A stretch of 64,000 nucleotides of DNA from Candidatus Latescibacterota bacterium (GTDB taxonomy: Bacteria; Latescibacterota; UBA2968; UBA8231): contig OZ244561.1 of assembly GCA_965217585.1 (NCBI GenBank), forward strand, positions 3,488,001 to 3,552,000, written 5' to 3'. Positions 1-64,000 of this stretch are shown here, piece after piece. Numbering within the stretch: the first letter of the stretch is position 1; every line of letters begins with the position of its first letter. The position numbers and the translations under genes were made by a program. The notes under the pieces were generated by a model, which searched no databases, was not told the DNA's origin, and worked only from the letters and a program-made list of their open reading frames with translations.

Positions 1-1415
1 GCCGCTTGCTCGGCCGCCCGGCGATATGCGGGATCGCCCAAGACTGCGAAACCCCGCGCATACGCCTCGATCATCATCCCGTTCCAAGCGGTTAGCACCT
101 TGTCGTCGAGGAGGGGATAGAGCCGTTCGGCCCGCGCCGCAAGGACGCGCTGCCGCACGGGTTCCATTTGCGCACGCAGCTCGGCATCGGCAAACGATGT
201 CTCCACGTAGAGGACGCCCCCTTCGCCCTCGGGCATGGGGGCTAGCCCATAGACGCCCCAAAACAATTCCGCCTCGCGCCCCAACGCGTTTTCCAGATCG
301 CTCGCAGTCCACAGGTAGTACTTGCCCTCTTCGGCTTCGGTCTCGGCGTCCAAGGCCGAGTAAAAAGCCCCCTCCGGCCCGGTCATCTCCCGCGCAACAA
401 AGCGAAAAATATCCTCTGCCACCCACCGCCAGCGGTCGTCGCCCGTCAGTTCGTACGCACGCAAGTACAGCCGCGACAAATGGGCTTGGTTGTAGAGCAT
501 CTTTTCGAAGTGCGGCACTTGCCACTCGGCATCCGTGGCGTAGCGGTGAAAGCCGCCGCCGATTTGGTCGTAGATGCCGCCGGCCGCCATCTGCTCCAGC
601 GAGTGCAAAACGATGCGCTGTACTTGGGGATCGGCAAAGCGCTGGGCCGTGGCCATCAGCATCTCCAAGCGCAGGCTCGGGGGAAATTTGGGCGCGCCGC
701 CAAAGCCGCCATTAATCGCGTCGTAGCGCCCCTGCACAGCGGCTAGCACCCGCGCTACTAGCAAAGAATCAGGAGGTACTGCTGACATCTGTTGTCCGGA
801 TTCCAAGTCGCGGATGGCCGCGGTCAAGCGGGCCGCGATTTGGAGCACCTGCTCGCGCTGGTCCTGCCAGCGCTGGCGCGTGAAGTCCAAGACTTGGGGA
901 AAGGAAGGCCGTCCAGGCAAAGGCTCGGGCGGAAAGTACGTGCCGGCGAAAAACGGCTCTTGGTCTGGCGTCAAAAACACCGAATTGGGCCAGCCGCCGT
1001 GCCGGGTAGTTAGTTGGGTCGCCAGCATGTAAATGCGGTCGATGTCGGGCCGCTCTTCCCGATCGACCTTAATGTTGATAAAGCTGGCATTCATCTGCGC
1101 CGCGATCTCGGCATTGGAAAAGACCAGTCGCTCCATTACGTGGCACCAATAGCAGGTCGAGTAGCCGACCGACAGAAAGATCGGCTTGTCCTCGGCCTTG
1201 GCCCGCGCCAGTGCCTCCTCTCCCCAGGGGTACCACTCGACCGGATTGTGCGCGTGCAGCAATAAGTATGGACTCGTCTCCCCCACCAGATGATTGCTGT
1301 ACTTCCACGAGCCATCCGCGTTCTTTAGCGCATCTCCTCCTGCAGCACCCGTGCCAAAAGTCGCGGTAAAGACCCCGAACCAAAAGCATCGGGATATGGA
1401 CAAAAGACGCGCCAA
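1..1415 (-). CDS. Thioredoxin-domain protein, YyaL/SSP411 (DUF255) family; runs off the left edge
   Basis: Manual translation (not in ORF track): ...[59 protein letters not shown]..., the hallmark YyaL N-terminus. TTG start is tentative. Confidence 0.85.
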
Positions 1416-1423
1416 GGAGCCCC

Positions 1424-2461
1424 CTACCCGATCATTTCTCGGGTCGCCTCCACCACGTAATTGACGTCCTCTAGGGCCACGTGCCGATTTGCCACCAGCC
1501 GCGCCCCATGCGGCGGACGCGGATTGCACAACACGCCCCGCGCCTTCCACTTGGCCACTAGATCGGCAGCCGACCACCCCAAGGCCGCAAAATCCACCTT
1601 GAGTATGTTGGTTGGTCGCGGCGGAAAAGTTACCTCAATGCCCTCGATTGCTCCCAACCCGGTGGCCAGTTCCCGCGCCACCGCGTGATCCTCGGCCAGC
1701 CGATCGGTCATCTGCTCTAGGGCCACGATTCCGGCCGCAGCCACGATTCCGGCTTGGCGCATGGCGCCGCCGAGCCGCTTGCGCATCCGATAGGCCCGAT
1801 CGACAAAGTCCCTGCTTCCGCATAGCAGCGAGCCAACCGGCGCGCTCAGTCCTTTGGAGATGCAGAACATCACGGAGTCAACGTGCTGAGTGTATTCTGG
1901 AACCGTCGTTCCGGCGGCGATGGCGGCGTTAAAAATGCGCGCCCCGTCCACGTGTAGTTTCAGCCCGTGTTCGCGGCACGCAGCACTCACTGCGGCCACC
2001 TCGGTGACCGACCAAGCGTGGCCAGCGTGGTTGTTGTGGGTGTTTTCGATGCAGACGACCTTGAGCGGGGCGAAGTGCGGGTTGTCGGCGCGGACTGTCT
2101 CGCGTACTTGGTCGGCGGTGATGACGCCGTGCTCGCCAGCAGCGATGCGCGCGGACAACCCGGCGAGCGAGGCGTAGGTGCCGGCCTCCCAGTAATACAT
2201 GTGAGCCTGCTCCTCAAAGAGCACTTCGTCTCCCCAGTTGGTGTGGGTCATCAAGGCGCAGGCATTGCCCATTGTGCCCGAAGGCACGTAGAGCGCGGCT
2301 TCCATGCCCACTTTTTCGGCAGCCAATTCTTGCAAGAGATTGACCGTTGGGTCTTCGCCGTACACGTCGTCGCCCAACGGCGCGCAGGCCATGGCCTCCT
2401 GCATGGCCTTAGTCGGCAGGGTAATCGTGTCGCTGCGCAGGTCTATTGTCTTGTCACTCAT
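1424..2461 (-). CDS. ltaE: Low-specificity L-threonine aldolase
   Basis: [36 protein letters not shown], and PLP lysine motif [10 protein letters not shown]. Confidence 0.93.
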
Positions 2462-2549
2462 AATAGGTAAGCTCCTCGATTGACGCTGTAATTTGCTCGC
2501 CCTATTTTAGGCGGTCGCAAAATCTACAAATCACAAGGAGTTGCGTCCA

Positions 2550-4184
2550 ATGGCCTTTTCTTCCAAAGGAATCACCCACCGCAGCACCGCCACAGGCCGC
2601 CGTGGCATGATCGCCTCGGCGCATCCGCTCGCTTCTCTCGCTGGTATGCGCATCCTGATGGAGGGCGGCAATGCCATTGACGCGGCCATTGCCACGGCCG
2701 CGGCGCTCAACGTGGTCGAGCCGTATATGTCAGGCATTGGCGGTATTGGCTATCTGCACATCTACAGCGCCCGCGAAAAAGAGCACAAGATCGTCGACTA
2801 CGTCGGCCTCACCCCGCGCGCGGCCGCGCTGAATCTGTACGACAGCGACGACAAACAGGGGTTTGGTCCCCTCACGCCGTTAGTACCTGGTGCTTGCGGC
2901 GGCTGGCTGGCCGCGCTGGAGCGCTACGGCTCGATGGACGCCGCCCGCGTCTTCGCTCCAGCGATTGAGTACGCCGAGCAGGGCTACGCCCTCACGGTCA
3001 AGAACGCCTTTTTCTACGCGGGTGCGGCCTCAAGCCTGCGCCGCTTCAAGACCGGTGCCGACACCTACCTACTCGACGGCGCGGCCCCCGGGCCTGGGGA
3101 AGTGGTAGTGCAAAAGGCCCTTGCCGAAACCTTCCGCCAAGTTGCTGCCGAGGGCGCGGATGTCTTTTACAAGGGCGCGATTGCCGACCGCATCGTTCGC
3201 TATATGGAAGAGACCGGCGGCCTAATTACAAAAGAAGACCTCGCCGACTTTGCCCCGGCGTTCGTCGACCCAGTCTCCATCAACTATCGCGGCTATGAGG
3301 TCTTTGCGCCGCCGCCGCCCTGCCAAGCCGTCCAGTACTTGGAGACGCTGGCCATCATGGAGGGCTTTGACGTGGCCGACCTCGGCCACAACACCGCCCC
3401 GACCTTGCACCGCTTTATCGAGACAACCAAGCTGGCCATGGCCGACCGCATTGCCTACACGGCCATCGACAATCCACCGACAGCGGGCCTGCTGTCGAAG
3501 GAATACGCAAGCGAGCGGCGCGCGCTCATCGGCGACAAGGCCCAGTTTACCGCCGGCGAGCACCTCGTGCCCGGCGGCCCGGTTGGAGAGGTCAAAGCGG
3601 GCGACCCGCGCGCGTGGATGAGCGAATGCACGACTCATTTCGACACCATCGACGCCGATGGCAACGCCGTCGCCTGCACCCAGAGCTTGGGCGGCCCCTT
3701 TGGTTCGGCCATGGTGGTACCGGAGACCGGCGTTGCCCTCAACAACTTCATGCGCTGGTTCGACCGCGAGCCGACCAGCCCCAATGTCATCGGCCCGGCC
3801 AAGAAAAACGAGATGTGCGTCTCGCCGGCCCAGATTTGGGACGCCGACGGCCTGCGCCTGCTCATCGGTACCCCAGGGAGCTATGGCATCCTCCAGACGA
3901 CTCCGCAGATGATTATGAACATTCTCGATCACCAGATGAATGTCCAAGCCGCCATTGAGGCCCCCCGCGTCAAGACCGGGAGCCCCGGCTTTGTCGTCGA
4001 TGCTGAAAACCGCATTGACCGCGAGGTTTTCGCCGAACTGGAGCGCCGCGGGCACCAGTTCAATTTCCTCGGCGACTGGTCGGCTGGCGTTGGCGGCGGC
4101 CAAGGTATCATGGTCGATGCCGACACGGGTTCCTTTATGGGCGGAGCCGACCCGCGCCGCGACGGCTATGCCCTCGGTTGGTGA
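2550..4184 (+). CDS. ggt: Gamma-glutamyltransferase family protein
   Basis: GGNAIDAAIA..VVEPYMSGIGG, TTHF (Thr nucleophile), LNNFM, terminal GADPRRDG; AAGGAG RBS before ATG 2550. Confidence 0.9.
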   Translation: MAFSSKGITHRSTATGRRGMIASAHPLASLAGMRILMEGGNAIDAAIATAAALNVVEPYMSGIGGIGYLHIYSAREKEHKIVDYVGLTPRAAALNLYDSDDKQGFGPLTPLVPGACGGWLAALERYGSMDAARVFAPAIEYAEQGYALTVKNAFFYAGAASSLRRFKTGADTYLLDGAAPGPGEVVVQKALAETFRQVAAEGADVFYKGAIADRIVRYMEETGGLITKEDLADFAPAFVDPVSINYRGYEVFAPPPPCQAVQYLETLAIMEGFDVADLGHNTAPTLHRFIETTKLAMADRIAYTAIDNPPTAGLLSKEYASERRALIGDKAQFTAGEHLVPGGPVGEVKAGDPRAWMSECTTHFDTIDADGNAVACTQSLGGPFGSAMVVPETGVALNNFMRWFDREPTSPNVIGPAKKNEMCVSPAQIWDADGLRLLIGTPGSYGILQTTPQMIMNILDHQMNVQAAIEAPRVKTGSPGFVVDAENRIDREVFAELERRGHQFNFLGDWSAGVGGGQGIMVDADTGSFMGGADPRRDGYALGW

Positions 4185-5333
4185 GTGGTGAGCGCAGACG
4201 ACAACTGCACCAGCACCCCACACGTCGAATTCACCGGCGTCAGCAAAAGCTACGACGGTCGCAACTGGGTCGTGCGCGACCTTGACCTCTCCGTACACAA
4301 GGGCGAATTCCTCACCATGCTCGGGCCGTCTGGTTCCGGTAAGACGACCTGCTTGATGATGCTCGCTGGGTTTGAAACGCCAGCGTCTGGTGCCATCCAC
4401 ATCAATGGCGTGCCGGTCGGCGATTTGCCCCCCCACAAGCGCGACATCGGCGTCGTGTTCCAAAACTACGCACTCTTTCCGCACATGACGGTCGGCGGCA
4501 ACTTGGCGTTTCCGCTGGAAGTGCGCGGCATCGACCCCAGCGAGCGGCAGGAGCGGGTGGCCCGCACTCTGCGCCTCGTGCGCTTAGAAGGCCTGGAGGA
4601 TCGTCGCTCAGGGCAGCTATCCGGTGGTCAGCAACAGCGCGTTGCGATCGCCCGCGCTTTGGTCTTCGATCCGGAACTCGTGTTGATGGACGAGCCGCTC
4701 GGCGCACTAGACCGACGCCTGCGCGAGGAAATGCAGTACGAAATCCGCCGCATTCAGCGCACTTTGGGCATAACGGTCGTCTATGTCACGCACGATCAAC
4801 AGGAGGCCATGGTCATGTCGGATCGGGTCGCCGTCTTTCGCGGCGGCGCGATCGAGCAGATAGCATCCCCGGAGGTGCTTTACGAAGAGCCGGAACGCGC
4901 TTTTGTGGCCCATTTCATCGGCGAGAACAACCGCCTAAACGGCGTGGTGCGCACGGTCGGCGACGGCGTGTGCGAAGTGGAGGTCGGCGATGCGCTCATC
5001 AAGGCCGTGAGCTTGGAGCAATGCCCGCCGGGGGCTGCCGCGACGGTCGTCATTCGCCCGGAGCGAGTGGAGCTCTCGCCGGGTGCGGGCCTACACGCGT
5101 ACTCCAACGAGTTTGAGGCCGATATCGAGGATATAGCATTTCTCGGGGATCACCTGCGGCTGCGCCTAAAGCTGTGCGGGCACTCGGGCTTCATCGTCAA
5201 GATCCCCAACGTCGTGGGCCAGGGAGCGGTGTTGGAGGGAGATCGGGTCCGCGTCGGCTGGACCGCGCTGGACTGCCGCGCGCTGCAACCCGATGCTGCC
5301 GACGATGGAGAGGACCCATCGGCAAGTGGTTGA
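4185..5333 (+). CDS. Polyamine/opine-type ABC transporter ATP-binding protein (PotA-like)
   Basis: GPSGSGKT, VFQNYALFPHM, LSGGQQQR, LMDEPLGALD, C-terminal TOBE-like region. Confidence 0.92.
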   Translation: MVSADDNCTSTPHVEFTGVSKSYDGRNWVVRDLDLSVHKGEFLTMLGPSGSGKTTCLMMLAGFETPASGAIHINGVPVGDLPPHKRDIGVVFQNYALFPHMTVGGNLAFPLEVRGIDPSERQERVARTLRLVRLEGLEDRRSGQLSGGQQQRVAIARALVFDPELVLMDEPLGALDRRLREEMQYEIRRIQRTLGITVVYVTHDQQEAMVMSDRVAVFRGGAIEQIASPEVLYEEPERAFVAHFIGENNRLNGVVRTVGDGVCEVEVGDALIKAVSLEQCPPGAAATVVIRPERVELSPGAGLHAYSNEFEADIEDIAFLGDHLRLRLKLCGHSGFIVKIPNVVGQGAVLEGDRVRVGWTALDCRALQPDAADDGEDPSASG

Positions 5334-6558
5334 CCAAGTAACAGCAGAGACGGGTTTAGACGCGTCCAAGCAGCAGGCGCGACAGCGGCGGCGAGCGGTC
5401 GGGCTGGCTCTGCCGCTGATCGCCTTTGTTCTGGCGACCTTTGTCGCGCCGCTCGGCTCGTTGCTCGTGCGCAGCGCGTACGACCCTCTAGTCGCGGATG
5501 CGTTGCCGGAAACGCTCTCCCTATTGCGCGCATGGGACGGGACCGACGCCTTGGCGGAGCCTGTGTATGCCGCGGCCGCACGCGAGTTATTGCGGGCGCG
5601 GGAGGATCGCACCCTCGGCCAAATCGCCACGCGCGTCAACCGCATCAAGAGCGGCTTGCGCAGCGTCGTCACGCGCAGTGTGCGCAAGCTGCGCAACGCC
5701 AGCGGCGACTCTTGGCGCGAGACCATGATCGGCATCGACGCCGCTTGGGGCGAGCCGGATGTGTGGCTGGCGATTCGCAGCGCTGGGGAGCGGTTCACGT
5801 CTCGCCACTATATCAATGCGCTCGATCTCGTGCATCAACCCGATGGTAGCATTGTCCGGCAGCCGGAGGAACGCCGCATCTACCTGCCGCTCTTATGGCG
5901 CACGCTGGCCGTTAGTGCTGGCATTGCCGCGCTGTGCTTGGTCATTGGCTACCCGATTGCCCACTTGATCGCCAACGCGCCAACGCGCCGTGCCAACCTG
6001 CTGTTGTTGCTGGTGTTGGTGCCGTTCTGGACGTCCCTGTTGGTGCGGACGACGGCTTGGATCGTGCTGCTCCAGACTCAAGGCGTAATCAATAGCTTGC
6101 TGGTGGCGGTCGGACTGATCGCGGACGACGGTCGCATCGCCATGATATACAACATGACCGGCACGTTTGTGGCGATGACCCACGTGCTGCTTCCCTTCAT
6201 GGTGCTGCCGCTGTACTCGGTAATGCGTTCGATCCCGCCTTCGCACCTACAGGCCGCGGCTTCCCTCGGCGCGACCCCCTTTCAGGCGTTCTGGCGCGTC
6301 TATTGGCCGCAGACCTTGCCCGGTGTTGGCGCTGGGTTGCTGATGGTATTCATCCTCGCCATTGGCTACTACATCACGCCGGCGCTGGTCGGCGGGAGCA
6401 AGGGTCAGCTCATCTCCAACATGATCGCCTATCACATGCAGACCTCGCTCAACTGGGGACTCGCCGCTGCGCTCGCCGTCATCCTGCTCGTGGGCGTCAT
6501 CGCACTGTACGTGCTCTACGACCGCGTGGTGGGCATTGACCGCATGAGGCTGAGCTGA
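5293..6558 (+). CDS. ABC transporter permease (PotB-like); true start may be GTG 5326
   Basis: LVPFWTSLLVRT, HVLLPFMVLPLY, AAASLGA EAA loop. Confidence 0.88.
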   Translation: MLPTMERTHRQVVDQVTAETGLDASKQQARQRRRAVGLALPLIAFVLATFVAPLGSLLVRSAYDPLVADALPETLSLLRAWDGTDALAEPVYAAAARELLRAREDRTLGQIATRVNRIKSGLRSVVTRSVRKLRNASGDSWRETMIGIDAAWGEPDVWLAIRSAGERFTSRHYINALDLVHQPDGSIVRQPEERRIYLPLLWRTLAVSAGIAALCLVIGYPIAHLIANAPTRRANLLLLLVLVPFWTSLLVRTTAWIVLLQTQGVINSLLVAVGLIADDGRIAMIYNMTGTFVAMTHVLLPFMVLPLYSVMRSIPPSHLQAAASLGATPFQAFWRVYWPQTLPGVGAGLLMVFILAIGYYITPALVGGSKGQLISNMIAYHMQTSLNWGLAAALAVILLVGVIALYVLYDRVVGIDRMRLS

Positions 6559-7373
6559 TGTTTGGGCGGTGGGTCTATCTCGCGTTCTGCACGGCGGCGT
6601 TTGTCTTCTTGGTCGCGCCGATTTTGGTAATTGTGCCACTCAGCTTCAACGCGGAGCCGTATTTCACGTTTACCGAGGGCATGCTGAGCCTCGACCCAGA
6701 GGCGTATTCGCTGCGTTGGTATCGCAGCATCATCGAGGACGACGTATGGACCCGCGCCTTAATCAACAGCTTGGTCATCGGCGTCTCGGCGACCTTGCTC
6801 GCGACCTCGCTTGGCACCCTTGCGGCCCTCGGATTGGCGAATTCGGCTATGCCCGCTCGGAGGGCGGTGATGGGGCTATTGATTTCGCCGCTGATCACGC
6901 CGGTTATCATCGCCGCGGTCGGGATGTTCTTCTTTTATTCTAGCCTCGGCTTGGCTCAGACCCACCTCGGCATAATCCTCGCCCATGCCGTGCTCGGGGT
7001 GCCGTTTGTGGTGATTACCGTAACCGCCACGTTGTCGGGTTTCGACCAGAACTTGATGAGGGCCGCCGCCAGCCTCGGCGCGGGTCCGCTGCGCAGCTTC
7101 TGGCGCGTGCAGTTGCCGCTCATCGCACCTGGGGTTGCGTCTGGCGGGTTGTTCGCCTTTGCCGCTTCCTTCGACGAGGTGGTGGTGGTGCTGTTCATGG
7201 GCGGCTTGGAGCAGCGGACCATTCCGCGACAGATGTGGGCGGGCATCCGCGAGCAAATCAGCCCCACCATCCTAGCTGTGGCGACCTTTCTCATCGCGTT
7301 TGCTGTCTTGGTTTTGTTTACGGTAGAATGGCTGCGCCGTCGCGGGAGTGGAACCGACTCTCCCGCAGGATGA
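6558..7373 (+). CDS. ABC transporter permease (PotC-like)
   Basis: PLSFN, YSLRWY, RAAASLGA, SFDEVV; translationally coupled to the upstream permease. Confidence 0.9.
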   Translation: MFGRWVYLAFCTAAFVFLVAPILVIVPLSFNAEPYFTFTEGMLSLDPEAYSLRWYRSIIEDDVWTRALINSLVIGVSATLLATSLGTLAALGLANSAMPARRAVMGLLISPLITPVIIAAVGMFFFYSSLGLAQTHLGIILAHAVLGVPFVVITVTATLSGFDQNLMRAAASLGAGPLRSFWRVQLPLIAPGVASGGLFAFAASFDEVVVVLFMGGLEQRTIPRQMWAGIREQISPTILAVATFLIAFAVLVLFTVEWLRRRGSGTDSPAG

Positions 7374-7482
7374 ATGCGATAGCCTAGCGACTAAGCCCGA
7401 ACCAAAAAGACCTTGAGGTACCCCTAAATTATGCGTATTACTTTGGGACGATGAATGAAATCCCAAATCAGGGAGGGGAATC

Positions 7483-8850
7483 ATGGACAACGAACTCAGC
7501 TCGCTGAGCGTCATATTCACCGAGTTTTACTACTGGATCACGGTGGTGTTGATGTTCTTCATCCACGTGGGATTCTGTATGTACGAAGTAGGCGTTTCGC
7601 GCCATAAAAACCACGTCCACACCCTGATGAAGAATACAATGCTCATCCCGCTGGTGACCATTACCTTCTTCTTCTTTGGGTGGTGGATCTACTTCGCCTT
7701 CCCGAACGGTCCGGGCATCATCGGCGGCCTCGTCGAGGCACCGCACGCGGTGGCTTGGAGCGAGCTGATGGGACCGCATCTGGGGGGTGCTGGAGATCCC
7801 GATGGCTGGGCGCGGCTCAACGGCGTGTTCTGGGCGGCGTTCCTGCTGTTTTCTTGGACCGCGGCCTCGATTGTCTCTGGATCGGTCATCGAGCGCATCC
7901 GCTCCTCCGCGTTCTGGATTTTGGCTATCCTCATCGGCTCGGTATTCTGGGTCATTGACGCTGCTTGGGGCTGGCACGCCGAAGGCTGGATGGTGCAGCT
8001 GCTGGGCTACCACGACGCCTATGCCTCTGGGGTCATTCACGCCATTGCCGGCGGCTTTGCCCTCGGCATCTTAGCCGTGCTGGGGCCGCGGATCGGCAAG
8101 TTTGCCGCCGACGGGACGCCGAGGAGCATCAACCCGCGCAACCCGTGGCTGGTGACCATCGGCCTCTTCCTCATATACACCGGCTTCTGGGGGTTCTACG
8201 TGGCCTGCAACGTCCCGATGTGGGACGTGCAGAGTGGCGACGGCGTTTTTTATTCGGCCACCAACATCTACTTGGCACCTACTACCCTATCCGCCATTAC
8301 GGTGAACTTTCTCATGGCCTTGGCCGGAGGCCTGCTCGCCGGCTACCTCGTCTCAAAGGGCGACGCGTACTGGACCTATTCGGCCGGCTTGGCTGGCATC
8401 ATCGCCGCATCGGCCGGCAACGACTTATACCACCCGGTGCAGGCTATGCTCATTGCCGCCCTCGGCGTCGTATTCATGTATAGGATGCACTACTGGGTGG
8501 AGCGCAGGTTCAAGATTGACGACGCCGTCGGGGCGGTGGCCGTACACGGCTACGCTGGCTTCTTTGGCGTCGTGGTCTGTGGCTTCGTGCTGTGGGGCTA
8601 TCCATCGTCGCCGAACGCGGGCTTTGCCAGCATCAACCCGCTGGGCCAAATCGCCGGCGCTTTGATCATGTTCGGACTGCTTGGCTTCATTCCGGGGTGG
8701 GTAGCGGCCAAAATTATTCACCGCCTCGGTGGGCTGCGCATTCCACGCGCGATTGAGCTGGCCGGCCTCGACTACGGCACGGCCTCTGATCGGGCCGCGG
8801 AGGAACAGGGCATCATTGACGCCGAGCGCGAAGAACTCGGCAAACTGTAA
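7483..8850 (+). CDS. amt: Ammonium/methylammonium transporter (Amt family, divergent subgroup)
   Basis: About 11 TM segments, SIVSGSVIER, LGPRIGKF, IDDAVGAVAVHG; twin His present (GVIH, AVHG). Confidence 0.88.
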   Translation: MDNELSSLSVIFTEFYYWITVVLMFFIHVGFCMYEVGVSRHKNHVHTLMKNTMLIPLVTITFFFFGWWIYFAFPNGPGIIGGLVEAPHAVAWSELMGPHLGGAGDPDGWARLNGVFWAAFLLFSWTAASIVSGSVIERIRSSAFWILAILIGSVFWVIDAAWGWHAEGWMVQLLGYHDAYASGVIHAIAGGFALGILAVLGPRIGKFAADGTPRSINPRNPWLVTIGLFLIYTGFWGFYVACNVPMWDVQSGDGVFYSATNIYLAPTTLSAITVNFLMALAGGLLAGYLVSKGDAYWTYSAGLAGIIAASAGNDLYHPVQAMLIAALGVVFMYRMHYWVERRFKIDDAVGAVAVHGYAGFFGVVVCGFVLWGYPSSPNAGFASINPLGQIAGALIMFGLLGFIPGWVAAKIIHRLGGLRIPRAIELAGLDYGTASDRAAEEQGIIDAEREELGKL

Positions 8851-8901
8851 ACTCGGCGAGCCACTAGCTGAACCAAACACATACTCTACTAGGAGATCAT
8901 C

Positions 8902-9135
8902 ATGTCCACCGGAAACATCGAAAGTTGGAGCGGCAACATGGCCGAGATTGGGCCTCTCTACCCGTTTGTCGGTGCGGAGTTCGCGCTGTTCGTCGTGGGG
9001 ATGGTACTGTGGATTCTCTGGCACGTGCGGCAGGCCCGCATCGAGACGGAGCAGTACGAAGAAGAGGTGCAGCGCTTCGGCAGCCCCGAATCCCTGAGCA
9101 AGATCTTGGACGCGGAGGACCCCTATTCTCCATGA
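8902..9135 (+). CDS. Small single-pass membrane protein downstream of amt
   Basis: AGGAG RBS; IGPLYPFVGAE followed by one TM helix. Confidence 0.7.
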   Translation: MSTGNIESWSGNMAEIGPLYPFVGAEFALFVVGMVLWILWHVRQARIETEQYEEEVQRFGSPESLSKILDAEDPYSP

Positions 9136-9202
9136 GAATCGGCAGATACCCCTCCACGCGAGTCAGACAAAATCCATAAACACCGTGCCTGAAAGGAAAG
9201 GT

Positions 9203-9856
9203 ATGCTGAGATTCGCCGAAGAAATTATGCTTCTTTTGCTCGACGATGAAAATGGGAGCTTCGCCCGAGTGCCCGACCGGTTGGTGCGGTACGCCTTAGG
9301 CGGCGGGGTCCTGATGGAACTGGCGCTGGAAGACCGCATAGACACCGACTTGGACAAGCTGGTCCTCGTCGACAGCACTCCCTTACAAGATAGTCTAATC
9401 GACCCGACGCTAAGCGACATTGCCGCGGCGACCGAAACGCACGACACCCGTTACTGGCTAGAGCGCGCTGCCGCCCGCGCCGACGCGATCCGCGAGGGCG
9501 CGCTCCGCCGGCTGGTGCAGAAGGGCATTCTCGCGAGTGAGGAGGGGCGCTTCCTGTGGGTGTTTCGCTCGCGGCGCTACCCAGTTCTCGATGGCAAGGC
9601 CGAGTTAGAGGTCAAGCTGCGCATCATGGAGGTGCTGTTCAGCGATAAGATCCCCGACCCCCGCGACGTGGTCATTATCTGCTTAGCGGACGCCTGCGGA
9701 ATTTTCGAGCAGCTCTTGGCCAGCCGCGAGCTGGCTCGTGCGGCCGGGCGCATTGAACAGGTGCGCAAGCTGGACTTGATTGGCCAAGAAGTGACCAAGG
9801 CCATCTGGGACATTGAAGCGTCGCTCGCCCTCGCCGTGCAGCCGCACATGTATTAA
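9203..9856 (+). CDS. GPP34/GOLPH3 (Vps74)-family protein
   Basis: FAEEIMLLLLDD..G, GGVLMELALEDRI, LVQKGIL...FLWVF.SRRYP pattern. Confidence 0.8.
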   Translation: MLRFAEEIMLLLLDDENGSFARVPDRLVRYALGGGVLMELALEDRIDTDLDKLVLVDSTPLQDSLIDPTLSDIAAATETHDTRYWLERAAARADAIREGALRRLVQKGILASEEGRFLWVFRSRRYPVLDGKAELEVKLRIMEVLFSDKIPDPRDVVIICLADACGIFEQLLASRELARAAGRIEQVRKLDLIGQEVTKAIWDIEASLALAVQPHMY

Positions 9857-9875
9857 GCGCTGTCGTAACCCAATG

Positions 9876-9921
9876 AAAAAAGGCGCGAGAAGCACACACT
9901 GTCTGTGCTCCTCGCGCCTTT
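9876..9921. terminator. Probable bidirectional intrinsic terminator
   Basis: AAAGGCGCGAG-AAGCACA...TGTGCT-CCTCGCGCCTTT hairpin with A/T tails, between convergent genes. Confidence 0.75.
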
Positions 9922-9939
9922 CTCGTGCCACAAGATAAG

Positions 9940-11346
9940 TTAATCCCGATAGGAAATCCCAAAGAGAATCATCATCTCGTCTGTTGACAAGAAACCGAAA
10001 TTGACTTCTTGGTCGGTCGTGTTGTCGTAGGTTGCCTCTAACCTGAAGCCTTCCCCTCGCTCTAGGACCAGAGGGGAGTCGAATCTCAGGATCGGCGGGT
10101 GGTCCCAATCGTAGGCGGCGTAGATGAGCTCGCCGTCGTGCGCTCCCCCGATCATTTCGACCCGGAATTCTACCATGAGCTGATGAGCGTGCGAGAGTAG
10201 CTGCACAATGTGGGTCCGCTTGGAGAAGGTAAAATCCTTCTCTATGGTCGTCACCTCCCCGGCCGGCAGGGAGATATCAAGATTGTTCAAAGAAAAAAGA
10301 CGCGCCTCGTGCTCGACTTCAGACGGGTCGGCAAAGTGCAAGTTGGTATAGACCTCGCCGGTAACGGGCTGACTGGTGCGATTGACATAGTGCGAGTTGA
10401 GGTCGAGCAAAGTGTTCTTGGGCAGCCGTATCGCCACTCCAGGCGGCAGGGAGACATCAATGGAAGGCCATTGGCTGCCGGCGATTGGCAGGTGGTAAAA
10501 TTGCGTGAGTATGGTTGCAAGGACGTACTGGCCGGTGCCGTTGTGCAACTCGCGATATTCGTAGGGTTCCGGCATGCGCTCGGGAGGTATGTCGTCTTGG
10601 AATGTGTAGAGTAGGAAGTGGTGCGAGCCGGACTTCATAAAGATCTGGACGCGCTCTAGGAATATATCGTCTTCGTTGTTCAGCGGATGCACGACAAAGA
10701 TCTCGCGCTCGGAGTTGGGTTGTATCTCGAAAGGCGGCAAGTGCAGTTGGACGCCGTTTTCCGGCTCGGCTAGCGGCTTGAACTCCGGCTCCTCGTAGCG
10801 CGACTTGTCCTTCAAGAGGTCTGGGTCGGCCACGTGGCCTGTCTCCGGTGCGCCCGCCTCGATCCAAGCGCGGATAAAAGCCAACTCGCCGTTGGTCAGC
10901 GGCTTGTCGCCAAGGGGCATTATCTCCCCGTAATAGGGATGGTCGCCGTAGAAATGCTGCTGGTCGGGAGCGTTGAGCTTCTCCCACAAATAGCTCTTGA
11001 GAAGGCCGGGCATACCCTGTCCGAGGTCGCTGACCCGCATCAGCCCGTCGGCCGCGGCGGCCGCGTTCGTCGGAGCGGCACCCACGAGCTGTTCGTAGGC
11101 CACGTCCGGGGTGAGTACGAGGCTCGACTGACGCCCAAACGAGGTCCCAGCCGTGTGGCAGCTAACGCATTGGCCGGCGAAAATTTCCGTTTGGATAATA
11201 TCCCAAGTCGAATCGGACTCATGCACGGCCGTTTGGACCGGCCCCGGGCCGTCGGCACTACAGCCGACGAAAATCGAGCCTATGAGCAAGCAGCGGCGAA
11301 TTGTGCGGCTTGCGCGCTCGGGATATGTGGGGGGTAGCATGATCAC
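9940..11346 (-). CDS. Heme-c (CXXCH) plus PHM/DBH-like type II copper monooxygenase-domain lipoprotein
   Basis: FVGC lipobox-like motif, CVSCH, putative Cu ligands SHH, NSHY, SHAH, DEM. Confidence 0.7.
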   Translation of the reverse strand: MIMLPPTYPERASRTIRRCLLIGSIFVGCSADGPGPVQTAVHESDSTWDIIQTEIFAGQCVSCHTAGTSFGRQSSLVLTPDVAYEQLVGAAPTNAAAAADGLMRVSDLGQGMPGLLKSYLWEKLNAPDQQHFYGDHPYYGEIMPLGDKPLTNGELAFIRAWIEAGAPETGHVADPDLLKDKSRYEEPEFKPLAEPENGVQLHLPPFEIQPNSEREIFVVHPLNNEDDIFLERVQIFMKSGSHHFLLYTFQDDIPPERMPEPYEYRELHNGTGQYVLATILTQFYHLPIAGSQWPSIDVSLPPGVAIRLPKNTLLDLNSHYVNRTSQPVTGEVYTNLHFADPSEVEHEARLFSLNNLDISLPAGEVTTIEKDFTFSKRTHIVQLLSHAHQLMVEFRVEMIGGAHDGELIYAAYDWDHPPILRFDSPLVLERGEGFRLEATYDNTTDQEVNFGFLSTDEMMILFGISYRD

Positions 11347-11358
11347 CTGCGGGAGGAT

Positions 11359-12201
11359 TCAAATTCCGGCTTGGTCGATCAGGCCAGCCAAGTTCTGGCC
11401 CAGGATCAGGCGCTTGTGCTCGTCTGGTACGAACGTGCAGTGCGTGCGGAATGCCTCGAGCGCGTGCTGGTAGGTCATGTTGGTTCGCACTACCGGGTAG
11501 TCCGAACCCCAGCACAGCCGCTGGGGGCCGAAGTGCTCGTAGAGTTGGCGCACGATGTGGTGCGTATCCGAGTAGGGGTAATCCCACGAGACGTGCGAAG
11601 CGTAGTGAAAGCCCGAGAGCTTGATGTAGATGTTGGGCACCTCGGCCGAGCGCAGAATCTCCTGCAGGTTGGGATGCGGCACTTCCTCGCGCGCGTTGGC
11701 CCCGGCCATGTGATGACAGAGAAAAGTCACCGACGGAAAGCGCCGCGCCAGCTCGCGCAGCGCTGGCTGCCACTGCGGCCCTAAGGCCAAGCTGGCGATC
11801 AGGTTTAGATCGGCTGTGGTGCTGAAAAACGCGAGCCCCTCCTCGGAAGCAAACCACTCGGTGTCGCTTTTTACGTAGTGAGTATAGCCCTTGAGTTGGT
11901 ACTTTGCCGCGGCCGCTTTGAGCCGCTCGGCCGCACCGGGGGTGTGGTATTCTTCCGACCACGAGCAATCCACGTCGGCGAATTGCACCAATCGATCTGG
12001 ATAGGCACGGATTTGTTCGGCGACGTAGTCGTTGTTGTGGGGATTGTGCTCGATGCGGGCGCAGACCAACACGGCCTTATCGACGCCGTTGCGGTCCATT
12101 TCCCACAGCAGTTGCTCGGCCCGGCCGCGGCTGTTGTGATCGGGCACGGGTGGCTCGTAGGGCCAGTATTCCCAAGCGTGAGTATGCGAGTCGATTATCA
12201 T
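11359..12201 (-). CDS. Amidohydrolase family protein (Amidohydro_2)
   Basis: IIDSHTHAW, HHM, IKLSG, WGSDYPV. Start is ATG 12201; the ORF-track extension lies inside the IS. Confidence 0.88.
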   Translation of the reverse strand: MIIDSHTHAWEYWPYEPPVPDHNSRGRAEQLLWEMDRNGVDKAVLVCARIEHNPHNNDYVAEQIRAYPDRLVQFADVDCSWSEEYHTPGAAERLKAAAAKYQLKGYTHYVKSDTEWFASEEGLAFFSTTADLNLIASLALGPQWQPALRELARRFPSVTFLCHHMAGANAREEVPHPNLQEILRSAEVPNIYIKLSGFHYASHVSWDYPYSDTHHIVRQLYEHFGPQRLCWGSDYPVVRTNMTYQHALEAFRTHCTFVPDEHKRLILGQNLAGLIDQAGI

Positions 12202-13501
12202 CGAAAACCTCTTTAGGAGACGGTCGTCTTTAGGCGGCCGAGGAATAAAGAGCGGTCGGAGCGATGGGGCCTTGGGCCCCCTGAGCAAAGGCCATAAAGG
12301 GCTTGACTCGGTTTCGCGGAATGGGTCCCTTTAGCATGGTGAAGCGGATCATTCAAATCCAACTCCGGCCTACGCCCGATCAAGCGGCGGCGCTTAAAAA
12401 GACAATGTGCCGCTTTAATCAGGCGTGTAATTGGGTGACTCAACGGGCGTTTGAGCGCAATCTGGCCAACCGTTATGCCTTGCACAAGCTGTACTATTAT
12501 GCCGTGCGCCAGCAGTTTGACCTGCCTGCGCAAATGGCCTGTCTGACCTTTGCCCAAGTGGCCGCTGCCTATAAGCGCGACAAGAGCAAAAAGGTGTCGT
12601 TTCGTCCTTTGGCGTCGATGCCCTACGACGCGCGCCTTTTGCATTACCGAGGGCTGGACCGGGTGTCGCTTTCGACGCTGGACGGGCGCATCGTCGTGCC
12701 AATGGTGATGGGTGCCTACCAAGCCGAGCAGTTCGGCCACGTCAAGCGGTATGCCGAGTTGGTGCGACGGCGGGATGGCCAGTGGTTTTTGATGGCTACC
12801 GTCGAGTTCGACGAGGTGCCGCCGGTCGATCCCAATGACTTCCTCGGCGTGGATCTCGGTGTGGCGAATCTGGCGACGGACTCGGACGGTCAACAGCATT
12901 CGGGTGCCGACGTGGAGCGCGTGCGCGTAAAGTGCCAGACAATGCGTCAAAAGCTGCAATCGGCGGCCGACCAAGCTCAAAACACTCGCCGCCGCAAGCG
13001 CATCCGCAAGAAACTGCACCGACGCGCGCGCAAAGAAGCCAACTTCCGCAGAAACACCAATCACGTCCTCTCCAAGCGACTCGTTGAGCAGGCTAAAGGC
13101 ACTGTCCGGGGTATTGCCCTCGAAGACCTCAAGGGTATCCGGGATAGCATCCGGTTTCGCAAGCCTCAACGCGCCCGCATGGCGGGATGGGCTTTTGACC
13201 AACTGAGGCAGTTTATCGCCTACAAGGCGCAAGCTGCCGGCGTGTTGGTCGAGATGGTCGATCCCAAGCATACCAGTCAGAGGTGTGCCGAGTGTGGCCA
13301 TGTCGAGCGAGCCAATCGCTGCTCTCAATCTGAGTTTTGTTGTCGTCGCTGTGGGCTGAAAGTCCATGCCGATGTCAACGCGGCTCGGAACATCCGAGCC
13401 AGGGCTCTGTGTCAACGAGCCCATAGTTTCGGCCTCCCTACCGCTGCGGCGGCTGGGTAAGGCTAGGGACAAGCCGCCTCCTTTAGGGGGCGGTAGTTGA
13501 C
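12202..13501 (+). mobile_element. Non-autonomous IS200/IS605 (IS1341-type, tnpB-only) element
   Basis: Left-end hairpin CGGTCGTC-TTTA-GGCGGCCG (12221-12240) preceded by GAGA; right-end hairpin CCGCCTCC-TTTA-GGGGGCGG preceded by CAAG, element ending TAGTTGAC at 13501; target TCAT 12198-12201; no tnpA. Confidence 0.85.
12336..13460 (+). CDS. tnpB: RNA-guided endonuclease TnpB
   Basis: RuvC triad GVDLG / IALEDL / HADVNAA and Zn ribbon CAEC...CRRC all intact. Confidence 0.93.
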   Translation: MVKRIIQIQLRPTPDQAAALKKTMCRFNQACNWVTQRAFERNLANRYALHKLYYYAVRQQFDLPAQMACLTFAQVAAAYKRDKSKKVSFRPLASMPYDARLLHYRGLDRVSLSTLDGRIVVPMVMGAYQAEQFGHVKRYAELVRRRDGQWFLMATVEFDEVPPVDPNDFLGVDLGVANLATDSDGQQHSGADVERVRVKCQTMRQKLQSAADQAQNTRRRKRIRKKLHRRARKEANFRRNTNHVLSKRLVEQAKGTVRGIALEDLKGIRDSIRFRKPQRARMAGWAFDQLRQFIAYKAQAAGVLVEMVDPKHTSQRCAECGHVERANRCSQSEFCCRRCGLKVHADVNAARNIRARALCQRAHSFGLPTAAAAG

Positions 13502-13520
13502 AAGAAGCTCAAGAGGGTGT
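13330..13520 (+). ncRNA. Putative TnpB omega/reRNA: scaffold overlapping the tnpB 3' end and right end, guide from the flank AAGAAGCTCAAGAGGG
   Basis: Inferred from established TnpB architecture; the 5' boundary is approximate. Confidence 0.55.
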
Positions 13521-13740
13521 CGTTGTTAAGCGTCAGTGGCGTATGGCAAAAGATACTGAAAAAAAGGGTACTCTGACAAATCTGTCATTGATACCCATAA
13601 CGCATTTGTTTATATAAATCCGCGTCCTCGCTAGGCGCGGGTTCCAACTTGCGTCATCTGTGCTCAAAAGAAGACCGGGATGCGGATTCCGGACGCAGTT
13701 TCGCCACGGACAGGTGGACTGATACAACGAAGGGAGCGGT

Positions 13741-14445
13741 ATGAGTATACGAAACGTAGCGGTCATCACCGGGGCGGGACGCGGCATGGGTGCGGCCATC
13801 GCGCGCAACCTCGTGGGCCAAGGCTGGGCGGTCTCGCTGCTTTCACCCTCCGGAGCGGCCGAATCGCTAGCGGAGGAACTGGGCGGCATCGGGGTGACCG
13901 GTACCGTTACGGAGGAGGGAGACCTGCGGCGACTCGTCGATCAGACCATGGACGCGTACGGCCGCATCGACGGCGTCGTCAACAGCACGGGCCATCCGCC
14001 CAAGGGCAGTCTCCTAGATATCCCGGACGAGGACTGGCACGAGGGGCTGGATATCGTCTTTCTGAACGTGGTTCGCATGGCCCGGATCGTCACGCCGATC
14101 TTGGTCAGGCAGGGCGGGGGATCGATTGTCAACATCTCCACCTTTGCCGTCTTCGAACCCGAGCATCACTTCCCCGTTTCGACGCCCTGCAGGGCGGCCC
14201 TGGCGAGTTTTACGAAGATCTACGCAGATAACCACGCCAACGACAACATCCGGATGAACAATATCCTACCGGGTTTCATCGACAGCCTCCCGGAAGTGGA
14301 ATCGTTCAAGTCGCGCATTCCCATGGGACGTTACGGAACCGTGGAGGAGATCGCCGAAACCGCCGCCTTCCTCCTCTCTCCCGGCGCTGGATACATAACC
14401 GGACAGAACCTACGGGTCGACGGGGGCATTACGCGGTCGGTGTGA
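13741..14445 (+). CDS. SDR family oxidoreductase
   Basis: TGAGRGMG, NISTF, NNILPG, ITGQNLRVDGG. Confidence 0.9.
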   Translation: MSIRNVAVITGAGRGMGAAIARNLVGQGWAVSLLSPSGAAESLAEELGGIGVTGTVTEEGDLRRLVDQTMDAYGRIDGVVNSTGHPPKGSLLDIPDEDWHEGLDIVFLNVVRMARIVTPILVRQGGGSIVNISTFAVFEPEHHFPVSTPCRAALASFTKIYADNHANDNIRMNNILPGFIDSLPEVESFKSRIPMGRYGTVEEIAETAAFLLSPGAGYITGQNLRVDGGITRSV

Positions 14446-14532
14446 CGGATGTCGGCGGTCCGGGCGGCCTGAAGGTCCGTGCCGGTTGGGGACACCCGGT
14501 TCGGACGCGCACGAGCATCCATTGAAAGAAAT

Positions 14533-14564
14533 AAAAAACGCGGAGTAGACCAGCTACTCCGCGT
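14533..14564 (-). terminator. Intrinsic terminator of the sigma/Spy operon
   Basis: Perfect 11-bp stem ACGCGGAGTAG/CTACTCCGCGT followed by a T6 tail on the minus strand. Confidence 0.8.
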
Positions 14565-14589
14565 CGTGAAGGAAAACAGGAATTGGTGC

Positions 14590-15195
14590 TTACCGCCTGC
14601 CGCGCCAGCGCCTGCCACCGTAAAACGCCTCGTCCTTCATTGCTTCGAGTTTTTCGCGCTGCTCGTCGGTCAAGACGCTTTCCAAGGCCGTGCGGTGCTT
14701 TTGGCGCGATTCGCGCATCTCTGCGCGCTGCTCCTCGCGCAATTCCACGAGCTGTTCCTTCTGCTCGTCGGTCAGGTCCAGCCTTGAGAACGCGCCCTTG
14801 CCGCCGCGCCGCATGTCGTGATCCTTGCCGCCGCGTCGCATGTCGTGCCGATCTTTGCCCCCCCAGCCGCGCCGACCAAAAAATTTGCCGCGCTTACTGC
14901 GCATTTCTTTCATGGCCTCCTGCTGCTCCTTGGTCAAAATGTTCATTACGGCTTCGCGTTGCTCCTTGCCCATAGCGGCCATGGCCTCGCGCTGCTCGCG
15001 CATGGCTTCGCGGTGCTTTTCGCGCAACGCTTGCAACTGCTCCTGCTGCTCGTCGGTCAGGTCGAGATGTTCCAGCATTCTCATCGCGGGCTGCCGGTGT
15101 TCCCGCATCTTTTCCCCGCGCTCGGCTACGGCCACGGTGGCCAGTGCGCCGAGTGCCAGCGCGACACCGGCTGAGATGATCCATTTCTTTTTCAT
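14590..15195 (-). CDS. Spy/CpxP-family periplasmic chaperone
   Basis: Signal peptide, repeated LTDEQ/LTKEQ (LTXXQ) motifs, HDMRRGGK linker repeats. Confidence 0.82.
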   Translation of the reverse strand: MKKKWIISAGVALALGALATVAVAERGEKMREHRQPAMRMLEHLDLTDEQQEQLQALREKHREAMREQREAMAAMGKEQREAVMNILTKEQQEAMKEMRSKRGKFFGRRGWGGKDRHDMRRGGKDHDMRRGGKGAFSRLDLTDEQKEQLVELREEQRAEMRESRQKHRTALESVLTDEQREKLEAMKDEAFYGGRRWRGRR

Positions 15196-15301
15196 TTTAC
15201 GTTCTCCGCATTGGATGGTTAGTTGGGTTCACCGCCCTAGTGGACGGTTCGTGAGAAACGGCCATTTCTCTTCTCTACGCCCATTAGACCACCGATTGAT
15301 T

Positions 15302-15712
15302 CTATTCATTCCCGTGCGGTTTCATTTTTTTGTGGTGCTGCCGCTCGCGCCAAGGTCCCATCAGTTCCCCGAAGCGCCGCAGCCGCCGATCCAGCCGCCG
15401 CAGTTGCTCCTCAGACAACAAGGGGGCCAGCTCGGCTCGCGTCGCATCCAACTGCTCCTTTAGTGCCTCCCGGTGCTCGGCGTCGAGTGCGCGGAGCTTT
15501 GCAGCGTATCGCCGCAGCACGGTTCGCACGGCTTGGCGCTGCACTTCGTCCTGCGGCGCGATCAATCGCTCGGTGCTGCGGACGAAGTGCCGGGGATGCG
15601 GAATGGGCCGCAGCCGGTCGCGGACAAACCACCCGGAGAGCAGGGTGCCGATCAGGACGCCGATGAGCAGGGTGCTAAAGAGAATGAGCGCGCCTTTGGT
15701 TCTCTTTCGCAT
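15302..15712 (-). CDS. Membrane-anchored periplasmic helical protein (CnrX/ZraP-like accessory)
   Basis: N-terminal TM helix, LSEEQ motif, located in an ECF operon. Confidence 0.6.
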   Translation of the reverse strand: MRKRTKGALILFSTLLIGVLIGTLLSGWFVRDRLRPIPHPRHFVRSTERLIAPQDEVQRQAVRTVLRRYAAKLRALDAEHREALKEQLDATRAELAPLLSEEQLRRLDRRLRRFGELMGPWRERQHHKKMKPHGNE

Positions 15713-15713
15713 G

Positions 15714-16124
15714 TCACATGTCCATTACGTAAGCCGCTTCGGGCGTGGCGGGCACGGCGGCGAAGATCGCGGCGACGAACGAGGCGTCGTCGCCGACTAG
15801 TTCGCGCTCGTTCCAGTTGCTCAGTGCCAAAAAGGCGACCACCACTAAAGCGACTGGGGCGAGGGGGCGGAAGAGCCACACGAGGGCGTCGGTTAGGCTT
15901 TCCTCGCGCTGGCTTTTGATGTGCTGCGCGACGCGGGCGGCAAAGAACGGCCGGAATGAGTCGGCGCGGCTCTCCTGCAAAAGGCCGCTAACTTTTTGCA
16001 GGCGCTCCCATTCGGCGCGGAGCGCGTCGTCGGTAGCTAGGGCGCGCTCGAATGCCTCGCGCTCGCGCGCGGTCAATTCGCCGGTCAGCGCCCTTAGCAT
16101 TTCGCTGCGATAGCTGTCAGTCAT
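15714..16124 (-). CDS. Putative anti-sigma factor
   Basis: GELTAREREAFE..L..D..LR.E anti-sigma-domain pattern plus a TM helix; coupled to the sigma gene. Confidence 0.75.
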   Translation of the reverse strand: MTDSYRSEMLRALTGELTAREREAFERALATDDALRAEWERLQKVSGLLQESRADSFRPFFAARVAQHIKSQREESLTDALVWLFRPLAPVALVVVAFLALSNWNERELVGDDASFVAAIFAAVPATPEAAYVMDM

Positions 16125-16683
16125 ACACGTCCTCGGCTTTGAGGATGGTTTCTAGTTGTTTCATGCCACGCGAGAGCCGCGAGAGCACCGTGCCCTCGGC
16201 GATCTCCAACAGCGCCGCCGTCTCCTTGGTCGAATAGCCCTCGATCATCCGCAGCACCACCACCGCTCGGAAGGCTGGCTTGAGCTGGGCGAGGGCCGCC
16301 TGCACCGCTTGCTCGCGCTCGCGCGTGGCCTGTTCGTCGCGGCCATCGACGCTCGGCTCGGGCGGGGCCTGTTCGTCGTCGCGGCTCCAGAAACGCCAGC
16401 GCTGCCGCTTGCGGCGCTCTAGCGCGTTGAGCGAGAGGTTGATGGCAATGCGGGTCAAATAGGTGCCCAATGCCGCGTCGCCGCGAAACTTGTCCAGCGA
16501 TTGGTAGAAGCGGACAAAGGTCTCTTGCCCCACGTCGTCGGCCTCGTCGCCCGGCCCCAACATGCCCACGACTGTGGCGGCCACTTGAGGTTCATAGCGC
16601 TCGATTAGGGCGCGCAAGGCCACTTCATCGCCCGCCCGCGCTTGGTCGATCAAGGCGCGGTCTGTGCCCACTTGCTCCGACAT
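16117..16683 (-). CDS. ECF RNA polymerase sigma factor
   Basis: ADDVGQETFV, FRGDAALGTYLTRIAIN, EGYSTKETA..L.IAEGTVLSRLSR. Confidence 0.92.
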   Translation of the reverse strand: MSEQVGTDRALIDQARAGDEVALRALIERYEPQVAATVVGMLGPGDEADDVGQETFVRFYQSLDKFRGDAALGTYLTRIAINLSLNALERRKRQRWRFWSRDDEQAPPEPSVDGRDEQATREREQAVQAALAQLKPAFRAVVVLRMIEGYSTKETAALLEIAEGTVLSRLSRGMKQLETILKAEDVYD

Positions 16684-16729
16684 ATTGTTAGACAATGTAG
16701 GGGGCAAATACATTCCCTAGCCAATAAAA

Positions 16730-17332
16730 ATGCGAAAAGTCGGCAGCCTTGCAGTCCGTGCCCAATATCCGTTTTCTTCTTTTATGCTCTTAGCTATTCT
16801 TGCACCTCTACTGCTGGTGGGCTGCCGTCCCGACCCCCCCCAAGCCCTCGACTTGGCTGGCAACCCGGTCGATCCCTTTGTCAACCGCGCTCCCGTTGCG
16901 GTTTTGCTCTTCGTGCAGACCGATTGCCCCATCTCCAACCGCTACGCCCCGACTATAGCGCGTCTCCACGCCCGCTTCCAGCCGCAAGGCGTTGCGTTCT
17001 ACTTGGTGTATCCCGACCGTCGCGAGGATGCGGACGCCATCCGCCGCCACGGCCGGGAATACGGCTTGCCGGGCCAAGCCCTGCGGGACGTGCAGCACGT
17101 CCTCGTCAAAAGAGTCGGCGCGACTGTGACCCCAGAAGCCGTGGTGTTAGGTGCGCGTGGCAACATCGTCTACCGGGGCCGCATCGACAACCGCTACATG
17201 GCCTTGGATCAAGTGCGCCCACAGCCGACCCGAAGCGACCTCGTAAATGCCCTAGATGCCGCCCTCGCTGGTCGCCCCCCGGACCCGAGTGTCACCGAGG
17301 CGATTGGCTGTTTTATCGCCGACCTGCGATGA
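16730..17332 (+). CDS. Thioredoxin-fold redoxin lipoprotein (start may be 16784)
   Basis: LVGC lipobox, DCPIS, ATVTPEA, YRGRIDN, C-terminal IGC. Confidence 0.8.
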   Translation: MRKVGSLAVRAQYPFSSFMLLAILAPLLLVGCRPDPPQALDLAGNPVDPFVNRAPVAVLLFVQTDCPISNRYAPTIARLHARFQPQGVAFYLVYPDRREDADAIRRHGREYGLPGQALRDVQHVLVKRVGATVTPEAVVLGARGNIVYRGRIDNRYMALDQVRPQPTRSDLVNALDAALAGRPPDPSVTEAIGCFIADLR

Positions 17333-18999
17333 CGCGCTATTGGGTGCCTTTGGTCGCGGCCTGCTTTGGATGCAGCGGGGGAGGAGAAGCCCCGACCTTC
17401 AACCGCGACATTGCGCCGATCGTCTTTCAGCACTGCGCCCCCTGCCACCGGCCCGCCGGCCCAGCCCCCTTTGACTTGCTCAGCTATGCGGATGTGAGCG
17501 CGCGCGCCGAGCAAATCGCCTTTGTCACGGAGACCCGCTACATGCCGCCGTGGAAGCCCAAGCGCGGCTATGGTAGCTTTGCCGGCGAGCGCGGATTGAG
17601 CGCGGAGCAGATCGCCACGATCCGCCGCTGGATTGACCACGGCGAGCAGGAGGGTAGTCCTGCCGACCGACCTCCACTGCCCCAGTGGGAGGGCGAGTGG
17701 GAGCTAGGCCAGCCCGATTTAATTGCCTCCATGACATCGGCCTACACTCTGCGGGCCGACGGCCCAGATGTCTTCCGCAACTTCGCCATCCCGCTGCCCG
17801 TTGACTCGACCCGCTACGTCAAGGCCCTAGAATTCAGGCCGGGCAACGCGCGCATCGTCCACCACGCCACCATGATGATCGACCGCAGCGGCGCGGCGCG
17901 GCAGCGGGATGGGCGCGACGGTGCTCCGGGCTTTGACGGCATGAGCTTCGGCGAGGCCGAGGACGCCGATGGGCATTTTCTTGGCTGGACCCAAGGCAAG
18001 ACCCCATACCCCGGCAGCGACAGCTTGGCCTGGCGGCTCAATCCGGGCACGGACTTGCTGCTACAGTTGCACATGTTACCGACCGGCAAAGAGGAATCCA
18101 TTGAGGCCCGCGTCGGCCTGTTCTTTGCCGATGCGCCGCCCAAGAGACGCCCGGCCATGCTGCGCTTGGGCCGCAAGGACCTAGATATACTGGCCGGCGT
18201 GCGCGACTATTGGATCCGCGATACGTACCTGCTGCCCGTGGACGTCGAGGTCTTGACCATCTACCCGCACGCCCATTACCTCGGTCGGGAAATCCGGGCG
18301 TACGCCGAGTTGTCCAACGGAGAGCGAGAGTGGCTTATCTGGATTGAGGACTGGGACTTTAGCTGGCAGGACGATTACCGGTTTTCCTCGCCGGTCTTCC
18401 TGCCGGCTGGCTCGACGCTGGTCATGGAGTACGCGTACGACAACTCCGCGCAAAACCCCCGCCAACCTCACGACCCACCCGTGCGGGTGCGCTACGGGCT
18501 GCACTCGACCGACGAGATGGGCGACCTGACGCTGCAGATTTTGCCGCGCCGCCCCGAGGACCTGAAGCGACTCCGCCGCGACTTCTACCGCAAGTGGTTA
18601 GCGCAGGAAATCGACGGTTACAAGAAGCTGCTCGAAGCCCAGCCGCAAGACTGGGACACCCACCACACCTTGGCCATGTTCTACATGCGCTCCGGCCAGC
18701 GTCCGTTGGCGCTGGAGCATTTCGAGTGGGCGCTGGAATACAACCCAGACTACCCGGAAGCGCACGTGAACTTTGGGATTGCGCTGGCCCAAGGTCGCCA
18801 ATGGGAGCGGGCCGTCGCCCATTTTGAACGGTCCTTGCAAATCAACCCCGATTTTGCCGAGGCCCATTTCAACTTGGGATTGATGTTGGAGATGCTGGGC
18901 CGCTCCGCCGAGGCCAAGCCCCATTTCGACGCTGTCATTCGCCAGCGGCCAGACATGGCCGCGGCTATCCAACAGCGCTTGGCGAAGCTACGCCGCTAG
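17329..18999 (+). CDS. Heme-c / type II copper monooxygenase-like protein with C-terminal TPRs
   Basis: PTFNRDIAPIV..HCAPCH, VHH, LQLH, PHAH, DEM and three TPRs; ATG 17329 overlaps the upstream stop. Confidence 0.78.
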   Translation: MTRYWVPLVAACFGCSGGGEAPTFNRDIAPIVFQHCAPCHRPAGPAPFDLLSYADVSARAEQIAFVTETRYMPPWKPKRGYGSFAGERGLSAEQIATIRRWIDHGEQEGSPADRPPLPQWEGEWELGQPDLIASMTSAYTLRADGPDVFRNFAIPLPVDSTRYVKALEFRPGNARIVHHATMMIDRSGAARQRDGRDGAPGFDGMSFGEAEDADGHFLGWTQGKTPYPGSDSLAWRLNPGTDLLLQLHMLPTGKEESIEARVGLFFADAPPKRRPAMLRLGRKDLDILAGVRDYWIRDTYLLPVDVEVLTIYPHAHYLGREIRAYAELSNGEREWLIWIEDWDFSWQDDYRFSSPVFLPAGSTLVMEYAYDNSAQNPRQPHDPPVRVRYGLHSTDEMGDLTLQILPRRPEDLKRLRRDFYRKWLAQEIDGYKKLLEAQPQDWDTHHTLAMFYMRSGQRPLALEHFEWALEYNPDYPEAHVNFGIALAQGRQWERAVAHFERSLQINPDFAEAHFNLGLMLEMLGRSAEAKPHFDAVIRQRPDMAAAIQQRLAKLRR

Positions 19000-19859
19000 C
19001 CCCCGTCTTTTCCCAACGTCGTCGCCAACCCCAAGACGAACTGCCGCCCGGCCGGAAAATTGCGCCCATTGAGCGAGAAGCGCACCGCCGCCTCGACAGT
19101 CGTGCGCTGGCCGACGGTGTAGAGCAGGGCCGGCGTCAGGTAGGTGATGCGCTTGATCTCGGCTTCAATACTGCCAAAGACGACCGCCGGATTGCTGCGG
19201 AGTACCTCGCATTTGCCCAGCAGCATCAGTTGGCGCACGAGCTGATAGCCCAACTCGGCGTTGAGGAACCACTCGTCGCCTGGGTCGCGGTCGATCTGCT
19301 CGTTGCGGGTGCGGACGCGATAGCCGAGGTCCATGTTGCCGTACAAGGGTAGCGGCCAAAAGGAGCGCCCCACCTGCCCGACAACGTCGAAATCCCACTG
19401 CCCTTCGCCCACTGGGATCAGCCCGTCTTCGTTTTTGAACGTTCCGGTCGGTATCTTGACACCGGCCTTGAGCGAGAGGACCAAGGGTTTGGCCAAGAGG
19501 CGCAACTTGGCCAAGGCGCGGATGTCGCTCAGGCCGGTATCTGTGCGGGGTGCGGCGAACGCGGCGTTGGCAAAGGATTGATCGAAATAGGGAACCTGCA
19601 AGCCGAGGTCTAGGCGGTCGGTGACGCCGTATAGGCCCTCGAAAAAGACGGCGCGCGATTCGTATTGCCCATCGAAGTCGTAGCGAGCGCGGGTGCCGGG
19701 TGCGCCAAAGCGTCCTTTGCCGACATACCACTCCTGGGTTTGCTGCTGGAAATACGTGAGCTTGCCCCAGAACTGGCCTCTCTGCAAAGTCCAGGCTCCG
19801 GCATCCACATCGGCTGCCGCGCCTAGGAGTGCCAAACCGACCAACAGGTATTGGACCAT
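18996..19859 (-). CDS. Exported outer-membrane beta-barrel protein (MetA-pathway/transporter-like)
   Basis: Signal peptide, YGVTDRL.LGLQVPY, GLSDI, K.PTG; amphipathic beta pattern. Confidence 0.6.
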   Translation of the reverse strand: MVQYLLVGLALLGAAADVDAGAWTLQRGQFWGKLTYFQQQTQEWYVGKGRFGAPGTRARYDFDGQYESRAVFFEGLYGVTDRLDLGLQVPYFDQSFANAAFAAPRTDTGLSDIRALAKLRLLAKPLVLSLKAGVKIPTGTFKNEDGLIPVGEGQWDFDVVGQVGRSFWPLPLYGNMDLGYRVRTRNEQIDRDPGDEWFLNAELGYQLVRQLMLLGKCEVLRSNPAVVFGSIEAEIKRITYLTPALLYTVGQRTTVEAAVRFSLNGRNFPAGRQFVLGLATTLGKDGG

Positions 19860-19921
19860 GGCCGCATTCCTTTCGCGTATTGGGTTCGCAGTTTCCCCGT
19901 AGAATAAGTACTTTTAAGGCT

Positions 19922-21205
19922 GTGCATATACTGACTTTAGGAATCAATCACCGCACTGCGCCGGTAGAAATCCGCGAGCGGCTGGCCTTCCCCGAAAGCG
20001 ACCAGCCCTCGGCCCTAGCCCAACTCGTCGGCGACTACGGGCTGCACGAAGCGGCTATTCTCTCCACCTGCAACCGCTCCGAGCTGTACTTGGCTGCCGA
20101 TAGCGACAGCGGGCTGGCCCAAGTGCGCCGCTTTCTCGCCGAATGCCAAGGCGTAGATGTCGCGGCGCTTGAACCCCACTTCTATCAGCTCAACGACTCA
20201 GACGCGGCCGTTCACCTTTTTCGCGTCGCCAGCGGCATTGACTCCCTCGTCGTCGGCGAGTCTCAGATACTCGGGCAAGTGCGGCGCGCGCTGGAAATGG
20301 CCCAGCAAAACGGCTCGGCGCGCCTGTTGCTCAACGAGCTTTTTCAGCGCTCGCTGCGCGTGGGCAAGCGCGCGCGCGCCGAGACGGATATTGGCCGTGG
20401 CCGGCTGTCGATTAGTACGGCTGCGGTCGAGCTGGCGGGCCAGGTCTTTGAAAACCTGACGGGCTGCTGCGTGCTCTTGGTCGGCGCTGGCGAGATGGGC
20501 GCGCTCACGGCCCAGTACTTGGTTGATTCTGGCGTCGAGCGACTGTTGGTCAGCAGCCGCACTTTTGCCCGCGCCCAGTCGCTAGCCAGCCGCTTGGGTG
20601 GCGAGGCCGTGCCCTTTGCGGAACTAGCCGCTCAGCTCGCCACCGTTGACATCGTCATCTCGGCGACTGCGGCTGCGGACTACGTCATCCGGCCTACCGA
20701 GTTACGCCAGGCCATGGAGCAACGCCGAGGACGCCCGCTGTTCCTCATCGACATTGCCGTGCCGCGCGACATCGACCCGGCCGCCCGCGATATCGACAAC
20801 GTCTTCCTGTTCGATGAGGACGATCTCGAACAAGTCGTTGCGGCCAATCGCCAAGAGCGCGAGGGAGAGATACGCTGCGTGCAAGCCATTATCGACCACG
20901 AGCTAAAGGAGTTTTTGCACTGGTTTAACGCCTTGGGCACCGGCCCGCTAATCCGCGCCTTGCGCCAGCGCGCCGCTCACCTCCAAGAGCAGGAACTCAC
21001 ACGCTGGGCTGCCCAACTCGGCCCGCTCTCCGCGGCTGAGCGCCAGCTCGTCGAGGGCATCTTGCGCGGTTACGCCAACAAGCTCCTGCACGATCCGCTC
21101 GTGCAGATCCGCGAGTTTGCCAACGACGACGAGGGCTATGTCCGCCTCGATACGGTGCGCCGCCTCTTCCGACTCGACGATGAGGCCGAGGAGGAAGAAT
21201 CGTGA
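19922..21205 (+). CDS. hemA: Glutamyl-tRNA reductase
   Basis: GINHRTAPVEIRE, LSTCNRSE, GESQILGQV, GAGEM, IDIAVPRDI. Confidence 0.96.
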   Translation: MHILTLGINHRTAPVEIRERLAFPESDQPSALAQLVGDYGLHEAAILSTCNRSELYLAADSDSGLAQVRRFLAECQGVDVAALEPHFYQLNDSDAAVHLFRVASGIDSLVVGESQILGQVRRALEMAQQNGSARLLLNELFQRSLRVGKRARAETDIGRGRLSISTAAVELAGQVFENLTGCCVLLVGAGEMGALTAQYLVDSGVERLLVSSRTFARAQSLASRLGGEAVPFAELAAQLATVDIVISATAAADYVIRPTELRQAMEQRRGRPLFLIDIAVPRDIDPAARDIDNVFLFDEDDLEQVVAANRQEREGEIRCVQAIIDHELKEFLHWFNALGTGPLIRALRQRAAHLQEQELTRWAAQLGPLSAAERQLVEGILRGYANKLLHDPLVQIREFANDDEGYVRLDTVRRLFRLDDEAEEEES

Positions 21206-22014
21206 CGACGTTCTGCATTGTCTCTCTCGTCATCGCCTTGGCGTTCTACTTGGCTGCCGCGCTGCTGTTTCAAGGGCACTTTCTCTGGCACAAGAGCGGT
21301 TGGGACGCGTTGGGACGCAAGAGCTTGAAGTTGGGTCTGGTCGTACACGCAGTCAGCATCGTGCTGCACTTCGCGTTTTCCGGCCAAGCCCTCTTCGCCA
21401 ACATGGTGGTGATCATCACTTCGCTGGTCATGGCCTTGGTAGTCGCGGGCCTGCTCGGCGAGCGCTATGCGCGCATTCGCCACCTCGGGCTGCTGACCGC
21501 GCCCCTCGCCTTTCTCGGCCTGCTCTATCCGCTGCTGTTGCCCATCCGCTTTGCGGAGGCCGAGTCGATTCTCGTGGAATATCCCTTCCTCGGCATCCAC
21601 GTGGTGCTGACCTTGCTCGGGCACGTGGGCTTCGCGCTGGCGTTCTGCTCGGCAGTCGGCTACCTCGTCCAACACCAAGCCCTGAAAAAGGGGCGGCTCA
21701 ACAGCTATCTACCCGCGCTCGACACGGCTGCCGCGGCGACCTTTCGCTTTGCCGGCGGCGGCTTTTCGCTCTTTACCTTGGGCTTGGGCATGGGTGCGAT
21801 TTGGCTCTTTGGCGCGCCGGGAGAATACCTCGCGGGCGGGGATACCAAAATCTGGCTGGCCCTGCCGACGTGGTTCGTCTTTGGTATCTACCTCTATTTG
21901 CGCGGCATTGGCCGTCGGCACGGTCGCCGTCTTAAGTGGCTGGTGATTGCGGGGTTTGTGCTGGGGCTGATCAACCTGCTGTGGGTGCGCCACGATTTCG
22001 TCAATTTTGTCTAG
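21202..22014 (+). CDS. Cytochrome c assembly (CcsA/HemX-like) membrane protein
   Basis: About 8 TM segments, conserved His (IHV), LPALD, D.K motif; coupled to hemA. Confidence 0.78.
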   Translation: MTTFCIVSLVIALAFYLAAALLFQGHFLWHKSGWDALGRKSLKLGLVVHAVSIVLHFAFSGQALFANMVVIITSLVMALVVAGLLGERYARIRHLGLLTAPLAFLGLLYPLLLPIRFAEAESILVEYPFLGIHVVLTLLGHVGFALAFCSAVGYLVQHQALKKGRLNSYLPALDTAAAATFRFAGGGFSLFTLGLGMGAIWLFGAPGEYLAGGDTKIWLALPTWFVFGIYLYLRGIGRRHGRRLKWLVIAGFVLGLINLLWVRHDFVNFV

Positions 22015-22142
22015 TGCGCCGCCGAAATGGCAGGAGTCGATACGCTTTATTGTCAGTCTGATATTTATGTTAGTATAATCCCAATAACGTTATATCCTAT
22101 AACGTCTTGCCTTATTCATAACCATCTGAAAGGAGCCGCGTT

Positions 22143-23147
22143 ATGAACTATCGATCCCTACTGATCGTCTGCTTGGCAACGCTGGGGCTAGCCGTCGCTG
22201 GCTGGGGACAAGCCGACGGTAAAATCGCGTTTCTCTCCGACCGCGAGGGGCATTCTGACGTGTGGGTTATGAATGCGGACGGGAGCGACCCCGTAAACCT
22301 GACCAAAGGGCGGGATTGCGCTAGCCCGGCTTGGTCTCCAGATGGCACGAAGATCGCCTATATCGGCGACATTTTTGACGACGATCAGTACGGGGGGGAG
22401 ATTTGGGTGATGGATGCCGACGGCGGCAATCCACAGCAGCTAACAGACGATTCGGCTAATAAAATACATCTTTCATGGTCTGCAGACGGGAGTAGCATTT
22501 ACTATAGGGCTTATAGGGCTATTGAGGAGCTGGATACGGACCATATAAGGGATGGCCCTTATATGTTTGTTATGGCGTTGGACGGAAGTGGCTCCTCGCC
22601 CGTGGACTGGAGAGAGGTACCTTACTACCGCTACTTCGGTCGTTCCTCGGACGGGACCAAAGAAGCAGTCGTCGTGCTGCGGGAACAAGGGGACGAAGAG
22701 AATCTCGCCCGCCTCTACCTGAGCGATGTTAGGGAAGATGATTCCTCGGTTTTTCATTGGCCTATCAGTGAAGCCGATCCCGCGATTTTTCTTCGGCAGA
22801 TCAGTGGAATCGAGGTTATCCCTCTACCTGACCTACACCAGATCAGTCTGTGCGTACGCGAGTCCACACCCCCGTTTCCTACCGTTATGTTTGACCAAGA
22901 TGGTGTGTGCGTGTCCGACGACACATTTATAGGTGGCGCAACTTGGTCGCCCAACAGTATGAGAATCGCCTTCGCTTCTTTCACTGAGCTCATTTGGGCC
23001 GTTGATCTAGACGGGGGCAATTTGGTCGAATTGACCAACGGCTTAGGTGGAGTCGCTCCCGCTTGGCAACCTGTCGTCCCTTCTGCTACTGCCACGAGCG
23101 TCGAGTCTCAGTCGTGGGGACGGATCAAAGCGCTGCTTTCTCATTAA
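22143..23147 (+). CDS. Secreted TolB-like PD40/beta-propeller protein with a C-terminal 'SWGRIK' motif
   Basis: KIAFLSDREG..DVWVMNADGS, PAWSPDG repeats, signal peptide. Confidence 0.8.
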   Translation: MNYRSLLIVCLATLGLAVAGWGQADGKIAFLSDREGHSDVWVMNADGSDPVNLTKGRDCASPAWSPDGTKIAYIGDIFDDDQYGGEIWVMDADGGNPQQLTDDSANKIHLSWSADGSSIYYRAYRAIEELDTDHIRDGPYMFVMALDGSGSSPVDWREVPYYRYFGRSSDGTKEAVVVLREQGDEENLARLYLSDVREDDSSVFHWPISEADPAIFLRQISGIEVIPLPDLHQISLCVRESTPPFPTVMFDQDGVCVSDDTFIGGATWSPNSMRIAFASFTELIWAVDLDGGNLVELTNGLGGVAPAWQPVVPSATATSVESQSWGRIKALLSH

Positions 23148-23156
23148 TCGCGTCTC

Positions 23157-23197
23157 GTGCGTAGGGGCGGTGCGGAGCGCAGGCCGCCCCTACGCAC
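23157..23197. repeat. GTAG-type REP-like palindrome
   Basis: GTGCGTAGGGGCGG ... CCGCCCCTACGCAC perfect 14-bp inverted repeat. Confidence 0.65.
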
Positions 23198-23386
23198 CCT
23201 TCTGCATTAATCCCGCCTTACCGATCCATGTAGCGCAACCGCAACACGGCTGTTTCTCCCATACTACACCGCATCGCCTAGCAAAGCGTCCTTGTTCAGA
23301 GTGCAAGATGATTTAAGCGCTTGGCCTGCATTTTGCATAAGCCATGTAGCCGATTATCTTTGACCCACTACCAAAGGATGCTCACC

Positions 23387-23887
23387 ATGTCCACCCCACA
23401 ACCCTCTCCCGAGCTCACCACTCGCGATGTTTTGCAACAAATTGACCATCGCCTGAGTCTCATCGAGACGGATGTGCGCGAAAACAATAACAAGATCGAG
23501 GCTAAGATCGACGCTTTTGACCGCAAGTTTGAAGGCAAGATCGACGCTTTTGACCGTAAATTTGAGGCTAAGATCGACGCTTTTGACCGCAAGTTTGAAG
23601 GCAAGATCGACGCACTCGATAGCAAGGTCGAAGACGGGATCAATGCTCTTGACCGCAAAGTCGAAGGCAAGATCAACGCGCTCGATAGCAAGGTCGAAGA
23701 CGGGATCAATGCTCTTGACCGCAAAGTCGAAGGCAAGATCGACGCGCTCGATAGCAAGGTCGAAGGCAAGATCGAAGTCGAAGTACGCGAACTACGCCGT
23801 GAGCTCAACGGCAAATTTAACTTGGTTATCGGCTTGGTCATCACCTCTTGGCTGTCGATGATGGGTACGCTTCTCTTCAAATTGTAG
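23387..23887 (+). CDS. Coiled-coil 11-residue repeat protein with C-terminal TM helix (Bdr/DUF1640-like)
   Basis: KIDAFDRKFEG / KIDALDSKVEG repeats and a hydrophobic tail. Confidence 0.75.
   Translation: MSTPQPSPELTTRDVLQQIDHRLSLIETDVRENNNKIEAKIDAFDRKFEGKIDAFDRKFEAKIDAFDRKFEGKIDALDSKVEDGINALDRKVEGKINALDSKVEDGINALDRKVEGKIDALDSKVEGKIEVEVRELRRELNGKFNLVIGLVITSWLSMMGTLLFKL
23504..23767 (+). repeat. Eight tandem 33-bp coding repeats
   Basis: Unit AAGATCGACGCTTTTGACCGCAAGTTTGAAGGC and variants, period 33. Confidence 0.9.
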
Positions 23888-24111
23888 ATACGGTCACACA
23901 CCCTTCCACACCAACTCTGCCCGATCAGTCTCAAGCGCAAACTCCGCGCCGACTCGCACAACAGATGCACGTAGCATGACCCCGCCCGACGCTGCCGTAG
24001 CTGGTTGAGTTTCATGCAAACTCGATGCGCCGCCGCGAGGGATTTGTATCGCCGTCGTTCTGCCGTATCTTCTGTCGCCTACAAAAAAATAAGGAGTTAT
24101 AGATACCCGAT

Positions 24112-25359
24112 ATGCCCCTCGACCAAATGCTCACCCCGGAAGAAGCCCGCGCCATCGTCCTTGAGCACGTACAAGTCCTCGGCCCCGAGCGCATTTCTCT
24201 GCTCGAAGCTACGGGTCGCGTGCTCGCCCAAGACGTGTTGGTGCGCCGCGACAATCCGCCCTGCGACAACTCGGCCATGGACGGCTATGCCGTGCGCCAT
24301 GCGGATGTAGCCGCAGCGGGGGACGATGCGCCCGTAGCCTTGGAGATCATCGAAGACATACCGGCCGGCAAGGTGCCGCAAAAAGCGGTCAGACCCGGTC
24401 AAGCCAGCCGCATTATGACGGGCGCGGCCGTGCCCGCCGGAGCCGACACCATCGCCCCAGTAGAGGACACCCGCCCTTCCGGGCAGGGGGTCGAGATCCT
24501 CGCCGTTGAAGAGTGCGGCGCGCACATTCGCCGGCGCGGCGAGGACATGCGCTGCGGTGAGCCGATCATCAAGGCCGGTACCGAGTGCGGCCCCGGCGAA
24601 CTGGCCGTGCTTGCCGCCGTGCAGCAGAGCTTCGTCTCGGTCTATCGCCGGCCGCACGTCGCCATTCTCTCCACCGGCGACGAGTTGGTCGAGATCGAAG
24701 AGGCGCCCGGAGAAGGCCAGATTGTCAACAGCAATACGTGTGCTCTAGCCGCCTTCTGCCACGCCCACGGAGCCGAACCAGTGATGCTGCCCACAGTAGC
24801 GGACGACGAGGCCGCGATCCGCGCCACCATTGAGGCCGCGATCCGCGCTGACTTCGCCGTCTCTTCAGGCGGCGTCTCGGTCGGCGAATACGACTTCGTC
24901 AAAAAGGTCCTCGACGACTTGGGGGCCGAGACGATCTTCTGGCGCGTGGCCATGAAACCAGGCAAGCCCCTGATCTTCTGCACGGTCGGCGGCGTGCCGT
25001 ACTTCGGCCTGCCCGGCAATCCAGTATCGAGCATGATGTCCTTTCTCCAGTTCGTGCGCCCCGCCATCCGCAAGGCCGCAGGCTATCCGCAAGCGGCGTG
25101 GTTTTTGCCCGAGGCGCACGCCCGGGTGGAAAGCCCCTGCGACAACGACGGCGATCGCCGCCAGTACATGCGCGCCACCTTGCGCTACCAAGATGGCCAG
25201 TTCTGGGTGCGCCCCGCCCGCAGCCAAGGCTCGCACATCATCAGCTCCATGCTCAACGCCAACAGCTTCGTCGTCCTCGAACCCCGCCAGCGCGCCGAAA
25301 TCGGCGACCAAGTCATGGTGCAGGTCGTTGGAGAGTTAGTGATGAGTGGTGAGGGATAG
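24112..25359 (+). CDS. moeA: Molybdopterin molybdotransferase
   Basis: GRVLAQD, NSAMDGYAVR, IMTGA, STGDEL, SGGVSVG, MKPGKP, GLPGNPVS. Confidence 0.95.
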   Translation: MPLDQMLTPEEARAIVLEHVQVLGPERISLLEATGRVLAQDVLVRRDNPPCDNSAMDGYAVRHADVAAAGDDAPVALEIIEDIPAGKVPQKAVRPGQASRIMTGAAVPAGADTIAPVEDTRPSGQGVEILAVEECGAHIRRRGEDMRCGEPIIKAGTECGPGELAVLAAVQQSFVSVYRRPHVAILSTGDELVEIEEAPGEGQIVNSNTCALAAFCHAHGAEPVMLPTVADDEAAIRATIEAAIRADFAVSSGGVSVGEYDFVKKVLDDLGAETIFWRVAMKPGKPLIFCTVGGVPYFGLPGNPVSSMMSFLQFVRPAIRKAAGYPQAAWFLPEAHARVESPCDNDGDRRQYMRATLRYQDGQFWVRPARSQGSHIISSMLNANSFVVLEPRQRAEIGDQVMVQVVGELVMSGEG

Positions 25360-25416
25360 CGGCAAAAAAATCGCGACCTCCAGCACCACCCGGTCGCTTC
25401 ACCCTTAGGATCCGTT

Positions 25417-26481
25417 ATGGCTTCCAAAATACTCGACAATCGCGCCCTAAAACCACTGCAACCGGCGACCGCGCTGTGGAAACAGTACGACCCGGCGGCA
25501 GCGCCTCGCGCCTTTAAGGCCGAAAATCCAGCCCAAGCGCGACGCTGGCAAAAGACGACGCGCCGCGCTTTAGCCAAGCATCTAGGCCTAGCGACCGGCG
25601 ACGAGACGAATTTGGCAGCGCGCAAAGTAGAAGAAATCGACAAAGGCGATTATACGCGGCAAAAAATAATCCTCCGCACCGGCCCCCACGCGCAGATGCC
25701 GGTGTACATCTTGCTGCCCAAAGGTGCCACCGGCCCCCTGCCCACGGTCGTGGCTTTCCACGGCCACGGCTACGGGGTCAAGGACATTGTCGGTTTATGG
25801 GAGGATGGGGGGGAGCGCGACGAGCCCGACGGCTACCACAAGGACTTCGGCGTGGCCCTGTGCCGCGCTGGCTTTGCCGTGGCTGCCCCAGAAATTTCGG
25901 GCTTTGGCGAGCGCCAGACCGATTTCTCCTATCTGGAACGCGGCCAAGGAGCGCCTTCGACCTGTACCCATACGGCCATGCTCGCCTTCCACTTGGGCAC
26001 CTCGGTGGTCGGCATCCGCGTGCGCGATGGTCTGCGCTTGGTCGATTACTTGGAAACCCGCCCCGAATTCGACACCAGTCGCCTCGGCGCGATGGGCATT
26101 TCGGGCGGCGGCATGCACACCTTCTTCTCCACCTGCATGGACGAGCGCATCCGCGCCTGCGTGATCAGCGGCTACTACTCGACCTTCGAGCACAGCATCC
26201 TCGCCATGTCGCACTGCCCCTGCAACTATGTGCCGGGCTTGGCTGAATTCGGTGAAATGTACGATCTGGTCGGCCTCATCGCCCCGCGCCCATTGCTGGT
26301 GGAAGCCGGCACCCACGACCCCATCTTCCCCCTTGCTGCCGTGCGCTCCAGCCTGACCAAAGCGCGCAGAGTGTACGGGGTTTTCTCAGCCCGCCACCAA
26401 GTGGAAGCCGACATTTTTTCGGGCCGACACCAAATCAGCGGTGCCCGCGCCTACGATTTTCTCCGAGAGGCCCTCGTCTGA
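25417..26481 (+). CDS. Alpha/beta hydrolase (dienelactone hydrolase/acetylxylan esterase-like)
   Basis: HGHG, GISGGG nucleophile elbow, IAPRPL, DPIFP, C-terminal His. Confidence 0.85.
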   Translation: MASKILDNRALKPLQPATALWKQYDPAAAPRAFKAENPAQARRWQKTTRRALAKHLGLATGDETNLAARKVEEIDKGDYTRQKIILRTGPHAQMPVYILLPKGATGPLPTVVAFHGHGYGVKDIVGLWEDGGERDEPDGYHKDFGVALCRAGFAVAAPEISGFGERQTDFSYLERGQGAPSTCTHTAMLAFHLGTSVVGIRVRDGLRLVDYLETRPEFDTSRLGAMGISGGGMHTFFSTCMDERIRACVISGYYSTFEHSILAMSHCPCNYVPGLAEFGEMYDLVGLIAPRPLLVEAGTHDPIFPLAAVRSSLTKARRVYGVFSARHQVEADIFSGRHQISGARAYDFLREALV

Positions 26482-26519
26482 AGGCAGTGCAAGCAGATTC
26501 TAACCCCAAGGAACCCTCC

Positions 26520-27527
26520 ATGAATCGCCCCCCCGCAGAATTCAAACGCGTACCCGTCGCCATGCTGCGCTCCTTTACCGCCGACTGTCTCAAGGCCGCC
26601 GGGCTGCGTGCCGACCACGCCGATCAGCTAGCCGAACTGTTGTCCAACTCCGACCTGCGCGGCGTGCGCTCGCACGGCACCCGCGCCATGGTTGGCTATT
26701 GCGGCGGCCTCCGCGACGGCACCGTCAACCCCAACCCCGACCTGCGCGTGCTCCAAGATACCGAAACCACGGTCCTCATCGACGGCGACGGCGGCTTGGG
26801 CTATGCGCCGATGATGCTGGCCACCGAAAAGGCCATTGAGAAGGCCAAGCAATACAAGGTCGCTCTCGGCGCGGCCTGCCACCTCGGGCACTACGGCTCG
26901 GCCGGGCACTACGTGCGCCGCGCCATGCAGGAGGGCTGCTGCGCCTTTTCGGTTCAGGGGCACCATCCCAATTACTTCGGCGAGGGCGGCGGCAACCGCG
27001 GCCAGCAGTCGGCCTATTGGGGCAACCCGCCGCTCTGCTTTGGCTTTCCGTCGGAAGAAGAGCCGCCGCTGGTCCTCGACGCGGCGACCTGCATCTTGGC
27101 CGACTATCATCGCGGCCCTGAATACGACGCTTTACAGGAGTTGATTCCGCCGGCTTTCTTCAAGTCGATGGGTTATACCGGCTCGGCCTTGACGCTGGGC
27201 GGGGCCTTCGTCGGCCAGAATAGCGACCGCGCCCGGGCCGCTGCCCAGCGGTGGCCCCGCGCTGGCAATGGCGGCCTGATCATCGTCATGGACATCGGCG
27301 CGTTCGCCCCCCCCGACGCCTTCCGCGCCGGTGTTGACACTCTCGTGCGCGGCGTCCGCGAGACCATGGAACCCGTGCGCGGCTACGACGAGGCGACCCT
27401 GCCGGGCACCATTGAGCACCGCAAGAGCGAGGAATACTCCCACGAAGGGATTCCGCTGGCCATGGACGATTTGGAAAGGCTAGCGGCGTGCGGGCGCGAG
27501 TTGGGGGTTGAGGCGGAGTGGGATTAA
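26520..27527 (+). CDS. Ldh_2 family (malate/lactate/ureidoglycolate) oxidoreductase
   Basis: DLRGVRSHG, DGDGGLG, HYG..G.Y, GNPP, LPG..E. Confidence 0.88.
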   Translation: MNRPPAEFKRVPVAMLRSFTADCLKAAGLRADHADQLAELLSNSDLRGVRSHGTRAMVGYCGGLRDGTVNPNPDLRVLQDTETTVLIDGDGGLGYAPMMLATEKAIEKAKQYKVALGAACHLGHYGSAGHYVRRAMQEGCCAFSVQGHHPNYFGEGGGNRGQQSAYWGNPPLCFGFPSEEEPPLVLDAATCILADYHRGPEYDALQELIPPAFFKSMGYTGSALTLGGAFVGQNSDRARAAAQRWPRAGNGGLIIVMDIGAFAPPDAFRAGVDTLVRGVRETMEPVRGYDEATLPGTIEHRKSEEYSHEGIPLAMDDLERLAACGRELGVEAEWD

Positions 27528-27610
27528 ATATGGGCTGAGTGTTTTGTCGAATTGGGCGTATAATTTTAAGTGTCACTGCAAAACTTACGCCATTTTAGAA
27601 AAATCAACGC

Positions 27611-28672
27611 TTACTCGATCCGCACTTCCCGCCCCTGCTCCGCTGATTCGTACAGTCCGTCGAGCATCTTCTGCACCATCAGCCCGTGCTCTCCGGGCGA
27701 CAGGGTTTCCGCGCCGTAGAGTACGTGATCGACGAAGTTGCGCATCTTCTGGCCGAAGGCGTCGGCTGCCGGGCCGCTGGGCATCCAGTCGGGCCGGGTG
27801 TTGACCATGTAATCGTTGGCGTCGTGGAAAAGCCCCGGCGGGTCCCAGTTGGCACCGCCCTTCTCGCCCATCAGCGTGAAGTTCCACTCGTTCTTCTCGA
27901 TATGGGCGGCGAAGCTAGCCTCAATACTGAGCATCGCGCCGTTGGCAAAGCGGATATGCCCCACCGCTAAGTCCTCTATCGTATAGGTCTTGTAGTCCCA
28001 GTTGGGCCACTGCGAGATCACGTTTGACGGCTTGTCACCGAGGTAGGTATAGGTGCTGCCACTGGCTGCCACCGGTTTGGGCGCACCCATTGCATAGTGC
28101 GTGGTCTCCAGCATGTGGACGCCGATATCGATCAGCGGCCCGCCGCCTTGTAGGTCCTTGCGGCCAAAGACTCCCCAGTTGGGAATCCCCCGCCGCCGCA
28201 GGGCCTGCACCCGGGCGTACAGGACCGTGCCCAGTTCGCCGTTGTCAACGATCTTCTTGATAAACTGCGTCTTCGGCTCATAGCGGTTTTGGAATCCAAT
28301 AATCAGCTTTTTGCCGTTTTTCTCCGCGGCGTCGAGCATCTTTTGGCCCTCGCGCGCGTTCATGGCCAAAGGCTTCTCGACGAGGGCGTGGGCACCCGCA
28401 TCAAGCGCGGCGATGGTGCAGGGGGCGTGCAGACCGTTGGGTGTGCAGACGCTCACGGCGTCGGGTTCGACCTGCCGGAGCATTTCCCCGTAGTCGGCGT
28501 ACGCTTGGGGGATTTCGTATTCCTCACAGCAGTCTTGCGCTCTTTCGAGGGCCACATCCGCCACGGCCACCATCTCCACGTCGTCCATGTTTTGGTAATA
28601 GCGCATGTGCGCCTTGGCGATGCCGCCAGCGCCGATTAGGGCGACGCGCAGCTTGTCTTGCTTCTTGGTCAT
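27611..28672 (-). CDS. Gfo/Idh/MocA family oxidoreductase
   Basis: IGAGGIA, VCTPN..H, EKPLA, GGGPLIDIGVH. Confidence 0.93.
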   Translation of the reverse strand: MTKKQDKLRVALIGAGGIAKAHMRYYQNMDDVEMVAVADVALERAQDCCEEYEIPQAYADYGEMLRQVEPDAVSVCTPNGLHAPCTIAALDAGAHALVEKPLAMNAREGQKMLDAAEKNGKKLIIGFQNRYEPKTQFIKKIVDNGELGTVLYARVQALRRRGIPNWGVFGRKDLQGGGPLIDIGVHMLETTHYAMGAPKPVAASGSTYTYLGDKPSNVISQWPNWDYKTYTIEDLAVGHIRFANGAMLSIEASFAAHIEKNEWNFTLMGEKGGANWDPPGLFHDANDYMVNTRPDWMPSGPAADAFGQKMRNFVDHVLYGAETLSPGEHGLMVQKMLDGLYESAEQGREVRIE

Positions 28673-28706
28673 TGCTCTCCGTTCGTGTCTGGTTATGGCA
28701 AGGCAC

Positions 28707-28733
28707 AAAAAAACCGGCCCGCAGACCGGTTTT
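28707..28733 (-). terminator. Intrinsic terminator-like hairpin
   Basis: AAAACCGGTC-TGCG-GGCCGGTTTTTT on the minus strand. Confidence 0.6.
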
Positions 28734-28752
28734 CTCTCCTACAGATACCATC

Positions 28753-29655
28753 CTATCCCGCTTGGAACTGCTCAATCAGCCGGCGCACGTCTGGGTGCCC
28801 ATCAACGCCGCGACCGGGATGGATGATCAGCCGGTAGCGGAAGACGGCCTTGTCGCCGCTGGAGATGGTTAGGCTCTCGTCGATGTTCGCGTCGCCCTTG
28901 AAATCGTGCACCCCAAAGGGATTGGCGGTAAATAGCCCGTAGCCGCGCACGTGCCAGTAGGTCGGGTGGCGGGGATTGTCGCGGTGATCGACGACGGTAT
29001 GCCCCCACTCCTCGCCGTCGGCTATCGGCCCGGAGTAATCCACCCAAGCCGCCTGCTGGCCCCAAGTAGCCTCTGGGCCTTGGCCGTTTTCAAAAATCTG
29101 GCCGGCGGAGTTTTCGATCCGCCCCGCGTCTTTGGCATCCATGGAGGTCGGCACCCGGATCGAAAACAGCCCGCCTTCTTTGGTGTCGCCGAAGGTCACG
29201 TCGCCGTAGCGGGCGCGAAACTCGCTGCGCTGGTCTATGATCCGCAACGCACCTTCAGCGCGGATGGCGATGGTGTGCCGCTCCTCCAACAGCTTTTCCC
29301 CTTCTGGCCCGAACCAATCGACGATTCCGTCGATTTGCGCTACGCCATCGGCTACGCCGACTACCGGCTCGCCTCGCTGGAGCATGGCTCCGTGGCCGGT
29401 GCCCTCGTCCCAAAGGTTGTGGCCGTTGACCAAGCCGTGGGCCGTGTAGATGCCGCGATGGTGGTAGTGGTCCTGCGTCTCGCCCGCGACATCTTCCATG
29501 GGATAGGCGCGGGTGAGGCCGGTGCCGCTGGGCGTCAGCACCGGGTAAAAGTACGGGCGGCACACGTAGTGGCCGTAGCGGTACTCGGTAAAAAGCTGGC
29601 CGTCGATGGCGACGACGGCCTTGCAGTCTGCGGGAATTAGCTCAATATCGATCAT
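28753..29655 (-). CDS. DUF6807 ('PmoA-like') family protein
   Basis: RPYFYPV.TP.G..LTR.YP, DHYHHRGI, FGDTKEGG, WHVRGYGLF.ANPFG. Confidence 0.8.
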   Translation of the reverse strand: MIDIELIPADCKAVVAIDGQLFTEYRYGHYVCRPYFYPVLTPSGTGLTRAYPMEDVAGETQDHYHHRGIYTAHGLVNGHNLWDEGTGHGAMLQRGEPVVGVADGVAQIDGIVDWFGPEGEKLLEERHTIAIRAEGALRIIDQRSEFRARYGDVTFGDTKEGGLFSIRVPTSMDAKDAGRIENSAGQIFENGQGPEATWGQQAAWVDYSGPIADGEEWGHTVVDHRDNPRHPTYWHVRGYGLFTANPFGVHDFKGDANIDESLTISSGDKAVFRYRLIIHPGRGVDGHPDVRRLIEQFQAG

Positions 29656-29668
29656 TGCTTCCTTTCCG

Positions 29669-31009
29669 TTATGCGGCCCGGCCACAGCAGCGCTTGTACT
29701 TCTTGCCGCTGCCGCAGGAGCACGGGTCGTTGCGGCCGGGGGCCTTTTGGTGCAGGGCCGCCTTGACCGCGTCCCGTTTTCTGGCCCATTCCATCACGCC
29801 GGTGGCCGGTCGGCTGTGTTGCAGCTCGTTGGCCATAAAGCGCATGTAGGGATCGACGTGCCCGAAGTACATCTTGTACCCCTTGCACAGGTAGTTGAGA
29901 CCGTCTTCGCCGCGCGGGGTTTTGGTAAAGCGGTGCTTGGGGCAGCCGCCGTTACAGGCGAAGCGGTAATCGCATTCGATGCAGTACTGGGGCAGCGTGT
30001 CTTTTTTGTCCTGCCCGAACTTGGTCTGCTGCGGGCTGGCGACCATGTCGCGGATGCTCTCGTCGTGGACATTGCCCAGGCGATAGTCTGAATAAACGAA
30101 GTGGTCGCAGGAGTAGAGGTCGCCGTTGTGTTCGATGATCAGCGCCTTGCCGCAGGTCTCGGCGAAGATGCACAGGCTCGCATCTTGGCCCAGCCACGAG
30201 CCGAGCGTCACGTCAAAGAGCTGCACGAAGACTTGGCCGACGTCATTGCGGACCCACTCGTCAAAGATCGCGCAGAGGAACTTGCCGTACTGCCCCGGCC
30301 CCACCGACCACTTGGAAACCGGTGCCCGGCCCTCGTATTCGGGATCGACTAACTCCAGCCCGTCCTCGTCCGGCTCGTGGGCGATGCGCTCGACGATGGG
30401 AATAAACTGCATAAACCCCGAACCTTCTTGGCGCAGGAAGCGGTAGATTTCGAGGGGATTATCGGCGTTGTGGTTTTGCAGCACGGTCAGGGTGTTAAAT
30501 TCAACCGCGTGCTTTTTGAGCATTTGCAGACCAGCGTACACCCGGTCGTAGGTCGGCTTCTGGCCCTTGTCAACCCGGTAGTGGTCGTGGTATTGGCGCG
30601 GCCCGTCGATCGACAGCCCGATTAGGAATTTGTTTTCCGCGAGGAACTCGCCCCACTCGTCGTCGAGGAGGATGCCGTTGGTTTGGAAGGCGTTGGTGAT
30701 GGCCTTGCCGTTGGCGTACTGCTGCTGTAGCTCGACTGCGCGGCGGAAGAAGTCCACGCCCATCAGCGTTGGTTCGCCGCCCTGCCAGGCAAAGTCCACC
30801 TGCGGCACGTCTTGGGCCTCGATGTACTGCTGGACGTAGCGTTCGAGCGTCTCGTCGGACATGCGCCAATTTTTGCGCGCGTCCGGGTAGAGCTTCTCCT
30901 TCTCTAGATAGAAGCAGTACTTGCAGTCGATGTTGCAGACCGAGCCCGAGGGCTTGGCCATCACGTGGCAAGACGCCGGAGCAGGGTTGAGTGTAGTCGC
31001 AGTTTCCAT
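29669..31009 (-). CDS. Anaerobic sulfatase maturase (radical SAM/SPASM) with C-terminal SEC-C motif
   Basis: KPSGSVCNIDCKYCFY, WQGGEPTL, YSCDHFV, CNGGCPKHR, GRNDPCSCGSGKKYKRCCG. Confidence 0.93.
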   Translation of the reverse strand: METATTLNPAPASCHVMAKPSGSVCNIDCKYCFYLEKEKLYPDARKNWRMSDETLERYVQQYIEAQDVPQVDFAWQGGEPTLMGVDFFRRAVELQQQYANGKAITNAFQTNGILLDDEWGEFLAENKFLIGLSIDGPRQYHDHYRVDKGQKPTYDRVYAGLQMLKKHAVEFNTLTVLQNHNADNPLEIYRFLRQEGSGFMQFIPIVERIAHEPDEDGLELVDPEYEGRAPVSKWSVGPGQYGKFLCAIFDEWVRNDVGQVFVQLFDVTLGSWLGQDASLCIFAETCGKALIIEHNGDLYSCDHFVYSDYRLGNVHDESIRDMVASPQQTKFGQDKKDTLPQYCIECDYRFACNGGCPKHRFTKTPRGEDGLNYLCKGYKMYFGHVDPYMRFMANELQHSRPATGVMEWARKRDAVKAALHQKAPGRNDPCSCGSGKKYKRCCGRAA

Positions 31010-31078
31010 CAGGGTCTATCTTGAAGTGGTGAGTATGATAGGGTTTGCCCTGCGGCAATGCAAATATAGGAAAATCTA

Positions 31079-31762
31079 ATGCGTACCATTTTTGTCGGCG
31101 ACGTGCACGGCTGCGCCGCCGAGTTTGAAGCCTTCCTTGCAAAGATAAGTTACGACCAAGCCAAAGATCGCCTGTTGCTGGCCGGCGATGCCTTTGCCCG
31201 CGGCCCCGACCCGCTGGCGGTGTGGCAGTTGATCCGAGATACCGAGGCCGAGATGGTTTTGGGCAACCACGACGCCCGCCTCTTAAAGCAGCTAACCGCT
31301 CTGGCGAAGGGCCGCAAGCCCAAAGTAAAGTTCCCCGACCAGCGCTATACCCTCGACCAGCTTCAGCCCGCCCACGACGAAATCCTCGCTTGGCTTCGGC
31401 AGTGCCCGCTCTACATCGCGGAAGACGCCTTCCTCCTAGTCCACGCCGGCATCCACCCGAAAAAGGGCTTACAAGGCACCCGCCGCAAAGAATTCCTGAA
31501 GATCCGCACTTGGCCGCCCACCGACGATCTGGCTAGCCCGCGCTGGCACGATTTCTACGAGCCGGAGTATCCCCTGCTCGTCTTTGGCCACGACGCGCCT
31601 GGCGGCTTGGTGGTTAAAAAGCACGCTGGCCGCCCCTATCTCATTGGGCTCGATTCGGGCTGCATCTATGGCGGCCAGCTCAGTGGTTATGTGCTTGAAG
31701 AAGCGCGGCTGGTGCAAGTGGAGAGCCAGCAAGCAGCGGATGTGTGGAAGCGGCTAGCTTAG
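31079..31762 (+). CDS. Metallophosphoesterase (ApaH/PrpE-like)
   Basis: GDVHGC, GD..RGP, GNHD, HAG, FGH, LDSGC. Confidence 0.88.
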   Translation: MRTIFVGDVHGCAAEFEAFLAKISYDQAKDRLLLAGDAFARGPDPLAVWQLIRDTEAEMVLGNHDARLLKQLTALAKGRKPKVKFPDQRYTLDQLQPAHDEILAWLRQCPLYIAEDAFLLVHAGIHPKKGLQGTRRKEFLKIRTWPPTDDLASPRWHDFYEPEYPLLVFGHDAPGGLVVKKHAGRPYLIGLDSGCIYGGQLSGYVLEEARLVQVESQQAADVWKRLA

Positions 31763-31788
31763 GCAAGGTCGCCGCAGGTTGGCGTGCA

Positions 31789-31846
31789 AATTTGAAGTAG
31801 TGGTTCAAAATTACATGATAATTTGAAGTAGCGGTTCAAAATTACA
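31789..31846. repeat. Tandem pair of 27-bp palindromic units (period 31)
   Basis: AATTTGAAGTAG(T/C)GGTTCAAAATTACA twice, one mismatch. Confidence 0.85.
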
Positions 31847-31950
31847 GCAAAATAAAGGCACCCGTACGCTCCTTCTCTCGTCTCCGCTCCAGACATATTG
31901 CCTTCACTTAATTTCAAATGGAGACAATGTGTCTGATTCCGGCTAATAAA

Positions 31951-33627
31951 CTAAACGGCATTGCTCCTTATCGCCTCGAGTAGGTCTTGCACCTGGCGGC
32001 GCTCTTTCCCCACCACTTCCAGCGCCTCCACCAGCCATTGGGTCCACTGTCGCCAAAATGGACTCCCCTGTGGTCCCGCCAACTGGTGGCGCTGGCTCGG
32101 GTCCAAGGCGAGTCCTTGGCGCAGGTGCCCGTCCGTCCGTTCCAGCCGTTCCGACTGGTGCGCGATGCGGGCCAAGTGGAGGTGCATTTCCGCGGCGAAC
32201 TCGCCATCTGGGGCCTTTTCGAGGGCGCGGTCGAAAGCCCGCTCCGCCTCGTCCCAGCGGCCTACCTGCACATAGCCCATGCCAACCGCGGCGTAAACGC
32301 GCGGGTGATAGGGATACGCCCGGTGGCCCTCGTATAGTTCGAGTCCTTGGTCGAGCCGGCCAGCGCCGCTGTAGAAGTAGATGAGATTGCTGGCTTCGTT
32401 GACCTTTTGGCTGAGCCGCCACGCTGCTTCCATGTGCTGGACGGCCGCCTCGATATCGTCCGCCCGGTACGCCAGATGGGTGGCCAGTTGGCGATGGGCC
32501 GAATAAGCCCAAAAGGTGGTCTGGTCGCGGTGCAGGACACTCTGATACACCGGCATGGCTTCGCCGTGGCGATTTAGCCGCGACAGACACAGGCCGTAAT
32601 CGTACCGCACGGCCTGGTTTTCGGGCATCTGTTGCAAAGCGGCCTCCAGCAGGGCCAGCGCCTGGGCGAAATCCCGGGCTCCCCGCAGCAACCGCGCTTT
32701 GCAGTACAGGGCCTCCCCATCGGCTCGATCGGCCGCCAGGCGACGGTCGGCCAAGTCGAGCAGTTTCCGCCTTAGCTCTTCACCCTGTGCCTCAAAACCG
32801 GGTTGGCGGTAGGCCAGTTCCAGTTCGGCGAGTACTTCGAGGGACTTGGGCGCGGCTTGGGCGGCCCGTTCCAAAGCACCCACTTGGTCCGAGCCGGGCC
32901 AGCCAAAGGGGTCGTACGTGCGGCCCCATTCGAGTAGGGCGGTTAGATGTTCGGGCTCCAAGTCCAATATCTCGTTGAAATGGGCTTGGGCCGCTTCGTA
33001 GCGCATGTGGAGTCGGTCGTCCCGACCGCTTTTGAGCAGGTGAGCGACTACATGCGCGGCAAAGTCGTCGGGTAGGGCGCTGCGTTGTTGCTTGGCCATG
33101 ACTAGGGCCTCCCTTCGCAAGTGCCGACGGGCTCGATACAGCCGCTGCTTGACGCTGGCCGGGGTCGCGCCCAGATCGCGTGCCACGGCCTCCAGTGGCA
33201 GCCCATCGACATAGTGGAGCAGAAAGGCGGTGGCACTGGCCAGGGGCAATTGGTCTAGCAGGCTGGCAACGGGGCCGGGCACACCGCTCCCCAATGTGCG
33301 GTCGTCCTCTACGGCGTCTCCGTAGCGGGCGTGCGCCTCGACTCGACGCCGGTGGGCGCGCAGCATATTGAGACTGCGACGCCGCACCGCCGTGCGCAAC
33401 CAATGGCCAACTTTGACCGGCTCGCGCAGTTGATCGAAGCGCTTTAAGGCCCCAATCAGGGCCTCCTGCACCGCGTCAAGGGCCTCGTCGTGCGAGCCCA
33501 AGTACCCCAGCGCATCCCGGTACAATAGGTGCTGATAGCGCTGGACGAGCGCCTCAAAGGCGGCCAAGTCCCCTGCGGCTGCGGCTTGGGCCAGCGAGCC
33601 ATCGCCGATTTCTGCGGTATCTTTCAT
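31951..33627 (-). CDS. ECF sigma factor fused to a TPR domain
   Basis: AFEALVQRY, DAVQEA, VKQRLYRARRHLR, then LPDDFAA linker and TPR-like helices. Confidence 0.82.
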   Translation of the reverse strand: MKDTAEIGDGSLAQAAAAGDLAAFEALVQRYQHLLYRDALGYLGSHDEALDAVQEALIGALKRFDQLREPVKVGHWLRTAVRRRSLNMLRAHRRRVEAHARYGDAVEDDRTLGSGVPGPVASLLDQLPLASATAFLLHYVDGLPLEAVARDLGATPASVKQRLYRARRHLRREALVMAKQQRSALPDDFAAHVVAHLLKSGRDDRLHMRYEAAQAHFNEILDLEPEHLTALLEWGRTYDPFGWPGSDQVGALERAAQAAPKSLEVLAELELAYRQPGFEAQGEELRRKLLDLADRRLAADRADGEALYCKARLLRGARDFAQALALLEAALQQMPENQAVRYDYGLCLSRLNRHGEAMPVYQSVLHRDQTTFWAYSAHRQLATHLAYRADDIEAAVQHMEAAWRLSQKVNEASNLIYFYSGAGRLDQGLELYEGHRAYPYHPRVYAAVGMGYVQVGRWDEAERAFDRALEKAPDGEFAAEMHLHLARIAHQSERLERTDGHLRQGLALDPSQRHQLAGPQGSPFWRQWTQWLVEALEVVGKERRQVQDLLEAIRSNAV

Positions 33628-33741
33628 GGTTCGCTATAGTAGACCCCTCAACGTTGGTTATGGTAACGCTCTACCTAGTTTTTTCAACTTGGTAAACCCT
33701 AAATTAGGTCGCCTTCTGAAAGCTGGAGGTCTGCTCTGATA

Positions 33742-33770
33742 TTGCTCTTGACCTGTTTGCGGTCTATATT
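33742..33770 (+). promoter_or_regulatory. Sigma70 promoter with overlapping palindromic operator for the TA operon
   Basis: TTGCTC-N17-TATATT; GACC-N7-GGTC palindrome in the spacer. Confidence 0.55.
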
Positions 33771-33791
33771 TGGTCCGAAAAGGAGGTGCCC

Positions 33792-34055
33792 ATGAAATTG
33801 TCCAGCCAGATCAAGCCGATTAGCTACCTCAAGGCCCACGCCGCTGAGATCGTGCGCACACTTGGGGATCAGCAGGAGCCCTTAATCATTACCCAAAATG
33901 GCGAAGCTAAGGTGGTTATGCAGGATATCGACAGCTACGAGCAGATGCAGGAAACGGTTGCGTTGCTCAAGATCCTCGCGCTGGGTAGCCGCCAGATCGA
34001 AGCGGGTCAGGTGCAACCGGCCGCCGATGTCGTCGCACGGCTTCGGGAGCGGTGA
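33792..34055 (+). CDS. Phd/YefM-family antitoxin
   Basis: IKPISYLKAHAAEIV...PLIITQNGEAK; AGGAGG RBS. Confidence 0.9.
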   Translation: MKLSSQIKPISYLKAHAAEIVRTLGDQQEPLIITQNGEAKVVMQDIDSYEQMQETVALLKILALGSRQIEAGQVQPAADVVARLRER

Positions 34056-34393
34056 CAGGCTCGCTGATGGCTTTCTTGGTTCAGTTGACCGATGACGCGA
34101 CGCGCGACTTGGAGGATATCTGCGATTACATCGATCGGGATGATGAACCGGGTCGGGCGGATTATGTGCTGGAGCAGTTCGAAAAGGCTTTCAGCAGCCT
34201 ATCCGAGTATCCCGAGCGCGGGAACTACCCGACGGAACTGCTGGACATTGGGATTCGGGAATACCGCGAGATATTCTTTAGGCCCTACCGCATCATCTAT
34301 CGGGTGATGGAAAATAACGTCTATGTGCTCTTGATCGCCGATGGGCGACGCGATATGCAGACATTGTTACAGCGGCGCTTGCTGCGGGCATAA
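34052..34393 (+). CDS. RelE/ParE-family toxin (start may be 34067)
   Basis: A.RDLEDICDYI, YPERG, YREIFFRPYRIIYRV, DGRRD. Confidence 0.9.
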   Translation: MTGSLMAFLVQLTDDATRDLEDICDYIDRDDEPGRADYVLEQFEKAFSSLSEYPERGNYPTELLDIGIREYREIFFRPYRIIYRVMENNVYVLLIADGRRDMQTLLQRRLLRA

Positions 34394-34423
34394 GACCCAT
34401 TCTCTCCGGCAGAATCGCTTACC

Positions 34424-34717
34424 TCAAACAGGTTGAGGCTCGTAGCGCTCGACTTCGATTTCATCCTCGCGTGCTCGCGCCTGAGCGACGTCGTAGGCCG
34501 CTTGCAGCCGTATCCAAGTCTCCGTTGTAGAGCCGAAGGCTTTCGCGAGCCGGACCGCCATGTCGGCCGAAATGCGGGTGCGACAATTCACCAAGTTCGA
34601 GAGGGCTTGGCGACTGACGCCGAGGATCCTCGCGCCTTCGGTGACGTTGAGGCCGAGCGGCTCCAGACAGGACACGCGCACGACCTTGCCAGGATGCGGC
34701 GGGTTTTTCATGGGCAT
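34424..34717 (-). CDS. higA: HigA-family antitoxin (no adjacent HigB)
   Basis: PPHPG, LGVSRQALSNLVN, MAVRLAKAFG...WIRLQ..YD. Confidence 0.88.
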   Translation of the reverse strand: MPMKNPPHPGKVVRVSCLEPLGLNVTEGARILGVSRQALSNLVNCRTRISADMAVRLAKAFGSTTETWIRLQAAYDVAQARAREDEIEVERYEPQPV

Positions 34718-34753
34718 GTCGGTTTTCCCTTTGTCAAGAACGAGAATCTACGA

Positions 34754-35695
34754 TCAAAAGCCCATCTTGCGCGAGTGGTTCGGCTTGGCTTCGCACTCGG
34801 CGCGCAGCAATTCGGCGAGAGCATTCGGGTCTTGTAGTTGTAGGTGGCCGAGATTTCGGCTTTTCGTCGGACTAAGGCAAAGTTGGCCGGTGCGTAGCTT
34901 GTGCAGATCGACTTGTGTCTCGGCACTGAGCAGACGCCGGACGAGCTGCATCTTGGACATTTTCGGGCTGAAGATTACCACCCCGCCCCCGGTATCCACG
35001 GCTGCGTTGAGCGCCAAGTTCAGCGCCAGTGCCGTCTTACCCACGCCTGGGCACGCTGCTAGCACGATTAGATCGCCCTTCTGAAGGCCGGAGGTACACT
35101 CGTTAAGATCGACAAACCCCGTATCGATCCCAGAGACTGCGCTGGCTTTGCTGTGGGCACGCTCAATCTGTTCGAGTGCGTCGCCCATGACCGTCTCCAG
35201 TGACTCAATCCCGCTTCCAATCCAGTTTTCGCCGATAGCAAAAAGGCGCTTCTCGGCGCTGTCGATCAGCTCCAGCATGTCCTCGCTGCCTTTATAGGCT
35301 TGCTCGATGATGTAGCTGGCGGTCTCGATGAGCCGGCGGCTGAGTGCCTTTTCTAAGACGATCCGCGCGTGGACATCGATGTTGGCAGGGGTGGCGACCT
35401 TGGCGACTAGCTCGGCCAGATAGACGGCTCCACCGACGTCATTGAGTTGGTCACGGTCCTTGAGTTCTTCGGCCAAGGTGAACTGATCGACGGCCACGCC
35501 ACGTTCGTAGAGGCTGAGCATGACCTCGAAGATCAGGCTGTGCGAAGCGTTGTAAAAGCAGCTTGGGTCGAGGACTTCGATGGCATGGCCGACGGTGCGC
35601 TCCTCGAGCATCATCGCCCCCAACACAGCCTGCTCTATCTCGATGGCCTGCGGTGGCGTGCGCTCTGGGTGCTGAGTATCAACAGTTGCGATCAT
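34754..35695 (-). pseudogene. dnaB: Truncated DnaB helicase (N-terminal domain plus start of RecA fold) fused to a copy of the AAA ATPase C-terminal tail
   Basis: PPQAIEIEQAVLGAM, GLQKGDLIVLAACPGVGKT; ends ALAELLRAECEAKPNHSRKMGF like the gene at 36868. Confidence 0.75.
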
Positions 35696-35880
35696 AGGTC
35701 CTTTTTTAGAGCGCCCCTCACACGCTGCCGATTGTGACCTGAAAGGCGGCGGTATGTGCTCCTAAAGCTAGGGCTAGGCAGGAGGCAAAAATGGTGCGGA
35801 TCACAGAAGGCGCGGAACGCCGCTCTCGACTGATCAAAAGCCCATCTTGCGCGAGTGGTCTCCATGAAGTCGATGCCATA

Positions 35881-36837
35881 CTATTGGGGCAGGCTAACCA
35901 AGCGCTCGGCAAGCTCTAGCGCATCCACCGGCCAGTAGCACTCTGGGCGAGGTCGACAGACATTGGGATTCCCCTCCTTTGGTCGGCAGTTCAAGAGCCG
36001 GTCCACCCACCGTTCGGGCACGGCCTCTCGTCCATGCACTGCGCCCAGAAGCGCTCCGCAGATGGCGGCGTTGGTGTCGGTGTCACCGCCCCTATGGACG
36101 GTATCCACGACAGCTTCCTCGAAATTCTCGGCGTGGAGCAGTTGCCATAGCGCGTTACGGAACGCCGTCAGAACCCAGCCTTGCTGGTGCATATACTCCG
36201 CGGGCGGTGCCGTGGCTGCGCCGTTGATGGCCGACATGAGCGTCGGTTCCGCTGGGATATTCTCGGCCCACGTCTTTATCCGTTCGTATAGCTCCTGCGG
36301 TTCGCATCCGGTGCGGACCGCGTAGGCGATGGCCGAGGCGTATAGCGAATTGGCTTGCTGGCAGACCGGATGGGGATGCGTGAGCGCCGCGTCCTCGCAC
36401 GCCCATTCCGCCACCTTTTCTAATCCGTAGTTCGCGCCGAAGATGCCCAGCGGGCTGATCCGCATCATGGCTCCATTCGCTTGGCTGTTCCAATCGCGTT
36501 CTCCTAGGAGACCGCTGCGGGTGGTGAAACCGCAGTCGAATGGACCAGAGTTCAACCAGCCAATATAGGCTTCGAGGGCAAGCGTTTGATCGTATCTCTT
36601 GTGCTGCGCCAGTACTCGGGCTAGGGCTAGCGCCATTTCGGAATCGTCCGTCGGCTGCCCAGCGATCGTATCCCAGGTCTCGCTGTCCTCGAGATCTCGG
36701 ACTCCGGCGGGGTACTTGAACTGAATATCCTCGGGGCTTTGGAATTCCACTAGGCTACCCAGCGAATCCCCTGCAAGTTGGCCCAGCAAGCAACCTTGAG
36801 CTCGAAAGAGGATGCGGTCTCTTTGCATATTAGTCAT
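35881..36837 (-). CDS. ADP-ribosylglycohydrolase (DraG/ARH family)
   Basis: G.L.GDSLG, PTDDSEM, NGAMMRISP, LTH, GGDTDTNAAICGALLGA. Confidence 0.92.
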   Translation of the reverse strand: MTNMQRDRILFRAQGCLLGQLAGDSLGSLVEFQSPEDIQFKYPAGVRDLEDSETWDTIAGQPTDDSEMALALARVLAQHKRYDQTLALEAYIGWLNSGPFDCGFTTRSGLLGERDWNSQANGAMMRISPLGIFGANYGLEKVAEWACEDAALTHPHPVCQQANSLYASAIAYAVRTGCEPQELYERIKTWAENIPAEPTLMSAINGAATAPPAEYMHQQGWVLTAFRNALWQLLHAENFEEAVVDTVHRGGDTDTNAAICGALLGAVHGREAVPERWVDRLLNCRPKEGNPNVCRPRPECYWPVDALELAERLVSLPQ

Positions 36838-36867
36838 TAATCATCCCTTCGTTATCCATATCCATAA

Positions 36868-38946
36868 TCAAAAGCCCATCCTGCGCGAATGGTTCGGCTT
36901 GGCTTCGCACTCGGTACGCAGCAATTCGGCGAGAGCCTTAGCGTCTTGCAGGTGGCCGAGGATTTCGGCTTTTCGGCGGACTACGGCGAAATCGCCTGGG
37001 GTTAGGGTGGAAAGGTCGCCGATTTCGGGCGGAGCTTCGAGCGCGAAATAGGTGTGGAACGCCGCTTGCGACTGGTCGGGGGTGAGATAGTCGAGTGCGA
37101 TTTTGAAGGTGAAGCGGCGCAGTGTGGCCGGGTCGAGGTTTTCGCCGAAGTTGGTCGTACATGCGAACGGCAGGGGATGGCTCTCCATCCAAGTCAGCAT
37201 TTCGTTGACTTGGCTGACCTCCCAGGAGCGCACGGCACCCCGACGGTCGGCGAGCAGGGAGTCGGCCTCGTCAAAGACGAGGATGGAGCCTTCGGCACGG
37301 GCTTCGGAGAAGGCAGCGGCGATCTGCTGTTCGGTTTGGCCGACCCACATCGACATTAGGTCGGAGGCACGCTTTTGGGTGACTTGGAGGCCGAGGCGTT
37401 CGGCTAGGTAGCGGACGAATGCGCTCTTGCCGGTGCCGGGTGGACCTTGCAGACAGAGAGAAAAATGCTTGCCGCCGCTTTTTACGATGCGATCCACGAA
37501 GCCGACCGGGTCAATGTCGGCCCGGACCAGGACGGGGTCGAATCTCTCGGGAGGCCCCTGGTTTGCGGGGGGCTTCTCGCCCGAAATCACCCGCGACAAG
37601 CTGCGTACGCCGAGGCGCACTGCGGTGAGGTCTCCGCCGCAGAGACTCGCGCCGGCGATGGCACTGGACGCTACGCCCGGCGTCACATCGAACTCCTTGG
37701 CTAGGGAGCGCGCATCTTCCTCGGTCGCTTTGATATCGTGGCGCGCCAACTCCCGTTTCCAGATGCGCTCCCGAACTCGGCACGGTGGCAGACGCAGTTC
37801 TAGGGTAAAGGTCATACGGCGCAGAACGGTTTGACAGGTCTCCCGGGCGGAGTTGGAGGTCCACAGCGTCGGTACTGGTGTGCGTTCGAGTATCCTGTTT
37901 AGGAACACCTTGGAGCCGCCGGACCGGAGATGGGAAAAGCCACCCGGTGAGAACGGCATCCAGCCTGAGCTTGGGTCCGAGAGGATGTCCTCCATCTCGT
38001 CAAAGAGCAGGATTGATCCTCGACTCGGAGCCAATAGGCGCTGGGCGAGCCGAAGTTCTTGGAGCCGCTCGCGCCGGTCGGGATCGCGGCCTCGCTCGTC
38101 CTCTTCGCCGACACTGTAGAGGTTCACCCCGAGCCAGACGGCCAGCGTCTTGCAAAACTCGGTCTTGCCGGTTCCCGGTGGGCCGCACACCAAGATATTC
38201 ACGCCCGGTGTGCCAGTGGATAGTGTGCCTTTGACCAACTTTTCGATGTGGTCACGATCCTCCTCCACATGATCGAAATCGGACCACTCTAGCTCACCCG
38301 GGGTGGCCGTGTCGAGCAGCAGGCGACACACGTCGAAATCGCTGTCGTCTGGGACGTAAGCTAGCCGGAGCAGTCGCTTGACGATCTCGATATCGCCGTC
38401 GTCATCGACGGACACAAGCCCCGACTTCACAAGCGGTGCATCGGCCGCGAATCGGGCGCGGAATGCGCCCGCCGGTACGCCGAAAATGCAGGGTAGGACG
38501 GGGTTCATGACGTTGAAAAATCTATGTCTGTGGTAGTGACGGCCAGATTCGAAAGAGTCGATCAGGGACACAAAAATCGGCTGCGTTTCGTGGCGCAGCA
38601 AAATCTCTAGGATCGCGATGTCCTCCGGCGCGAGGTCCACCTCCCGTCCGAGCCGCCGTAGCAGCCGCGCCGTGTGGTCTTTTCTCGCACCTTCGCAAGC
38701 TACTGCGTGCTCTTTTTCTAGGGTCTTTCGCAGGTGCTTCCACTCTCGTGCGGACACCTTTTCGTGGTGGCTGCTCTCCCGGTGGTCCCCCGGCTTCTCG
38801 TTCTCGTCACTGAGCGCGAGGATGTCGTGGTTCTCGGCGACCCATTCGGCCAGATCTTCCTTCTTTCCCGGGAAGGCGCGGTGGAAGCGCGAGGCGGCGT
38901 TGGAGAGGTAAAAGAGAATAAGCTGTCGTTCGTAGGCGTTGAGCAT
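36868..38946 (-). CDS. Tandem two-domain AAA+ ATPase
   Basis: GPPGTGKT...LLFDE and GPPGTGKS...LVFDEADS, TTN..LDPA.LRRF, LTPGDF, terminal MGF. Confidence 0.92.
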   Translation of the reverse strand: MLNAYERQLILFYLSNAASRFHRAFPGKKEDLAEWVAENHDILALSDENEKPGDHRESSHHEKVSAREWKHLRKTLEKEHAVACEGARKDHTARLLRRLGREVDLAPEDIAILEILLRHETQPIFVSLIDSFESGRHYHRHRFFNVMNPVLPCIFGVPAGAFRARFAADAPLVKSGLVSVDDDGDIEIVKRLLRLAYVPDDSDFDVCRLLLDTATPGELEWSDFDHVEEDRDHIEKLVKGTLSTGTPGVNILVCGPPGTGKTEFCKTLAVWLGVNLYSVGEEDERGRDPDRRERLQELRLAQRLLAPSRGSILLFDEMEDILSDPSSGWMPFSPGGFSHLRSGGSKVFLNRILERTPVPTLWTSNSARETCQTVLRRMTFTLELRLPPCRVRERIWKRELARHDIKATEEDARSLAKEFDVTPGVASSAIAGASLCGGDLTAVRLGVRSLSRVISGEKPPANQGPPERFDPVLVRADIDPVGFVDRIVKSGGKHFSLCLQGPPGTGKSAFVRYLAERLGLQVTQKRASDLMSMWVGQTEQQIAAAFSEARAEGSILVFDEADSLLADRRGAVRSWEVSQVNEMLTWMESHPLPFACTTNFGENLDPATLRRFTFKIALDYLTPDQSQAAFHTYFALEAPPEIGDLSTLTPGDFAVVRRKAEILGHLQDAKALAELLRTECEAKPNHSRRMGF

Positions 38947-38973
38947 GGTTTCTTCTCCGAAATGATACAGTGC

Positions 38974-39462
38974 TTACTGGGACACTAAAATCGCCAGATT
39001 GACATCTATCCCGTCAAAGTAAGATTCTAGCGCGATAGCTAGGAGGTCCCTGTTAGGGTCCGTGATCCAGAGCATACCCTCGATGATGGTGAGGATCGGC
39101 GTCTCCAACTCGTCCTCTTCGGGTACGATTGATACCGCAAACACTAAGAGATAGTCTAGCGGAATGTATGCTACTGCGTCAGGTCCGAGGTCGGGGAATG
39201 CTGTCTTGAGATAAAGGGCTTGAAAGGTTGTTGGCGTTATCCGGTCATCCTCTATGAAGATGTTGCCGTTCTCGTCATAGAGGGAACGGGATAGTTGCCG
39301 CTCGATGATGATCCCTTCTCTAGGCGGTCCGATTTCGCCTTGTGGTCCGACCTCGCCCTGTGGCCCTTGCGGCCCCGCTGGCCCCATCGGTCCCGCCGGG
39401 CCTTCGCAGGCGACAAGGCCGAAGGCCAACATAGCTACGAAAAAAGAAAAGCGAGTAAGCAC
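38974..39462 (-). CDS. Collagen-like (G-X-Y) lipoprotein
   Basis: LVAC lipobox followed by nine GXY triplets; AAGGAGG RBS. Confidence 0.8.
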   Translation of the reverse strand: MLTRFSFFVAMLAFGLVACEGPAGPMGPAGPQGPQGEVGPQGEIGPPREGIIIERQLSRSLYDENGNIFIEDDRITPTTFQALYLKTAFPDLGPDAVAYIPLDYLLVFAVSIVPEEDELETPILTIIEGMLWITDPNRDLLAIALESYFDGIDVNLAILVSQ

Positions 39463-39494
39463 TGCACACCTCCTTAATAGTTGTGGGAAAGGAA

Positions 39495-39545
39495 ACTTAC
39501 TTAGGAGGTGCGACAGATCATGTCGCAGGCAGAAACTTTTTTATA
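39495..39545 (-). promoter_or_regulatory. WYL-regulator-type promoter/operator, copy 1
   Basis: TGCGAC-N7-GTCGCA palindrome; minus strand reads TGTCGC-N10-TAAGTT. Confidence 0.65.
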
Positions 39546-39724
39546 AAAAGATCAATTTTAGTCAAAATCGTCCGTCTGACCACGCTTGCGACTAAGGGGA
39601 TACCGGACGAAAAAGGGCCCTGTAATAGGCTCTGTATGGTTAGGAGAATTTTGCCAGGAAGGATCGGCGCATGAGGATGCTTAAGACGCACCTTTAGAAG
39701 GCAGGTATCGATGGTGCGGGAGGT

Positions 39725-40279
39725 TTATGCATCTTTCAACTCTAACAAAAGATCAAAGAGAGCTTCTGCTGTCTTGAGGAGAGACTTGTCATCAGACCAA
39801 ACCGGATCGCCCTCAATTTGACTTTCGTAATTCGCGTTACATGGTAAGCAGTCCGTAAAAGAATCAATGGTCCCTTTGAGAAAATTCTTGATTTTGACGA
39901 TCAGACCGTCTTTGTCCATGAGGACACCATCCTCGAATAAGGCTAAGAGGGCAATACCCACACGATTGAGATCGTGTTTAGTATCCCAAAAATCGTGTTC
40001 AATATAGTCATAATCCTCATCCCCCCAATCCTCATTCTTTTTGAGCCATTTTTCGATTTTGACAACCATCTCGGCACTGTTCACGAAGACATCATCCTCG
40101 AACAAGGCCAAGAGGGCTTCTTTGATTTTGACGATCAGACCGTCTTTGTCCATGAGGATGCCATCCTCGAATAAGGCCAAGAGGGCAAGGGCCGCACGCT
40201 CGGCATCATATAGCAACCCTAAATCATTCACAAGGTGATCCGCAGATGGACGCAGACAGACGCAGAATAGTAGAAACAA
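39725..40279 (-). CDS. Hypothetical protein with three internal ALLALFEDG.LMDKDGLIVKIK repeats; start uncertain
   Basis: ORF with near-identical ~65-bp DNA repeats at about 39891, 40057 and 40126; signal-like N-terminus. Confidence 0.55.
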   Translation of the reverse strand: MFLLFCVCLRPSADHLVNDLGLLYDAERAALALLALFEDGILMDKDGLIVKIKEALLALFEDDVFVNSAEMVVKIEKWLKKNEDWGDEDYDYIEHDFWDTKHDLNRVGIALLALFEDGVLMDKDGLIVKIKNFLKGTIDSFTDCLPCNANYESQIEGDPVWSDDKSLLKTAEALFDLLLELKDA

Positions 40280-40306
40280 GACGATCCACAGATCGAATCG
40301 TTTAAG

Positions 40307-40486
40307 TCATTCAGGACTGCTATAGGAATCAATCTGACCAGGAGAAAGTTCGTCGCCGCAATCGAGGCAGTACGAAGCGCGAACTTCGATATTGTCCTCG
40401 ATTAGCTTCTCGGTTTTGAGTAAACTCTTGCTTTTGATAACTATTCCGTTTCTGTTCACTTTGCAGTGCTTCTCTCTTTTGGGCAT
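40307..40486 (-). CDS. Small hypothetical CxxC protein (59 aa)
   Basis: Manual translation MPKREKHCKV...SYCLDCGDELSPGQIDSYSSPE; downstream of promoter copy 2. Confidence 0.35.
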   Translation of the reverse strand: MPKREKHCKVNRNGIVIKSKSLLKTEKLIEDNIEVRASYCLDCGDELSPGQIDSYSSPE

Positions 40487-40669
40487 CTCATACCGATTTG
40501 ACTTTTTAGTGTCCTAATTACCCTCTTCTCTTGGGGGAGACTTATTAGGACAGACGATTAGCAAAACGGTATCAGACTCCTTTTAGGGTTCAAAGAGGAT
40601 TATGAGGATGCCGTCTTAGTCATAGAGAGAATTAGACAACCTCTGATTAATCGTTGTAGTAATGGATGA

Positions 40670-40719
40670 ATTTACTTAGGAGGTGCGACAGATCACGTCG
40701 CAGGCAGAGATTTTTTATA
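40670..40719 (-). promoter_or_regulatory. WYL-regulator-type promoter/operator, copy 2
   Basis: Near-identical to 39497-39545; TGTCGC-N10-TAAATT. Confidence 0.65.
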
Positions 40720-40826
40720 GACGCTAGTGTCAGGTACGCTTTGATAATACCCGAGGCGACATGAACCGGGTCTAATAAGTTGGGAAATGACTATGGGAAA
40801 CGACTAGTTGACGAGTAGAGGCTAAT

Positions 40827-41522
40827 TCATGGCCAAGACACGTGGTCCATGTCGCCGACGTTTATGAACACGTCTTTCACGTTCTCGGAAACCCATCGGG
40901 AATGGGGTATGCCGAGATGCTTGGTGGCGTGCGCGATTGCGGCTTCCCATTCTTCCCGCGAGACGGGATCCCTGTCACAGACCGTCGGATCGTTTAGGAA
41001 GTAGACGAACACTAAGCAGGCGTTGATGTTGTTCAACTCCCTCAGTAGGTAGAGGTGCGCCAGTCTGTTGGCGTACTGGTAGAAGCACTGTGACCAGTCA
41101 GTCTCGGACGTAACGCCCATAAACTCCTTAGTCTCCGCCAGCGCTGCCTTGATTTTCTTAAGGGAGGTTCCTGTTGCACCAGTGGGATTGGTGTCGAACT
41201 CGGGGATATTCGCCTTGGCTTCCAGCAAGAGAAAACGTTCACTGCTAGTCCGAGCTAGCCCATCCCACTGTGGTCCCTTCCTAGGCCAGAAGTCCTTGAG
41301 CGACCGGCTGTTGAGGCTCACATTAAGGCGCTCTATGAATTGCTCGTCTCGGTATTCGGCGAAACTGTCGCATTCCAACGGAGAAAGCCACTCGATCTTT
41401 TCACCGGAGCAAAGACCAAGTTCGTTGACGATGGCCGAGTTTATGACTTCGGGGCAGCGGTTGACGGCTATCTGTAGCCAACGCTGGCTGCCGCGTTGGG
41501 CTGCGGACTGTTCTGTTCTCAT
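40827..41522 (-). CDS. Putative PD-(D/E)XK nuclease-fold protein
   Basis: GPQWDGLA...LLLEAKA...YQYANRLA pattern. Confidence 0.6.
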   Translation of the reverse strand: MRTEQSAAQRGSQRWLQIAVNRCPEVINSAIVNELGLCSGEKIEWLSPLECDSFAEYRDEQFIERLNVSLNSRSLKDFWPRKGPQWDGLARTSSERFLLLEAKANIPEFDTNPTGATGTSLKKIKAALAETKEFMGVTSETDWSQCFYQYANRLAHLYLLRELNNINACLVFVYFLNDPTVCDRDPVSREEWEAAIAHATKHLGIPHSRWVSENVKDVFINVGDMDHVSWP

Positions 41523-41741
41523 ATCTATCTCCTTTTTATTTACAGTAACGGGTGAATTTACTCCGGTTATCGATGGTCTCGGTCAGGTCGATACTTCACG
41601 CATCTTCCCATTCAGATGGTGGCGACTGAGCAGACAGCTTTGATCCAAGATACGCAAGGTACATTTCGGCAATCCTGTCTTGGGCAACAACTTCGAACTT
41701 CACTGGGCGATCTATATCACGCTGTAGTTCTTCCCCTATTA

Positions 41742-42840
41742 TTGACCTCTGCATTTTTAAAGGAATAGTTATATATTCATTTATATGCGACCTATATATG
41801 CGACCTAAAGGTAGTGCCGATCGGCTGGAATATCGTCGTCAATGGGCGGCTCAGTTGCTTGAGGAAGGCAAAGGCGTCAACGAAGTAGCTCGTCTGGTCC
41901 AAGTCTCCCCCTCCTCGGTGTCTCGTTGGAAGGCGATGAAAGCGCAAGCCGGCGAGGAGGGGCTCAAAGCCAAACCGCATCCGGGGCGGGGCTGTCAGTT
42001 GAGCCCCCAAGACCAGGATCAGTTGAAGCAGCTTCTGCTTCAGGGCCCTCAGGCGGCTGGCTTGATACGGCGCTGTGGACCTGTGGGCGTGTAGCGCAGG
42101 TCATTGCACAGACGTTTGGGGTGTCCTATCATCCCGATCATGTAGGTCGTCTGCTGCATGGGTTGGGTTTTTCGTGCCAGTATCCCCAGCAACGCGCCCG
42201 GGAACGGGACGAGGAAGCCATCCGTCCATGGCGCTTGGTCGAGTGGCCACGGATTAAAAAAAAGCCCGACAAAAAGGGGTGACCATCGCCTGGATCGATC
42301 AGAGCGGCTTTATGTTGCAACCCACCCGTCGCCGAACAGGGGCTTTGCGGGGCCACACGCCCCTGCACAAGGTGTGGGATCGCCACGATCGCTTGTCGGT
42401 TCAGGCCGCCGTTACGCTGCCGCCTCAGCGCCAGCGGTTGGGTGTTTATTTCCGAATGTATGAGCATAATATTGACCGGCAGGATGTGGGGTCCTTTGTC
42501 GGTCATCTGCTGCGTATGATACGGCGCAAGGTCGTGCTCATTTTGGATCGGTGGAGTGTGCATCGCGCCGCGGTGGCGATCTTGCAGAAAAGGGATCCGG
42601 ATCGACTCACCATCGAATGGGTACCCGCCTATGCACCCGAATTGAATCCGACTGAACAGGTCTGGAATCATACCAAGTATGGCGATCTAGCCAACTTCAT
42701 TCCAGACCACATCGAGGACTTAGCAGATGCGGTCTGCATGTCGATCACCGCCCAGCATCATGATAACAACCTGATTCGAGGCTTCTTCAAGTATGCACAA
42801 CTTGAACTTTAAAACATTCCTTTATATTTGCAGTCCTCAA
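41742..42840 (+). mobile_element. IS630-family insertion sequence
   Basis: Imperfect TIRs TTGACCTCTGCATTTTTAAAGGAAT / TTGAGGACTGCAAATATAAAGGAAT; TA duplication at 41740-41741 and 42841-42842. Confidence 0.88.
41798..42812 (+). pseudogene. IS630 transposase in three frames (A-tract slippery site near 42256 plus an extra frameshift near 42060)
   Basis: HTH, LWT..RV, QRARERDEE, WIDQSGF, ILD...H, PAYAPELNPTEQVW. Confidence 0.85.
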
Positions 42841-43631
42841 TAAATAGAGCCTCCTTCGATACTCATCAGTCAAATCGCCTAAAATAAAAAGGATGGCTAC
42901 TTCAGAGCGGGAATTCTTGATACATCTTACTAGATCTTCGATAGGGCGGTCGTCTTCCACTCTCCCGGTATGATTCTTGCATTGGATCGGAATGCCGTCT
43001 TGTAAAATCTCACCAGTGAGCGGATTCCTCACACTGACAAGCAGATCCCAACCCTTTCTCGTATCCCGCTTCTCCTTGACCTCAACATAGGGAAGATTTT
43101 TACAGAGGTGGGCAACGAACTTCTCGAACTCCTTCCCAGGCCACTGTTCAGAGATCGACCGTATGGTCCGGCAGCGAATTTCCTTCTCCGTCTCTTCGAG
43201 CGTAAGAGCGTCACTTCTTTTTTTTGAAAGATCTAGTTCACCTTTCCCCGCACGAGTTGCGAGATTCTGTAGGGCACGGATAGATCGCTTTGGGTATATC
43301 TCATAGTAGTTTCCACGTTTGGTTAAATCATTTCGTAGAGCAGGAGTAACCTCAGCACAGTCGAGCGGAATCGGAGTTGGAGTAAGGGGACGGACATGCA
43401 GTACATGTCTGAAGTCAAGTGAGCCGTCATCCCGCCTGTACCCGTCATCGGCGAAATCGTACCCGGGTTCTATTACCTCTCCTATGACGAACTGTCTCAT
43501 TGGTTGTTCGAATTGCATTACAATGCGGTCGCCGACCTCGATATGCCGAACCAGAAACTGGCAGTACCGCCAGACGATCGCCTCTTCAGCAGTCAGTGTA
43601 GTCTTCCTCTCTAGTATTCTCAGATCTGCAC

Positions 43632-44809
43632 GGCTTTGGTGCATGAATCGTCGGTTTTTCTTGTGTTCATTGGTTGAATAAAGACAGGTTCCTTAGTAGT
43701 TTGGGCAGGACCTTTTTGGCAAAAAATCCATGCTTTCTCGTCCAAGGAACCTGTCATGCCCAAGGTATCGTCTTCTTCCTCCCCGGTCAAGTTTGCTCGC
43801 GGTCGCCCGAAGGTCGTATACCGGGTGCGTAATGGGTCTGCCTACGAGGCCGGCCTTAAACAGCGGGGGAGTCTGACGGTGTGGTTTAGCCCCCAAGCGG
43901 TTCAAGCTTGGTATTATCAAGGGCCCTCCCAGCGGGGAGCGCAATACACCTTTTCGGATGGAGCCATCCAAACGGCGTTGACGCTACGGATGCTCTATCA
44001 TTTGCCGCTGCGCCAAACCGAGGGCTTTGTCAGCTCCATCTTGGCCTTGATGGGACTGGATCTACAGGGGCCCGATCACACGACCTGGTCTCGCCGTCAG
44101 GCGGATTTGGCGGTGGATCTACCGCCCCAGCGTACCGACCAACCCCTGCACTTGGTGGTTGACTCGACGGGGCTGAAAGTGTATGGGGAAGGCGAGTGGA
44201 AGGTGCGTCAGCACGGTTGGACGAAGCGGCGCGCATGGCGCAAATTGCACCTAGGGGTCAACGAGGCTACCGGCGAAATCGTCGCACAGACCTTGACCAC
44301 CAACCGCCGAGATGATGCCTCGCAGGTGGAGCCGTTGCTGCAGCAAGTCGAAGCGTCCGTGGTCGCGTTGGGTGGCGATGGAGCCTATGATAAGCGCAAG
44401 GTCTTCGACGCGTTGGCCGCGCCCGATCAAGGCCGGCCTATTCGCCCGATCATTCCGCCGCGCAAGGACGCCAAAATCGAGCAACATGGCAACACTCACG
44501 CCGAGCCGTTACCCCGCGATGAGACGATTCGAGCGATCCGCCAACGGGGCCGTCGAACCTGGAAAAACGACAGCGGCTATCATCGCCGCTCGATCGCCGA
44601 AACGCAGATAGGCCGCTATAAACAGATACTCGGCGATACCTTACGCGCCCGAACCTTACCCCACCAACAGACCGAAACACGGTTGGGTTGTGCGGTACTT
44701 AACCGACTGCTCGCGTTGGCCAAACCCGAGTCCTATCCGATCACAAAAAAAGCGTAAACCAAAAAACCAAGAGGCCAACACAGCCGACCTGGTTTCATGC
44801 AACAAAGCC
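43632..44809 (+). mobile_element. IS5-family (IS903-group) insertion sequence without target duplication
   Basis: TIRs GGCTTTGGTGCATGAA / GGCTTTGTTGCATGAA (15 of 16 match); flanks differ. Confidence 0.88.
43756..44757 (+). CDS. IS5-family DDE transposase
   Basis: YEAGLKQRGSLTVW, VDSTGLKVYGEGEW, WRKLHL, DGAYD, GYHRRSIAET. Confidence 0.93.
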   Translation: MPKVSSSSSPVKFARGRPKVVYRVRNGSAYEAGLKQRGSLTVWFSPQAVQAWYYQGPSQRGAQYTFSDGAIQTALTLRMLYHLPLRQTEGFVSSILALMGLDLQGPDHTTWSRRQADLAVDLPPQRTDQPLHLVVDSTGLKVYGEGEWKVRQHGWTKRRAWRKLHLGVNEATGEIVAQTLTTNRRDDASQVEPLLQQVEASVVALGGDGAYDKRKVFDALAAPDQGRPIRPIIPPRKDAKIEQHGNTHAEPLPRDETIRAIRQRGRRTWKNDSGYHRRSIAETQIGRYKQILGDTLRARTLPHQQTETRLGCAVLNRLLALAKPESYPITKKA

Positions 44810-45917
44810 CCAGAAAGTCGATGATTTTCCCACCGATGTGTCGGGTCGCAAGTACGTGCGCCAATGCCCGATCCAACCGGGAGGCGTCGCCTTGCTCCAG
44901 ATCATCTAGATTCAGCACTTCTGTGTTCAGGTACATGTCCAATTCGCGGCGCAAAAAGCTGCCCAAGTCCTTGTGGATGAAGTAGTCAAAACTATTCTTG
45001 GCCGTGTATCGCTCGACGTGCTTCTCCAACAGCGTGCGATCATCATTGGTGTCCGTGGGGGCTGGCACAACTAATAGTACTAGCCAGTCCGAGGCTACTG
45101 CCTTGAGTATCCGACTGACCACTGCCTCGTTGATCCTTCCCTGTTGTCTAACACCATTGCCCGTCCACGTCTGCTTCTCGCTATCGGTCAGCGGACGGTG
45201 TTCGAAGCGCACAATGAGCGAGCCATCCTTAACCGCAATGGCATCATTGCCGCCCGCGAGTACAAAACGACGCTTCTTGCTGTCGGCTTCCTTGATATTG
45301 TCTTTCTCGTTGTCGGCTGCCGCGATCTCAAAACGTACGCGCGTCTCCGCTTCTCCTGTGCCCACTGTGAAGACATAAGAGGCGTAGTTCTCTGTCGTCT
45401 TGACGTAGTATTGATCTGCGTTGGCCCAGTGCAGCTTAACTTCCTCGCCGTCGTAAGGGATAAGGTAAGCCGCCCGCCCGCCGCTTGAGTAACGACGCTG
45501 CGAGATGAAGTCGCCCTCGGCGTAGTAGCGAGAAAAAAAGTTGGCGAGATGGTTGTACACGTCGGCCTCGGCATCCGCGTCACGCTTTGCCTCGGCGAGC
45601 CGTGCACGGAGATCTTGGACTATTTCGTTCCCGTCAGGGTCAACTCTCAGGCCCCGCAAGGTTTCGATAGTCTCGTTCAGTTTCTCTTCTATTTCAGTGA
45701 CTTGATTGCCCGTGAGCCCCTCCAACGCCTCTTTCACCTGCGGCAGCAGATCATTGTCGAGAAATGCCGAGATTTCGCTGGCCTTCATGTTCATGATGCG
45801 ATACAGGCCGAAGTCGAGGTCGCCGCGGTCGAGCTGGAACATCTCGCGCAGCAGGGCCTTCAGCCGGTCGAGCTTGCCGGTGGCGCTAGGGACAATGGAT
45901 GACGTCGAAGCGTTCAT
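44810..45917 (-). pseudogene. Type III R-M Mod subunit N-terminal fragment truncated by IS5
   Basis: LDFGLYRIMN, FFSRYY.EGDFISQRRYS, IPYDGEEVKLHWAN.DQYYVKT, DYFIHKDL..FLRRELD; no DPPY motif. Confidence 0.85.
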
Positions 45918-46045
45918 GGAATGACCTATGGGTTGGGGTAACGCAGAACGCGAAAACGAGCGAGATCAATCTTGAAAAATCACGCCCTTCAATAGTACAC
46001 AGTCAAACTAATACACCTGAACTCCTGCCATACAAACAGCCCCGC

Positions 46046-46909
46046 TCAGCGCTCCAACCACCCCGGCAAGCGAATTTCAGCAGACTGGTGCCAGGCCGTC
46101 AGGTAGAGCGAGGCCGTAAAGCGCACGGAGGTGCGGGCGCGTGCCTCGGCAAAGGCGCGCATCTGAGAATCTTCTTCGTCGTCCCACTGGTCCAGTAGCG
46201 CATACACTTCTTCTACCAACCCATTGCTCTCTTCGATCTGATTGACGATCTCCTCCATCAGCGAATCCGAAAAGTCCTCTAACTCTTGCCTTGCCGCCAA
46301 ATCCTCGGGTGCAAAGCCGAGCCGCTCCACTGAGGAATCCACCTTTTCGTGGATGCCCTTACCCATAACCGTGCCGTCCTCCTGCTCCTTACCGTCGAAG
46401 TACCGGGTCGCGTGCAGGGGCTGGCAAATGTCTTCGGCATAGTGGGCGAGAATGCCCGCATAGACGAGACATTTCTGCTGAATCGCCTCGTTCTCCGGCC
46501 ACTTGCGATGCTCGGCAAAGGCCACGGCCAACCGTCCGGTCCACTCGGCAATGGCGTATGGGGCCATCCCGACCTTGGTCGGATCCAATTCCAGCTCTTG
46601 GCACATGGTAATAAAGTCAAAGCGCTGCGGCGGAATCTCTCGTCCCTCAAGGTACTCTAGGTCGAAATAGTGCTCTCCGTGTTCGGCGTGGCTCAGCAAG
46701 GGGGCACCCCGATTCTTAAACAGATCTGGATCGAAGACCGTATGGCTGGCGATGTTGCCGCCTTGGCGAAAGAAAGCCGGCACGTCCTCTGGCAGGGCCA
46801 GCACGGCTCCCTCGGTCAGAATCCCGTGCCCATCCCCCCACCAAGCTTGGGCTGGAACAGCCACCAAGCCAGCGACGACTGCAATCCATATTGCGCGGAT
46901 CGTTCTCAT
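46046..46909 (-). CDS. Secreted S1/P1 nuclease / Zn-dependent phospholipase C-like protein
   Basis: Signal peptide then WWGDGH, DPD, HYFD, HYAEDICQPLH, IHEKVD Zn-ligand pattern. Confidence 0.78.
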   Translation of the reverse strand: MRTIRAIWIAVVAGLVAVPAQAWWGDGHGILTEGAVLALPEDVPAFFRQGGNIASHTVFDPDLFKNRGAPLLSHAEHGEHYFDLEYLEGREIPPQRFDFITMCQELELDPTKVGMAPYAIAEWTGRLAVAFAEHRKWPENEAIQQKCLVYAGILAHYAEDICQPLHATRYFDGKEQEDGTVMGKGIHEKVDSSVERLGFAPEDLAARQELEDFSDSLMEEIVNQIEESNGLVEEVYALLDQWDDEEDSQMRAFAEARARTSVRFTASLYLTAWHQSAEIRLPGWLER

Positions 46910-46989
46910 GGTTCGCTCTCCTTTCTTTGTGCAAATTACACGATGGTTCCTAAGCAGGCCGCCAACAACCCTCAACCGCGAGGATTCCC

Positions 46990-47817
46990 ATGAAACTCTC
47001 GCTCTCGGTCCGCGTGGCCGAAAAATTCCACGCCAAGCGCGAAGCCAATATGACGCTCGAACAATTGGCCGCCCTCGCCACTCGCCACGGGTACCGCGGG
47101 CTGTGTATGCGCGCCTCGCAAGTGGGCGTCCACAGCCCGCCAGAGACGGTTGCCGCTGCTCGCGCCCTCCTCGGCCGCTACTCGCTGACCGTCTCCATGC
47201 TCACCGGCGACTTCCCCATCCCGGAAAACTCCGACCAAGGGCCGGATGCCCTCCGCAATATAACGCCCTATCTCGATCTGGCCGAACAGCTCGGCGCTCC
47301 GCTGCTGCGCGTCTGCCTGAAAAAGGACGAAGATATCGCTTGGGCCCGCCGCGCGGCCGACGAAGCCGCCGAGCGCGATATGCGCCTAGCACACCAGTGC
47401 CACACCCGCAGTCTCTTCGAGGAAATCGACCGCTCGCTGCAAGTTTTGGCGAGCATTGGCCGCCCCAACTTTGGCCTGATTTACGAACCGGCCAACCTAG
47501 AGCTATGCGGCCAGCCTTATGGGCTGAATGCCATCCGTCGCCTGATGCCGCACATATTCAATGTGTATCTGCAAAATCAGGTTTTGGCCGCCGATGGCCC
47601 GGACGGACTCGATACGTGGTGCCGCGGCGAGGTGCAGTTCCGCCAGATCCCCTTGTGGGAGGAAGGGGGCATTAGCTTCCCGCCGCTGATGGACGCGCTG
47701 CGCGCGGTCGGCTACGAGGGCTATGTGACGGTTCATCAGGCTTCGGCCGACTTGGGTACTGAAGCCGCGGTCCGCGAGAGCGCCCGCTATCTCAAGCGGC
47801 TGTTGGCGACCAATTGA
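46990..47817 (+). CDS. Sugar phosphate isomerase/epimerase (xylose isomerase-like TIM barrel)
   Basis: LAEQLGAPLLRV, IGRPNFGLIYEPANL, L.AVGYEGYVTVH. Confidence 0.78.
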   Translation: MKLSLSVRVAEKFHAKREANMTLEQLAALATRHGYRGLCMRASQVGVHSPPETVAAARALLGRYSLTVSMLTGDFPIPENSDQGPDALRNITPYLDLAEQLGAPLLRVCLKKDEDIAWARRAADEAAERDMRLAHQCHTRSLFEEIDRSLQVLASIGRPNFGLIYEPANLELCGQPYGLNAIRRLMPHIFNVYLQNQVLAADGPDGLDTWCRGEVQFRQIPLWEEGGISFPPLMDALRAVGYEGYVTVHQASADLGTEAAVRESARYLKRLLATN

Positions 47818-47890
47818 CGACGACTATACGTACCTTGATATTTAAATGTTTGTTCGCAAACCCTCTCACAGTAAGAAAAGGAGAACCATC

Positions 47891-48526
47891 ATGGCTATCC
47901 GACTCGGCGACGAAGCCCCGGATTTCAACGCGGCAACCACCGCAGGCCCCATCAACTTTCACGAATGGCTCGGCGATTCTTGGGGGGTGTTCTTTTCCCA
48001 CCCTGCCGACTTCACCCCGGTCTGCACCACGGAGTTAGGTGTCGTGGCCAATATCGAAGAGGAGTTCAAAAAGCGCGGCGTCAAGATCATCGCCTTGAGC
48101 GTCAACTCGGTTGACGACCACGAAGGCTGGATCGCCGACATCAACGAAACCCAAAACGCCAATGTCGGCTTCCCACTGATCGCCGATCCCGAACGCAAGG
48201 TCGCCGAGCTCTACGACATGATCCACCCCAACGCGCTCGACAATATGACCGTGCGCTCGGTTTTTGTCATCGGCCCAGACAAAAAGGTCAAGCTGACGCT
48301 GACTTACCCGGCCTCGACCGGCCGCAATTTCGACGAAATTTTGCGCGTGATTGACTCGCTGCAACTGACGGCCAATTACTCGGTCGCCACTCCGGCCAAC
48401 TGGCAAGACGGCGACGACTGCATCGTGGTCCCGGCCGTCTCGGACGAGGAAGCTACTGAGAAATTTCCCCGGGGCTTCACGGCGGTTAAGCCCTACCTGC
48501 GCATCACGCCGCAGCCCAATAAGTAA
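47891..48526 (+). CDS. 1-Cys peroxiredoxin (Prx6 family)
   Basis: FSHPADFTPVCTTELG, YPASTGRNFDEILR, ATPANW. Confidence 0.95.
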   Translation: MAIRLGDEAPDFNAATTAGPINFHEWLGDSWGVFFSHPADFTPVCTTELGVVANIEEEFKKRGVKIIALSVNSVDDHEGWIADINETQNANVGFPLIADPERKVAELYDMIHPNALDNMTVRSVFVIGPDKKVKLTLTYPASTGRNFDEILRVIDSLQLTANYSVATPANWQDGDDCIVVPAVSDEEATEKFPRGFTAVKPYLRITPQPNK

Positions 48527-48529
48527 GCG

Positions 48530-49618
48530 ATGAATTCAACTTGGGCTGGCAGGCTGGTTTGGGCGGGTTTGTTGGCCGCGCTGACGTGGTGTGCGGCGGC
48601 CAATGCGGAATCCCTAACCGTGGTGTCTTGGGGCGGTTCGTATGCGCGCGCCTGCGTAAAAGGCTATCACGAAGCGTTTACGGCCGAGACGGGCATTGAA
48701 GTTCGCTTGGAGGACTACAACGGCGGCCTCGCCCAATTGCGCGCCCAAGTGGATGCGGGGGCCGTGTATTGGGACGTGGTAGATATGGAGCTCGCCGATG
48801 CTATGACCGGCTGCGACGAGGGCGTTCTCGAAGTGCTGGACTTTGAGCTGCCTCTTGGGGCGAATGGCGAATCGCCCGAGGACGATTTTTACCCGGAAAC
48901 TGTGAGCGAGTGCGGCATCGGCTCGTTGTTCTACTCGACCGTCTATGCGTACCACGCGGACCATTATAAGGAGCGTAAACCAGAGACCATCGCCGACTTT
49001 TTCGACCTTGAGGCGTTCCCGGGCCGGCGCGGGATGCGGCGCGTACCGGCCGTAAACTTAGAGTTCGCCCTGATGGCCGACGGAGTGCCTCGGGATGAGG
49101 TGTACGCCACCCTTGACACGCCCGAAGGGGTCAGTCGCGCATTTCGCAAGCTCGACACCATCAAGGATCAGGTGGTATGGTGGGAAGCGGCTGCGCAGCC
49201 GCCGCAGATGCTCGCCGATGGCGAAGTGGTGATGACCACGGCGTACAACGGGCGCATATTCAACGCGCAGGTCTTGGAGAAGCAGCTGTTTACTATCGTC
49301 TGGGACGGCCAGGTGCTGGACACGGGCCAACTCGTCATCGCGGCGGGGGCACCGAATTTGGAGGCCGCGCGCAAGTTCCTCGCCTTTGCGGCGCGGCCGT
49401 CGTCCATGGCCGGCGTGGGCCGCTACATCGCCTATGCACCGGCGCGCCGGTCGGGCATGGATCTGATCTCGGTCCACGCCGAGACCGGCGAGGAGATGGC
49501 CCCGCACATGCCCACCTATCCAGCCAACGCGGCGGGAGCGCTGCGCAGCGACTGGCGCTGGTGGAGCGACAATATGGACGAGATGAACGAGCGCTTCAGC
49601 GCTTGGCTGGCGCGCTAG
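48530..49618 (+). CDS. ABC transporter substrate-binding protein (PotD/PotF-like)
   Basis: LTVVSWGGSY, WDVVD, DFFDLEAFPGRR, LEFALMADGV, AYNGR. Confidence 0.9.
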   Translation: MNSTWAGRLVWAGLLAALTWCAAANAESLTVVSWGGSYARACVKGYHEAFTAETGIEVRLEDYNGGLAQLRAQVDAGAVYWDVVDMELADAMTGCDEGVLEVLDFELPLGANGESPEDDFYPETVSECGIGSLFYSTVYAYHADHYKERKPETIADFFDLEAFPGRRGMRRVPAVNLEFALMADGVPRDEVYATLDTPEGVSRAFRKLDTIKDQVVWWEAAAQPPQMLADGEVVMTTAYNGRIFNAQVLEKQLFTIVWDGQVLDTGQLVIAAGAPNLEAARKFLAFAARPSSMAGVGRYIAYAPARRSGMDLISVHAETGEEMAPHMPTYPANAAGALRSDWRWWSDNMDEMNERFSAWLAR

Positions 49619-49641
49619 CAGCGGAAAAAGCTGTTTGATAG

Positions 49642-49677
49642 TGGGCCGGGGCATCTGTATTTGCCTCGGCCCATTTT
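49642..49677 (+). terminator. Intrinsic terminator
   Basis: TGGGCCGGGGCA...TGCCTCGGCCCA followed by TTTT. Confidence 0.65.
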
Positions 49678-50514
49678 CTATAATTCGGCGAAAATAGCCT
49701 CTATGTCAGCCGTTTTTTGCCACTTGGCGAATTCTTTGTCCATCTTAGGCGACCACTTGCGATCCACCTCTCCGGGCGTGTAGCGGCCGTCGGCAATGCT
49801 CTTCTTGCCCCAATAGTCTCGCAGGCGGATGTTTTCGGACGACTCCACGACCTCGTGGGCGTATTGCGGCGGCACGAAAATCACGCCCGTGGGGGTCGCC
49901 AGCACGATATCGCCCGGCATACAGGTCGCCGCCCCCACCCGCACCGGGCCGTTGATCTCGGCCATGGTTACCTCGCCGATTGCCGAGGGATGCAGTCCCT
50001 TGCAGAGCACGTTGATCGGCAACTGGCGCACGCGGTGATCGTCGCGGATACCGCCATCGACGACTAGGCCCGTATCATCGGTGTTGGCCGCGATCGCCGT
50101 GCCGAGATTGTCGCCGATAAAGGTCCCGCGCAGCACCTTGCCGAACAGATCGACGACCAACACGTCGTTGGCGACTAAGGTGTCGATGACCCAGCTATTC
50201 TGGCCGCCGATCCGCCCGTGCCGCTCGCCTTCGGCCTGCACGACGCCGTCGAAGTCGGGTCGGTGCGGGATATAGCGGGCCGTCACCGCGCGGCCGACTA
50301 GCACGCGGCTTGGATGCAGGTTGATCCAGTCGCCTTCGAACTGAAACGAATGCCCCTTGCCCATCAGCACTCCCCAGGCTTCCTCGATGGTCACCCGCTT
50401 CATCCGCTCGACGATGTCGCCCTCGACTTTGGGCCGCCCGTCGCGAAAGCGCGGGCCTGCGTACGCACTCGTTATGCTCTTTATTTTGCTCGGTGCGTTG
50501 AGTTCAAACGCCAT
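49678..50514 (-). CDS. RraA/HMG-aldolase family protein
   Basis: LVGRAVT, DVLVVD, GDNL, VDGGIRD, PGDIV...GVIFVP. Confidence 0.85.
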   Translation of the reverse strand: MAFELNAPSKIKSITSAYAGPRFRDGRPKVEGDIVERMKRVTIEEAWGVLMGKGHSFQFEGDWINLHPSRVLVGRAVTARYIPHRPDFDGVVQAEGERHGRIGGQNSWVIDTLVANDVLVVDLFGKVLRGTFIGDNLGTAIAANTDDTGLVVDGGIRDDHRVRQLPINVLCKGLHPSAIGEVTMAEINGPVRVGAATCMPGDIVLATPTGVIFVPPQYAHEVVESSENIRLRDYWGKKSIADGRYTPGEVDRKWSPKMDKEFAKWQKTADIEAIFAEL

Positions 50515-50621
50515 GGTCGCTCCTTCGATAAAATAAAAAAATGGCCGCGCATCCTTTGCGGACCGCGACCAAGCTAATACATCTCGTCCGAGCGTCAACC
50601 CGGCGGAATGGTGGAACGGGA

Positions 50622-51047
50622 CTAAAAGGGCAGATCGTCGTGGTTGGGGCCGGCCGCAGGGGCGGCGGCGAGTGCATGGCCGTTGCTCTCAGCGGCCTCG
50701 GCATCCTCGGCAGCCCGTTCTGCGCCGAGCATTTTCATGGTGTTGGCGACGATTTCAGTGGCCTGACGCTTGTGCCCCTGCTGATCTTCCCAAGAGCGCG
50801 TTTGCAGCTTGCCCTCGATGTAGACCTTGCTGCCCTTTTTTAGGTACTGACCAGCGATTTCGGCGAGGCGCTGCCACAGGACGATGCGGTGCCATTCGGT
50901 CCGCTCTTGGCGCTGCCCGTTCTTGTCGTTCCACGACTCGCTGGTGGCCAAGCTGAAGTTGGCAACCTGAGCGCCGCTGGGGGTAAAGCGCGTCTCGGGA
51001 TCGGATCCTAAGTTGCCGATGAGTAAGATCTTGTTGAGACTAGACAT
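50622..51047 (-). CDS. ssb: Single-stranded DNA-binding protein
   Basis: [42 protein letters not shown], terminal DDLPF. Confidence 0.96.
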
Positions 51048-51051
51048 ATTA

Positions 51052-51282
51052 CTACTCCTTGTCGTGCCCGTTGGGCGTGGTGAATCGGTTGTGCCAGCTG
51101 AGATAATCCTGCTTCCATTCGCTGCGCTTGCGGCGCTTGCGTGCTTGGGGCGTCTCGATGCCGTAGCGGCGACAGAGGCGGCTGAAGCTGCCCGGGGCAA
51201 TGCCCAAGGCCGAGCCGGCGTCGTGGTTGCTGGCGTACATCCGCGCGGCGCGTTCAATGCGATCTTTTGCGATAGGCGGCAT
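51052..51282 (-). CDS. Small HTH-like DNA-binding protein
   Basis: [24 protein letters not shown] pattern, basic tail, AAGGAG RBS. Confidence 0.7.
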
Positions 51283-51304
51283 GAGTTTCTCCTTTTGTGC
51301 CAGA

Positions 51305-51448
51305 TTAGGCTAGGTAGCGGAAAACGGGAAAGCTCCAGACGACGAATATTGCTCCTGTACACAGCGGTCCTAGCCGGCCCACTTGGCGCTGGGCACGCTT
51401 GTTTTTGCTCAACTCGCGTAAGGCGTGAAACGCAAAAATCGGGTTCAT
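51305..51448 (-). CDS. Putative 47-aa membrane micropeptide
   Basis: AGGAG RBS; [47 protein letters not shown]. Confidence 0.5.
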
Positions 51449-51474
51449 TGCTCTGCTCTCCTATGGCCAGCGTA

Positions 51475-51558
51475 TCAGTTGAGAAGCGGTTTCACCGCGA
51501 ATACGAAGAGGCTGACGAGGGCGTACATCAGGCCCTGGCTGATGATCTCGCGTCGCAT
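51475..51558 (-). CDS. Putative 27-aa membrane micropeptide
   Basis: AAGGAG RBS; [27 protein letters not shown]. Confidence 0.55.
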
Positions 51559-51644
51559 GTGGTTTTGCTCCTTGCGATGAGGTCCATGGTGCTTGGCTTT
51601 CCAACGTAAAAAAGGCCTTTTTTTACTTCGATTACCTGCACAAA

Positions 51645-51673
51645 AAGATAGTAAACATTTGTATATAAGTCAA
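51645..51673 (-). promoter_or_regulatory. Sigma70 promoter with an operator-like palindrome in the spacer
   Basis: TTGACT-N17-TATCTT; spacer contains TATAC-AAAT-GTTTA. Confidence 0.6.
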
Positions 51674-51905
51674 GAAATTTGCTTCCTTTTTGCGCCCCGT
51701 TTTACGGGGTTTTTCCCATCTGGCCAAAAAACAATAACTTATTGATATGAAAAAACTTTTTCAGCTTAATAAATTTCCGTTAATAAATGACCGAACAAGA
51801 GTTTCCCCGGCCTGCAAACGCGGTAGTGCCCTGCGGTGCTTCGTTTGTTAGATTATGGGCACTAATGGCACAACGGCTACCAGCCTACGAGAAAGGAGAA
51901 AAGCC

Positions 51906-52319
51906 ATGAGTACGGTACTCGTCCACATTGGCGTCCGAGCCACGGATCTCGAAAAGACCATCCGCTTTTGGCGCGACGGCCTCGGCCTGCCCGTGGTCTC
52001 GACCCACGAGAATTGCTACGACCTCAGCGACGGCCACCACAACTTCCGAGTCTTCCAGCACAACGGCCCGGCCCGCCCGGACCACGTTAGCGGGATGCTC
52101 GACTACCTGCACATCGGCGTGCGGGTGCCTGACCTCGCAGAAGCCGGCCGCCGCCTGTTGGACATGGGCTATGAAATTTTTTCCGATGGTTTGGGAGGTA
52201 AAGAGCCGGTCGATGTCCACAACATCCACGAAGGAGCCTTCAAGGTCGAAGACCCGGACGGCATTACCGTGGACGTGACGGCCAGCGACGACCAATGGCC
52301 TGGCGCGGTCCTCAAATAG
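51906..52319 (+). CDS. VOC (glyoxalase-like) family protein
   Basis: HIGVRATDLEKTIRFW..GLGL, HIGVRV.DL, EDPDG. Confidence 0.88.
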   Translation: MSTVLVHIGVRATDLEKTIRFWRDGLGLPVVSTHENCYDLSDGHHNFRVFQHNGPARPDHVSGMLDYLHIGVRVPDLAEAGRRLLDMGYEIFSDGLGGKEPVDVHNIHEGAFKVEDPDGITVDVTASDDQWPGAVLK

Positions 52320-52361
52320 CCCGACTCCATCCCAATCCTTACCCCTAATCGAGAGGATCTA

Positions 52362-53762
52362 ATGCCAGCCAAAAAGACCAACGTCATTATCTTCGGCATC
52401 GACAGCCTGCGCGCCGATCGCATGAGCTGTTATGGCTACCACCGCCAGACCACGCCCCATATCGACCGCTTTGCCGCAGACGCCGTGCTCTTTGAAAAGA
52501 CCTACTCGGCCCACATTCCCACGACCTCGGCCTACGCCTCCATGCTCACCGGCCTCGACTGCTTCGGCACCAGCGTCGTGGCCCTGCGCCACCGCGGCGG
52601 CCTGCCCAAAAAGATCCGCACCCTGCCCGAGATCCTGCGCAGCAGCGGCTACAACACCTCGTGCGTTGGATTCACGGGCAATCCCAGTTCGCGCGGCTTC
52701 AGCCGCTATTTGGACTACCCGGGTTGGGGCACCTTTGCCGAAGGCCGCAGCCCCAAGGCCGAAAACCTCAACCAAGTCGCCATCCCCGAGCTGGAACGGC
52801 TCGCGCGCTCGAAGAAGCCCTTCTTCCTCTTCTTGCGCCACATGGATCCGCACGCCCCCTATCTGCCGCCGGCCCCCTTTGAGCGAATGTTTTACAGCGG
52901 CAACGAATTCGACCCCAAAAACAAGAGCATGGAGCCGGTGTTTAACTTCAAGCCCTTCTGCGACTTCTTTGCCGGTTGGATGCCGCCCGGGGTGCGCGAC
53001 CGCCACTACGTGGACGCCCAGTACGACGGTGCCGTCGCCTATATGGACGCCTGCATTCAGCGCATTCTCACCCGCGTCGAAGAGCTGGGCTTGGGCGACA
53101 ATACCTTAATCGTCATCAACGGCGACCACGGCGAGACCCTGTACGAGCACGAGTGCTGGTACGACCACCACGGCCTCTACGAAAACACGCTGCACGTGCC
53201 GCAGATCATCCGCCTGCCCGGCAAGCTGCCCACCGGCAAGCGCGTCGCGGGCAGCGCGCTGCACCAAGACTTGGTGCCTACCGTGCTCAAGCTCCTCAAC
53301 ATCCGCACGGACATCGCGTTTGACGGCCAGTCGCTGCTGCCGCTGATCGCGGGCCAAAGGGCCTCCAACTACTCGGACTTTTACATCACGGAATGCACTT
53401 GGATGCGCAAGCACGGCTGGCGCACCCCGGAGTGGAAGCTGATCGTCGCGTTAGAGCCGGACTTCCACTTCAAGCCCGAAGTCGAGCTCTACAACTTGGT
53501 CGCCGATCCACTGGAGCTGAAAAACTTGGCCAAAAAAGAGCCGGGGATCGTTGGCACTCTGAAGGAGCGGATGGAGGCTTGGATTGCCAAACGCGAGCGG
53601 GAGACGGGCGCGACCAACCCGATGTTCACCAATTTGCAATGGCATGGCTCGAAGACGCACGAGGGGCCATTCGAAACTTCGCAGCAGGCGTACGACACCC
53701 TGCACATTGGTTCGGTGGGGGCGGCAAACAAATTGCAGGCGGGTAATAAAAAGGGGCCGTAG
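52362..53762 (+). CDS. Sulfatase-like alkaline-phosphatase-superfamily hydrolase (lacks C/SxPxR)
   Basis: IDSLRAD, TTSAYASMLTG, DPHAPY, GDHGE, DHH, ELYNL..DP.E. Confidence 0.85.
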   Translation: MPAKKTNVIIFGIDSLRADRMSCYGYHRQTTPHIDRFAADAVLFEKTYSAHIPTTSAYASMLTGLDCFGTSVVALRHRGGLPKKIRTLPEILRSSGYNTSCVGFTGNPSSRGFSRYLDYPGWGTFAEGRSPKAENLNQVAIPELERLARSKKPFFLFLRHMDPHAPYLPPAPFERMFYSGNEFDPKNKSMEPVFNFKPFCDFFAGWMPPGVRDRHYVDAQYDGAVAYMDACIQRILTRVEELGLGDNTLIVINGDHGETLYEHECWYDHHGLYENTLHVPQIIRLPGKLPTGKRVAGSALHQDLVPTVLKLLNIRTDIAFDGQSLLPLIAGQRASNYSDFYITECTWMRKHGWRTPEWKLIVALEPDFHFKPEVELYNLVADPLELKNLAKKEPGIVGTLKERMEAWIAKRERETGATNPMFTNLQWHGSKTHEGPFETSQQAYDTLHIGSVGAANKLQAGNKKGP

Positions 53763-53842
53763 CGGCACCATGCGTTCTTGTGCAGGCGGTACTCGGTCCT
53801 ACATTGTCGAAGACCAGGCGCAATTTTAGAGGGAAATGCACT

Positions 53843-54409
53843 ATGACCACACAGCCGCAAAACCGCGCCTTCACGGTCGGCGAATACTACCGCATGGCCG
53901 AGGCAGACATCCTCACCGAGGAGGACCGAGTTGAGCTTCTCGCCGGGCAGATTGTCGCCATGAGCCCCATTGGCAGCCGCCACGCCGCTTGTGTCGATCG
54001 ACTCAACGGCTTATTGCATCGCCAGCCAGAACAGGCCTTCATCGTGCGAGTGCAAAGCCCCATCGCCCTCGACGCGTACTCTGAACCGGAGCCTGATCTA
54101 GTGCTGCTCCACCCCCGCGCCGACTTCTACGCGGAGGCCCATCCGTCGGCGGTCGATGTGCTGCTGGCCATCGTAGTCGCCGATACGTCGGCCGACTACG
54201 ACCGCGAGGTCAAGCTGCCGCTCTACGCTCAGGCCGGCCTTCCCGAAGTGTGGCTGATCGACCCCCGCGTACGCGGGGGCCGCATCGAAGTGTACGCCCG
54301 GCCCCAAGGCGGTGCGTACCAACAGCGCATCGAAGTCACAGCCGACACCACCCTCACCTCGCCGACGATCCCCCAGATCGCATTGGCTGCCGCTGACTTG
54401 TTAGGCTGA
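53843..54409 (+). CDS. Uma2/DUF820 family endonuclease-like protein
   Basis: EYYRM, RVELLAGQIVAMSP, EPEPD, DREVKLPLYAQAGLPEVW. Confidence 0.88.
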   Translation: MTTQPQNRAFTVGEYYRMAEADILTEEDRVELLAGQIVAMSPIGSRHAACVDRLNGLLHRQPEQAFIVRVQSPIALDAYSEPEPDLVLLHPRADFYAEAHPSAVDVLLAIVVADTSADYDREVKLPLYAQAGLPEVWLIDPRVRGGRIEVYARPQGGAYQQRIEVTADTTLTSPTIPQIALAAADLLG

Positions 54410-54411
54410 TG

Positions 54412-55557
54412 TTACGCCCCCTTTGCCCACGCCCAATCCAGCCACGGGACTAGCGCCTCGATGTCGCTGGTTTCCACGGTGCCTCCTCCCCAGATCCGCA
54501 GGCCGGGGGGCGCGGCGCGGTAGCCGTTGATGTCGTAGGCAACGCCTTCGTCCTCCAATATGGCGACGAGAGCTTTGACCTTTGCCCTCTGCGCGTCCTC
54601 GGTTAAACAGGTAAACCACGCATCGGCGATTCGCAGGCAAATCGACGTACTAGAGCGAATCGCTCGGCGCGCGGGTAAAAACGCGATCCACTCGCTTGCG
54701 GCTTCCCACTGCTCTAGCACCGCGAGGTTGGCCTGCGTGCGCCGCACGAGTTCGGGCAAGCCGCCGATGCTTTCGGCCCAGCGCAGCCCGTCGAGCGCGT
54801 CTTCCACGCACAGTAGGGAGGGCGTGTTGATGGTGTCGCCTTTGAACAGGGCCTCGTTGAGCTGGCCGCCTTGGGTCATGCGGAAGAGTTTGGGCACGGG
54901 CCAAGGCGGCGTGAAGTTTAGGAGCCGCTCGACCGCCCGCGGACTCAGGATGAGCATTCCGTGCGCGGCCTCGCCGCCCATGACCTTTTGCCAAGAGTAG
55001 GTGACTACGTCGAGCTTTTCCCAGGGCAGGTCCACGGCGAAGACCGCGGACGTCGCATCGCAAATCACTAGGCCCTCGCGGTCAGCGGCGATCCACTCGC
55101 CATCGGGCACCTTCACCCCGGAGGTCGTGCCGTTCCACGCAAAGACCACGTCGCGGTCGCAGTCGATCAAGGACAGGTCGGGTAGCTCCCCGAAGTCAGC
55201 GTCGAAGACGCGCACGTCCTCTAGTCGCAAGTGTTGGGTAATGTCCGTCACCCAGCCCTTGCTGAAGCTTTCCCAAGACAGGACATCGACGCCTCGGACG
55301 CCTAGCATCGACCACAGGCACATCTCTACGGCACCCGTATCTGAACCCGGCACTACGGCCATGCGATAGTCGGCCGGTACTCCCAGTAGCGCACGCGACC
55401 GCTCGATGACTTCTTGCAGTTTGGCCCGCCCGATTGCGGCGCGGTGCGAGCGCCCCACGGCCGCTTCCTTTAGAGCAGCAAGATTCCACCCGGGGCGCTT
55501 GGCGCAGGGACCAGAGGAAAAGCAGGGATTTTGCGGTTTGACTGCTGGCTTGGTCAT
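54412..55557 (-). CDS. serC: Phosphoserine aminotransferase (Methanosarcina/alphaproteobacterial type)
   Basis: [47 protein letters not shown]. Confidence 0.93.
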
Positions 55558-56322
55558 CTACTCGGTCCGCGCCAGCATTCCACCATCCACCGTCAACGTG
55601 GTCCCAGTGATGAAAGACGCCTCGTCCGAGGCGAGGAACAGCACCGCATTGGCGATGTCCTCGCCCGTGCCCAAGCGCTGAGCCGGCACCATCTTGGCGT
55701 AGCGCACGCGCTCTTCCTCTGGCACTTGTAGATCGTCCCACAGGGGCGTCAGGATAGCTCCGGGGAGCACGGCGCAGACGCGGATGTCCGGCCCGTAGTC
55801 AATGGCGAGGGTCCGCGTCAGGCCCAAAACCCCGGCCTTGGCCGCGTCGTAGGCCGTGGCCGTGGCGAAACTCACCAGCGAATGCACCGAGCCGGTGTTG
55901 ATAATCACCCCGCCTCCGGTCTTGCGCATGACTGGGATGCCGTATTTGGCGGCGAGAAAAATTGCCTTCAAGCCGATGTTTAAGGTGCCGTCCCAATCCT
56001 TTTCGTCGAGCTCGGTCGCCGGGCCGTGGCGGAACCATATTGCGTTGTTGTGGACGATATCTACGCGGCCAAAGGCTTCTTCGGTGCGCACGAACATTTC
56101 GATGACCTCGGCGGACTCGCCCACATCGGTGCGGACGAAAATGGCTTCGCCTCCGTCGGCGTTGATTTTATCGACGACCCGCTGGCCGCCGTCGGCGTTG
56201 ACATCTGCCACGCAGACGGACGCGCCTTCGCGCGCCAGAACTTGCGCGGTGACTTCCCCGATTCCCGAGGCTGCGCCTGTTACAATGGCCGCCTTACCGG
56301 CGATTCGACCTTTACTGCTCAT
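55558..56322 (-). CDS. SDR family oxidoreductase
   Basis: TGAASGIG, NNA, YDAAK, ITGTTLTVDGG. Confidence 0.93.
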   Translation of the reverse strand: MSSKGRIAGKAAIVTGAASGIGEVTAQVLAREGASVCVADVNADGGQRVVDKINADGGEAIFVRTDVGESAEVIEMFVRTEEAFGRVDIVHNNAIWFRHGPATELDEKDWDGTLNIGLKAIFLAAKYGIPVMRKTGGGVIINTGSVHSLVSFATATAYDAAKAGVLGLTRTLAIDYGPDIRVCAVLPGAILTPLWDDLQVPEEERVRYAKMVPAQRLGTGEDIANAVLFLASDEASFITGTTLTVDGGMLARTE

Positions 56323-56337
56323 AGTTGGTCTCCTGTT

Positions 56338-59300
56338 TCAGAAGTTGGATATGCTGTCTGTAAGTATTCTCTTTATATAGTCGTATTGCTCGTTGCGCTC
56401 GGCGAACAGAATATGCGCGTCGGCAAACCGCGCCTTATCCCAAGTGCCATCGTCGTATCGCTTATAAAGGTCTCGGTAAGACGTTGCGGAAACGATGTAC
56501 GAGTCCAGCGTCACGTCCTGCTGCTGACTCCTCGTGCCGATCTCCTTCGCCAATCCCGGCAGCCTTTCGTGAAGCCGCGCCTTGTCGTCGTGCTGGTATG
56601 CTTTTGCGTGGATCATTCCGTGCGGTTCCACAAAGACGATGTGCTGTTTTTTTCCCTTTTTGATCCAGAGGATGAAATCGGGATAGAAGCCGCTCGTCTC
56701 AAAGAAGCCAACGCCCGCCCCACGGCTTAGATTCCGTAGGAGGAACACTTCTACCCCGGCGAGGGATTGGTCGCATTCGGCTGTCCAATAGGCTTTCACA
56801 TCCTTGACGAACCGCTGTTCGTTCTCGTTCAACGCTGGGGGTGCGCTCTTTACTTTGTCGCCCTTCTCAATCAATAGAGGCTGATAGAGATGCCGGTCAA
56901 AGTGAAAGCGGGGCAGTTCCTCTGTTTCTTCTGCGTACAGCCGCTCGCCTTCAACGATCAGCCTTTCAATTTCGTCGATTAATGCGTGCTCGGATTGCCG
57001 GATGCTGACCACGTATTGGCCCTTGGCCTCTGGCTCACGGCTAAAACTCAAATTCGGATCGCGTTCGTCTAGGGGCTTATAGACCATATGCTGCGATTCC
57101 CAACGCTGCCGATGTACCCGATAGAAGGCGTCCACGTACTTCCGCAAAATACAGGTTGCCGCCTCTTGTAGGCGATCCACGTCTTTAATCGACTGTGGCC
57201 GAACAACCGTATCTTCCGCAATCAGACGGTACAGATCCCCATCCGCGATAATCTGCCGTGGTACATCCGGCTGCACGATCAAGTTGTCGCGGCCTTTCTG
57301 TTCCTTGTATTCGAGCAAGTCGAGATACGCCTGCTCCCAATCGATCAGGCGTAGGCTTTTGGGGGGAATAGACTGCTCGGCACCTGAATGGGCTCCAACC
57401 CCGGCGAGGCCAGTAGGATCGCTCTCTAAGGCTTGGACCTTCAAGGACATATCGACACGAACCGTCACGTTCTGGTTGGGCTCTAGGCGAATATCTTCCT
57501 CCGTGGCGAAGTCGCGCTCATCTGGCACCCTGGGGATCACCAACCCCTTTTGTAGCAAGTTCTCGTTGGGACGGATGAACAGCGGCAGTTCCCGGTATGC
57601 TTCGGTCTCCACGCCTTCCCGCTCCAAGTAATTACGGAACTGATCCATGTAGTTGGCACGCACCGCGAAGATGTTGAGCGTCTCCAGCAAGCCAATGTGA
57701 TCGGGGTGGTTGCCATCCAGCGCCACGCTCCGCTTGAGGCTAGCGCCTTTACCTCGCAAGCGTACCCCGCGTCCGAAGATCTGGATGATTTCCGACCCTT
57801 CGCTGCGTCCGATGTTCAGCAGGCCCATGTTCGAAACACGCCAGGAACTCCAGCCCTCTATAAATTTCTTCGCGCCAATGAGTACCTCGATCTTGGTATG
57901 CGTCTCATTGATGCCATCGAATAGAGAGCCAACCAGTGCGTCCTCTTCCAGCGTTAGACCGGCGTCGTCGGATTCCACTAGATTCTTGAATGCGCTGATG
58001 TCGCCAATGTAGATGAGACCGAAGTAGGATTGGGCACCGCTTGCCTTGAGACCCAATTCGCCATCGGCCCCTCGGATCGCGCACAAGTGCAATCCGCCTC
58101 CGGTCGGGGCGTGGAATACCTTTTTTAGTATGTCTTGGTACATCTCATCGGAGGGTTGCTCCATTGCCCGCAGGTACGCGAGTTTGCTCGCGAACACGTC
58201 TTGACCATCTGGCGCGATCAAACCGCTCTCGCCTTTGACGAGTCGCTCAATGGCCGACAGCACCCAACTGCCCTCGTTTTCTAGAACGCGATGTAGGAAC
58301 CGCGCTACTGTCAGCACGTCGCTACGTTTCTGCCGATCCTTGGAATACACCGCGTTCACTGTGCTACCTACAAAGACCCACAGCGGCCGTTCCAAGTGAT
58401 AAGGTCGCAACGCTTGAGCGTGCTCGGCGAACACGCATTGCTGTTCGTAGAACGACAGTAGGTTGCCAAGCAGAAGCCTCTCTGTCTCCTCCTCGATCGT
58501 CTCCTCCAAGAGGTTGAGCACGCGGAAGTCCTTGCCGTACCCGTCGCCGTGGAAGTAGCGGTACGAGTAGTCGAAGACGATGGCTTTCCCGTACTCCACT
58601 GTAAGCTCGTCCTTACGCGCCGCGGTTAGAGCTTGGCCGAACGTGGCACTGTATTCAAAGGTAAAGCCACGCTCGCCTAGCGCGTCACGGAAGCGGCGCC
58701 ACGTCTCTCCTCCCGACCCTTTGTGACCCTCATCGACGAAAATTAGATTGTTACCCTCGAATGCCTCGACGGGTACTCTCACCCCGCCGCCGCGCTTTTG
58801 CTCGATTAGCTTGGTTATTTCAATAACCTGTACCATGTCGTGTGCGCCCATCATAAGGCCGCTCTCGTCGAGGTCGAATCTCCGGCAGGGGATATCCGAG
58901 GCCGTCATCTCTTCGAGATGCTGTTCGCTCAGCCCTTCGTTGGGGGTAATCAACAGCACGTTGTCTAGGGGCTGATTATTGTAGTGCAGGAATTGGCGGT
59001 AATTGAGGTGCATGATGAGGGTTTTGCCGCTGCCGGTCGCCATCCAAAAGGCCAGTTTTTTCAGGTCGGATTCGGAAAACGGCTCACCGGCATCGTAATC
59101 AGCGACAAAATCATTAAGCGAGCGGAGTGTCTCTCCACGGCGATTGAAGTATCCATCGAGGAACACCTCCGCGTAGAGCACCGCCAAATACTGGAAGTAA
59201 CGCAAGGTAATCGGCTCAGAACGGCGGGCGTTCATGACGTGCAGATGGTTGCGGATATTGTCGTCGTACCGGGCCAAGGCGTCCGGCGAAATACCCACTG

Positions 59301-59499
59301 CGTCCCCACGGCTTATCAGCCGGTGATAGACAAAGCTGCGGCCTTCGGCATCGAATCCCTCATCAGATTCCTTCATATCCGCCAGTAGGTCGCGGTTGTG
59401 CTTGTAGCCAAACTGCCGGTTGAGCCATGCTAGCAGGACTAGGTGTTGCTCCAAGCTGGCGATTTGTACAGGCGGCACGATCCTATGCCTCTTCACCAA
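56338..59499 (-). CDS. Type III restriction enzyme Res subunit (SF2 helicase plus nuclease); start uncertain
   Basis: MATGSGKT, VDEGHKG, EYSATF, QIFGRGVRL, FYPDFILW...FVEPHG. Confidence 0.88.
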   Translation of the reverse strand: MVKRHRIVPPVQIASLEQHLVLLAWLNRQFGYKHNRDLLADMKESDEGFDAEGRSFVYHRLISRGDAVGISPDALARYDDNIRNHLHVMNARRSEPITLRYFQYLAVLYAEVFLDGYFNRRGETLRSLNDFVADYDAGEPFSESDLKKLAFWMATGSGKTLIMHLNYRQFLHYNNQPLDNVLLITPNEGLSEQHLEEMTASDIPCRRFDLDESGLMMGAHDMVQVIEITKLIEQKRGGGVRVPVEAFEGNNLIFVDEGHKGSGGETWRRFRDALGERGFTFEYSATFGQALTAARKDELTVEYGKAIVFDYSYRYFHGDGYGKDFRVLNLLEETIEEETERLLLGNLLSFYEQQCVFAEHAQALRPYHLERPLWVFVGSTVNAVYSKDRQKRSDVLTVARFLHRVLENEGSWVLSAIERLVKGESGLIAPDGQDVFASKLAYLRAMEQPSDEMYQDILKKVFHAPTGGGLHLCAIRGADGELGLKASGAQSYFGLIYIGDISAFKNLVESDDAGLTLEEDALVGSLFDGINETHTKIEVLIGAKKFIEGWSSWRVSNMGLLNIGRSEGSEIIQIFGRGVRLRGKGASLKRSVALDGNHPDHIGLLETLNIFAVRANYMDQFRNYLEREGVETEAYRELPLFIRPNENLLQKGLVIPRVPDERDFATEEDIRLEPNQNVTVRVDMSLKVQALESDPTGLAGVGAHSGAEQSIPPKSLRLIDWEQAYLDLLEYKEQKGRDNLIVQPDVPRQIIADGDLYRLIAEDTVVRPQSIKDVDRLQEAATCILRKYVDAFYRVHRQRWESQHMVYKPLDERDPNLSFSREPEAKGQYVVSIRQSEHALIDEIERLIVEGERLYAEETEELPRFHFDRHLYQPLLIEKGDKVKSAPPALNENEQRFVKDVKAYWTAECDQSLAGVEVFLLRNLSRGAGVGFFETSGFYPDFILWIKKGKKQHIVFVEPHGMIHAKAYQHDDKARLHERLPGLAKEIGTRSQQQDVTLDSYIVSATSYRDLYKRYDDGTWDKARFADAHILFAERNEQYDYIKRILTDSISNF

Positions 59500-59827
59500 C
59501 GATGGCTTTCAGTCGCTCAGTGAGCGGCGGCAAGTCGTTCTGAATAATCTGCCACAGAATATCGAGATTAATGTCATCGTAGCCGTGAACTAGTCGATTA
59601 CGCAGGCCGATAATTTGGGGCCAGGGAATCTCTTGGTGGCGCTGCTGTGTCTCCTCGGAAACGCGGTTGGCCGCTTCGCCCACAATCTCTACCAATTTCT
59701 GCAGGGCGAGTTGCATTACTCGGTCTTCTATCAAGTCATTCAGACTCGTCTCGCCGGACAGAGCGACAGCTTCCTTGGCGTGGATGAGCATGTCCACGAG
59801 ACTTACTCGGTCATCACGCCTGCTCAT
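59483..59827 (-). CDS. HEPN (DUF86/HepT-like) RNase toxin
   Basis: EIVGEAA, IPW..I.GLRNRLVHGY (R-X4-H). Confidence 0.9.
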   Translation of the reverse strand: MSRRDDRVSLVDMLIHAKEAVALSGETSLNDLIEDRVMQLALQKLVEIVGEAANRVSEETQQRHQEIPWPQIIGLRNRLVHGYDDINLDILWQIIQNDLPPLTERLKAIVGEEA

Positions 59828-60125
59828 ACTGCACCTCTGCCGAATTGAGTATCTCCTCCCGGAGTAGCCAATTGCGGCTGCTTTCGATTCCTCCGAAGGT
59901 GTACATATCCACTTGCCGGCCGAGTATCTCTGACAACTCGTCCTGCATAGTGATGAACTCCAGCCCTGGCGTTTGGCCTGGCTCGAAATCCACGATTACA
60001 TCCACATCGCTCTCAGGCGTGAAGTCGTCGCGCAGTACCGAGCCGAACAGAGCCATACGCCGGATGTGATTGCGCCGACAAAATTTAGCGATCTCGTCTT
60101 TTGGGATTTCGATTCGCGCACTCAT
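59814..60125 (-). CDS. Minimal nucleotidyltransferase (MNT) antitoxin
   Basis: LFGSVLRDDFTPESDVDVIV, L.EILGRQVD. Confidence 0.9.
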   Translation of the reverse strand: MSARIEIPKDEIAKFCRRNHIRRMALFGSVLRDDFTPESDVDVIVDFEPGQTPGLEFITMQDELSEILGRQVDMYTFGGIESSRNWLLREEILNSAEVQYEQA

Positions 60126-60170
60126 GGCGTTATTCCTGAAAACATTGTGTCATTTCTTTATTGACGTTGC

Positions 60171-60575
60171 TCATGATCTATTTTCGTAAATCAACTTTTC
60201 AGCCCAACTCACGACTGTTTCGGCGAGGCCAATAACCTGCCGATATTCTTCGTCATCGACGGGTTCACTACTCATAGGATATCGAGATTCAACAGCATAG
60301 TCTGTTAGGGCTGCACTTTCTTCTACCTCTTGAGAAACATCGATACTTTCGGGTAAGAGATCGAGCAATGTTCTGATATTGTGTGTTCTAGGGAAATCAA
60401 TTTCAAGAAATATCAAAACGGCTTTCAGTGTCTTTTCAGCAGCTTGCTGGGCATGGAAACAGAGATTCTCCAGCAAGACACCTTCCGGTTTTTCTATGCG
60501 GGCAAGCTCCAAGTCGCTCTTAGCGTAACGAAGCCAATCCTCAGCGCTACCTGGAACACGAGATTCAGTGTCCAT
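60171..60575 (-). CDS. HEPN-domain protein
   Basis: WLRYAKSDL, CFHAQQAAEK.LKA, PRTHNI..L, RYP. Confidence 0.9.
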   Translation of the reverse strand: MDTESRVPGSAEDWLRYAKSDLELARIEKPEGVLLENLCFHAQQAAEKTLKAVLIFLEIDFPRTHNIRTLLDLLPESIDVSQEVEESAALTDYAVESRYPMSSEPVDDEEYRQVIGLAETVVSWAEKLIYENRS

Positions 60576-60960
60576 AAATCTCTATACCTTCCTTTAAAGC
60601 GCTTTTATAGATCAGGCCCCTATTATCCTTGTGCTTTTCCAAATCCTGCGGGGTTGCTACTACAATATCAAAAGGCACACCTAAACCCGTAATTTCCCGA
60701 TACAGCTTCTGCGCCGTTCTCCGTCGGTGAACACCCTCGGGCATGACTACGAGCAGATCGATGTCGCTATGCTCTCCTGCGTCTCCTCTGGCGGCTGAGC
60801 CAAAGAGGATTATTTGTAGAGGATTTACACTTTTTACGATGTCGCCGACCAATTTATCTATGACCGTGCAAGCCGTTTTATCTTTGCTTCCAGCGAGGCT
60901 TCGACGGTCGGGTCCATCAGTCGCTTCTTCAATAGTGTTGTTCATGGTATGTTCCTGCAA
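60565..60960 (-). CDS. Minimal nucleotidyltransferase (MNT)
   Basis: IILFGSAARG....SDIDLLVV, PFDIVV. Confidence 0.9.
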   Translation of the reverse strand: MQEHTMNNTIEEATDGPDRRSLAGSKDKTACTVIDKLVGDIVKSVNPLQIILFGSAARGDAGEHSDIDLLVVMPEGVHRRRTAQKLYREITGLGVPFDIVVATPQDLEKHKDNRGLIYKSALKEGIEIYGH

Positions 60961-60987
60961 TCCTCAGTGTCGTCGTGTGAGTCCTTC

Positions 60988-63900
60988 TTATGCCTGTGTC
61001 TCTGCAAACATTCGTCGCTTGAAGACAGGCTCTAGTGCCTTGGCCTCGCGGATGAATGAGTCGCCGTTGACATAGACCTCGTCCGCGCCGTCGGTCAATT
61101 TCTGCTCGGCCACGAACTCCTTGTCTCGCACCAGAGCCTCCTTGTTCCAGCCTTGGGTTTCTCGCCAGATGACGGCGAGCCGCTGCTGGTCAATCTGGCC
61201 GCGATAGACCAAGTATCGCCGGTCGTCGTCGTGATGTACTCGTCGCGTCTCGACGCGCAGGCCGAGCAAATAGTTGAATGTCTCCGGGATGTCGGCGACC
61301 TGTTGCCGTGTCTGGCCGTCAGCGTGGATGTTTAGAGTATAGCGGAAGGGCTGCGATAGCTTCTCCACGTTCAGCAGGGTCGCGCTACGCTTGGTTTCCC
61401 ATTGGAGCATGTACTTGAGCAAATAGTCGTCGAACTGCAACGCTTGCTGCGCGGAAACCTCGTCGAAGTCGATGTTGTTCAGCGCGTCCTCATAGCTTTC
61501 GAGGCGCATATACTTGACAATATGCGGCCCTCGCTCAGCCTCTTGAGGTGTTGCCATGCGCTTGGGCTTGCCGTCCTTCCATTCGGGCGTGAATGCGACC
61601 TTTTTGATACGCGGTAGGAGTACGGTGTCGAAGTGGTCGCCCATCTCGACAAGGATGAACTTGCGTCGACCACCATCCTCACGATTCAGGTTGATGACTG
61701 CGTGGCCGGTGGTGCCAGAGCCGGCGAAGTAGTCGAGGATCGTCGAAGCCTCTCTACTCCAATAACGAAGACAATCTATGATCAAGTGCATTGATTTAGG
61801 ATAGCTGAATCGTTGATCTCCGACAACATCAATGAGGAGCTTAGTTCCATGAGTTGTGGCAGAGTACTTTGAGTCAGCCCATAGCGTTTTGGGTTTCTTT
61901 CCTTTGGGCATTCTAGATTTCTTGACGATCTCGAATCTTCCCGCTTTTTCAATGACCGAAATATCGCCACTCTTAATGTCACGACGTGCACCGTCTGGAT
62001 TGTTACGCCAAATTCGCCGCTCCCCTTTTGGGTCAATAGGCCAGATTTCTTCAGCATCCTCGAACGAATCGACACTCACTCGTTTAGTGTTTCGGTCAAT
62101 GTAGAGCGGATACCACTGCCCCGGTCGGTCAGACGGACGCGAATTACCTCCCCTCCGACGCAGGTTGTCCCAAAGAAAAAATCCTGTCTCGTCCTTATGG
62201 TTATACGCTTCTCTCTCTTCGGTCGTCAGGTCGCGTACCTGCATTTCCGTTTGTTCAATATCGTTTGCGTAAACATGACAGTAGTCGTGACTGAGCGCAG
62301 GTGTATTGGGGCGTATGTTTTGTCCTGCGGGGTTTACTTCAATGGCAATAGTCGCAATTCGATTATCTTCTCCAAAACATGTGTCCAGAACACTCCGAAG
62401 TTTCCATGTTTCTGTATCATCAATAGCACACTGCAACACACCTTGCTTGACCAAAAGCAACCTCGCTATGGCCATTCGATTTTGGATCATTGCCAGCCAT
62501 GATGAGTGCTTGTATGCGTTCTTGTAAACAAACGTGTTTTCGCTCGTATTGTAGGGCGGGTCAATGTAGATGGTGTTCACCTGCTCCCGATAGCGTTCCT
62601 GCAATAGATTCAACGCCTGCCAATTCTCGCTGTGTATCAACACCCCATCCGTCATTTCCTCCAAATCGTCAAAGCCGCCCAACAGCCGATCCATAAAACC
62701 TTGACTGAAATGTTTGGAATCAAGGACAAGTGTGGAGTGCGCCTTCAAGAACGCGACACGCTTGCCCGTCTTGTCCTTGCCCGAGTTGAACAAGTCGATT
62801 TGATCTTCGTCAATGCTGAATAGCGCCTTCCACTCGTCCCACTGCGCCTCGCACCCGGCGATGTCGGCATAAAAGCTCTTGGCAATATTGCCCACAGTTA
62901 TGCAGTATTGCATCTCAGTGACGAACTTCCGTTTCTCCCACAACATTTTCTGGAAGTTCTCAATTTGGTCCAAAAAGTCGATAATCTGGCTACCGACAGC
63001 TTTGATAACCCGCATCATCTGAAACCAGCCCTCAGCGCGATCCTCGCCGGCCGTTTCCATCTGGTCGAGATTCAGCACCTCGTTCTTCAGGTAAAAATCC
63101 AACTCGCGGGAGAGAAAGCCCTTCAGATCCTTGTGAATGAAGAAGTCCGACGTGTTACGCCGAGTATATTGACGTAAGTGGTGTTCGAGAAAGGAGACGG
63201 CCTGACCATCGTCGTTTCGGGGTTTTTCACCTGTTAGGGCCGCCAGCGCATCAGGTGCCTTATCTAACTGCTTGGGAATCTCCTCCACAGCTCTAGTGAT
63301 GATGGTCTCCTGCTGATTCTTCTTGCCGTAGGTAATTCCCTCCTGTTCAGTCAGGGGCCGATACTCAAGCGGAATGTCGAGTCGCCTAGCCTCCTCGTCC
63401 CAAGTAGATGCCTCGGTGCACGGCAGAAAAAACCGCTTGTCGTCCTTGACGTTGTCCTGCTCGACGTCGGCGGCCTGAAGCTTGAAATGTACGGTGATGT
63501 CGCGCACTGCAAACGAATAATCACGGAAATGCTCGCCGGTCTTGATGTAGTATTGGTCGCTATTGGCCCAATGGAGATGCACTTCTTCGCCGTTGTACGG
63601 AATGGCGTAGCGTTGACGTTTGGAGTACCGACGCTTGGAGATGAAATCGCCGTCTTGGTAGTAGCGGCTAAAGAAGGCATACAAGTGGTTGAAGATCGCC
63701 GCTTCGAGAGCGTCGCGGCCTTGACCGCCTGCGGATTTCGCCTTCAACTCTAGGTATTCCTTACCAAGCGGCGTGCTGTGATACCTCTCTGCCAGATTCC
63801 CATCAGCATCGATGGCGTCGTCCCCAAGGTTTCCCCCAATTCGCTGACGAACTTCCTGTAATTCTTCCTCCGCCTGTGCTTGCTCGGCCAACGCGCCGCT

Positions 63901-64000
63901 GTCCAGTTGCTCGGCTACCGCTTTCGGCAAATCATCGGTTATGAATCGCTCAATGACCTCCCGCTTGCGGTTCATAATACTGTATATGCCAAAGTCCAAA
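60988..64000 (-). CDS. Type III R-M Mod subunit (amino-methyltransferase); 5' end beyond the window
   Basis: IYIDPPYNT, YPKS, LDYFAGSGTTGHAV; N-terminus homologous to the fragment at 44810-45917. Confidence 0.9.
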   Translation of the reverse strand, partial: LDFGIYSIMNRKREVIERFITDDLPKAVAEQLDSGALAEQAQAEEELQEVRQRIGGNLGDDAIDADGNLAERYHSTPLGKEYLELKAKSAGGQGRDALEAAIFNHLYAFFSRYYQDGDFISKRRYSKRQRYAIPYNGEEVHLHWANSDQYYIKTGEHFRDYSFAVRDITVHFKLQAADVEQDNVKDDKRFFLPCTEASTWDEEARRLDIPLEYRPLTEQEGITYGKKNQQETIITRAVEEIPKQLDKAPDALAALTGEKPRNDDGQAVSFLEHHLRQYTRRNTSDFFIHKDLKGFLSRELDFYLKNEVLNLDQMETAGEDRAEGWFQMMRVIKAVGSQIIDFLDQIENFQKMLWEKRKFVTEMQYCITVGNIAKSFYADIAGCEAQWDEWKALFSIDEDQIDLFNSGKDKTGKRVAFLKAHSTLVLDSKHFSQGFMDRLLGGFDDLEEMTDGVLIHSENWQALNLLQERYREQVNTIYIDPPYNTSENTFVYKNAYKHSSWLAMIQNRMAIARLLLVKQGVLQCAIDDTETWKLRSVLDTCFGEDNRIATIAIEVNPAGQNIRPNTPALSHDYCHVYANDIEQTEMQVRDLTTEEREAYNHKDETGFFLWDNLRRRGGNSRPSDRPGQWYPLYIDRNTKRVSVDSFEDAEEIWPIDPKGERRIWRNNPDGARRDIKSGDISVIEKAGRFEIVKKSRMPKGKKPKTLWADSKYSATTHGTKLLIDVVGDQRFSYPKSMHLIIDCLRYWSREASTILDYFAGSGTTGHAVINLNREDGGRRKFILVEMGDHFDTVLLPRIKKVAFTPEWKDGKPKRMATPQEAERGPHIVKYMRLESYEDALNNIDFDEVSAQQALQFDDYLLKYMLQWETKRSATLLNVEKLSQPFRYTLNIHADGQTRQQVADIPETFNYLLGLRVETRRVHHDDDRRYLVYRGQIDQQRLAVIWRETQGWNKEALVRDKEFVAEQKLTDGADEVYVNGDSFIREAKALEPVFKRRMFAETQA

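What the first reader, a model, noticed from the sequence alone, without database searches (positions are those of the whole stretch)
12195..13520. TnpB insertion sequence that lands on a start codon and supplies a replacement ribosome-binding site
Seen: tetramers GAGA (12217-12220) and CAAG (13470-13473) lie immediately 5' of the left- and right-end hairpins. Established: in IS608 these guide tetramers base-pair with, and so specify, the cleavage sites. Applying that rule gives TGAC for the right end (found, ending 13501) and TCAT for the target (found at 12198-12201, with the guide at +16..+19 as in IS608). TCAT is the reverse complement of ATGA, the start of the amidohydrolase gene, so the element sits exactly in front of the ATG. 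Read outward, its left end is ...TAAAGAGGTTTTCG-ATG, an AGAGG Shine-Dalgarno 6 nt from the start. Inference: this family may target ATGA starts in antisense orientation and keep or rewire host translation, a stealth-insertion strategy that needs no intron. TnpB is catalytically intact and would be guided to the empty site TCAT|AAGAAGCTCAAGAGGG.
Basis: partly seen in the sequence, partly recalled or inferred. Interest (0 to 1): 0.8.

Follow-up and report, generated by a model that had tools for sequence, protein, structure and literature searches.

The report
Transposon family parked on start codons
A small TnpB-carrying jumping gene sits exactly between a gene's ATG and its leader, and about half of its relatives do the same in front of other intact genes, which suggests a mobile element that can occupy start codons without killing the gene.

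Summary
A 1300-bp TnpB-only IS200/IS605 element (12202-13501) lies between the ATG of an Amidohydro_2 gene and its native leader. The IS608 guide rule fits both ends, and the left guide covaries with the target across the family (GAGA with TCAT, GGGA with CCAT, GAAG with TCAC).

The family-level idea is largely supported. In the genus, 12 of 24 independent left junctions abut the start codon of a long intact gene, antisense. A sister genus gives 4 of 6. My null gives 2.4% of all YCAT sites and 11% of sites that disrupt no gene. The genes hit include single-copy ddl and hisD.

The replacement-RBS claim is not supported as a family adaptation. CCTCT is one arm of a covarying left-end helix, and SD-like cores are no commoner at start-abutting copies (4/12 against 4/12). 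Whether enrichment reflects targeting or retention is open, and expression is not shown.

Also unexpected: the antisense frame across tnpB is depleted of stop codons. In this copy a 419-codon antisense ORF ends 11 nt before the host ATG.

The parts
11359..12201 (-). Host gene: Amidohydro_2 family amidohydrolase, 280 aa. Its ATG (12201-12199) abuts the element.
   Evidence: Orthologs of 280 aa with the same ATG occur in 19 loci. On the own lineage there are 0 singleton amino-acid changes against 8 synonymous singleton codons.
12198..12201 (+). Target tetranucleotide TCAT, the complement of ATGA. It is the left cleavage site and the inferred TnpB TAM.
   Evidence: Empty alleles. All 22 curated left junctions in the genus are YCAT except one CTAT, whose empty site in G000 is CCAT.
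12202..13501 (+). TnpB-only IS200/IS605 (IS1341-type) element, 1300 bp, with no target duplication.
   Evidence: Thirty related copies occur in 12 of 31 genus genomes.
12209..12215 (+). 5' arm (CTCTTTA) of the outer left-end helix. It overlaps CCTCT (12208-12212), which on the other strand is the AGAGG read as a Shine-Dalgarno.
   Evidence: All 7 pairs of this helix show compensatory changes, with 83.9% of cells paired against 36-52% when the partners are slid.
12217..12220 (+). Left guide tetramer GAGA at +16..+19.
   Evidence: Position 19 nt from the hairpin foot as in IS608. Position +17 covaries with target -4, matching the IS608 pairs A+16:T-3 and A+17:T-4.
12221..12240 (+). Left subterminal hairpin (IPL).
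   Evidence: Of its 7 pairs, 4 show compensatory changes; 92.4% of cells are paired.
12246..12252 (+). 3' arm (TAAAGAG) of the outer left-end helix.
12336..13460 (+). tnpB, 374 aa from the ATG at 12336. The RuvC D/E/D motifs and the CxxC..CxxC zinc finger are present.
13262..13501 (+). Inferred omega/reRNA scaffold region, overlapping the tnpB 3' end and the right end.
   Evidence: Consensus fold of 16 copies gives 59 pairs, 12 with compensatory changes. No Rfam family matches. Its role is inferred from ISDra2.
13470..13473 (+). Right guide tetramer CAAG.
   Evidence: It is invariant in 16 aligned copies. Under the IS608 register it pairs with TGAC.
13474..13493 (+). Right subterminal hairpin (IPR).
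   Evidence: Compensatory changes occur at alignment columns 226/245, 228/243 and 232/240.
13498..13501 (+). Right cleavage site TGAC, the last bases of the element.
13502..13740 (.). Native amidohydrolase leader and divergent intergenic region, now 1.3 kb from the ATG. The first 16-20 nt are the inferred guide of the element's RNA. A promoter-like site on the minus strand lies at 13579-13550.
   Evidence: The TATCTT hexamer is conserved in the empty alleles. The guide role is inferred.
12213..13472 (-). 419-codon ORF antisense to the whole element. It has a TTG start 4 nt after AAGGAGG in the right hairpin and a TAA stop 11 nt before the host ATG. Function unknown.
   Evidence: No Pfam family matches.

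Best explanation
This is a non-autonomous, TnpB-only IS200/IS605 element. It was inserted by single-strand 'peel and paste' 3' of TCAT, a site specified by pairing with its own left guide GAGA. TCAT is the complement of ATGA, so the element landed exactly between the amidohydrolase ATG and its leader, with tnpB pointing away from the gene. The family's YCAT specificity makes every ATGR start codon a legal site. Insertions there are strongly over-represented among surviving copies. The most likely reason is that, in this orientation, the element does not abolish expression of the gene behind it. Transcription would come from the native promoter reading through the element, or from within it, and initiation would occur on the leader that the left end supplies. 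Shown: anatomy, exact junctions, the guide rule, the over-representation, and the intactness of the host genes. Inferred: continued expression, and retention rather than aiming. The AGAGG of this copy may serve as a Shine-Dalgarno. However, it exists because it is one arm of a structural helix of the left end, not as a conserved family adaptation. With no Y1 transposase in this genome, the copy is currently stranded.
For: Exact empty alleles: 19 of 19 orthologous loci. For insertions in other genomes, the left and right flanks map to adjacent bases in G000 at 9 sites, plus one approximate.

Guide rule: a 15-nt linker plus a 4-nt guide, as in IS608. GAGA or GATA goes with TCAT, GGGA with CCAT and GAAG with TCAC.

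Excess at starts: 12 of 24 independent genus sites. The null is 2296 of 97073 YCAT sites (2.4%) at predicted ATGR starts, and 11% among sites outside coding sequence. Conditioning on the pentamer gives 2.7 expected, P = 2e-6. Counting 8 unplaced copies as non-starts gives 12 of 32, P = 8e-5. Local AT content does not raise the null.

Start status checked independently: my gene finder calls the junction ATG as the start in 7 of 10 cases. Pfam profiles begin at the N-termini: Ddl 5-125 on 1-121, HisD 22-428 on 3-410, sulfatase 12-336 on 1-301, PhyH, DUF3417 and NTP_transferase 2-235 on 1-243.

Replication: in a sister genus with TnpB 55% identical, 4 of 6 YCAT-type sites are at starts. Distant metagenomic relatives L170 and L176 also sit at starts.

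Tolerance: ddl is the only match in G116 and hisD the only match in G012. Host ORFs keep full length. The amidohydrolase has 0 amino-acid against 8 synonymous singletons on its own branch. The same junction is present in contigs of three metatranscriptome runs and one DNA run, with no empty-site joints.
Against: No direct evidence of transcription or translation. The RNA-library contigs carry no strand, could be DNA carry-over, and leave the gene body uncovered.

The AGAGG is predicted to be paired in the antisense RNA, although that fold is no better than shuffles (z 0.17).

No conserved outward sigma-70-like promoter was found. Three of 22 copies, all of one subfamily, share a weak site 50 nt from the host junction; one further copy has a single weak match at another position.

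One start-abutting relic (L004) sits on a gene that is broken in this genome.

Insertion ages are unknown and each start-abutting insertion was seen in one species representative only. Gene calls for the null come from my own crude finder (5135 genes, 83% coding). With an extreme bound of 6500 starts the P value rises to 0.013-0.027. The copies are related, and the genomes are mostly MAGs.
Confidence: 0.6

Rival explanations
1. Active aiming. The transposition machinery itself prefers translation-start regions beyond the tetranucleotide, for example through single-strand accessibility or extra contacts. On this reading the excess arises at insertion, not by selection afterwards.
For: The excess (50%) is several-fold above even the non-disruptive null of 11%. 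T at -5 is frequent, with TTCAT at 7 of 13 genus TCAT sites (counting the L004 relic) and 4 of 4 in the sister genus; IS608 is reported to have some selectivity there. Relatives that target TCAC also sit at or near GTG starts: L087 at the start of an NTP_transferase gene, and L133 at a GTG three codons before the conserved N-terminus.
Against: No conserved bases beyond YCAT appear in 24 nt on either side of 21 sites. AT-richness does not enrich for starts. Most TCAC-type copies lie at 3' ends of genes, in 5' UTRs or inside genes, as expected if only the tetramer is read. Intragenic insertions exist: L157 in a methylase, L146 and L136. The strand choice does not follow the lagging-template rule (4 of 13).
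Confidence: 0.2
2. The left end has evolved a replacement ribosome-binding site, so that the element can take over start codons as a dedicated stealth strategy.
For: This copy, its closest relative L051 and the relic L004 all read AAAGAGG(T/C)TTTCG|ATG in front of real genes. The sister-genus subfamily reads GGAGGTAAA|ATG (L127) or GGAGGAAAA|ATG (L145). The organism carries a CCTCC 16S tail, and 39.8% of predicted genes have an SD-like core, against 11.9% in a control window. The native amidohydrolase leader has none.
Against: CCTCT is not conserved; it is a helix arm that covaries with its partner. An SD-like core is present in 4 of 12 start-abutting and 4 of 12 other left ends (read). The C2-type left end has none, yet sits at two starts (L054, L055). 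The SD is paired in the predicted RNA.
Confidence: 0.15
3. No stealth. The insertions silence or cripple the genes; they are young, or the genes are dispensable in these symbionts, and the excess is a transient or sampling effect.
For: The L004 relic fronts a gene with 291 nt replaced by 111 nt. There is no TnpA in this genome, no demonstrated promoter or translation, and each start-abutting insertion was seen in one species genome.
Against: If start insertions were as harmful as intragenic ones they should be as rare. Only 3 clearly intragenic cases were seen among about 44 sites. Single-copy ddl and hisD are intact. The amidohydrolase branch shows a purifying pattern. The junction recurs in runs of several studies.
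Confidence: 0.1

Closest known systems
IS608 / ISDra2 (IS200/IS605 family, Y1 TnpA 'peel and paste')
   Same: Subterminal hairpins with no inverted repeats. Insertion 3' of a fixed tetranucleotide without duplication. A guide tetramer 5' of each hairpin foot, 19 nt from the left cleavage site. The same pairing register (+16 with -3, +17 with -4). TnpB with a right-end RNA.
   Different: No tnpA in the element or in this genome. The target is YCAT instead of TTAC or TTGAT. There is an extra covarying outer helix enclosing guide and hairpin. Half of the copies abut start codons, which I did not find reported for those elements.
IS1341-type, TnpB-only elements (non-autonomous members of the family)
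   Same: A single tnpB flanked by family-type ends, in several diverged copies per genome.
   Different: The insertion-site habit at start codons, and the stop-depleted antisense frame.
IStrons (IS605-type element fused to a group I intron)
   Same: A TnpB-bearing element that can sit in or at genes while sparing their function.
   Different: No intron is present: Rfam gives 0 matches at E<=1 in 11000-15000. The element would spare the gene by position and orientation, not by splicing.
Insertion sequences and small repeats that supply outward promoters or expression signals
   Same: A mobile end provides the sequence directly upstream of a host gene. This comparison is recalled, not tested here.
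   Different: Here the junction is base-exact at the start codon, is recurrent, and is dictated by the target tetramer. No outward promoter was demonstrated.

Membership tests
IS200/IS605 family | Subterminal imperfect hairpins at both ends, no terminal inverted repeats | tested here: met
   (covarying IPL and IPR)
IS200/IS605 family | Insertion 3' of a specific tetra/pentanucleotide, without target-site duplication | tested here: met
   Empty alleles in 19 loci and adjacent-base mapping at 9 other sites. YCAT at 21 of 22 curated junctions.
IS200/IS605 family | Cleavage sites specified by guide tetramers 5' of the hairpin feet | tested here: met
   Spacing matches IS608. Guide +17 covaries with target -4, and guide +19 with target -1, across the TCAT, CCAT and TCAC subfamilies. 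A few decayed guides (GAGC, TCCC, TGGA) do not fit.
IS200/IS605 family | Y1 (HUH) TnpA transposase | tested here: not met
   None in the element. PF01797 finds nothing in the own one-contig genome. Full-length copies occur in 6 of 31 genus genomes; the one inspected lies beside a different tnpB. The element is therefore filed as a non-autonomous member.
TnpB (RNA-guided nuclease) | RuvC D/E/D triad, zinc finger, OrfB_IS605 and TNB domains | tested here: met
TnpB (RNA-guided nuclease) | Right-end RNA whose 3' guide is the flanking DNA; TAM equal to the transposon target | tested here: inconclusive
   Conserved 3' structure with 12 compensatory pairs. No Rfam family matches. TAM and guide are inferred from ISDra2.
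IStron | Group I intron fused to the element | tested here: not met
   No Rfam match at E<=1

The most novel reading that the evidence does not exclude
The family is built to be transparent when read from outside in antisense, and start codons are its safe harbour. In this copy the native promoter (13579-13550) would read into the right end. There the hairpin supplies AAGGAGG-N4-TTG. A 419-codon stop-free antisense frame would then carry ribosomes across the whole element and release them at a TAA 11 nt before the host ATG. This would shield the long leader from polarity and couple translation into the host gene. The depletion of antisense stops in tnpB would be the signature of selection for this. 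Long open antisense stretches of at least 350 codons occur in 13 of 22 genus copies. Summed over the 22 copies there are 44 such codons against 96.4 expected. Only 1.3% of host genes of like length are stop-free in that frame.
Probability: 0.2. Interest if true: 0.9.

Novelty: new variant of a known kind. Interest (0 to 1): 0.75.

Why it matters
Insertion sequences are normally thought to survive only where they break nothing. IStrons were the notable way for a TnpB element to live inside genes. Here, a family's base-pairing target happens to be the complement of the start codon, and it persists in front of intact, even single-copy core genes. That would be a second route, based on position, to harmless residence. 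It would also rewire the 5' control of many genes, and it would mean TnpB's own cut site (TAM plus guide) lies on host start codons. The question is directly testable with reporters and with an unselected transposition assay. It also suggests a general survey: predict each IS605-family element's target from its guide, and ask which families match start or stop codons.

Tried and rejected
Rfam scan of 11000-15000 at E<=1: no match.

Extended target motif: nothing is conserved beyond YCAT in 24 nt on each side of 21 sites.

AT-richness as the cause of the excess: rejected. P(start | non-disruptive) stays between 3% and 16% in every bin holding 100 or more such sites.

Lagging-strand rule: with the origin near 2.65 Mb and the terminus near 6.35 Mb by GC skew, only 4 of 13 placed sites have the top strand on the predicted lagging template. 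This gives no support, and synteny between genomes was assumed.

Outward promoter: the window scan found none inside the element. My scan of 22 copies found only a weak shared site in the C2 type and one further weak match at another position.

Antisense ORF: no Pfam family.

Autonomous partner: loci holding Y1 genes showed no ends like this element, so no partner was identified.

RNA evidence: only contigs were available. Parts without cover, including the gene body in all three RNA runs, say nothing. No more reads could be laid, so no silent control stretch could be laid.

Loci L091-L101 and similar, from Acidimicrobiales and other lineages, have different inverted-repeat-like ends and were left out as another family.

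Eight genus copies or fragments whose left junction I could not place were left out of the 24: L052/L086 (same site as C2), L058, L061, L064, L068, L070, L077 and L078. L067 was dropped as the same site as L066.

Metagenome relatives L170, L176, L178 and L179: no Pfam hit, so their start status rests on ORF length alone. L178's resemblance to a known enzyme N-terminus is only recalled.

Supplementary files of papers were not opened. They might hold insertion-site tables for other TnpB families.

Structure and complex prediction were not used; no claim needs them.
Full report
**What is there.** The window lies in a 7.3-Mb one-contig genome. Its relatives in public records are titled Candidatus Latescibacterota MAGs.

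Between 12202 and 13501 lies a 1300-bp element with one gene, tnpB (12336-13460). Pfam gives OrfB_IS605 and the Cas12f1-like TNB domain. The RuvC D/E/D motifs and the zinc finger align to a solved Cas12f.

To its left, on the minus strand, an Amidohydro_2 gene starts with the ATG at 12201-12199. To its right lie about 240 nt of intergenic DNA and a divergent short-chain dehydrogenase gene.

Every coordinate in the finding is correct.

**Exact boundaries.** Orthologs of the amidohydrolase were found in 22 of 24 other genomes of the genus. In all 19 loci read, the sequence just upstream of the same ATG is the window's right flank...cttgagcttctt|ATGATAATC.

So the element sits between base -1 and the A of the ATG.

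The genome holds two more copies (84% and 73% identical). All three end in GGTAGTTGAC and diverge right after it. It also holds a 31-nt left-end relic, described below.

**The guide rule.** In IS608 the left cleavage site lies 19 nt 5' of the hairpin foot, and a 4-nt guide lies directly 5' of the foot (passages read). A+16 pairs with T-3 and A+17 with T-4 (passages read).

The element here has the same geometry. Applying that register to GAGA gives TC?T, and applying it to the right guide CAAG gives TG?C. The observed sites are TCAT and TGAC.

Across the family the rule is borne out by covariation:
- GAGA or GATA goes with TCAT.
- GGGA goes with CCAT.
- GAAG or GATG goes with TCAC, in more distant relatives.

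A few guides (GAGC, TCCC, TGGA) do not fit their site and look decayed.

**The family habit.** A DNA search found 30 copies in 12 of 31 genomes of the genus. I could place the left junction in 22, plus two more fetched later and the relic. After dropping sites shared by descent, that gives 24 independent sites.

In 12 of them the CAT at the junction is the complement of an ATG that opens a long ORF. The host genes are:
- the amidohydrolase of this window;
- an enolase-superfamily gene (the relic);
- a solute-binding lipoprotein;
- a PhyH dioxygenase;
- an alpha-glucan phosphorylase-like protein;
- a lipoprotein;
- an ankyrin protein;
- histidinol dehydrogenase;
- a HlyD-type adaptor;
- a UVR-motif protein;
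- a class I/II aminotransferase;
- a PcfJ-like protein.

For nine insertions in other genomes, G000 holds the empty site, with the two flanks mapping to adjacent bases; a tenth maps approximately. There the junction ATG opens ORFs of 168-500 aa. My own codon-model gene finder, blind to the insertions, calls that ATG as the start in 7 of 10 cases. Pfam profiles begin at these N-termini.

**The null expectation.** G000 has 97,073 YCAT sites. Of these, 2.4% are the complement of a predicted ATGR start. Among sites that do not interrupt a predicted gene the share is 11%.

Conditioning each observed site on its pentamer gives 2.7 expected against 12 observed, P = 2e-6. If true starts are 1.5 times more numerous than I called, P = 1.4e-4. 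Counting the eight unplaced copies as non-starts gives 12 of 32, P = 8e-5. With an extreme bound of 6500 starts the P value is 0.013-0.027.

Local AT content does not explain the excess, and no longer target motif exists.

**Replication in other lineages.** In a sister genus with TnpB about 55% identical, the TCAT/CCAT-type subfamily sits at starts in 4 of 6 sites. The genes are D-Ala-D-Ala ligase, a sulfatase, a periplasmic binding lipoprotein and an unknown protein. Two distant metagenomic relatives with TCAT targets also abut long ORFs.

Relatives whose guide specifies TCAC lie mostly at 3' ends of co-oriented genes, in 5' UTRs or inside genes. One sits exactly on the GTG start of an NTP_transferase gene, and one on a GTG three codons before a conserved N-terminus.

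This pattern is what one expects if only the tetramer is read and survival decides the rest.

**Are the genes still working?** This is not shown directly. The indirect evidence is as follows.

In favour:
- The host ORFs are full length.
- ddl and hisD are the only copies in their genomes.
- The amidohydrolase has 8 synonymous singleton codons and no amino-acid singleton on its own branch, among 19 orthologs.
- Contigs from three metatranscriptome runs and one DNA run bridge the same left junction, and no run shows an empty-site joint.

The contigs have no strand and may be DNA carry-over.

Against:
- The relic L004 reads tCATCGAAAGCCTCTTTAGGAGACGGCCGTC in front of an enolase-superfamily ATG. 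In 20 relatives of the genus (loci L026-L045), the orthologous genes have a different leader from this ATG. That gene is broken in this genome, with 291 nt replaced by 111 nt.

**The replacement RBS.** The organism has a CCTCC-bearing 16S tail, and an SD-like core sits upstream of about 40% of predicted genes. The native amidohydrolase leader has none. So the left end would add an SD rather than replace one.

CCTCT, however, is not a conserved feature. Left-end positions +8..+14 pair with a segment 3' of the hairpin, forming an outer helix around a 5x5 internal loop that holds the guide. All seven pairs of that helix show compensatory changes across 17 sequences. 83.9% of cells are paired, against 36-52% for slid controls.

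One subfamily has GGCGT there and no SD at all, yet sits on two start codons. SD-like cores occur in 4 of 12 start-abutting and 4 of 12 other left ends (my reading). In the antisense RNA the AGAGG is predicted to be paired, though that fold is no better than shuffles.

**How transcription could reach the gene.** No conserved outward promoter was found. A promoter-like site at 13579-13550 on the minus strand, in the native intergenic region, has a second hexamer conserved in the empty alleles. It could read through the element.

**An unexpected extra.** The antisense strand of this copy is open for 419 codons, from 13472 to 12216. A TTG start lies 4 nt after AAGGAGG in the right hairpin, and a TAA stop lies 11 nt before the host ATG.

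Long antisense open stretches of at least 350 codons occur in 13 of 22 genus copies. In contrast, only 14 of 1089 host genes of 330-450 codons lack the three sense codons that make antisense stops. Given their amino acids and the host's codon usage, the tnpB copies carry 44 such codons where 96.4 are expected, and many of the 44 lie at the gene ends.

The 50%-GC copies of the sister genus still show about 320-codon open stretches. The copies are related, so no P value is given.

This may reflect selection for translatable read-through, an overlapping gene, or codon habits of tnpB.

**Mobility.** No Y1 transposase is found in this genome. Full-length Y1 genes occur in 6 of 31 genus genomes. No partner with matching ends was identified.

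By analogy with ISDra2, the element's RNA would guide TnpB to TCAT followed by the right flank, which is the empty start-codon site (passages read). The 3' 240 nt show 12 compensatory pairs.

**Literature.** Five full-text searches and passages of four papers gave no report of IS200/IS605 elements that abut start codons, or of a TCAT TAM. Supplements were not seen.

**Verdict.** The element and its mechanics are ordinary for the family. The recurrent, base-exact residence on start codons of intact genes is real and, as far as I could find, undescribed. The evolved-RBS reading is weakened, and aiming against retention remains open.

Noticed in passing
G000:C1:4122245-4122275 (locus L004 1501-1531): A 31-nt relic of a C1-type left end sits exactly in front of the ATG of an enolase-superfamily gene. 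A type I restriction-modification methylase gene lies 82 nt upstream. Relatives have a different native leader, and the gene itself is broken in this genome.
   Followed up: yes
window 12213-13472, minus strand: A 419-codon ORF runs antisense to the whole element. Antisense stops are depleted in tnpB across the family (44 observed against 96.4 expected; 1.3% of host genes are stop-free in that frame). No Pfam family matches.
   Followed up: partly
L060 (G012), right junction: This copy's right end finishes in ...TTGAT instead of ...TTGAC. Read in antisense, that single base restores the TGA stop of the upstream gene, which in the empty allele overlaps the hisD ATG (tattgATG).
   Followed up: partly
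L132/L151, L137, L069 (left junctions): Where copies lie at the 3' end of a co-oriented gene, the left end supplies a stop codon within 0-2 codons (for example ..AC|C TAA or ..T|AG), so the host protein loses only a few residues.
   Followed up: no
L087 (a Candidatus Fraserbacteria MAG), L133/L150, L178: Relatives with guide GAAG target TCAC. One abuts the GTG start of an NTP_transferase gene, and one abuts a GTG three codons before a conserved HpcH N-terminus.
   Followed up: partly
L002 (G000:C1:1751820-1753088) and L052/L086: Copy C2 has a disrupted tnpB (a frame break near codon 25 and an in-frame TAG). Its site is shared with another species, where part of the left end and the right end are deleted. 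It is therefore an old, decaying insertion.
   Followed up: partly
left ends of many copies, about 35 nt before the tnpB start: A conserved TTGAC(A/T) box, followed 17 nt later by a TATAxT-like box, lies so close to the tnpB start codon that the mRNA may be nearly leaderless. In the C2 type the same box read backwards gives the only outward promoter-like match.
   Followed up: no
sister-genus copies (rows for G031, G114-G122 and others): Every tnpB match in that genus is reported with one TAA inside the aligned stretch. I did not check whether this is the true stop being read through by the alignment or a shared interruption.
   Followed up: no
L089 and L100 (Armatimonadota contigs): The tnpB reading frames there are interrupted after about 40 codons by the same GC-rich palindrome, possibly a small inserted repeat.
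   Followed up: no
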